Positions 1 through 64,000 of a DNA stretch of 64,000 bases are shown here, one piece after another; position 1 is the stretch's first letter; each line of letters starts with the position of its first letter. The translations under genes were made by a program, and so were the position numbers. The stretch comes from Octopus vulgaris (taxonomy: Eukaryota): the NCBI GenBank assembly GCA_951406725.2, contig OX597825.1:6076001-6140000 (forward strand). The letters run 5' to 3'. The notes below the pieces were generated by a model, which had not been told where the DNA came from, ran no database searches, and worked only from the letters and a program-made list of their open reading frames with translations.

Positions 1-41
1 CGTATAGCTGCTCAGTGCCTCTCCGAAAGAGAGAGAGAGAG

Positions 42-129
<88 letters not shown>

Positions 130-1824
130 GTTTGGCTCAACCAGCGTGAGTTTCTCTACATTTCCATGACTTAGCAGTTTGGCAAAAAAGAAACTGATAG
201 AATATGTATCAGATTTGAAACAAGAACTGGAGCAGTGGCACCATGATCGAAATCCAAAGACTGAAACGAACAGAAGCATAAAAGAATATGAGACTCTGTC
301 GGGAAAAGTTAGTTCCATCCACAATCTTGCTTGGATTCACCTGTTCTCGGTGTTTAGACGTGGCGACGCTATTAAGAAATTAACTTCTTGACCAGATGGT
401 CTCAGGTTCGGTTCTACTAAGGAGGTGAGCTGGCAGAATTGTTAGCACGCCGGACGAAATGCTCAGCTGTATTTCGTCTGCCGTTGCGTTCTGAGTTCAA
501 ATTTTGCCGAGGTCGACTTTGCCTTTCATCCTTTCGGGGTCGATAAATTAAGTACCAGTTACGCACTGGGGTCGATTTTAGCCCCTTGTGGGCAGTAAAG
601 AAATAGGTTCAGTTCTACTGCACAGTATTTTAAGCAAGTGTCTCCAACAGTATTCCTGCATTAACCTAGAGTAATTTAAGTCAATCTGGAAGACAGAAAC
701 TGTATGAAGCCTATTGTGTGTGTGTGTGTTCAATCATCGTTGTCGTTGTCATTATCATCATAACCATTTAATGTTTGTCTTCTATGCTAGATGGGTTGAA
801 ACAGTTTGACAGCATCCCACTCCAATGCCTGCTTTGGTATGATTTCTGTGGCTGGATATTCGGGACTAATGCAGTTTCGCACCTCTCCTCGAAAAATGCA
901 TTTTTTTCGAAAAGATATTTTTCAGATTCCTGTTTTACATGTCGGAGATTACAAATATACAAAAAAAAAATTTTTTTCGTGTGGATTTAATTTCGATTTA
1001 ATTACGATTTGCATATGTTAGTCAGTTCACTATGATCTCTTTAAAGTAAACAAAATCAAAATTTTTAGGTGGGGGTAAAATTTTGAAAATTTCTTTTTTT
1101 GCATATTCGCTTGTAATCTACAATATCTAAAACGTAAGAATCAGAAAATTTTTTTTTTTTTAAAGTGCATTTTTCAAGGAGAGGTGGGTTGTCAACTAAA
1201 GGTGACGCTCTTATAGAAGACTGTGTTGCTGTTGTTTTTAGCCCCAGGAAGACATTCAGGTCTATCTCTTTATACACCTATCTATATATTGAATTTAAAA
1301 TTTAGAAAACTTGGATTCTTGCATATCTGGAATCTCCATCATCTAAAACACAGCGGAAAAAATATTTCGAAAAAGTTCTAAATTTCAGGGTGGGGGTTGG
1401 AGGGGAGTTGAATTTTTTTTTTTTTTTTCATATTCATAATCTCTAACATCTAACGTAGGAATCTGCAAACAAAAATTTTCAAAAAAATGCATTTTTCAAA
1501 GAGGTGCAAAGCTGCATTAGCCCCGGATATTCTTTCCGACTTTACAGAAGGTAATGGATACTTGTTTTTTATTTTTTTTTTTTCATAGTACCATCACTGG
1601 TGAAGTTTCCAAGTAACTTGGAAGACAAGGAAAAAGTCCCTTTAATTGAGTAGAACTGTGGTAAAGAAAGAGTTCACTTTATGCTACATGTCGAGAGGGA
1701 CAGCCACATGGACATCCAGTTGTAAAAAGCATGCCAAAACATACATGAAAATATATCTGGAAATGAGGAAAAATTATCTCTATTGGAAACAGGTGAGTGA
1801 GTGTAAATGACAGGAAAGGTATCT

Positions 1825-2160
1825 CATCATCATCATCATCGTTTAACGTCCATTTTCCATGGTAACACGGGTTGGACGGTTCGACCGGGGTCGGGAAGCT
1901 GGGAGGCTGCACCCACCAGGCTCCAGTCTGATCTGGCAGTGTTTCTACAGCTGGATGCCCTTCCTAACGCCAACCACTCCGTGAGTGTAGTGGGTGCTTT
2001 TTACGTGCCAGGGGAGGCTGGCAGTGGCCATGATCGGTTGGTGCTTTTTACATGCCACCGGCACGGAGGCGAGTTGAGGCGGCACTGGCAGCGACCACAT
2101 TTGGATGGTTCTTTTACATGCCACCAGCACTGGTATCACAACTGCAATTTCCATTGATTT
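1825..2160 (-). mobile_element. Representative of an abundant SINE-like repeat with a (GAT)n/(CAT)n tail
   Basis: The core CTACAGCTGGATGCCCTTCCTAACGCCAACCACTCC recurs many times (e.g. ~6140, 7000, 12800, 17850, 21750, 34200, 41980, 51800, 53160, 61960, 63290). It explains the many near-identical LQLDALPNANHS pseudo-ORFs. Confidence 0.85.
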
Positions 2161-2425
2161 TTGATCTGCTTCAACAAATTCTGTGTCACCCATCCAAGCA
2201 TGGAAAAGTAAATGCCAAAATGATGATGATGATGATGAAGATGATGATGAAATAGAAGAAAATGTGAAAAGCAGAAAACATTTAGTTTGATGTTCAATGA
2301 AGCATTTATTAGAAGTCTCAATGGATAATTTTAATATGGAATAATTTCCTTGCATATAATATCAATTTTAGTCATGGTTTTTTTCTACATGTCCAGAAGA
2401 ATCTCAGAAACTTAGTTATCTAATG

Positions 2426-9162
<6,737 letters not shown>

Positions 9163-9338
9163 TGCTGGTCTTTGAATTCCTTCAACTGAGAAAAGACAAT
9201 ATTTTCAAAGTGAAACCAAATACACCCGGAAATATTTCCAAGAAAATAGTTGGTAAGTGGAGGTAACTCGAGATTTAAGATTGCGTTAGCCACCAGGTGG
9301 CATCGTTTAGGTTGAAGAAAACATCTCGGACCAAAGGC

Positions 9339-9850
9339 AGGAGGAGTTGGCAGAATCGTTAGCGCACCGGGCGAAATGCTTAGCGCTATTTCGTCTACCA
9401 CTACGTCCTGAGTTCAAATTCCGCCGAGTTCAACTTTGCCTTTCATCCTTTCAGGGTCGATTAAATAAGTACAAGTTACGCACTGGGGTCGATGTAATCG
9501 ACTGAATCCGTTTGTCTGTCCGTGTTTGTCCGCTCTGTGTTTAGCCCCTTGTGGGTAGTAAAGAAATAAGTATTTCGTCTGCCGTTACGTTCTGAGTTCA
9601 AATTCCGCCGAGGTCGACTTTGCCTTTCATCCTTTCGGGGTCGATAAATTAAGTACCATTTACGCACTGGGTCGATGTAATCGACTGAATCCGTTTGTCT
9701 GTCCTTGTTTGTCCCCTCTATGTTTAGCCCCTTGTGGGTAGTAAAAGAAATAGGTATTTCGTCTGCCGTTACGTTCTGAGTTCAAATTCCGCCGAGGTCG
9801 ACTTTGCCTTTCATCCTTTCGGGGTCGATTAAATAAATACCAGTTACGCA
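9339..9850 (+). mobile_element. SINE cluster with the core GAGTTCAAATTCCGCCGAGGTCGACTTTGCCTTTCATCCTTTCGGGGTCGAT (tandem partial copies)
   Basis: The same core recurs at ~420-605, 13070-13555(-), 15410-15595, 27205-27750, 43520-43750(-) and 53410-53905. Confidence 0.8.
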
Positions 9851-9856
9851 TGTATG

Positions 9857-9890
<34 letters not shown>

Positions 9891-10244
9891 GAGGCGCAAT
9901 GGCCCAGTGGTTAGGGCAGCAGGATCGCGGTTTCGATTCCCAGACGGGGCATTGTGAGTGTTTATTGAGCGAAAATACCTAAAGCCCCACGAGGTTCCGG
10001 CAGGGGGTGGTGGCGATCCCTGCTGTACTCTTTCGCCACAACTTTCTCTCACTCTTTCTTCTGTTGGCCTGCTCGCTTAGCCAGCAGGGTGGCGTCATTT
10101 GAAGGCTAAAACAATGCGAAGCGCATTGTGACCAGCGATGTGTAGCAACATCTGATAGCCTGGTCGGTCACGGTGATATATATATATACACACACACATA
10201 TATATATATATATACACATACACACATATACATATAATAGGTAG

Positions 10245-11080
10245 TCCATCAGTGCCTGATGATGACAAAGTCTGTGTTGTCAGCAATGAGAGTGCACATG
10301 ACCCTGCAGTACAAATCTGGAAGCACACTGGCGCCCACGGATGTCACAACAATAGTCTGTTGACTTGATTGAGGCAGATACTGCCCTGTGATGTCGTTTT
10401 CTTGCAGCATCAAGATTCTGTTACCGATCCTCTTCAAAGGCTGCTGTTGCTGTTGCAGTTGAGCGAACGGTCTTCGTCCCAGAGCTTGCAAGATGGGAGA
10501 AGTCCGAAACGTGGTCCATTTGCTATTCGTAAGACCCGCAGAAGAGAAAGCAAGTCAACCCCCGACACCGAGAGCATCGACGGATGGATGAATGCACATC
10601 CAGGTTCAGCGGTTGCGTAGGAAGTCGGGGACAAGAAACAGGGAGAAAGTTGTGGCGAAAGAGTACAACAGGGGTCACCACCACCCCCTTCCAGAGCCTC
10701 GTGGAGCTTTACGTATTTTCGCTCAATAAACACACAACGCCTAGTCTGGGAATCAAAACCGCAAGTCCACTGCCCTAACCACTGGGCCATTGTGCCTCCA
10801 CGGCAGCTGATGCTCATGCGATGAGAGACCTCCACACTGATCTGTCGACAGCAGAGGCTTCAAGCTCATCTGCTCAAAATGCTTCTCCATTTGAGGTTAC
10901 TTTTCAAAGTGTCTTTGTACCTCGGTTTAGGTTTTCCTCATTTTGCATGAGCCCTGCATGAGCTCAACACACAACCGCTGCCTGGGTGACACGGTTGTCA
11001 GTCATTCTGATGACATGGCCAGTCCAGCGTCGCTGAGCCTTCAGCAACATTGACTCAGTACTTCTTGATTCGTCACACTG
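10245..11080 (-). mobile_element. RTE-type LINE 3' fragment interrupted by a SINE (paralog at ~28188-29060)
   Basis: ESMLLKAQRRWTGHVIRMTDNR is typical of the RTE C-terminus. A frameshifted terminal Cys/His motif lies near 10290-10345. Confidence 0.7.
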
Positions 11081-14000
11081 TCCTGCCAGCAAATGCCCAT
11101 CACCCCGTGCAGTGTCCTTGTCTGAGATTGTTCCAGCTATTTGATGTGTCAACAGTATGGGGTCCATACTAGCGCCTAGCCCCACCCACAAGATACTAAC
11201 CCTCCCTGAATGCTCCAAGGGGATATAAAAAGGAACGAACAAAAAGGCATTGGAGGGGCGATGCATACCCGACGCTCACACAAGGACAAAATAAAATATA
11301 ATTTCATTTAATATATTCTCAGACGAATTCACTTTTCAACAAAATTACATCAAGAGTTATTTCCCCTGCTTATCATTTATGTTTATGTGACAAAGGTCGG
11401 GAAAAAATTTTGATTCACTTGTCCGCCAATTTTGAAAATATTCAAACCAAAACAATGAATTCGAGCCACTCACCCAATGAGCATTTCTGCTAAATTTGAC
11501 GAAAATCCATTCTGTCGTTTTTCAGTAATTTTGCGAAAAGACAGACAGACAGACAAAGACGAGCGACTGCAATATCCTGCTTTCGCTTACGTGCAGTATC
11601 GCCCGGCGTTGCTCGGGTTTGTAAGGGAAATAACTATACAGCATTTTTAGAGAGTTATAGCCAAAAAATAGCAAAAAAATTTATTAAAAATGGAAAAAAA
11701 ATTATGGTAATTTTTTTTTTAAATCGTTGACTCATCGTAGACATTTTTAAAGAGTTACTTCCCTTATATAATAGCGAAAAAATGGATTAAAACGGGAAAA
11801 AATGATGGTAATTTTTTTTTTAAATCGTAGACTCATCGTAGCCGCGCGCTAATATCCAGAAGGGCTCGATATGAATCACGACTATAAGATACCCGGATTT
11901 GGTTAAACTGCACCGCAAAATGTGGGAGTAGTTAGGAATCTAAATCGTAGGAGACAGACACACAACCTCTCTTTTATATAAAGAGATATATATTTTTTTT
12001 ACTTGTTTCAGTCATTTGACTGCGGCCATGCTGGAGCACCGCCTTTAGTCGAGCAAATCGACCTCGGGACTTATTCTTTGTAAGCCCAGTACTTATTCTA
12101 TTGGGGTGGATAAATTAAGTACCAGTTGCGCACTGGGGTCGATGTAATCGACTTAATCCCTTTGTCTGTCCTTGTTTGTCCTCTCTGTGTTTAGCCCCCT
12201 TGTGGGTAGTAAAGAAATATATATATTTTGTGCTTACTAACACAGCAAGTGCATATGAGAGACTATCTCCGGATGAACACAACAGTAAATTTGCCCTTTC
12301 ACTATGTATCTACACAAAAAATATGGTAAACAGGTGTTTCTATTTAAAGTTAATTCTGCTTTTTTTGCTGATCACGAATTAATAATGGCAATGTTTCGCT
12401 CGCTGCTCTTTATTAACGAAACTGCAGATTGGCCGTTGCATCCATATAATTCTTCTTCCTTCGTGTTGTGTTTGAAACAATTTCGAAATCAAAAATGGAA
12501 ATTATAAGTATAGCCGATGCCAGTGCCGCCTGACTGGCTCCCGTGCTGGTGACACGCAATAAACACCATTCATGCGTGGGTCGTTGTCAGTGCCGCGAGA
12601 CTGGCTCCCCGTGCCGCTGTCACGTAAAACGCACCATCCGAACGTCGTCGATGCCAGTACCCCACTCCGACTTGCTCCTGTGCCAGTGACACGTCAAAAG
12701 TACCATCCGAACGTGACCGATGCTAGTGCCGCCTGACTAGCTCCTGTGTCGGTGGCACGTAAAAAGCACCCACTACAATATCGGAATGGTTGGTGTTAGG
12801 AAGGGCATCCAGCTGTAGAAACATTGCCAGATCAGATTGGAGCCTTGTGCGGCCTCCTGGTTTTCCAGTCCTCAGTCAAACCATCCAACCCATACCAGCA
12901 TGGAAAACGGACGTTAAATGATGATGATGATGTGGTGAGATGCTTGATTCTGAGTTCAGTTTCACTTTGCGTGGCACCTTGAGCAAGTATCTTCTACTAC
13001 AGGCTCAGGCCGACCAAAGTGGGATTTGGTAGACGTAAACTAAAAGAAGCCCGTCACGTGCACACAAAGGGGAGAAACAAGGACAGACAAACGGATTAAG
13101 TCGATTATATCGACCCCAGTGCGTAACTGGTACTTATTTAATCCACTCCGAAGGATGAAAGGCAAAGTCGACCTCGGCGGAATTTGAACTCAGAACGTAA
13201 CGGCAGACGATATACGGCTACGCATTTCGCCTGGCGTGCTAACGGTTCTGCCAACGCGCCGCCTTCTGTCCATTATTATTATTAAAAGTTTGAAGTTGAT
13301 GCCGAGATGGCGGAGTTATTTATAAATACCTATTTCTTTACTACCCACAAGTGGCTAAACACAGAGAGGACAAACAAGGACAGACAAACGGATTAAGTCG
13401 ATTACATCGACCCCAGTGCGTAACTGGTACTTATTTAATCGACCCCGAAAGGATGAAAGGCAAAGTCGACCTCGGCGGAATTTGAACTCAGAACGTAAAG
13501 ACAGACGAAATACCGCTAAGAATTTCGCCCGGCGTGCTAACCTTTCTGCCAGCTCGTCTTAGAAGTAAATATAACACAATAGATGCATGTGGAAATCGTG
13601 CCTTTTGGATAACAATAACTTTGCAGTATTTGTTCTGATTCTTAACGTTCTAAGTTCAAATCCCGCCGAGATCGAATTTATATTTAGTTCCTTCCTGATT
13701 TATAAAATATGGGACCAGACAAATACTGAGATCGATTAATATCACCTGCCCTCTCCTCAAAACAGTCGCGTATGTGTCTATATCAGAAACCATTATTACA
13801 AGTTGGAAGACGAGCTGGTACGTGCCTTGCAGTGGCACCTTGCTGGAATATCTTCTGGCTCTCTGTCTTCTAAGTCCAAATTCCGCTGAATCGACTTTAC
13901 CGTTCGTCCTTTCCTGGTCGATAAAATAAAGTACATTTGAGCATTGAGATGCCACGACTAGAAAGAATAAGCGAAAATCGAAAAAGGATTTTGTAAGGGA

Positions 14001-14510
14001 CATAACTAATTGCATATTAATATTGAATTATTTCCCTTAGATATTTATCAGCAGAAGCTTGTTGCGTGACGTGATGTTAGTACATCTGTCTCGGCTTCAT
14101 ACGTTGTTCTTTTGCTTTTCTTTTACCTGCTTCAGTAATTTGACTGCGGCCATGCTGGAGCACCGCCTTTTAGTCGAAGGAATCGACCCCACGACTTATT
14201 CTTTGTAAGCCTGGTACTTATTCTATCGGTCTCTTTTGCCCAACAGCTAAGCCACGGGAATGTAAACACACCAACGTCGGTTGTCACGCGATGGTGGGAG
14301 ACAAACACAGACACACAAATATGTACATATATATATATATAATCGCCGTGATAGATCGGTGGCCACTACACATTTTTTTCTGAGTCCCTTTCTGTAGAAG
14401 AGCATAAGCTCGAAACGTAAAAGACTTTTTCTATTCCTGAGCGTTAAACTAATACATCTGTTTGTTTTGTACACCACCAGTCTTCGTCTTTTGTTTTTTT
14501 CGTAAACTCT

Positions 14511-14549
<39 letters not shown>

Positions 14550-16423
14550 CACGAAGGGCTTCTTTCAGTTTTCGTCTACCAAATCCACTCACAGCTATAG
14601 TAGAAGACACCTGCCCGAGGTGCCACGCAGTGGGACTGACTCCGGAACCGTGTGGTTTGGAAGCAAGCTTCTCACCACACAGCCTCCACAAAAACATATC
14701 AGGCCGTCGGGAAATACTACCTTGCTTGAAAATAAATGAAGGTTGATGACAGGAACAACATGTGACTTAGAAAATCTTCCTCAATAAATTCCGTCTGATC
14801 CATGCAAGCAAGTAAAAAAGAAGACATTAAAATGATGATGATGATGATGACGGCAGCATAAAATGGTAGATGTATATATATGCAGGCATGGCTGTGTGGT
14901 TAAGGAGCTTGCTTCCTAGCTACATGGTTTCGGGTTCAGTCCCACTGCGTGGCACTTTGGGTAGGTGTCTTCCACTATAGCCCCGAGATGACCGGAGCTT
15001 TGTGATTGAATTCGGTAGGTGGAAGTTACTGCCGTGTGTGTATGTGTGCGTATAGCTGCTCAGTGCCTCTCCGAAAGAGAGAGAGAGAGGGATATATATA
15101 TATATATATATATATGTTTGACTCAACCAGCGTGAGTTTCTCTACATTTCCATGACTTAGCAGTTTGGCAAAAAAGAAACAGATAGAATATGTATCAGAT
15201 TTGAAACAAGAAACTGGAGCAGTGGCACCATGATCAAAATCCAAAGACTGAAACGTACAGAAGCATAAAAGAATATGAGACTTTGTCGGGGAAAAGTTAG
15301 TTCCATCAACAATCTTGCTTGGATTCACCTGTTCTCAGTGTTTAGACGTGGCGACGCTATTAAGAAATTAACTTCTCAACCAGATGGTCTCAGGTTCGGT
15401 TCTACTAAGGAGGTGAGCTGGCAGAATTGTTAGCACGCCGGACGAAATGCTTAGCCGTATTTCGTCTGCCGTTACGTTCTGAGTTCAAATTTTGCCGAGG
15501 TCGACTTTGCCTTTCATCCTTTCGGGGTCGATAAATTAAGTACCAGTTACGCACTGGGGTCGATTTTAGCCCCTTGTGGGCAGTAAAGAAATAGGTTCAG
15601 TTCTACTGCACAGTATTTTAAGCAAGTGTATCCAACAGTATTCCTGCATTAACGTAGAGTAATTTAAGTCAATCTGGAAGACAGAAACTGTATGAAGCCT
15701 ATTGTATGTGTGTGTTGAATCATCGTTGTCGTTGTCATTATCATCATAACCATTTAATGTTTGTCTTCTATGCTAGATGGGTTGAAACAGTTTGACAGGA
15801 TCCAAAGAAGAGCTGGAGGACAGCATCCCACTCCAATGCCTGCTTTGGTATGATTTCTGTGGCTGGATATTCGGGACTAATGCAGTTTCGCACCTCTCCT
15901 CGAAAAATGCATTTTTTTCGAAAAGATATTTTTCAGATTCCTGTTTTACATGTCGGAGATTACAAACATGCAAAAAACCCCAAAAATGTTTTTGTCTGGA
16001 TTTAATTTCGATTTGCATATGTTAGTCAGTTCACTATGATCTCTTTAAAGTAAACAAAATTAAAATTTTTAGGGGGGGGGGTAAAATTTTGAAAATTTCT
16101 TTTTTTGCATATTCGTTTGTAATCTACAATATCTAAAACGTAAGAGTCAGAAAAATTTTTCAAGGAGAGGTGGGTTGTCATCTAAAGGCGACGCTCCTAT
16201 AGAAGACTGTGTTGCTGTTGTTTTTAGCCCCAGGAAGACATTCATGTCTATCTCTTTATACACCTATCTATATGCATATTGAATTTAAAATTAAGAAAAC
16301 TTGGTTTCTTGCATATCTGGAATCTCCGTCATCTAAAACACAGCGGAAAAAAAATTTCAAAAGAGTTCTAAATTTCAGGGTGGGGGTTGGAGGGGAGTTG
16401 AATTTTTTTTAAGGCGGCAGGCG

Positions 16424-16461
16424 GCAGCTGGCGCCTGGTAATACTAAGAGGCGGCAGCTGC
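16424..16461 (-). promoter_or_regulatory. Rolling-circle replication origin stem-loop with nonamer TAGTATTAC
   Basis: Plus-strand arms GCAGCTGGCGCCT (16424-16436) and AGGCGGCAGCTGC (16449-16461) pair at 12 of 13 positions. The 12-nt loop reads CTTAGTATTACC on the minus strand (nonamer at 16446-16438). GGCGGCAG repeats start at 16413, 16420 and 16450. Confidence 0.9.
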
Positions 16462-16754
16462 TGCTGATTATTGCCTGCCGTGCCTTATAAAAGTGTTGAC
16501 TGCAACAGTATTCACTTAGTCTACTGACTACTACCGATATGTCACATACTGCTTAAACTTGACAAATACGAGAGTGTCGAATCCGAATAAAATTTTATTA
16601 ATCTAAAATACATTTGTTTGTTATTATTGCATGTCCTTTTTCATCCTGCACGTTTTATGTATACTAAAAACCCCAAAACATTCGCATCTTCGTCACGTCG
16701 CGCGACGTTTACTCAATCACTCATCCTTCTGCAGTGTTTTCTTTCAGGGTCTAG

Positions 16755-17320
16755 TCAATCTTTGTATTTACTTCCATTACGGCGACCGTAGCAGCGTATA
16801 ACAACAAAGTTGGTATAATCCATGACTGTATCTTTAGATGACTGAACAACCATTGATATACCGTTGTAAGAATGCATTGGAAATGCTTTGTCTGGCACAG
16901 TACCGAAAGGAGCTTCAGCCATATCCCATTTCTGTAATCCTGGCATAATCATGGTGGGATAAGGCATAGTATCATTCGGATCGTAACTTTTATCATCGGT
17001 GCGCCAAGTCCAACGCGGAGCGAAGGATAGTTTCAGTCTACGTCTACCTGACATGACTGCTACGCGTGTTGTTTGCACCATCTTTATATTATCTATATCC
17101 ATGTGTCTACCGGAGAGATCAGGATCGTAAGTATAAAATACTTTAGGTATGAATTTTCCTGGTTTCTGTTGCTGTGGTAGCTCGATGATAGTACCGAAAC
17201 GAACTATTGAGAAACTGTCAAACTGTGTACGTAGCAAATCACCTTGGTAAGCTGGTATAAGGGTGTTTAAATTAGCCCAAGTACATGACAGACTTTGTGA
17301 CTGATCTTCATTAGCAGTTA
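16755..17320 (-). CDS. Putative CRESS/circovirus-like jelly-roll capsid protein, 5'-truncated (~188 codons, no internal stops)
   Basis: The frame is open from the insertion junction: ITANEDQSQSLSCTWANLNTLIPAYQGDLLRTQFDSFSIVRFGTIIELP...PKVFYTYDPD...RLKLSFAPRW...YTNFVVIRCYGRR..*. The spacing FDxFxI / P / YDxD / KxxFxP / C-terminal beta-strand resembles circovirus-like capsids. Called by motif recognition plus the adjacent origin; no search was run. Confidence 0.65.
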
Positions 17321-18341
17321 TTTTTTTTTTTCATATTCATAATCTCTGACATCTAAAACGTAGGAATCTGTAAAAAAAAACTTTTCAAAAAAATGCATTT
17401 TTCAAAGAGAGGTGCAAAGCTGCATTAGCCCCGGATATTCTTTCTGACTTTACAGAAGGTTCAGGATACTTGTTTTTTATTTTTTTTTTTTCATAGTACC
17501 ATCACTGGTGAAGTTTCCAAGTAACTTGGAAGACAAGGAAAAAGTCCCTTTGATTGAGTTCAACTGTGGTAAAGAAAGAGTTCACTTTATGCTACATGTT
17601 GAGAGGGACAGCCACATGGACATCCAGTTGTAAAAACCATGCCAAAACATACATGAAAATATATCTGGAAATGAGGAAAAATTATCTCTATTGGAAACAG
17701 GTGAGTGAGTGTAAATGACAGGAAAGGTATCTCATCATCATCATCATCGTTTAACGTCCATTTTCCATGCTAACACGGGTTGGACGGTTCGACCGGTGTC
17801 GGGAAGCTGGGAGGCTGCACCCACCAGGCTCCAGTCTGATCTGGCAGTGTTTCTACAGTGGGATGCCCTTCCTAACGCCAACCACTCCGTGAGTGTAGTG
17901 GGTGCTTTTTACGTGCCAGGGGAGGCTGGCAGTGGCCATGATCGGTTGGTGCTTTTTACGTGCCACCAGCACGGAGGCCAGTCAAGGCGGAGCTTGCAGC
18001 GGCCACGTTCGGATGGATCTTTTATGTGCCACCAACACTGGTATCACAACTGCAATTTCCATTGATTTTTGATCTGCTTCAACAAATTCTGTGTCACCCA
18101 TCGAAGCATGGAAAAGTAAATGCCAAAATGATGATGATGATGATGAAGATGATGATGAAATAGAAGAAAATGTGAAAAGCAGAAAACATTTAGTTTGATG
18201 TTCAATGAAGCATTTATAAAAAGTCTCAATGGATAATTTTAATATGGAATAATTTCCTTGCATATAATATCAATTTTAGTCATAAACAAAATGATTTTTG
18301 CTTTTGTTTTTTGGTGTTTTTTCTACATGTCCAGAAGAATC

Positions 18342-19471
18342 TCAGAAACTTGGTTGTCTAATGGCACTCTTTGCATAAGCATTGGCACAAACTTTTAGTG
18401 AAACACACGTTATCTTCCAGTTGTTTTCCGACGAAGGATCCCTGAGCAAAGCAAACTTCTGTTCGAAAACTCCCAAGACATGATCCCCTTTGTGAACCGT
18501 ACCGTGAACCAGAACACACACAATACCAACACTCTCAACTTCACTCGTAACACCACCACCAGTGATGTTGGCATTGAAATACAAGTTCTCTTCGCTCACT
18601 AATCTTTTTAGTCTACATGCGACCAGATCAGCACCCTCTGTCCTTTCTTCGTTTCTCACTTCAGATATCAACAGTAAATGTAAGGAACATTGGGGCCAAA
18701 ACTGATCTTTCAAACCAGATTCAGTTCGTGAGTTAAACATTTTATAAAACCAAGATGCAAATGTTTCGCCAAATTGTTTCAAATCACCAGAAGAAAGAAG
18801 GCGGGTTTCTGGTTCTGCCTAGAAATAAAAACAAAAAGAGAAATGTCAAATAGCGTATATAGAGAAGAGGATAAGATACAGGGTGTATAGACTGGATAAG
18901 ACAGTGCATATAGTCAGAGTGAGTCAGTATATAGGATGAGACTATATATATGCGTGTGTGTGTGTGTGTGTGTGGAGGCACAATGGCCCAGTGGTTAAGG
19001 CAGTGGACTCGCGGTTGTAGGATCGCAGTTTCGATTCCCAGACCACGTACTGTGAGTGTTTATTGAGCGAAAACACCTAAAAGCTCCACAAGGCTCCAGC
19101 AGGGGGGGGGGCGATCCCTGCTGTACTCTTTCGCCGCAACTTTCTCTCACACTTTCTTCTGTTGGCCTCCTCGCTTAGCCAGCAGGGTGGCATCATTTGA
19201 AGGCTAAAACAATGCAAAGCGCATTGTGACCAGCAATGTGTAGCAACATCTGATAGCCCGGTCGGTCACGGTGATCACGGTTATACATATATAAATTGCT
19301 AGTCCCCTCTGGAATGGTTGGCATTAGGAAGGGTATCCAGCTGTAGAAACATAGCCAGATCAGATTGGAGTTTGATGCAGCCTCCTGGCTTCCCAAACCC
19401 CAGTCGAACCGTCCAACCCATGCCAACATGGAAAACGGACATTAAACGATGATGATATATATATATGTGTA

Positions 19472-19502
<31 letters not shown>

Positions 19503-20315
19503 TCACACACACATAAATGTAATGGAGTCTGTCTGTCTGTGTGTTTGGAGTTACTCTAACTCCTCCCACACCATCCAACCGATTTTAATGATTTTTGGCA
19601 CATAGGTAAACCACATGCCCTGAAGTTCAAATGAGGCCAGAATTTTTCAAAAACTCACAAATACTCGGGTGGCATCGATTTTTCTGAGCTCAATCAGGTG
19701 TTTGAATGGAAATTCCCATAACTATGTTATTTTTTCCTGCAGCTTTTGCATATTTTCACATAAAATTTCAACAACATCAATAGAATAGTCTCTGAGGAAA
19801 TGGTTATTCAATACAAGGTTAGAGGTGGGTTTAACTTCAACACGGTAAACACAAGTAATGCCAGGTCCAACAGCTAGTATATGTGTGTGTGTGTGTGTGT
19901 GTAACATAATAGTTTAGGGAAAAAACTATTGGTTTCATATCTAGCGTGAACTCGTCATCTCTTCAGTTTTTCTAAACAATAACTGCCCTCTGCAAAGAAT
20001 GTTTTTTTTTTTAAATACAAGAACACCAGTGATAGTTCAAGAAATATTCCTTGGTTATCATTTAGAAAAACTGAAGAGGTGTCTAGTTCACACTAGATAT
20101 GAAACCAATGGGTTTTTTTTTTTTTCTAAACTATTACATTACATATACAAAAATAAACAACTACTCTATATTTTATAGGTATGCTCTTCTGATTTATGAC
20201 ATTGTAACAATATATATATATAAAAGACTTTTTCTATTCCTGAGCGCTATACTAATACATTTGTTTGTTTATACTCCACCTGCCTTCGTCTTTTGTTTAT
20301 TTTCGTAAAATTTCC

Positions 20316-20354
<39 letters not shown>

Positions 20355-20399
20355 CGTCCAACCCATGCTAGCATATAAACGGACATTAAATGATGATGA

Positions 20400-20440
<41 letters not shown>

Positions 20441-22345
20441 GTCCAACCCATGCTAGCATGGAAAACGGACATTAAACAATGATGATGATGATGATATATA
20501 TGTAAATATATATATATATGGGAGGCGCAATGGCCCAGTGGTTAGGGCAGCGGACTCACATGTATGTATGTATATATGTATGTATGTACACATGTATGTT
20601 TGTATGTATGTATGTATGTAGGGAGAGAGAGAGAGAGAGTGAGAATGAGACACAGTGTATCCAGTCAAGTTGAGAAAGTTATATATTGTAGGTAGGACAA
20701 TGCTGAACACATGATATTTGACTGAAAAGAGGAAGTTTTCGATGAGTAATTGCAAGGAATGTGAATTACAGAGCACCTGGAAGTTTGGGGCTGTTATGTA
20801 GTTTTGTTGTGTATGGGATGTAAAAGAAACACATCAAAGTCATGTGCTTAGCTGTCTTAGATGGATCAAGGGTGAAACGGATCTAGTGCCAGGGACAGCT
20901 TGCAAAACTCTGGGAGAACTCTAAATAGTTTGATGAATTGAAGTATCTCGTAGAGTTTAGGAGGTAGGATGTGTTGTACACTAGGTTGAGGTATGATGAA
21001 TAGTCTTGATTAGGTAGCTGACAGTCAATTATTTAAAAAAGAAGGAAGATAGAGAGCTGATGGAACTGTCAATGTACCAGACAAAATGCTAAGCCACTGG
21101 GGCTAACTTTGCCTCTCAAGGTCAATAAAATAATTACCAATGGAGCGCTGGGGTTAATGTAATCGACTTAATGTAATTGACTAAGCCCTCTCCTGAAAAT
21201 TGCTGATCTTCATCCAAAGTTAGAGAAAAGTTTAAAAAAGAAAAGGTCAGAAAATTACCAAATGGGTTTGCTCCCTGGGTGGGGATTGGACTGCAGGATA
21301 AGAAAGCCTTTCTCCAGACCAATATTCTAAAATTCGAGAAATTAAATCCTGTTTTGTTGAACTACCAGACACTGAAACTTGTTGACTGAAAAGATACTGC
21401 TTCAGGTAATCTCGTGTGATTTTCTGTCGGCTCAAAAGTTCACTCGCTGACATAGAAAATGAGAGGATGGCATCAATAGCTTCTGCAATGGAAACAAAAA
21501 TAAATAAATCACATTTGCGTTAATTACAGAAAAATTGTTCTGTTATTCATTTATATTATTTTCTTCCTTTCCAGTGAGATGTAGAAAGGAACCTGAAATT
21601 GTTATATCTTAGACAACAAAGAGTTTCATCATCATCATTTAACGTCTGCTTTCCATGCTAGCACGGATTCGATGATTTGACTGAGGTCTGGAGAACCAGA
21701 TGGCTGCACCAGACTCCTATCTTGATCTGGCAGAGTTTCTACAGCTGGATGCCCTTCTTGACGCCAACCACTCCGAGAGTGTAGTGGGTGCTTTTACGTG
21801 CCACCGGCACGAGGGCCAGTTTGGTGGTACTGGCAACAGCCATGCTCGAATGGTGCTTTTTACGTGCCACCTGCACAGGAGCCAGTCCAGCGGCACTGGT
21901 GACGCCTTCGCTCGAATGTTTCAAATGCCACCAGCACAAGTGCTAGTAAGGTGACACGGTAATGATCACACTCGAATGGTACTCTTAGCGCTCCACTAGC
22001 AACGGATGCCAGTCACCGAGTTTGATTTCGACCTCGATTTCACTTGCCTCAACTGGCAGCAAAGTCCATGGGTGAAGGTCATGTACGTAATATTGGTTAG
22101 ATTCATATCAGACTCAGTTCAGTAGATAACAATCAAAAGTGCTCATCATGACCATCCCAAACTTAGCTTAACCCTTCCGTGACCAACCCGACTGAAACCG
22201 GCTCTGGTTCTGTAGAGAAGCAAACGCGAAACCTGAATAACGGGACTTTTATTAAACTTCTGCTTAAATTGATTTTGCTGAATGCATCCAGATTACATAT
22301 TTATATATATGTATATATATCTATGCATATATATATATATATAAG

Positions 22346-22428
<83 letters not shown>

Positions 22429-22435
22429 GTATGTA

Positions 22436-22484
<49 letters not shown>

Positions 22485-25400
22485 TATTATAAAAGGCAGA
22501 TTTTATCTGCCTCCCTTTGTCTCTTATAGAAATCTACAATATAGGATTTCTTCAATTACAATTTACCTAGCATTTTTAAGAGTAGAATGCATCGGGTCGT
22601 GCCAGGTCCGGTTTTTAAAATTTCAACCCCAATTAAGCAAAATTTAGAGAAAACTCATTGTGGTGTGTAAGTGAAGTGCTTTTCTTAGTGTGGGCTACAG
22701 CACACACACACAAAAACGGAGCGATCTGCTTCACTCACACTATCACCCTAATTTCTCCAACTTTCTCTTTGCAAGTGTACCTTAAACCACTAATAAAAAA
22801 AAAAAAAACACAGCAAACAGAAACAAATAAATACATAACGATTTACTCCTCACACAATTTCTTCAATTAGAGTTTACCTATGATTTTTCAAAGTACTTCC
22901 ATTCGGTCATGCCATACAAAATTTCTTTCAATTTCACCCCCAATTAAGACAAAATTCGAGAAAACTCAATATTTTAACATTTCACTCCGAAAGCAATGAT
23001 GTACATGTTTGCGTACTTGAGTGTGTGTGTGTGTGTTTGATGGGATATGCGACACAGAAAGTGTGGTGTGTAAGTGAAGTGCTTTTGTTAGTGTGTGTAA
23101 AGAGACAGAGAGAGTACACATACCTACGTACACCTAAAGCACGCACACACACACACAAGCGGAGCGCGAACTTCAAAAGAAATTCGCGCGCTATCTATCT
23201 GGTTTGCCATTCCCCACACACACGCATACACATACACATATGACAGTGACAAACACAAACGTTTCAAACAACTACTTACAAACACGTGTGTGTTTGTTAT
23301 TAGTAAAAAAGGCGCCAAACACAACTCACTTCTCATTCGAACACATTTGCAAAAACACACTGACGGTCGAATTGCCATAACAATACAGAAAAGGTAAATT
23401 GGTTTTTAATTTACTTTCTGTCGTTAAATTTTGGTAGTATTAATTGGCGAGCGTACTTCTGTTGTCAATTGTTGACAGAAAGAAATTGTAAGCTAATAAG
23501 GTGTGTGTAGGAAGTGAAGGATAAAAATATTGCAAGAAGTGGACAGATGTACATATATACATCCATACATACATGTGTGTGTGTGTCTATGTATGTGTAT
23601 TAATGTGTGTGTGTTATCTCTATATAAAGCTGAAGTTGTCTGTGTGCGCCATGTTTGGTAACCTTCAACTAACACTATCTCCTCCGAGACCCTGCGGCGC
23701 AAGTTGACCAAAATTGACAGTATGATAGAAGAAGGGTTGCTCTTCCTTCCGTAGAACATAAAATTCAAATCGGACCATGTTAACACCAAAAATTATTTAC
23801 ATCAAAAAGCTGCTTTTTTCTATGAAAATCCCTATTTTTTACGATTTTTTCACTGCTGTGTCGCCACTTTTTGGTGTATTTCGACCAGAAAAATGTTCAC
23901 AAAATTTTTACTTTTCAAAATTACAATTCCAGCGGGTCGAAACAAACCCAAGCAACGCCGGGCGATACTGCTAGTATATATATATATATATATAATGTAT
24001 ATATAGTTATGTATGTATGTATATATATTTGTATTCCAAAATCTTTAGATTAAACTCATTTTTAGTAACCTAGCATGTCTATGAAATTGTCTTGGAAATA
24101 CCAGCACATAGTAATGAATTATTTTATTAGTGTAAGTTTTTGTTTTCATAAGTTCTTAATTAAAATCTTCCACCAAACCTTAGTCACAATTTATGTCCCT
24201 AACACTAGCTTAATGATAACAAAGTTATTTTACTAAATTCTTTGTTATATTTAAAACAATTAAAAGAAACACAGAGCATCTCAAAATAAATATGGTAACG
24301 AAAGGGTTAACTACTGCATATCCGGGACTACATAATCCAATGTGTCAAACTTTGTCAAGAAAGTAGGTTGTAATTTGAGGGAGATTTAGCTGTTACATCT
24401 AGTGGGTTAAACGACCATATGCAGGCTCTTGTATTTGAGTAAGGACTGTAAAGCTGTATGGTAAAGGCGTAAAAGTCTTATGTGCAAATGACTACACTCA
24501 TGGAGTGGTTGGCATTAGGAAAGGCATCCAGTTGTAGAAACACTGCCAAATCAGACTGGAGCCTGGTGCAGCCTCCATGGCTTCCCAGACCCCAGTCAAA
24601 CCGTCCAACCTGTGATAGCATGGAAAACGAACGTTAAACGATGATGATGATGATGATGGTGGATACATACAATGAAAATTTGGTGGATACATACAAACAA
24701 TGGAAAAATTGAAACCAATATATTTTTCCACATAAATTCCATGCCATATATTATAGGATGCATAGCCTAGCAGTTAGTGTAAGGCATTCACGCTTGGCCA
24801 CACCCCACTTATGTTTTTTTTTTTACAGAGGAGTGGCTGTGTGGTAAGTAGCTTGCTTACCAACCATATGGTTCCGGGTTCAGTCCCACTGCGTGGCATC
24901 TTGGGCAAGTGTCTTCTGCTTTAGCCCCGGGCCGACAAAAGCCTTGTGAGTGGATTTGGTAGACGGAAACTGAAAGAAGCCTGTCGTATATATGTATGTG
25001 TGTGTGTGTGTTTGTGTGTGTCTGTGTTTGTTCCCCTAGCATTGCTTGACAACCAATGCTGGTGTGTTTACGTCCCCGTCACTTAGCGGTTCGGCAAAAG
25101 AGACCGATAGAATAAGTACTGGGCTTACAAAAGAATAAGTCCGGGGATCGAGTTGCTTGATTAAAGGCGGTGCTCTAGCATGACCGCAGTCAAATGACTG
25201 AAACAAGTAAAAGAGTAAACCCACATTTTCAGCTACGGAGATTACGAATTTGTAAATAAATTTTTCTATTTCAAAACTTAATTTCCCCGACCCCACCCTT
25301 CTCTCTTTCACTTTAAAACGAAAGTAAATAAATAAAAGATTTTCATGGAAATTGAAGAACAAAACAGTTGATCCGGATAAAAGTTCGTTGACAACTTTGC

Positions 25401-26179
25401 GAGTTAAAACGAAACAGCAGAATTTATTTTTAATTTTAATTATTTCAAAACAAAAAACACAGTAGCCCCTCGCGAATGTACGGATGTTTTTAAACCCTTT
25501 CGTTACACTCTGCGCATTAAACAGGCTTTCACATGCTAGAAATAACAGCCAAATCTCCGACGGCAACTCCACGCACTTTGTAGGCATTCCTACACAAGTG
25601 TGCCCCCTGCAATTTATTTCCTCGTAACTTTCAGAAGAATGGATATGTTTTAATAAAATTCTCTACATATATTCTTAATACGGTGTAGATTCCGATTATA
25701 TCGGAATTTGTTTGGGAAAAAGTTTTCCGAACAGAGGGGAGCGGAGTTTCGAAGAATTCCCGTATCGGCTTTGTTTCTTCGCCTATGCCAAAACGAAAGA
25801 TCGCTTATGCTTCAGACAATGTAGGTTTTGATTATATAGGAATTTGTTGGGGGCAAAAAATGCGGTAAAATAAAGAAAGAAAGGTGGACAGGTGCGATAA
25901 AATAATGAAAGAAATATGTTATCAATCATCCAAACGGCTGCTTCATAATTCACATAAACACATTCTGTATAACCGTAGTTTTTCGCCAATACCTTACAAG
26001 CAACACGCACACACACATATATATATATCTATCTATGTGTGTATGTGTATATATATATATATATAAATTAAATATAAAATATAAATTACAAAGTGGGACA
26101 AGAACGCAAAAACACACAGAGACGACACAAAAAAACAGACGGGTCACTCGAAGCCTATATATATATATATACACACACG

Positions 26180-26229
<50 letters not shown>

Positions 26230-26257
26230 TATATGTATATGTACACATATACGTGTG

Positions 26258-26288
<31 letters not shown>

Positions 26289-26339
26289 ATGTATATATAT
26301 ATATGTGTATGTATAAATATATGTATGTATATATATATG

Positions 26340-26390
<51 letters not shown>

Positions 26391-26525
26391 ATATATATGT
26401 ATATATATATATATATGTATATATATATGTACATATATTTGTGTGTGTATATATATATATGTGTGTGTATATATATATATACACACATGTGTACATATAT
26501 ATATGTATGTATATTTATACACACG

Positions 26526-26593
<68 letters not shown>

Positions 26594-26602
26594 TATATAT
26601 AT

Positions 26603-26635
<33 letters not shown>

Positions 26636-26761
26636 CAACCCTCGGTCATTGGAGTTCGACTAAGCGCTCCATGGATTCGAACCCATTCGCCACTCTATAA
26701 CCGGAAATATAATTTTACTTCCAATAAATAAAACGTTTAGAGTGCAATAATAATAATAATA

Positions 26762-26799
<38 letters not shown>

Positions 26800-27027
26800 C
26801 ATAATTCCCCCGAGTCCCTGATCCTCCGACGATAAGACAAGATAAGACGAAGCCTGAGAGTTTTGGAAGTAAAATGTAAATAAAGAGAATCTCCTCCTTT
26901 TACCTTCTCGACTGAACACATGGATGGATTTCCCGGTGACTGTGTTCGCCAGCGACAGAATGACTTTGTAATCTAATTGGTTTAGTAGGTTACGGCAACC
27001 TTTCTTCTCCGCTCCTGTGAAATTCAT
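18342..27027 (-). CDS. C3orf38: C3orf38/DUF4518-family protein, paralog 2 (3 exons: 27027-26904, 21482-21259, 18818-18342; 274 aa)
   Basis: Exons 1 and 2 have the same lengths (124, 224 nt) and splice sites as paralog 1. The frame is intact: [31 protein letters not shown]...[15 protein letters not shown]...[23 protein letters not shown]...[17 protein letters not shown]. Confidence 0.88.
23617..23974 (+). mobile_element. Non-autonomous Helitron-like element
   Basis: A|TCTCTATATAAAG...CCCAAGCAACGCCGGGCGATACTGCTAG|T. Confidence 0.75.
24829..25216 (+). mobile_element. tRNA-derived SINE composite, copy-2-specific insertion
   Basis: Head GGAGTGGCTGTGTGGTAAG...GGTTCAGTCCC; absent at the paralogous site ~7298. 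Same family at 30458-30898(-), 50652-51013(-) and 58612-58973(-). Confidence 0.8.
26156..26635. repeat. Long compound (TA)/(TG)/(CA) microsatellite
   Basis: Directly visible; it generates the YIYI pseudo-ORFs. Confidence 0.95.
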
Positions 27028-28082
27028 TGCTGGTCTTTGAATTCCTTCAACTGAGAAACGGCAACATTCCAAAGTGAAACCAATGACATCCGGAAATAGT
27101 TCCAAGAAAATGGTTGGTAAAGGGGGGTAACTCGAGATGCAAGATTTCATTAGCCACCAGGTGGCATCGTTTAGGTTGGGGAAAACATCAAGGACCAAAG
27201 GCAGGAGGAGTTGGCAGAAACGTTAGCGCACCGGGCGAAATGCTTAGCGCTATTTCGTCTACCACTACGTCTTGAGTTCAAATTCCGCCGAGGTCGACTT
27301 TGCCTTTCATCCTTTCGGGGTCGATAAATTCAGTACCTGTTGCGTATTGGATTAGAACTAATCGACTGGGCCCCTCCCCAAAGATTTCGAGCCTTGTACC
27401 TAGAATAGAAACGAATCTTTTAAAGGCGGCGAGCTGGCAGAATCGTTAGCGCGCCGGACGAAATGCTGAGCGGTAGTTCGTCTGTCTTTATGTTCTGAGT
27501 TCAAATTCCGCCAAGGTCGACTTTGCCTTTCATCCTTTCGGGGTCGATTAAATAAGTACCAGTTACGCACTGGGGTCGATGTAATCGACTTAATCCGTTT
27601 GTCTGTCCTTGTTTGTCCTCTCTGTGTTTAGTCCCTTGAGGGTAGTAAAGAAATAAGTATTCCGTCTGCCGTTACGTTCTGAGTTCAAATTCCGCCGAGG
27701 TCGACTTTGCCTTTCATCCTTTCGGTGTCGATTAAATAAATACCAGTTACGCATGTATGTATATATATATGTGTGTGTGTGGAGGCGCAATGGCCCAGTG
27801 GTTAGGGCAGCAGGATCGCGGTTTCGATTCCCAGACCGGGCATTGTGAGTGTTTATTGAGCGAAAATACCTAAAGCCCCACGAGGCAGGGGGGGGGGCGA
27901 TCCATGCTGTACTCTTTCGCCACAACTTTCTCTCACTCTTTCTTCTGTTGGCCTACTCGCTTAGCCAGTGGGGTGGCGTCATTTGAAGGCTAAAACAATG
28001 TGAAGCGCATTGTGACCTGCGATGTGTAGCAACATCTAATAGCCTGGTTGGTCACGGTGATCATGGTGATATATATATATAC

Positions 28083-28143
<61 letters not shown>

Positions 28144-29264
28144 TATATATATATATACACATACACACATATACATATAATAGGTAGTCCATCAGTGCCT
28201 GATGATGACAAAGTCTGTGTTGCCAGCAATGAGAGTGGTCATGACCCTGCAGTACAAATCTGGAGGCACACTGGCGCCCACGGATGTCACAGCAATAGTC
28301 TGTTGACTTGATTGAGGCAGATACTGCCCTGTGATGTCGTTTTCTTGCAGCATCAAGATTCTGTTACCGATCCTCTTCAAAGGCTGCTGCTGTTGCTGTT
28401 GCTGTTGAGCGAACGGTCTTCGTCCCAGAGCTCGCAAGATGGGAGAAGTCCGAAACGTGGTCCATTGCTATTCGTAAGACCCGCAGAAGAGAAAGCAAGT
28501 CAACCCCCGACACCGAGAGCATCGACGGATGGATGAATGCACATCCAGGTTCAGCGGTTGCGTAGGAAGTCGGGGACAAGAAACAGGAAGAAAGTGTGAG
28601 AGAAAGATGGAGCGAAAAAGTACAACAGGGGTCACGACCACCCCCTGCCGGAGCCTCGTGGAGCTTTAGGTGTTTTCGCTCTATAAACACACACAACCCC
28701 TGGTCTGGGAATCGAAACCGCGATCCTCCGACCACGAGTCCGCTGCCCTAACCATTGGGCCATTGTGCCTCCACGGCAGCTGCTGCTCATGCGATGAGAG
28801 ACCTCCACACTGATCTGTCGACAGCAGAGGCTTCAAGTTCATCTGCTCAAAATGCTTCTCCATTTGAGGTTACTTTTCAAAGTGTCTTTGTACCTCGGTT
28901 TAGGTTTTCCTCATTTTGCATGAGCCCTGCATGAGCTCAACACACAACCGCTGCCTGGGTGACACGGTTGTCAGTCATTCTGATGACATGGCCAGTCCAG
29001 CGTCGCTGAGCCTTCAGCAACATTGACTCAGTACCTCTTGATTCGTCACACTGTCCTGCCAGCAAATGCCCATCACCCCGTGCAGTGCCCTTGTCTGAGA
29101 TTGTTCCAGCTATTTGATGTGTCAACAGTATGGGGTCCATACTAGCGCCTAGCCCCACCCACAAGATACTAACCCTCCCTGAATGCTCCAAGGGGATATA
29201 AAAAGGAACGAACAAAAAGGCATCGGAGGGGCGATGCATATCCGACGCTCACACAAGGATAAAA

Positions 29265-29647
29265 TCTCTATATATAAAAGAGAGGTTGTGTGTCTGTCTC
29301 CTACGATTTAGATTCCTAACTACTCCCACATTTTGCGGTGCAGTTTAACCAAAACCGGGTATCTTATAGTCATGATTCATATCGAGCCCTTCTGGGTATT
29401 AGCGCGCGGCTACGATGAGTCTACGATGAGTCTACGATTTTAAAAAAAATTTACCATCTAAATGCATTTTTCGCTATTATATAAGGGAAGTAACTCTCTT
29501 AAAATGTCAACGATTTAAAAAAAATTTACCATCATTTTTTTTCCATTTTTAATACATTTTTTTGCTATTTATTTGTTATAACTCTCTAAAAATGCTTATA
29601 TAGTTATTTCCCTTAGAAACCCGAGCAACGCTGGGCGATACTGCTAG
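29265..29647 (+). mobile_element. Non-autonomous Helitron-like element, copy-2 specific
   Basis: 5' TC, a subterminal hairpin CCCGAGCAACGCTGGG and a 3' CTAG; inserted between A and T with no TSD (empty site caaaa|taaaatataat at ~11291). Related copies at 11592-11986(-), 29952-30442(-), 31896-32297(-) and 23617-23974(+). Confidence 0.85.
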
Positions 29648-30651
29648 TAAAATATAATTTCATTTAATATATTCTCAGACGAATTCACTTTTCAACAAAA
29701 TTACATCAAGAGTTATTTCCCCTGCTTATCATTTATGTTTATGTGACAAAGGTCGGGAAAAAAACATTTTAATTCACTTGTCCGCCAATTTTGAAAATAT
29801 TCAAACCAAAACAATGAATTCGAGCCACTCACCCAATGAGCATTTCTGCTAAATTTGACGAAAATCCATTCTGTCGTTTTTCAGTGATTTTGCGAACAGA
29901 CAAACAGACAGAAAAAGACGAGCGACTGCAATATCCTGCTTTCGCTTACGTGCAGTATCGCCCGGCGTTGCTCGGGTTTGTAAGGGAATTAACTATACAG
30001 CATTTTTAGAGAGTTATAGCCAAAAAGTAGCAAAAAAATTTATTAAAAATGGAAAAAAATTATGGTAAATTTTTTTTTAAATCGTTGACTCATCGTAAAC
30101 ATTTTTAGAGTTACTTCCCTTATATAATAGCGAAAAAATGCATTAAAATGGGAAAAATGATGGTAAACTTTTTTTAAATCGTTGACTCATCGTAGACATT
30201 TTTAGAGAGTTACTTCCCTTATATAATAACGAAAAAAATGGAATAAAATGGGAAAAAATGATGGTAAATTTTTTTTAAAATCGTAAACTCATCGTAGACG
30301 CGCGCTAATACCCAGAAGGGCTCGATATGAATCACGACTATAAGATACCCGGTTTTGGTTAAACTGCACCGCAAAATGTGGGAGTAGTTAGGAATCTAAA
30401 TCGTAGGAGACAGACACACAACCTCTCTTTTATATATAAAGATATATATATTTTTTTACTTGTTTCAGTCATTTGACTGCGGCCATGCTGGAGCACCGCC
30501 TTTAGTCGAGCAAATCGACCCCGGGACTTATTCTTTGTAAGCCTAGTACTTATTCTATCGGTATCTATTGCCGAACCGCTAGGTGACGGGGACGTAAACG
30601 CACCAGCATCGGTTGTCAAGCAATGCTAGGGGGACAAACACAGACACACAA

Positions 30652-30739
<88 letters not shown>

Positions 30740-30960
30740 GACAGGCTTCTTTCAGTTTCCGTCTACCAAATCCACTCACAAGGCATTGGTCGACCCGGGG
30801 CTATAGCAGAAGACACTTGCCCAAGATGCCACGCAGTGGGACTGAACCCGGAACCATGTGGTTGGTTAGCCAGCTACTTACCACACAGCCACTCCTGCAC
30901 CTTATATGTTAAATATAAAAGGAACATCATAAAATATAATAAATGTGTGTGTGAACATAT

Positions 30961-31520
30961 TGGGTCGTCCCATAGATAATGTTTTTTTTTTCAATTGCAT
31001 GAACTAAAAGTTGGAGGGGGACAGGATAAACTACCTGCATCAACTTGCTATAAATGCAGGTAGTAATTTTACCTTGTACTTATTCTTAGTGCAAGTTTTG
31101 AAGAGTGCAGTTAGATTTTAACAGTTATTTTTTCTTTCAAAGCTGCAATGGAAGTGGCAAAGGACCATATTCGCCATATTTTGCTTTATGAGTTCTATGA
31201 AGGCATCATGGCAACAGAAAGTGCGAGGAATATTAATGCAGTCTATGGAGATCGAACGATAAGTGTAAGCCAGTGTCAATGGTGGTTCTAGAAATTCTGA
31301 GATGGAAACTACAGCCTAGAAGACGAGACTCATCCTGGAAGATCTGTGGAGCTCAATGATGACGTCCTGCAAACCCTGGTGGAACAAAATTCCATCATAA
31401 CTGTTGAGGAACTAGCAGAGAAGCTTGGATTTGGTCATTCGACCATTCATTGACACCTGCATGCCATAAAAAAAAGTCGGCAAATTGGATCAATGGGTTC
31501 CTCACAAACTTTCTAAGCCT
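30961..31520 (+). mobile_element. Mariner 5' fragment (left TIR plus decayed HTH region)
   Basis: TA followed by the TIR-like start TTGGGTCGTCCC; from 31148, MEVAKDHIRHILLYEF..ESARNINAVYG..WWF*KF*DGNYSLED..HPGR with stops. Confidence 0.8.
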
Positions 31521-31895
31521 TCTTAGAGTCTATCCAGGCCACAGGAAGATGTTCTTCCCTGTTGTGACAACCAGCAAGAAGCATTTTGTCATCATCATCA
31601 TCATTGTTTAAATCCATTTTGTTCATCAGCGTAAATTTTATTGTTAATGATGAAAGTATACGTGCATTCCATTAGGACAGATTTAAAAAAAGAAAAAACA
31701 TTGTTGTAAGGAATGTTATGGGTCTGTTGTTCTGAAGAATTTGTTTCATCATTTTTGTAGAGCTAAAAGAGGGTTATTATTGACAACTATTCTGGGGTCA
31801 TTTACGTTTTTTTTATATGAGGGAATCCTGAAAAGTTTTTGGCTTAGAGTAAAAGAAAATACAGAAGGATTAGTTAATTATGATTTTATTTAATA

Positions 31896-32297
31896 CTAGC
31901 AGTATCGCCCGGCGTCGCTCGGATTTGTAAGGGAAATAACTATATAAGCATTTTTAGAGAGTTATAGCCAAAAAAATAGCAAAAAAATGCATTCAAAATG
32001 GAAAAAAATTATGGTAAATTTTTTTTTAAATCGTTGACTCATCGTAGACATTTTTAGAGAGTTACTTCACTTATATGATAGCGTAAAAAATGCATTAAAA
32101 TGGAAAAAAATTATGGTAAATTTTTTTTTAAATCGTAGACTCATCGTAGACGCGCGCTAATACCCAGAAGTGCTCGATATGAATCACGAATATAAGATAC
32201 CCGGTTTTGGTTAAACTGCAACGCAAAATGTGGGAGTAGTTAGGAATCTAAATCGTAGGAGACAGACAGCACACAACCTCACTTTTATATATAAAGA
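31896..32297 (-). mobile_element. Non-autonomous Helitron-like element
   Basis: Reverse complement of the 29265 family, with intact TC and CTAG ends. Confidence 0.8.
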
Positions 32298-32724
32298 TAT
32301 TCCCCTCTCAGATTCCCACACTTATTGCAACATTCCTTCAGTTTTTCTAAGCCTTGTAAAAGTAATTGTTGCAACGTAATTACAAGGGGGTGCTGAAAAG
32401 TTCCTGGCTTTAAGGGTCTCATAAAAGGCCTGGTTGGAGGCCTGACATACATACATTGCTTCTCAACTAATGTTGGTGTGTTTACGTCCCCATAAATTAT
32501 CAGCTTCACAAAAGAGTCCGAGAGAATGGGTACTTGGGTTCGATTCCTTTATGCGAAGCCTACAAGATTTAGTATGTGTGTTACATGGTGTTGATTCAGT
32601 AATTATCGACCACCTTTAATTATACTCAATTTTAGACTCTTTGAGGCGTTTAATGTATGATGCTAATGTCGTGGAATTTTTTATATTGGGGTGAATAAAT
32701 GAATTCTTGTGTCCCCTATATCTA

Positions 32725-33992
32725 TTGGGTTGTCCGGAAAGTTCGTGCCGATTTATAGTAGCTTACCTTTCGACTTATTTTAGAACAAGTTTGAGTCCAT
32801 AAAATAGGATTTGACTACACCTCCATTTAGGGCACAGTTTAAGCTATCTTTTCGTGGAAGATGGTTTATGTTCCTATAAACTGTGTTAATTCTGTAACCC
32901 TTTAAAATGGAAGATAAGAAAGTTCATTTTCGGCATTTGATGCTTTTCTTTTTCCGTAAAGGGAAAAATGCCTCACAAGCAACCAAAGAAATATGCGCAG
33001 TTTACGGTGATGTTTCTTTATCCGGAAGAACTGTACGGAAGTGGTTTGCAAGGTTCCGAGCTGGAGATTGTAGCCTTATTGATAAAGAGCGATCAGGCAG
33101 ACCATCCACTACAGATGATGACCAAATCAAGTCATTAATTGAGAATAACCCACATTGCACAAACCGAGAATTGGCAGAAAGCCTCAACCTAACAAAATCC
33201 GTCGTTCATGAGCACCTGGTAAAGCTTGGGTACACAAATCACTATGATGTTTGGGTAGCACATGAGTTGAGTGAGAAGAACCTTTTGAATCACATTTCCA
33301 TCTGTGATTTGCTTTATAAATGGAATGAAACCACGCCTTTTTTTAATGCAAATTGTGACAGGTGATGAGAAATGAATTATCTACTAAAATGTTCAGAGAA
33401 AGCGATCCTGGAGTAAGCGACATGAACCGCCCTTAGCCACCCCAAAAGCGTGTCTTCATCCTAAAAATGTCTTGCTTTGTGTCTGGTGGGATTGGAAAGG
33501 AATTCTGTACTATGAGCTTCTCCCAAGTAACCAGACAATTAATTCTAAGAAATACTGCACACAATTGGACGAGTTAAAAGCAGCAATTCAAGAGAAACGT
33601 CCAGAATTGGCCAACAGGGTGTTGTTTTCCAACATGATAATGCAAGACCGCACGTTTCTTTGGGAACCAGACAAAATTTGCTGCAGCTCGGCTGGGATGT
33701 GTTATCCCACCCTCCATATTCACTTCGGATTTCCACTTATTCAGGTCTCTGCAGAATAGTCTTAATAGTAAAAATTTCAATTCCTTGGATGACGTAAAAA
33801 GATACCTTGATGAATTCTTTGCCATGAAACCACCTCAATTCTGGGAAGAGGGTATTTTCAAGTTAAAGGAAAGATGGATACGCATTGTGCAACAAAATGG
33901 TTCATATTTGGTTGATTAAAAATGTAATGGTAAGTATTTATTGACCTCTTCCTTTCCTTTAAAAATCGGCACGAACTTTCCAGACAACCCAA
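32725..33992 (+). mobile_element. Full-length Tc1/mariner element with a disrupted transposase
   Basis: 30-bp TIRs TTGGGTTGTCCGGAAAGTTCGTGCCGATTT (32725-32754) and 33963-33992, with TA on both sides. The ORF from 32907 (MEDKKVHFRHLMLFFFRKGKNA...WFARFRAGD...RSGRP...WVAHEL...TGDE...LLCVWWDWKGILYYELL...HDNARPH) is broken by frameshifts, stops and a deletion in the YSPDLAP motif. Confidence 0.95.
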
Positions 33993-34084
33993 TATTTTTT
34001 TAATCAATAGTACTCCCTATATAAATTTTCCTATGTCACATAGGGCTTACTGATCTAACTTCACATATATACTGAACTAACTTC

Positions 34085-34115
<31 letters not shown>

Positions 34116-34364
34116 ATCATCATCATCATCATCATTTAACGTCCGCCTTCCATGATGGCTGCACCAGTCTCCAATCTTGATCTGGCAGAGTTTCTACAGC
34201 TGGATGCCCTTCCTAACGCCAACCACTCCGAGAGTGTAGTGGGTGCTTTTTACGTGCCACCGGCACGGAAGGCAGTTGGCTGCTCTGGGAACGATCACGC
34301 TCAGATGGTGCTCTTGGCACCCTACTAGCACGGGCACAGGTGCCAGTGTGTGTGTGTGTATATG

Positions 34365-34408
<44 letters not shown>

Positions 34409-34492
34409 GGTCCCGGGTTGATTCGGGGTTAACCACAGTAAATAAGGTACTCAATACATAGCAGAGTAAAATTAATTTATTATATAGAAGGA

Positions 34493-34707
34493 GCTTCTAC
34501 AGGACTAGAACTGTTTCATTCAAGAGAAATATTCAGGAAGCTAGTTAACAAGAATTGTATTGGCATTTATACATTTAGGCAGGTTTAAAGGGGTGTTGGT
34601 GGGGGACTTTTTGGGGGTAGGCATAGCGCAAAATATCATACTTGGGGAGTGGTCAAGGAGTCAGTATTAAATTAGATAGAAGAATAAATAAAAAATAAAA
34701 AATAAAA

Positions 34708-34738
<31 letters not shown>

Positions 34739-35184
34739 GGGGGATAGAGTTTTAGGTAAATAAGGAGATTCTCACTTATACCTATGCACATATGTATACA
34801 TATATACACACGCATACAAACATATACATATACATACACACATACATACACACACATATATATATATACATATATATACACTTACACATACATATACATA
34901 TCTACACATACACATATATGTATACATACACACACTCACATGCATACACGTATACACACATGTATATATACACACACACGACAACACATACATATACACA
35001 CAGAAAAATATATATACACATACACACACATACTCACATACACGCATACACACACACACATGCACACCCAGCACACTAGTCCCTATATACACATATATAC
35101 ACATACACACATATATATATATATATATATATACACATACACACACATACACATACATACACACACATATATATATACACACAC

Positions 35185-35217
<33 letters not shown>

Positions 35218-35234
35218 CATACACATGTGTACCC

Positions 35235-35296
<62 letters not shown>

Positions 35297-35953
35297 ATAT
35301 ATATATGTGTGTGTATGTATGTGTATGTGTGTGTATGTATATATATATATATATATGTGTGTGTATGTGTATATATGTTATAGGACTAGTGTGCTGGGTG
35401 TGCATGTGTGTGTGTGTATGCGTGTATGTGAGTATGTGTGTGTATGTGTATATATATTTTTCTGTGTGTATATGTATGTGTTGTCGTGTGTGTGTATATA
35501 TACATGTGTTATACGTGTATGCATGTGAGTGTGTGTATGTATACATATATGTGTATGTGTAGATATGTATATGTATGTGTAAGTGTATATATATGTATAT
35601 ATATATATATGTGTGTATGTATGTGTGTATGTATATGTATATGTTTGTATGCATATATGTATACATATGTGCATAGGTATAAGTGAGAATTCCTTATTTA
35701 CCTAAAACTCTATCCCCTTTTTTTATATATATATATATTTTTTATTTTTTATATTTTTATTTATTCTTCTATCTAATTTAACACTGACTCCTTGACCACT
35801 CCCCCAAGTATGATATTTTGCGCTATGCCTACCCCCAAAGAGTCCCCCACCAACACCCCTTTAAACCTGCCTAAATGTATAAATGCCAATACAATTCTTG
35901 TTAACTAGCTTCCTGAATATTTCTTAATGAAACAGTTCTAGTCCTGTAGAAGC
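34493..35953. repeat. ~1.46-kb palindrome (arms ~34493-35210 and ~35290-35953) centred on (TA)n
   Basis: gcttctacaggactagaactgtttc... is mirrored by ...gaaacagttctagtcctgtagaagc. The internal marker cacccagcacactagtcc is mirrored by ggactagtgtgctgggtg. Confidence 0.9.
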
Positions 35954-35961
35954 CTGCATGT

Positions 35962-36215
35962 ATGTATGAGTGTCATATCTGTCGGGCATGTGGAAGAGAG
36001 TGTTCTTTGGCAGGAGGACTTAAACGACATGCAAAGGTACATGAAGCCCAGTTACAACTACAGCCGGCTATTACCAGTAAAGGTTTTAGTTGTCAATTTT
36101 GTACAAGACATTGTAGATCTTTAGCTGGGCTAAAAAGTCACATTCGATCACAGCACAAATAACAGCTGAGCTTCGTGCAATGGCCATACTCGATAACGAG
36201 GGGGCAGCCATAATG
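35962..36215 (+). mobile_element. RTE-LINE 3' end encoding terminal C2H2-like fingers
   Basis: CRACGRECSLAGGLKRHAKVH...CQFCTRHCRSLAGLKSHIRSQH* followed by a short 3' tail. It lacks TGEKP linkers and fits the CxxCxRxCxSxxGLxSHxR end of RTE ORFs. Confidence 0.6.
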
Positions 36216-36880
36216 TAATGTATGCGTATACACCCCACGGTCGCCAGCGCCTTTTTAGTTTTCATATTCATTTACTACATGTTGTTGTACATCTATTACA
36301 CTATTAAAAAATTGGGAGGGGGGTCTGTGGTGAGACGACTTGGAACATTCACGATGTGAATTTTCCGAGTCCTCTCCCCCGTCTCCGTTCACCAGCGCGC
36401 ATTTTTTTTGCTCATATTCGTTTAGAGTAAGTTGTTTTACACCTATTACACTAATTTTTTTTGGCGTAAATTCGGTATAGGTACCGGATACATTTCAAGA
36501 AAGTGTTTTTTTTTAATGTATATATGGGGGGGGGGTAAGGGTTTGTGTTAGGGTTAGGGGTGGGAGAAAAGGGTTTCTGTTATCTTCAGAAATGTAAACA
36601 AAGCCACTTCCGGTACTTATGGTACCTATACCGAAGGATCGCCATTTTTTTTTTTTTTTGTTTTTTTGCTCGGATTCAAAACCCTTTAGTTTGACCAAAT
36701 TTGTCTGTTATATATTCAAAGCGAACGGTAATAATTTTCCGAAATACTGTTCTGAATATGTTACAGTATTTTCGATGCATTTTGAAGTTATTTAACTGAT
36801 ATAATTTTTGTAAATATATTTTATAAAAAAAAAATGTATTTATTTTTTACTCAAAGTCAAAAGTTTAAAAATATTACACA

Positions 36881-37020
36881 TTCCGCCCCGCCCACCCTAA
36901 CTAACTTTGTAGTTCTGATTTTCCTGTTTGCATCACCAAACTTTTATGTATATAGATGTCTAGTATATATTTTAGTTCTCAAGTTTTTGATTCGAAATAC
37001 ACGCAGCATGGCGGCGAGTT
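36881..37020 (+). promoter_or_regulatory. Possible housekeeping-type promoter motifs
   Basis: GC box CCGCCCCGCCC (~36883), TTGTAGTTC (reverse of an ACTACA-type motif) and YY1-like CATGGCGGCG (~37007), in a repeat-poor stretch upstream of the candidate exon at 38501. Confidence 0.3.
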
Positions 37021-37428
37021 TTCGCTTTAGGCACATAATTGTGACAATGAAAATGATAGAAAATAAAGACGTACAAAAATAAACTTGGCTATTCTGAATT
37101 AGCGGAACGAATAACGCTTAAAAATAGGTTATTAAATATTACTAAAAACTTTTTTTTCATTAATCAACAACAAAATCTAGTTAAAATATAAAGAATATAC
37201 TGTAGAAAATAAAATATTTGTTATCAGAACAAAGGAAGCATGTAAAATTATTAACTAAGTGATAATTCATTCCGAAAAGAAAACAAAATATTTGAAACTA
37301 TGAATGGAATTTTGTGTGTTTAACGACTTATGTCCCTAATTTTTAATCTTGCATTATATTGTCTTTAAAGCGTAAGATAATAAGTAGATTATTTTTGTTT
37401 GATCGTGGGAACATATACATATATATAT

Positions 37429-37478
<50 letters not shown>

Positions 37479-38029
37479 AAATTTTTAATTGCATTTTCCA
37501 CATTTTTTAGTTTTTCCTTAAAAGGGAGATAACCAAAAGATTAACTAAAAAAAACGGTGTTGTTTCGATTGTTGGTGATGATGAAAAATAGTCCAGGTTC
37601 CGTTATCCGTTTCTGCGGCATTTCTCAATTTATGCACGAACTTTAAATTAATATAATAATCAAAAAATTACAATAGCAATATTCTGAAGATCATTTTATT
37701 AAAATTTTCTCGGTTTTGATACAGAATTACCAAGAATTTCTAGAACGGAAGGATGTAATTGTGAAATAAAGCACCCTGTCCATGTAACAATTACGCTAGA
37801 CAGAGTATATGTTGGTTTGTTGTTAATTAACGATCAGACAAATAAAGAATTAACTAATTAATTTTGTGATAAATATAAACACACACACATGTATATATTT
37901 GTGTGTGTATTTATTTATTTAACGTAAGCGTGCGATTGTAGGATCAGAGGATAGAACAGCAGCAAATGGACCAACCGCAATTTTTTCTCCTCCTCAAACA
38001 CATGTGAACAGAAATTGGGCGCGCTCCAT

Positions 38030-38357
38030 CCTCTCACTCACTCACTCCCTCACTCCCTTACTTACTCACTCACTCACTCCCTTACTTACTTACTCACTCA
38101 CTCCTTACTTACTCACTTACTCACTCCTTCACTCCCTTACTTACTTACTCACTCACTCACTCCTTCAATCTCTCACTCACTCACTCACTCGCTTACTTAC
38201 TCCCTCACTCCCTTACTCACTCTCTCCCTTACTTACTTACTCCTTCACTCACTCACCCTCTCTCTCTCTGTCTATCAATCTATCTATCTCTCTCTCTCTT
38301 CCTCTCTTGTTCGCCAAGGAGGAATCCCGCACGTTGTCCTCTCTCTTTCTGTCTCCT

Positions 38358-38390
<33 letters not shown>
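38030..38390. repeat. Compound (CTCA/CTTA/CTCC)n and (CT)n simple repeat
   Basis: Directly visible; the source of the LTHSLT pseudo-ORFs. Confidence 0.9.
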
Positions 38391-38500
38391 ATTGTCTCAT
38401 ATTATACATAATCACTCTCTGCCGCTCTTCTCGCACGTTCGTCTTGTTCTTTGTTTCCATATTCCTTCTTCTTTGACACTAAAATCACAATTTATACAAA

Positions 38501-38590
38501 ATGACAATGAAACGAGGCAAAGGACAAAATAAAAAAAAATCACAAGAAAAATCTTCTCCGCAAAAAACCAACGAAATGACTGCAGCTCTG
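38501..38590 (+). CDS. Candidate first coding exon of the DZF gene (MTMKRGKGQNKKKSQEKSSPQKTNEMTAAL)
   Basis: ATG in an AAAATG context, a basic NLS-like 30-codon stretch, and a phase-0 donor CTG|GTAAAG that is compatible with the phase-0 acceptor at 54098. The linkage is inferred only. Confidence 0.4.
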
Positions 38591-38642
38591 GTAAAGACTT
38601 TCGCCTTTCCTTTATATACATCTCTCTTTAATCGCGCGCGTG

Positions 38643-38681
<39 letters not shown>

Positions 38682-40811
38682 GTGTGTGTGTATATAGCCA
38701 CGCGTGTGTATACTGTAGATTATTAGCTCCGAGGAAATCAATATTGATTGTAACAAATTTGTGTGTATATGTGTATATATGTATGTATATATATATGTGT
38801 GTGTAGATATATATATGTGTGTGTGTGTAGATAGATGTATATATATGTGTGTGTGTGTATATATATATGTGTGTGTGTGTAGATATATATATATATGTGT
38901 GTGTGTAGATATATATATATGTGTGTGTAGATATATATATATGTGTGTGTAGATATATATGTATATATATATGTGATGTTTAAAGATATATATATTTAGC
39001 ATGTTTATTGAGTTATTATTCTTATATGTATTTATGTATCAACGTGCTCTTGGTTTATTGATCTATATTCGTTATATTTATATATTAATACGCATATATA
39101 TATATATATATATACTTATATATACACACACATGTATGTGTTTGTATCTATGTATGTATAAAATGTATCGTTTCCCGTCGTCCGATTTCCATGCTGGTAA
39201 GGTTTGGACGGATCGTCTCTCCTCTTCCAGACAAACGACCCTGACTCGTCCGTAAGTTTCACTTTTTCATTTGGTTTTCCACCCCTGGGTGTATACACCT
39301 CTCACCACTCAACACCCTGCAGTGTTCTTAAGCACATTTTATCATAAGTAACACCGTAAAAGACTCCCGATTGCCTCGTATAGATTAAAAATTCCTCTCG
39401 GCTCCATTCATACAAGGGTACTGGGTGCATTTGCCGAGGCACTCGTGCCAGGGAAGATTACAATGTCCTTGACGTTCCCTTCCAAGTCTACGGTTATATT
39501 CTCTCTCATCGGCCACTTTACAGACTCTTGGATGGAATTATACTGTTACCAACACATATGGTGTTGGCCTGTACGCCATAAATTTTTGAAATGCTTACCA
39601 GTCTATGTCTGCTTCAACTAAGCATAGGTAGGAGAGTGGAACAAAAGGTACGATGGAAATATTTGTAATTAGGGTGAGATGGCGGTAGAAGCAAGAGAAA
39701 GAGTGACGGATAGTAAAAAGTAGATAATTTGGAGAGAGAGAGAGAGAGAGAGAGTGATTGATGGATGTTACCATGTTGGAAGTAGTATAGAAAGCGTAAT
39801 GGTAGATGGTATGTGATATATGTAGAACTGAGGAAGTGTCCCTTATGCATAGGTTTCGAGATGAGAAATAAAGAACTCGGGTGATTAGGATGAGAAAGGG
39901 AGAGTTCGAGTGTTGGAGAGTGTCAAATAGGTCCGGTGGCATCTCTAATTACATTGGACTCGTGGTTCAATAAGTACGAGAGATCTGTCATCCTTCGTCA
40001 CACCGACAACATTTTCACTTAGTTCTGTCATCTGAGAGCAGCCATGCTGGGACAAATCTTTGAGAGGAGGGGTTTTTTTTTTTCTTTTTTTCCTAGATCA
40101 ATCCCATTTTTTATAAGGGTCTCTTTTCGTTGATCTGCTGTGTTTATTGGTGAGGGATGTAAACAAAAGTACACTGGTTAAGTTCTGGGAGACGAATAAA
40201 ATAATACACACACACGATGGACTCTGCTACAGTTTCTGTCCATCAGATTCATTCACTATGCTTTGGTCAGCCATGTGGTAAGAAGTCTGTTTCCCTACCA
40301 TGTGGTTTCGGGTTCGGTCCTACTCCATAGCACCTTGGATAAATGTCTTTAATAGCTCTGGGCCAACCAAAGCGTTATGAGTGGATTTGGGAGATGGAAA
40401 CTGAAAGAAACCTTTCTGTGTGCACCAAGATAGCTAGAGTGTGTGCCGCCCCTTGGACCCCACAAAAAACACATTGCCTATAGCAGACCCAAGTATGCCT
40501 CCCTATTTCCCCCCCACACACAAGCTAGCTAATACCTGTGTGTGTGTTTTAATTTATCTTGTTTCAGTTATTAGACTGTGGGCATGTTAGGGCACACCTC
40601 TTGGAATCGACCCCAGTAATTATTGTTTTTCATTGTTTCTTTTTTGTTTGGGCGTTTTTCTTTTTTTAGCCTGGTACTTATTCAGTTGGTTTCTTTTGCC
40701 GAACTGCTAAGTTATGGGAACGTAAACAAACCAACACCAGTGGTCAAGCAGTGACAGGGAACAAACCCCTACACACAGACACACAGATATATACACATGT
40801 ATATCTATGTA

Positions 40812-41266
40812 TCTCTATATATATAAATGGCAAAATGTGTGTGTGTGTGTGTCTCGTTTAGATTAAAAATTCCTCTCGGCTCCATTCATACGAGGGTACT
40901 GGGTGCATTTACCGAGGCACCAGTACTAGGGAAGTGTGTGCATGTTCTTTATACAAATCCACAATTTTTCAGTTAGAGGGCTCGCACTTTCTACGGTCAT
41001 TCTAAACTGTCCAAGGGTGGTCGTGCACATCTTTACATTTCCCCAGTCACCCAGCAAAGCCATTAAAAAATCAATAGAAGTGACTTTTTTGTGAATTTTC
41101 TATCCAAAACCCAATCAAAATGCCCGAAACTTGATATGCCAATTGAATGCTAGCTAGCTATATGTGATTGGTCGGAGATTTGGACAGTACTCGCGTGTAT
41201 GTGCGCACGCAGCTGTATATGCATGCACTAGCACTATGACCCTGCGTTGCCGGGTCATAGTGCTAG
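40812..41266 (+). mobile_element. Non-autonomous Helitron-like element (a different family)
   Basis: A|TCTCTATATATATAAA start; end GACCCTGCGTTGCCGGGTC hairpin followed by ATAGTGCTAG|T. Confidence 0.6.
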
Positions 41267-42249
41267 TAGATATATACACATGTATATCTATGTATGTATT
41301 TATACAACAGGCGTTTTTCAACAAATTATTGTTGTATTCCACACAGACGGTACCCAAACCCAATCTGAACATTTACGAGGCTGACTGGAAGTCAACTGAA
41401 AAACATACTTCTGCAAAATGGCATAAAAGTCTCTCTGTGCAAACCATTGATATAAAACTTAATTCATGTCTAAAATGCGAGCCCTATGCATTAAATTTGT
41501 CCCAGAGAAGAGAGTCACTGCATCCGAAAACAACATTCCCCTGAGACGGAGAATAAGAGCTCCAATGGCTTGAATTAATAACAGCGAGAAATCCCCCCTC
41601 AAGGAGGCTTTTTGAAGATTGAAAATGAACTCAGTCAGGCTCTCCAGGAAAAGGAAAGGATAGAAAGAGAAACCAGGGCAGTGGGCAATATGGAAACGAA
41701 TCTTAAGGGCTCCTACAAGTTTGTGAAAGAATCTGCCGTTGTGTGAAGAAGACGGCTTGCTAACTGCAGACTCCAAGAGGATAAGTGGAGGACTAAATAA
41801 ACAGTTGCAAAGTGTCTTCACCTCTCCACTGGGAAATAGGCAAATAAGCAAGCCTGGTGAGTCTTCATCATCGTTTAACATCCGTTTTCCATGCTAGCAC
41901 AGGTTGGACGGTTCGACCATGGTCTGGGAAGCCAGAAGGCTGCACCAGGCTCCAGTCTGATCTGGCAGTGTTTCTACAGCGGGATGCCCTTCCTAACGCC
42001 AACCACTCCGTGAGTGTAGTGGGTGCTTTTTACATGCCACTGGCACAGGTGCCAGGGGAGGCTGGCAGTGGCCATGATCGGTTGGTGCTTTTTATGTGCC
42101 ACTGGCACAGGTATCACAACTATGATTTCCATTTAATATTTATTTTGATGTTGATGTACTTGACTGAATCTACCTGGGAAAAGGGCAATCATAAACACTC
42201 AGCATGGTATCCGTCTGGGGAGGAACTGCCCCTCATAGCTTCTACAGCA

Positions 42250-43500
42250 TTATGACTGAGTACTGAAATAACAGCTCAACCACACAAATATGGATGTGAT
42301 GTATCTTGATTTTGCCAAGGCTTTTGGTAAAATTGATCATGGGATGATGCGTCGCAAACTCTGTGACCTTGGTAACACTGGAAAACTAGGAGTTGCTGCA
42401 TGACTTTTGAAAAGGCAGAAGTCAGACAGGTGCAAATAATGGTGCTCTGTTTGGGGTGACATCAATTTGCAGTGGAATCCCTCAAGAAATTGTAATGGGA
42501 CTACTGCTGTTAGTGGTGGCTCTCTCAGATTATACAGTCAACCATTCCTGCTATCTATACTAATGATACAAAAGTGGATGGAAGCACTCCGTCGGTTACG
42601 ACGACGAGGTTCCGGTTGATCCAAATCAACGGAACAGCCTGCTCGTGAAATTAACGTGTAAGTGGCTGAGCACTCCACAGATACGTGTACCCTTAACGTA
42701 GTTCTCGGGGATATTCAGCGTGACACAGTGAGTGACAAGGCCGGCCCTTTGAAATACAGGTACAACAGAAACGGGAAGTAAGAGTGAGAGAAAGTTGTGG
42801 TGAAAGAGTACAGCAGGGATCACCACCATCCCCTGCCCAAGCCTCGTGGAACTTTAAGTGTTTTCGCTCAATAAACACTCACAACGCCCGGTCTGGGAAT
42901 CGAAACCGCAATCCTATGACCGCGAGTCTGCTGCCCTAACCACTGGGCCATTGCGCCTCCGATACAAAAGTATCGCAGGAGTCAAGGACTTTGATGACAT
43001 ACTAAAACTGCCAAATGACATGAATGCAGTATTCAAATGGGCTGATGGAAATAACATGCAGCTCAATGCTGAGAAGTTTCAAGTGCTCAGCTGTTGACCC
43101 ACAAATAGTCTACAATTGAAATACACAGGATCATGGGGGAAGTGCTATGAGTAATAGTGCAACATTCCATGTGCATTTTAGCAAGATGGCAGCAGTGTGC
43201 AGGTGAGTAGCTGGATGGATTCTGAGATCATTCAGAACCAAGAAAAAGGATGCTTTGCTATTCCTATGGAGAACTTTCATTCTCAGTTGTCTGGGTTACT
43301 GCTCCCAACAGTGGTCACCACAGAGCATGAAACTGGTGGTGGCACTTGAGGCACTCCAGTGCCACTGCACAAGAAGATTGATTTGGTGAAACAGATGAGC
43401 TCCTGGAAGAGGCTAAAGGGACTGAAACTCTACTCCCTAGAGAGAAGGCTTGAAAGATGTACAGTGATATACATGTGGAAGGACTAGCTCCTAACTTTGG
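42250..43500 (+). mobile_element. Decayed CR1/L2-group LINE reverse transcriptase fragment
   Basis: DVMYLDFAKAFGKIDH, SGIPQEIVMGLLL, YTNDTK (a YADDTK derivative) and WADGNNMQLNAEKFQVL; interrupted by a SINE. Confidence 0.8.
42576..42960 (-). mobile_element. Full-length tRNA-derived SINE with an 11-bp target-site duplication
   Basis: Head GGAGGCGCAATGGCCCAGTGGTTAGGG...GGTTTCGATTCCC (A/B boxes). TSD GATACAAAAGT at 42565-42575 and 42961-42971. Same family at ~3076, 9890, 10800(-), 18974, 27781 and 28772(-). Confidence 0.9.
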
Positions 43501-45622
43501 AATTGAAAGCTATACCTATTTCTATTTCTTTACCACCCACAAGGGGCTAAACACAGAGGGGACAAACAAGGACAGACAAACGGATTAAGTCGATTACATC
43601 AACACCAGTGCGTAACTGGTACTTAATTTATCGACCCCGAAAGGATGAAAGTCAAAGTCGACCTCAGCGGAATTTGAACTCAGTATGTAACAGCAGACGA
43701 AATATGGCTATGCATTTCGCCCGGCGTGCTAACGGTTCTGCCGGCTCGCTGCTATACCAACCACTGAACTGGATGGCACAGCAGAGTGCCAAAGATCCTA
43801 TGTTCCCCATCTAGAACAGTGATTCTCAACCAGGGTCCATTTGGGCCCTGAGGCTCTACACAACTAAATAGTAAATTGGTGATCCTCAATAGTATTTTAA
43901 GAGCCCCATGAAAAAATGTTGCCTTAGATGTACATAATTGGGATGTATTGCAAGAAACAGCTGGGTTTCTTTCTCTGACATTTTACGTAGTTCAAACTTC
44001 ACAAGTTAATGTGTGAAAAAAAAAAAAGGAATTTTGAAAGAAGTTTCTAGAAAACCAGTTTTTAAACATCAAATGGTGATGGGGGTCCACCAGAATAAAA
44101 TTGTAATCAAAGGGAGGTTCATAGATGAAAAATGGTTGAGAACCCCTGATCTAAAATAAGGACCCAGTACTTTAACAACTTGGGTTGCGAGGGTCCACAA
44201 CTGTTCAACATTCTGCTGAACAACCTCAGAGATTTGTGAGGTGTAGATGTGGTGGACCTTCACAAAGAGCATCTGGAGAAATTTTTATCTGAAATAGCAG
44301 CCGGACCCACATTGCGACAGCAGGCACAAAGAAGAATAGCTTTGACCAATTCACTACTTCATCAAAAACAGTACAGAAAAAAAACCCCAGGCATGCTGAA
44401 AGGCAGTGCTCCAGCATGGCCTCAGCCTCTGGCTGACACTAGTGAAAGATAAAAGAATTATATTTTCGGTCAGGAGAGGTGAATATATTTATTTAACCAC
44501 TTGGTATTTCTAGGGTTACAGTCCAATATAACCATGATGTTCCGGTGATCTGAAGAGCTAGCCTTCTATATCTGCATTGATTTGTAAATGCATAGCATGT
44601 ATATTGGTGCAGGTATGTAAAATAATTTTATTATATACTGGTGGGGCTCCAAAAGGGATCTCAGGGAGTAGTATCCCTGCCTTCCTGAGCTAGTTTTCCA
44701 CCAGATATCTTAAAACTCATGGTAGAGGCCTTGGTTTCAGGACCACTCATGTCTAGAAACTTAAGTTGTGGGTAAGCAAGGGCATGCTCCCCTTAGAAAA
44801 TCTAGCTCCAAGAAAAGCCACATGATAGCAAAGGAGAATGGGTACCAAAGGTTGGGGTGGGCTGCTCCTGCCTACCTCAGTTGCTATGGCATGAGGTAGA
44901 TCCAGCCACCCCTGTTAATGGAGACAAAACCCGGATTTAAAACACTGGATGATGATGATGATGATGAAATTATTATTGCATGATGAAGGCTGCAAAACAC
45001 CTTTAATCCTCCAGATGTCAAGTACTTAAATAAATATATTCATTATGCAGTCCTATATTTAAGAGATGAGGAATTATTTACATTTGACGGATATTTGTCC
45101 TCATCTTGTTTGTTGTTAACACAACATTTCGGCTGATATACCCTCCAGCCTTTATCAGGTGTCTTGGGGAAATTTCAAACCTGGGTTCTCATTCCTAAGG
45201 TATTTTTATTATGTTACTATTATTATTCGAGTCACTGCTTGGAATCGAACTCGGAATCTTAGGGTTAGTAGCCCGCACTCTTAACCACTACGCCATATGC
45301 CCATGGGCATATGGCATAGTGGTTAACAAGATGAGGACAAATATATGTGTGTGTGTGTGTCTGTGTTTGTCCCCCCAACATCGCTTGACAACCAATGCTG
45401 GTGTGTTTACGTCCCTGTAACTTAGTGGTTTGGCAAAAGTGACTGATAGAATAAGTGCTAGGCTTACAAAAAAATGGGTTGATTTCTTTGACTAAAGGCG
45501 GTGCTCCAGCATGGCCGCAGTCAAATGACGGAACCAAGTAAAAGAGTAAGAGTAAATGAATTTAAATCTGGAAGAATTTTCCTCACAACCATCATTGTGT
45601 GTGTACATATGTATATATATAC

Positions 45623-46100
45623 GAGGGTGAGTCAAAAAGTAATGCCATTTTGTTTAGGACAGGTATAATTACCAACACATACATCAAAATGTATCATACA
45701 TCAAAATGAAGCTGGTCCTCCATGGAACACGTCCCTACTTCTCAACATAGTCACCATTTCTCTCAATAGCAACGTTCCACCTTCGAATGAGAGCATGTAT
45801 CCCTGCCCCGTAAAATTCTGTTGACTGTTCTTTGAGCCACTTCTTCACTACAGTTTTTCACTTCCTCCTCACTGGAATAATGTTTGCCTCTCAAACCCTC
45901 TTTCATGGCACCAAAGAGATGATAGTCTGAAGGCGCTAAATCTATTGAGTGTGGAAATTATGAAGAAGTGGCTCAAAGAACAGTCAACAGTATTTTACAA
46001 GGCAGGGATACATGCTCTCATTTGAAGGTGGAACATTGCTATTGAGAGAAACGGTGACTATGTTGAGAAGTAGGGATGTGATCCACAGAGGACCAGCTTC
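45623..46100. mobile_element. Mariner-derived remnant with an internal inverted duplication
   Basis: Starts TA-CGAGGGTGAGTCAAAAAGT (TIR-like). 45707-45860 is inverted relative to 45950-46102. Confidence 0.55.
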
Positions 46101-46900
46101 ATGAAGGTGTCCAGGAACCTTGTCACATCCTCCCTCACCTTTTCAGTGTCATCAGAACATCTGCTCCTGAGATTGTCCTTCAGCCTAGGGAACAACCAAA
46201 AGTCACAGGGAGCAAGGTCTGGACTGAAGGGTGAGTGAGGGACAGTTTTGATGCCCAACTCTGTTGAGTTTTTGGTTACCAGGATGGAATTGTGAACTTG
46301 TGCATTGTCCTGGTGTAGGTGCCACTGAGCCAAGTGGCTGAGCTCTGGTCTATTGCTACGGAATCTGTTCCCAAACTCCTTCAAAACCTCCACAAAGTAT
46401 TCTTTGTTGACCATCTGGCCAGAGGGAACCCAGTGGATGTAGATGCTGCCTTTGCTGCAGAAAAAGGGGATTATCACAAGGTCCCTGATGGACTTGCTTT
46501 GCTTAACCTTCTCGGGTCTGGGGGGAGCCAGGATGCTTCCATTCAGCACAAAGGTCACTAGAGATCCAAGTACTCTTCTATTGGAGGTAATGAGTGTAAC
46601 CATCTCTTTGCTGTCACCAACACATCTTCTGTTCGTCACCAAGCTCCCCGGAAACGAACTCTGCACAAATTTTGCCCATGTTCAGATCTTCGTAAATATT
46701 TCTGCACACGGTTACCACACCGACACCAAACTGATGTTTATTGTCTTTTTAGACACACGACAGCCTCATCCAGAAAATTGCAAATTTTCTCAGCCAGCTC
46801 TAACGTTCTGGTACCCTTCTTTTTCCCATATCTCTCACCTCTTCTCTGTCATCTTTGAACCTTTTGTGCCAGTGAAAAACAAATGCTCAGCTCATCCACA
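46058..46900 (-). mobile_element. Mariner transposase fragment (catalytic region)
   Basis: HWVPSGQMVNKEYFVEVLKEF...WHLHQDNAQVH...PHSPFSPDLAPCDFWLFPRLKDNL. Confidence 0.85.
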
Positions 46901-47281
46901 AGCAGTCGGGACCATTTCATAAGCTTTTGGAGCATTTTTAGCCAGCTTAACAGATAGTGAGCTTATAAATTGTCTTGACATCCCGACTGCTTTCTGCAAA
47001 CTTGTCAGCTGTGACGAGCAGGGTTTAGTAGAATTTTCAAAGTGCTGCTACAGTCGTCTCCATCATTCTAGAATAGAGAAATTGGCAGGTCAGCTAATTA
47101 GAGGTACAGTAATAAAATATTAAAATTACAATAATCTAGGACATAACTCCCTCTCTCAAAAAGTCTCAAAATGTCTGGAATGCACTTTGTATGTATGTGT
47201 GTGTGTATGTATATATATATATCATCATCATCATCATTTAGCGTCCGTTTTCCATGCTAGCATGGGTTGGACGGTTCAACG

Positions 47282-47453
47282 GGGGTCTGTGAAGCCGGAA
47301 GGCTTCTTCAGGCCCAGTCAGATCTGGCAGTGTTTCTACGGCTGGATGCCCTGCCTAACGCCAACCACTCTGTGAGTTAGGAAGGGCATCCAGCCGTAGA
47401 AACACTGCCAGATCTGACTGGGCCTGATGAAGCCTTCCGGCTTCACAGACCCC
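47282..47453. repeat. Near-perfect hairpin: 78-bp arms, 16-nt loop
   Basis: 47282-47359 is the reverse complement of 47376-47453, with 2 mismatches by eye. Confidence 0.9.
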
Positions 47454-47639
47454 AGTTATATATATATATATATTGCATTGCAATTAAAAACACTTGTGTA
47501 TTAATTTGGGTAGTATACCAACAGTATATTGGATAAGTATTATCCCTTAGAGGGTTGGATCCACAACCCCTAACTTAATTGGTGTTGTATGTGTATATAT
47601 ATATATGATAAGTAAAAAAACAGGTAAATCGTGGGTACG

Positions 47640-48440
47640 TTCAGTGAGATGATGGCCTTGCCCGATATGTAGAAAAGGTGTCGGGGGAAACTCCATCAGG
47701 TGTACCCAGTACAAGCTATGGACACATAAGAGGTGCAACTGTATCACTGAACAGCTAATGGAGAAAGTAGTCTTTACATGTGGCAGATATACAGGTACAT
47801 TAAACACCTGAAATGTACAAAAAATAGACTCCCTCAAATGTCAGGAGGTTATCCCTAGATGTTGTCGACAGTTCCTGTTACTTAGGTGGCTGAGTTAATA
47901 GTGAGGGTGGTTGATCCGAAAGTATAGCTGCTAGAATAAGAATAGGCTGGATAAAGTTCAGAGAGCTGCTCCCTCTGTTGGTAATGAAGGGCTTCTCCCT
48001 CAGAGTGAAAGGCAGATTGTATGATGCATGTGTTCAGACAACTGTGCTACATGGTGGCAAGACATGGGCTGTGACTACTGAGGATATGTGAAGACTTGAA
48101 AGAAGCCAGTATGCTTCACTGGGTGGGTAATGTCCGTGTGTGTATACGACAGAGTGTAAGTGACTTGAGAGAAAACCTGGGTATACCTGGCATCGGGTGT
48201 AGTCTTGCAGGAGAGAAAACTGCACTGGTGTGGCCATGTAATGCATGTGAATGGGGACAGTTGCGTGAAGAGGTGCTGATCTCTAATTGTAGAGGGAACA
48301 TGTGGGAGAGGTACACCCAGGAAGACATGGGACGAAGTGGGGAGAAAGGACCTACAGATGTTGGGACTCACTGAAGGGATGACTGGAGACTGAGACACCT
48401 GGTGGTTTGCTGTGCTGGGAAAGACCCACCTGGCTGAGTA
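47640..48440 (+). mobile_element. Decayed RTE-type LINE 3' fragment
   Basis: VVDSSCYLG...WIKFRELLPLL...RVKGRLYDACVQTTVLHGGKTWAV...LHWCGHVM, with frameshifts. Confidence 0.75.
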
Positions 48441-49744
48441 AAAGTGTGGTTGTCCTTGCATACAGGCTTTTCCTTTGCAACCCTCTCCTGCTGAGCATCC
48501 CTAACCTTGTGGACTTGTAAGTGCTGGTGCTACATTAAAAACACTGGTGTTCGTGCCACATTAAAAGCACTGGTTCTGGTTTCGCATTAAAAGCACTGAC
48601 GCTGGTCCCACATTAAGAGCACACAGTACACTTTGTAGAGTGGTTGACATTATGAAGGATATCTAGCCATAGCTACCATGCCAAAACAGACAATTCAGCC
48701 TGGTGTGGCCCTTGGCCATACCAGCTTCAGTCAAACTGTGCAACCCATGCCAGCATGGAAAAACAGGCATTAAATGATGATTGTAGGTGTGCTCAATACA
48801 TCCCCAATTTCCTTCTTTACCCCCATCCCATCCTCCCAGCTTGTTTGAGAATCATAGTATTGTTGGTTCTACAGTAATCCCATCGAAAGAGGATGAGGTA
48901 GCCAGTGTGCATTTTATTATATAGACAATGTTTTGGGCAGTAATCTTTAGCCTTCAGTGGATTGGCTATTTTGGTAGGTGTGAAGGACGATGGCTGTTGA
49001 CAGTCATGCGTGTACATTCAATGTTCCCTTGGCACTTTTTCCCTAATAATGTAATTAAACCTTAAACCAATAAAAGTTGAGATTGTTTAACCAGTATCCT
49101 GTAATAAGATCTGGGCCAGGGGATTTCCTGTTTGGTATTTTTTATCAAGAATTCCAAGCACCACACTGTCAATTCCATTACAGTTTTTTATCCAACATGC
49201 TTACAGTATTCCTGTTCTAAATTCTCTTTCCATTCAGCTTTTAGTTGAATTTATGTGTGTTTGTTTTTTTTTTGGGGGGGGGGGGGTTCTCAAAATGGTC
49301 TCCAGTAACTTTTCACTCATTCTGTTGATGTGACGTTTTTTTGTTTTTTTTGACATTGAGTTATTTTCGCTGAAGTTGCAAAGACGGATTTAGGAACGTT
49401 AGCAAACAACCTTTTTCAGTTAAACAAGGATGTTCTATTAGAACAAACTATACTGGTGAAGGTGCATGGCTCAGTTAGAATATCGGTCTCACAATCATGA
49501 GGATGTGAGTTCAGTTCTCAGGCTGAGCTGTGTGTTATGTTCTTGAGCAAGACACTTTATTTCACGTTGCTCCAGTTCACTCAGCTGTAGAGATGAGTTG
49601 TGATGTCACTGGTGCCAAGCTGTATCGGCCCCTTTGCCTTTCCCTTGGATAACATTTGTGGTGTGAAGAGGGGAGGCTGGTATGTATGGGTGACTGCTAG
49701 TCTCCCACAAACAACCTTGCCTGGACTTGTGCCTCGGAAGGTAA

Positions 49745-50025
49745 CTTTCTAGGTGTGATCCCACAGTCATTTATGACTGAAGGGGTCTTTACTTTTTACC
49801 ACTGTAGTTCTAAGGGAAACCCTTGTGCCTCAGCAAGTCACTTTTTAGGTGCAATCCCACAGTCATTCATGACTGAAGGAGGGGTCTTTACTCTTTACCA
49901 CTGTAGTTATAAGGGAAACCCTCGTGCCTCAGTGAGTCACTTTTTAGGTGCAATCCCACAGTCATTCAAGACTGAAGGAGGGGTCTTTACTCTTTACTGC
50001 TGTAGCTATCATGAGAGAAACCCTC
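49745..50025 (+). repeat. Three tandem ~97-bp units (duplicated SINE tail plus flank)
   Basis: TAGGTG(C/T)(A/G)ATCCCACAGTCATT..GACTGAAGG..GTCTTTACT recurs at ~49750, ~49846 and ~49945. Confidence 0.85.
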
Positions 50026-52417
50026 CTTGGCTTTTTGGTGCAAAATGCCTTTGTCGCTAATATAATAAATCTTTTCAGTGTTTTCCATTTCTGTTCTGCA
50101 AATTTATATTTTCATTTCTCGGTTTCTGCTTTTAGATCTTGTTTTAGCCAATAAAGTTTGGCATTTAATGGTTTAACTTGTGAGTTGCCAAACTCTAGGG
50201 GCCATGTAAGACTTTTGTTGGTGGGGTGTCTATACAAGCAAAATGGAGAATTGGTAATCCACAGTAGTTCGTTAAGGGCCCATGGAAAAATTCTGCCTTA
50301 GATGTGTTGTTGCACGAAACTGCTGGTTAGCTTTCTCTGACATTTTGCATAATTCAACCTACACAAGTTTCTGTGTGAAAAACAGTAGGAGTTTTGAAAG
50401 AAACATTTATAAAACTAGTTTTTAAACATCAAATAGCTATGGGGGCCCCACCAAAATAAAATAGTAATCAAAAGGGTCCATAGATTAAAAAAAAAAAAAA
50501 ATGGTTGAGAACCCTTGTTTTAAATGGTTCTGATGTTTCTGTGAATTCTTTGATGGTGTCACACCTCATAACTATGATAATCTCTGAGATAATTTTTCAA
50601 AGAAACAGGGTTTTAGTTTCCAATATATATATATATTTTTTTTTTTTTTATATGTTTCAGTCATTTGACTGCGGCCATGCTGGAGCACCGCCTTTAGTCG
50701 AGCAAATCGACCCCGGGACTTATTCTTTGTAAGCCCAGTACTTATTCTATCAGTCTCTTTTGCCGAACCGCTAAGTGACAGGGACGTAAACACACCAGCA
50801 TCTGTTGTCAAGCAATGCTAGGGGGACAAACACACACATATATATACACATATATACGACGGGTTTCTTTGAGTTTCCGTCTACCAAATCCACTCACAAG
50901 GCATTGGTCGGCCCGGGGCTATAGCAGAAGACACTTGCCCAAGATGCCACGCAGTGGGACTGAACCCGGAACCATGTGGTTGGTTAGCAAGCTACTTACC
51001 ATACAGCCACTCCATATATATATATATGCGCACAGTAAGGAAAAGTGGACATTGAAACAATGGTGATTTTGTTTGTGTGTATGATGTACATATTACTTGC
51101 AGGCTTGGCTATGTTGTAAGAAGTTTGCTTGCAAACTATGTGGTTTTGGGTTCAGTCCCTCTGTGCAGCAGCTCCCTTCCTTGAAAGGAGAGGTGACTTT
51201 ATGCCAGGTGTTGAGAGGCTTAAAGTATGGCAGTGGGTCAAGCATAGATGTCTTGCTGTAGAAGAGAAGCATGACTGCCCCCCATTATACAGGGTGTTTT
51301 GAGCTATAATTGACAGTTTGCATCAAGGGGAAAAGAAAACCCAAAGCCTGTCCCCCACAAAAAAGTATTTTTAAAAAATCAAGAGATATCTATGAGATTG
51401 TGGTTGGGAGATAAGTTTTCTCAAAGTAGCCACCATCAGCTTCTGCCATGGCGTCAAGATGACTCCGGAAACTGGCACATGTGTCCCTCTCTGTGACCCT
51501 GGGAAGATTTTCAAACACTTCCTTAACCCTTTCGTTACTGTATTTCTGTTGAGATGCTCTGTGTTTGTTTCGATTAATTTTAAATACAACAAAGAATTTA
51601 ATAAAATAACTTCGTTATCATTAAGCTGGTGTTAGGAAGATAAATTGTGACTAAGTTTTGGTGGGAGATTTTAAATCAAAACTTCATCATCGTTTAACAT
51701 CTGTTCTCCATGCTAGCATGGGTTGGACGGTTCGACCGGGGATCTGGGAAGCCAGAGGGCTGCACCAGGCTCCGGTCTTATCTGGCAATGTTTCTACAGC
51801 TGGATGCCCTTCCTAACGCCAACCACTCCGTGAGTGTAGTGGGTGCTTTTTACGTGCCACCTGCACTGGTGCCAGGCGAGGCTGGCATCGGCCACGGTTG
51901 GATTGGTGCATTTTACGTGCCACCTGCACGGAAGCCAGTCGAGACGGCACTGGCTTCAGCCACGATTCGGATGGTGCTTTTTACGTATTGCAGAGCCAGA
52001 GGTGGTTTGAGCTGGGTTGGTATTGAAAGGGTTAAACACACCTCTACATTTGGGCTGATGCACATTAGGAGCAGTAGGAAGAGTGTGGATTGAAGGAAAT
52101 TTAGGCTATTATTTCTAGCATATAGAGTGACCACATTGAGGTCTCTTTCTTTCATGTCTTCTGTTGATTATTTTTCTTCTTGACCCTTTTGTTACTGTAT
52201 TTATTTTGGGATGCTCTGTGTTTCTTTGAATTACTTTTAAATATAACAAAGAATTTAGTAAAATAACTTAGTTATCATTAAGCTAGCGTTAGGAACATAA
52301 ATTGTGACTAAGGTTTGGTGAAAGATTTTAATTCAAAACTTATGAAAACAAGACATTTGTACTGAGAGCCAGAGCCGGTTTTAGCTGGGTTGGTAACGAA
52401 AGGGTTAATCTTGGCCA

Positions 52418-52920
52418 TCAGCTTAACCTTGGTGTTGCAGGCAGAATGGTTGCTACCTTCTCAACCATGTCCCACACGTAGTAATCCATGGGATTACAAA
52501 TGTCGGAATTAAGGGGCCAGAAATGGGAGCTGGTGAAATGAAAGAAATTTTCCAACAACCACTTCTGACTCCTTTCATTGATATAGGGAGCAAAATCCTG
52601 CTGCCTTCCAGCAGCAGCCCTCTCCAGCCAGGGCTTGACCATAGTGAGCAGTAGCTTCACCTAACTATCTGAAGTATGCCCAAGGCCTTGTTCAAAGATG
52701 TAGCAAAGAATCCTGGGATGCAGACACAGTTAAAACCCCTGCTGTGTCCCTTTCTACTGACCACAGCTTCATAATCTCTGTTGCAGCTGTCCATGTCATG
52801 TCTTACATCTTTTATGGTGTTCACAGAGTATTGAGCAGGGGTCATGATGTTGGCATTTTGATAGCTGGGCACGAATCATCATGATACAGGTAACCTTTTT
52901 TTTTTTTTTCCGATATTCAC
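52418..52920 (-). mobile_element. Degenerate Tc1/mariner (DD37D-like) transposase fragment
   Basis: QQDFAP...SQKWLLENF...FWPLNSDICNPMDYYVW resembles the QQD..P and WPPNSPDLNPLDY motifs. Confidence 0.65.
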
Positions 52921-54019
52921 ATGGCTTCCATTCCTCCATGTCAGCTAATTTTTTTCCCGAATACAAATTGTAGTTAAGACACCCGTGCCGGTGACACGTA
53001 AAGAGCACCGTCCGAACGTGGCAGATGCCAGCGCCGCCTGACTGGCGTCCATGTCGGTGACATGTAAAAGCACCAACCGATCGTGGCCGTTTGGCAGGCT
53101 GCTCTGGCCCCTGTGCCGGTGGCACGTAAAAAGCACCTGCTACACTTGCAGAGTGGTTGGCGTTAGGAAGGGCATCCAGTTGTAGAAACACTGCCAAATC
53201 AGACTAGAGCCTGGTGCAGCCTCTGTGGCTTCCAGACCCCGGTCGTACCGTCCAACCCATGCTAGCATGGAAAACGGACGTTAAATGATGATGATGAACT
53301 TCCATCTCTATGCTCCCCACTGGTGCTGACTGTTCACCAATTCATCAAGTCGTTACTGATAAAAAGAGACATAAAACACATCTTCAAATTTAGCTCAAAT
53401 ACCATTACCTATTTCTTTACTACCCACAAGGGGCTACACAGAGAGAAGACAAACAAGGACAGACAAACTGATTAAGTCGATTATATCGACCCCAGTGCGT
53501 TGCTGGTACTTAATTTATCGACCCCGAAAGGATGAAAGGCAAAGTTGACCTTGGCGGAATTTGAACTCAGAACGTCGCGGCAGACGAAGTACCGCTAAGC
53601 ATTTCGCCCGGCTTGCTAACGATTCTACCCTCTACTTTTGTCTGTTATTGCTTTCTTTCTCCTTTCCTCTCCCTTTTACCATAATCCCATAGTATTCCTT
53701 TACCTTCTCATCCGGGCGTATTTCATCTGCCGTTACGTTCTGAGTTCAAATTCCACTGAGGTCGACTTTACCTTTCATCCTTTTGGGGTCTATTAAATAA
53801 ATAGGTACCAGTTATGCACTGGGGTCGATGTAATCAACCTAATCCCTTTGTCTGTCCTTGTTTGTCCCCTCCTAGTTTAGCCCCTTGTGGGTAGTAAAGA
53901 AATAGGTATTCATTTACCTTCTCATTTTCTTCCATTCCCGATTTGAAAAATATCACTTTACCAAATGTTTTATTGAGACCAGTTGTGGAATATTTCACCT
54001 GAGCATTTCTGGTATCTAA

Positions 54020-63998
<9,979 letters not shown>

Positions 63999-64000
63999 GT

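What the first reader, a model, noticed from the sequence alone, without database searches (positions are those of the whole stretch)
16411..17320. Recent endogenous CRESS-DNA virus element (TAGTATTAC origin plus intact capsid-like ORF) in one copy of a tandem duplication
Seen in sequence: a 910-bp block with no counterpart in the paralogous copy, whose empty site is T16 at 1413-1428. The block carries a 13-bp stem / 12-nt loop with TAGTATTAC, and an ORF open for ~188 codons from the junction to the stop at 16755. Established knowledge: TAGTATTAC in a stem-loop is the HUH-Rep nicking site of circoviruses, cycloviruses and nanoviruses. Inference: this is a germline fossil of a probably undescribed ssDNA virus of a cephalopod-like host. 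It most simply integrated after the duplication, and recently, since the ORF has no stops or frameshifts.
Basis: partly seen in the sequence, partly recalled or inferred. Interest (0 to 1): 0.92.

Follow-up and report, generated by a model that had tools for sequence, protein, structure and literature searches.

The report
Broken DNA-virus fossil in octopus genome
A 910-base piece of an undescribed small circular DNA virus sits in the octopus germline behind one of four copies of a host gene, and host RNA appears to run into it and stop at the virus's own end-of-message signal.

Summary
The block is a real germline CRESS-DNA virus element, but it is neither intact nor just 'origin plus capsid'. 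The ORF folds as a circovirus-like jelly-roll capsid but lacks its first ~55 codons and its start. The block also holds the last 11 codons of rep and probably its first five, so almost all of rep is deleted. The site is a T-run inside a dispersed host repeat. It is empty in the three other tandem DUF4518 copies and in 35 dispersed repeat copies. Nine studies besides the possible source hold the block. It is at most ~5-8 My old; the open frame dates it only weakly. Junctions are not at the nick site, which favours capture at a DNA break. In two studies, RNA-like contigs stop 12 nt after the viral AATAAA, and one crosses from host into virus. This is a weak hint that a host transcript ends at the viral poly(A) signal. 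Twelve further CRESS-like loci, and a Rep-like protein in O. bimaculoides, point to an octopus-infecting lineage. My searches found no report of one. Verdict: a new member of a known kind.

The parts
16411..17320 (.). Endogenous CRESS-DNA virus element, whole insert
   Evidence: Absent from 3 of 3 other tandem copies; one copy of the whole block among 5 matches in the genome; CpG o/e 1.01 against 0.52-0.76 in the flanks
16424..16461 (-). Origin stem-loop, 13-bp stem with one mismatch, 12-nt loop; nonamer TAGTATTAC at 16446-16438, on the cap-sense strand
   Evidence: homologous origins at C31 (81.5% over 65 nt) and C15 (0 of 300 shuffles each)
16465..16554 (+). Probable rep promoter and leader (TATAAAA at 16486), and first five rep codons from ATG 16539 (MSHTA)
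   Evidence: Inferred. Co-linear with the leader and MPHTP start of a Viral_Rep locus on C14 (8 of 2000 shuffles, 15 of 710 host 90-mers score as high). No significant match to the C15 leader.
16554..16555 (.). Internal deletion point removing nearly all of rep
   Evidence: DNA similarity to the C11 element starts exactly at 16555, inside the rep C-terminus
16555..16590 (+). Last 11 codons and stop of rep, with a rep-sense AATAAA at 16586-16591
   Evidence: 10 of 11 residues identical to the end of O. bimaculoides Rep-like protein P0027; DNA alignment to the C11 rep end
16582..16599 (-). Cap-sense poly(A) signal AATAAA (16599-16594) and the place (16582) where RNA-like contigs of two studies stop
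   Evidence: weak hint, contigs only
16591..16754 (.). Intergenic region between the converging rep and cap ends, strongly conserved with the C11 element; contains a 14-nt palindrome
   Evidence: 82.7% over 185 nt, although cap synonymous sites are saturated (pS 0.86)
16755..17320 (-). 5'-truncated capsid gene, 188 codons plus stop; no start codon; first in-frame Met at residue 77 of P0001
   Evidence: AF2 pLDDT 84; circovirus capsids are the top structural matches
16403..16410 (+). Left host T-run (T8)
   Evidence: a DNA contig of an independent study crosses it with 30 host letters
17321..17331 (+). Right host T-run (T11)
   Evidence: bridged by a contig of study P3 with 440 host letters and 0 differences
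15867..17438 (.). Host dispersed repeat with inverted ends (MITE-like, inferred), interrupted by the insert
   Evidence: Inverted arms; 604 candidates in the genome, 40 scored, 38 continuous across the site
18342..18819 (-). Last coding exon of the host DUF4518 (C3orf38-like) paralog whose stop lies 1,021 nt upstream of the insert
   Evidence: PF15008 E=1.9e-38; RNA-like contigs of 3 of 3 runs leave the DNA at 18819
18213..18218 (-). Proximal poly(A) signal position: TATAAA here, AATAAA in the other 3 copies; an ATTAAA remains at 18243-18238
1413..1428 (+). Empty site (T16) in the neighbouring paralog

Best explanation
The block is a fragment of an ambisense CRESS-DNA virus that infected octopus germ cells. 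Its cap lay on the nonamer strand, a cyclovirus-like layout. SHOWN: it carries the origin, a capsid gene without its N-terminal ~55 codons, the convergent intergenic region and the rep C-terminal end. It sits in a host T-run in one of four tandem DUF4518 copies, and it is present across independent samples. INFERRED: the five codons after the leader are the rep start, so rep is internally deleted, most likely before or during capture (~0.7). INFERRED: the DNA was captured by end-joining at a break in the A/T run, not by Rep nick-joining (~0.85). INFERRED: insertion happened after this copy split from its siblings, at most ~5-8 My ago. The element cannot replicate by itself and probably makes no protein. 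INFERRED (~0.55): its one present effect is that a minority of transcripts from the upstream DUF4518 copy read through it and end at the viral cap poly(A) signal.
For: Fold: top PDB match is bat circovirus capsid (E 4.3e-5). The two circovirus capsids tie at Z 9.6 (rmsd 3.4/3.2, 153/144 aligned) over 7.4 for the next rows. Top BFVD match is a CRESS capsid from grass shrimp (E 1.5e-12, TM 0.75). Atlas top 3 clusters are Cressdnaviricota. Gene order: the 83%-identical cap at C11 converges on an SF3-helicase Rep (PF00910 over cut-off). Empty state is ancestral. The block ends 29 nt past the nick position (nick site recalled), and both junctions are A/T runs. Held by 9 studies besides the possible source. 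Contigs of studies P3 and P5 stop at 16582; the DNA run continues; intron and origin bins are at zero depth in 3 of 3 RNA-like runs. No RNA-guess run exceeds a word share of 0.81, and 0.806 is expected for an RNA ending at 16582.
Against: P0001 has no Pfam hit and no PDB sequence hit. Only 5 of 21 distant relatives hit Circo_capsid, all under the cut-off. ESM recognition is 2116, under the 2300 mark. The rep-start assignment is modest and failed against the C15 leader. The left junction is crossed by 30 host letters, one short of the tool's bridging rule. No run is on record as RNA. Contigs give no strand. No listed contig links the DUF4518 exon to the insert, because a high-copy repeat at ~17730-18070 lies between. 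Three DNA-guess runs also have shares of only 0.62-0.75. No free, complete relative was found.
Confidence: 0.8

Rival explanations
1. A longer viral genome integrated, and rep was deleted later in the host germline.
For: The C15 element also lacks part of rep (tblastn covers residues 11-26 and 84-317 of P0029). An active nickase beside its own origin could be selected against (inference).
Against: The element is young and otherwise almost undamaged: 2 private changes in 104 conserved capsid columns. The one independent DNA run laid shows the same join (contig 16381-16706, 1 difference).
Confidence: 0.27
2. The RNA over the element is real but starts in the neighbouring host repeats, or is an unrelated non-coding transcript, not DUF4518 read-through.
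For: The bridging contig ends at 17760 inside a repeat, and one run has a bin without cover at 17516-17616. This copy still has ATTAAA at 18238 and AATAAA at 17476 upstream.
Against: The cap is co-oriented with the gene. One RNA-like contig carrying this copy's letters runs from the exon past both proximal signals to 18167. Only this copy lacks the proximal AATAAA.
Confidence: 0.35
3. The parent molecule was a natural capsid-only segment or satellite of about 1.1 kb (nanovirus-like), not a broken monopartite genome.
For: It has an origin and one gene; the C31 pair also has an origin and cap with no rep match.
Against: The rep C-terminal codons and stop are present. Relatives at C11 and C15 carry rep and cap together.
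Confidence: 0.08
4. Rep-catalysed integration at the origin.
For: One junction is close to the origin.
Against: It lies 29 nt from the nick position, and the host side is a T-run, not a nonamer-like site.
Confidence: 0.06
5. Assembly chimera or contaminating virus.
For: The left junction is only marginally bridged. A close capsid sits in a record labelled Erwinia amylovora, so such DNA can travel as a contaminant (inference).
Against: Near-identical sequence in 9 other studies; right junction bridged without differences.
Confidence: 0.02
6. A domesticated capsid gene that makes a functional protein.
For: The frame is open and apparently transcribed.
Against: No start codon. The nearest host ATG is out of frame and stops after 7 codons. 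Openness is expected at this age.
Confidence: 0.04

Closest known systems
Endogenous CRESS-DNA elements of molluscs and other invertebrates (Dennis et al. 2018, PMC6069186)
   Same: Germline CRESS-derived sequence in a mollusc with retained coding capacity.
   Different: All new elements in that screen were rep-derived. O. bimaculoides was in its species list, but Table 1 lists no cephalopod. This one is cap + origin with rep deleted, and has RNA evidence.
Circoviridae: bat circovirus (6rpk/6rpl) and BFDV (5j09) capsids; genus Cyclovirus layout
   Same: Single jelly-roll capsid, Arg-rich arm in relatives, TAGTATTAC stem-loop, ambisense genes. Cap on the nonamer strand is the mirror-image layout.
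   Different: 10-12% capsid identity. A Rep of this group (P0029) matches PCV2 Rep only over residues 7-111. The C15 relative has the opposite polarity.
Unclassified marine-invertebrate CRESS viruses (Palaemonetes grass-shrimp and Littorina associated circular viruses)
   Same: Best structural matches, TM 0.73-0.75.
   Different: Only 15-24% identity; the window's capsid falls in a separate 12-member clade (100/99; these named capsids were not in the tree).
Octopus Rep-like predicted proteins XP_014788809.1 (O. bimaculoides) and CAI9733846.1 (O. vulgaris)
   Same: Same Rep lineage; the window keeps the matching C-terminal 11 residues.
   Different: They are gene predictions in databases; no paper describing them was found.
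Defective or subgenomic DNAs of ssDNA viruses (recalled; only a search listing seen)
   Same: Origin kept, coding region deleted, roughly half genome size (inferred).
   Different: Known as free circles; circularity cannot be shown here.

Membership tests
CRESS-DNA virus endogenous element | Nonanucleotide origin in a stem-loop | tested here: met
CRESS-DNA virus endogenous element | Single jelly-roll capsid related to CRESS capsids | tested here: met
CRESS-DNA virus endogenous element | Rep with HUH nuclease and SF3 helicase | tested here: inconclusive
   Only the ends of rep remain in the block. Sister loci carry the helicase (PF00910) and the nuclease (PF02407).
CRESS-DNA virus endogenous element | Flanked by host DNA and heritable | tested here: met
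CRESS-DNA virus endogenous element | Circular ssDNA genome of the parent virus | not testable with these tools
   No free relative found. The C15 element has two origins 2,144 nt apart, consistent with a circle.
Circoviridae (Cyclovirus/Circovirus) | Ambisense rep and cap around the origin | tested here: met
   Converging gene ends; cap on the nonamer strand
Circoviridae (Cyclovirus/Circovirus) | Capsid reaches the Pfam Circo_capsid cut-off | tested here: not met
   No hit for P0001; 5 of 21 distant relatives hit below the cut-off
Circoviridae (Cyclovirus/Circovirus) | Rep groups with Circoviridae Reps | tested here: inconclusive
   No reference Reps in the tree. P0029 matches full-length PCV2 Rep in one stretch only, the nuclease domain, which leans against membership.
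Circoviridae (Cyclovirus/Circovirus) | Genome-wide identity over 55% to members (PMC6186406) | not testable with these tools
   No complete parent genome is available
Nanoviridae-like segment | One gene per component, rep on a separate component (recalled) | tested here: not met
   Rep C-terminal codons are on the same molecule; relatives are two-gene

The most novel reading that the evidence does not exclude
Octopuses host their own undescribed CRESS-DNA lineage, which has entered the germline repeatedly in at least two Octopus species and has used both genome polarities. Here a rep-less defective molecule was fixed behind a fast-evolving DUF4518 paralog, and its viral poly(A) signal now serves as an alternative 3' end for that gene, whose own proximal AATAAA has decayed. 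That would be exaptation of a CRESS regulatory signal rather than of a protein.
Probability: 0.3. Interest if true: 0.75.

Novelty: new member of a known kind. Interest (0 to 1): 0.55.

Why it matters
Germline elements are the best evidence of which animal a metagenomic CRESS virus really infects. This locus and its sisters tie a capsid clade that Pfam misses to octopuses, a group for which my searches found no CRESS element in print. They supply both cap and rep probes for looking for the living virus in farmed and wild animals. Cap-bearing invertebrate elements were absent from the main published screen. If the RNA hint holds, it is also a simple, testable case of a ssDNA-virus poly(A) signal shaping a host transcript.

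Tried and rejected
Searches that found nothing: Pfam and PDB sequence searches with the ORF or its profile. No relative in IMG/VR, JGI metagenomes or GTDB genomes by protein or DNA pattern. Rfam gave 3 matches, all far below gathering scores. Earlier findings of this scan: none. The intergenic palindrome shows no stable fold (z=-0.3). One search was an uninformative pattern.

Tests that did not discriminate: The nonamer alone is at chance level. No RNA holder is on record; 'RNA' is the tool's guess, supported here only by the exon edge at 18819. Contig depths were not used to rank expression or copy number. The open frame was rejected as a clock. The octopus Rep fragments are not one clade (5 changes; 0% of bootstrap trees with 1); five of nine group with one environmental row at 92/94, unstarred. 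The pN/pS rows with copy B were misaligned and dropped; one search is used instead. Nine of 18 matches were dropped as host GPCR sequence read antisense, and two more rows are one locus.

Mechanisms considered and rejected: Retrotransposition of a viral mRNA, because the insert runs past the cap poly(A) signal through the origin. Precise loss from the other copies, because dispersed repeat copies are also empty.

Literature searches, open-access library only: searches gave 0 papers. Searches gave 5, 2 and 1 listings, none on cephalopod CRESS elements by title and abstract start. One supplementary file of PMC6069186 could not be searched, and subscription papers may report these elements.

Full report
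OBSERVATION. The block 16411-17320 has no counterpart in the neighbouring duplicate. The empty site is T16 and the filled site is T8 + insert + T11. The stem has 12 of 13 pairs and a 12-nt loop with TAGTATTAC on the minus strand; the hairpin beats 200 of 200 shuffles. The nonamer by itself is expected about once per window. With its stem context it is found three times in the genome, all in CRESS elements. The minus-strand frame is open for 188 codons from the junction.

THE ORF IS A CAPSID, BUT TRUNCATED. Pfam and PDB sequence searches found nothing. A profile search gave 22 proteins. Five of the 21 then scanned hit Circo_capsid below the cut-off. The AlphaFold model (pLDDT 84, pTM 0.76) is a beta-sandwich. 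Its best solved match is bat circovirus capsid (E 4.3e-5). The wide search puts bat circovirus and BFDV capsids first at Z 9.6, with the next rows at 7.4. Predicted viral structures give CRESS capsids from shrimp and periwinkle first (E 1.5e-12, TM 0.75). The closest relative with an N-terminus, P0003 (79%), has ~55 more residues including the Arg-rich arm. The window's frame has no start: its first Met is residue 77, and the host ATG next to the junction is out of frame.

REP IS PRESENT ONLY AS ITS ENDS. The genome holds six cap matches among 10 candidates scored. At C11 an 83%-identical cap converges on an SF3-helicase Rep. DNA similarity to that locus starts exactly at 16555, inside the rep end. 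Bases 16555-16587 encode 11 residues, 10 of them identical to the end of an O. bimaculoides Rep-like protein. Between the origin and that point lie a TATAAAA and an ATG giving MSHTA. Two other Rep loci start MPHTP. The leader aligns co-linearly with the C14 one (8 of 2000 shuffles; 15 of 710 host controls) but not with the C15 one. The layout on the + strand is therefore: origin, rep leader and start (inferred), deletion, rep end, intergenic region, cap end, truncated cap. Cap is on the nonamer strand. The C31 elements share this polarity and have the most similar origin; the C15 element has the opposite one.

HOST AND SITE. The C15 Rep remnant matches a database protein named for Octopus vulgaris, so the host is an octopus. 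The insert lies 1,021 nt past the stop of a DUF4518 gene, co-oriented with cap. There are four tandem copies; the other three are empty (T20, T10, T16). The T-run belongs to a dispersed repeat. Of 40 scored matches, 38 run continuously across the site (35 dispersed, 3 tandem); the other two are the halves of the filled copy. Empty is thus ancestral. The block ends 29 nt beyond the nick position (TAGTATT^AC, recalled), and both junctions are A/T runs. This fits end-joining at a break better than Rep nick-joining or retrotransposition. A target-site duplication cannot be read in a homopolymer.

AGE. Site patterns favour ((A,D),(B,C)). The filled copy B has 27 private sites of 2,408, and its K2P distance to C is 3.9%. 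At 2.4e-9 per site per year (PMC7656900, passages read; estimated for another octopus) the upper bound is about 5-8 My, and gene conversion could blur it. At 1.8% divergence the frame would stay open with probability 0.21-0.46, so openness adds little. Two private changes in 104 conserved capsid columns and CpG o/e 1.01 agree with a young element without narrowing the bound.

GERMLINE AND RNA. Twenty of 24 listed runs hold at least half of the sampled words. They come from 10 studies, 9 without the possible source. I laid 4 of the 20. In X4 a contig covers 16582-17760 with no difference, bridging the right junction. X4 and X6, from two studies, both stop at 16582, 12 nt after the minus-strand AATAAA; X6 has one unlaid letter beyond it. 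X20 covers only 16719-17219. All three RNA-like runs have zero depth over the origin bin and the intron bin, and leave the DNA at the exon edge 18819, which argues for spliced RNA. The 12 RNA-guess holders of organism A have shares of 0.72-0.81, against 0.806 expected for an RNA ending at 16582. Three DNA-guess runs are also low, at 0.62-0.75. Only this copy has TATAAA where the other three have a proximal AATAAA, though ATTAAA and a further AATAAA remain upstream of the insert. No listed contig links exon and insert, and strand is unknown. Read-through to the viral signal is therefore a hint (~0.55), not a result.

LINEAGE. Counting cap matches, Rep-helicase matches after dropping 9 GPCR-antisense rows and merging one pair, and one nuclease match, the genome has 13 CRESS-like loci. 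Two of them are one duplicated insertion, and counts are lower bounds. All six genomic capsids fall with six database proteins in one clade (100/99); five of those six are unnamed, and several are truncated. The Rep fragments are not monophyletic. A related Rep matches PCV2 Rep only in the nuclease domain. Chimeric Reps are common in unclassified CRESS viruses (PMC5923481, passages read). No free complete relative was found.

COMPARISON WITH WHAT IS KNOWN. Dennis et al. 2018 (PMC6069186; section 6, passages and 4 supplementary files) report CRESS elements in bivalves and gastropods. All their new elements are rep-derived; O. bimaculoides was screened but is not in Table 1. Rosario et al. 2018 (PMC6186406; passages and 2 supplements) describe the cyclovirus mirror layout, TAGTATTAC origins and an endogenous capsid fragment in a nematode; no octopus terms occur in its supplements. 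PMC9973303 (passages) describes nonamer-in-hairpin origins. Six targeted searches found no cephalopod CRESS element, but the library omits subscription journals. The element works like a cyclovirus-layout CRESS fragment. Membership of Circoviridae is not shown and is doubtful.

VERDICT. A real endogenous CRESS-DNA element (~0.95). It is 5'-truncated in cap and deleted in rep, at most a few million years old, and apparently transcribed. It is a new member of a known kind in a host group where I found none reported. Interest 0.55; it would rise to about 0.75 if the viral poly(A) signal is shown to end the host gene's mRNA.

Noticed in passing
G000:C15:38111800-38114120 (L010, L032): CRESS element longer than one unit: two TAGTATTAC origins 2,144 nt apart with ~165-175 nt terminal redundancy (89.7% identical). 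Rep is on the nonamer strand, opposite to the window. Rep is internally deleted and frameshifted; cap has an internal stop.
   Followed up: partly
G000:C11:25610227-25611670 (L007): Closest sister element: partial cap (83% identical) plus open Rep helicase half, inserted just before the start of a rhodopsin-family GPCR reading frame in an apparent GPCR cluster.
   Followed up: partly
G000:C31:3477500-3478350 and C31:6461350-6462150 (L009, L008): Origin-plus-cap elements with a degenerate nonamer and frameshifted cap start; the two are segmental duplicates including flanks (94.8% over 3.3 kb).
   Followed up: partly
G000:C14:64337823-64338134 (L050:1477-1788): Open Rep nuclease domain (PF02407 E 5e-23) followed by sequence weakly like an IS1595/ISXO2 transposase (E 0.014, under cut-off).
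   Followed up: partly
G000 C3, C30, C1 (two), C17, C15, C6: Further Rep-helicase or cap fragments, several with stops; the weakest are 37-44% identical and less certain.
   Followed up: no
window 2426-2866 and 18342-18819; G000:C12:6049412-6063722: Four tandem DUF4518/C3orf38-like copies. The last exon diverges faster than the introns (8.2% against 3-4%; pN 0.081, pS 0.042 on 27 and 4 differences). One copy has an in-frame TAG, and the C-termini differ. Possible positive selection or relaxation.
   Followed up: partly
P0002 (WP_400166885.1): A 77%-identical capsid on a 2,467-nt contig labelled Erwinia amylovora, probably a contaminant; it could be a free relative.
   Followed up: partly
window 16632-16727: Non-coding stretch nearly identical between the window and the C11 element despite saturated synonymous sites; possibly a complementary-strand origin or terminator element.
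   Followed up: partly
run X20 (organism B): A run labelled as a different organism holds 513 letters of the capsid remnant with 1 difference, so the insert may be shared with a sister species, or the label differs.
   Followed up: no
window 32898-33759, 46058-46681, 58285-58668: Mariner-type transposase remnants (HTH_48 at 32898; the second by motif only) and a DZF_N-domain exon.
   Followed up: no
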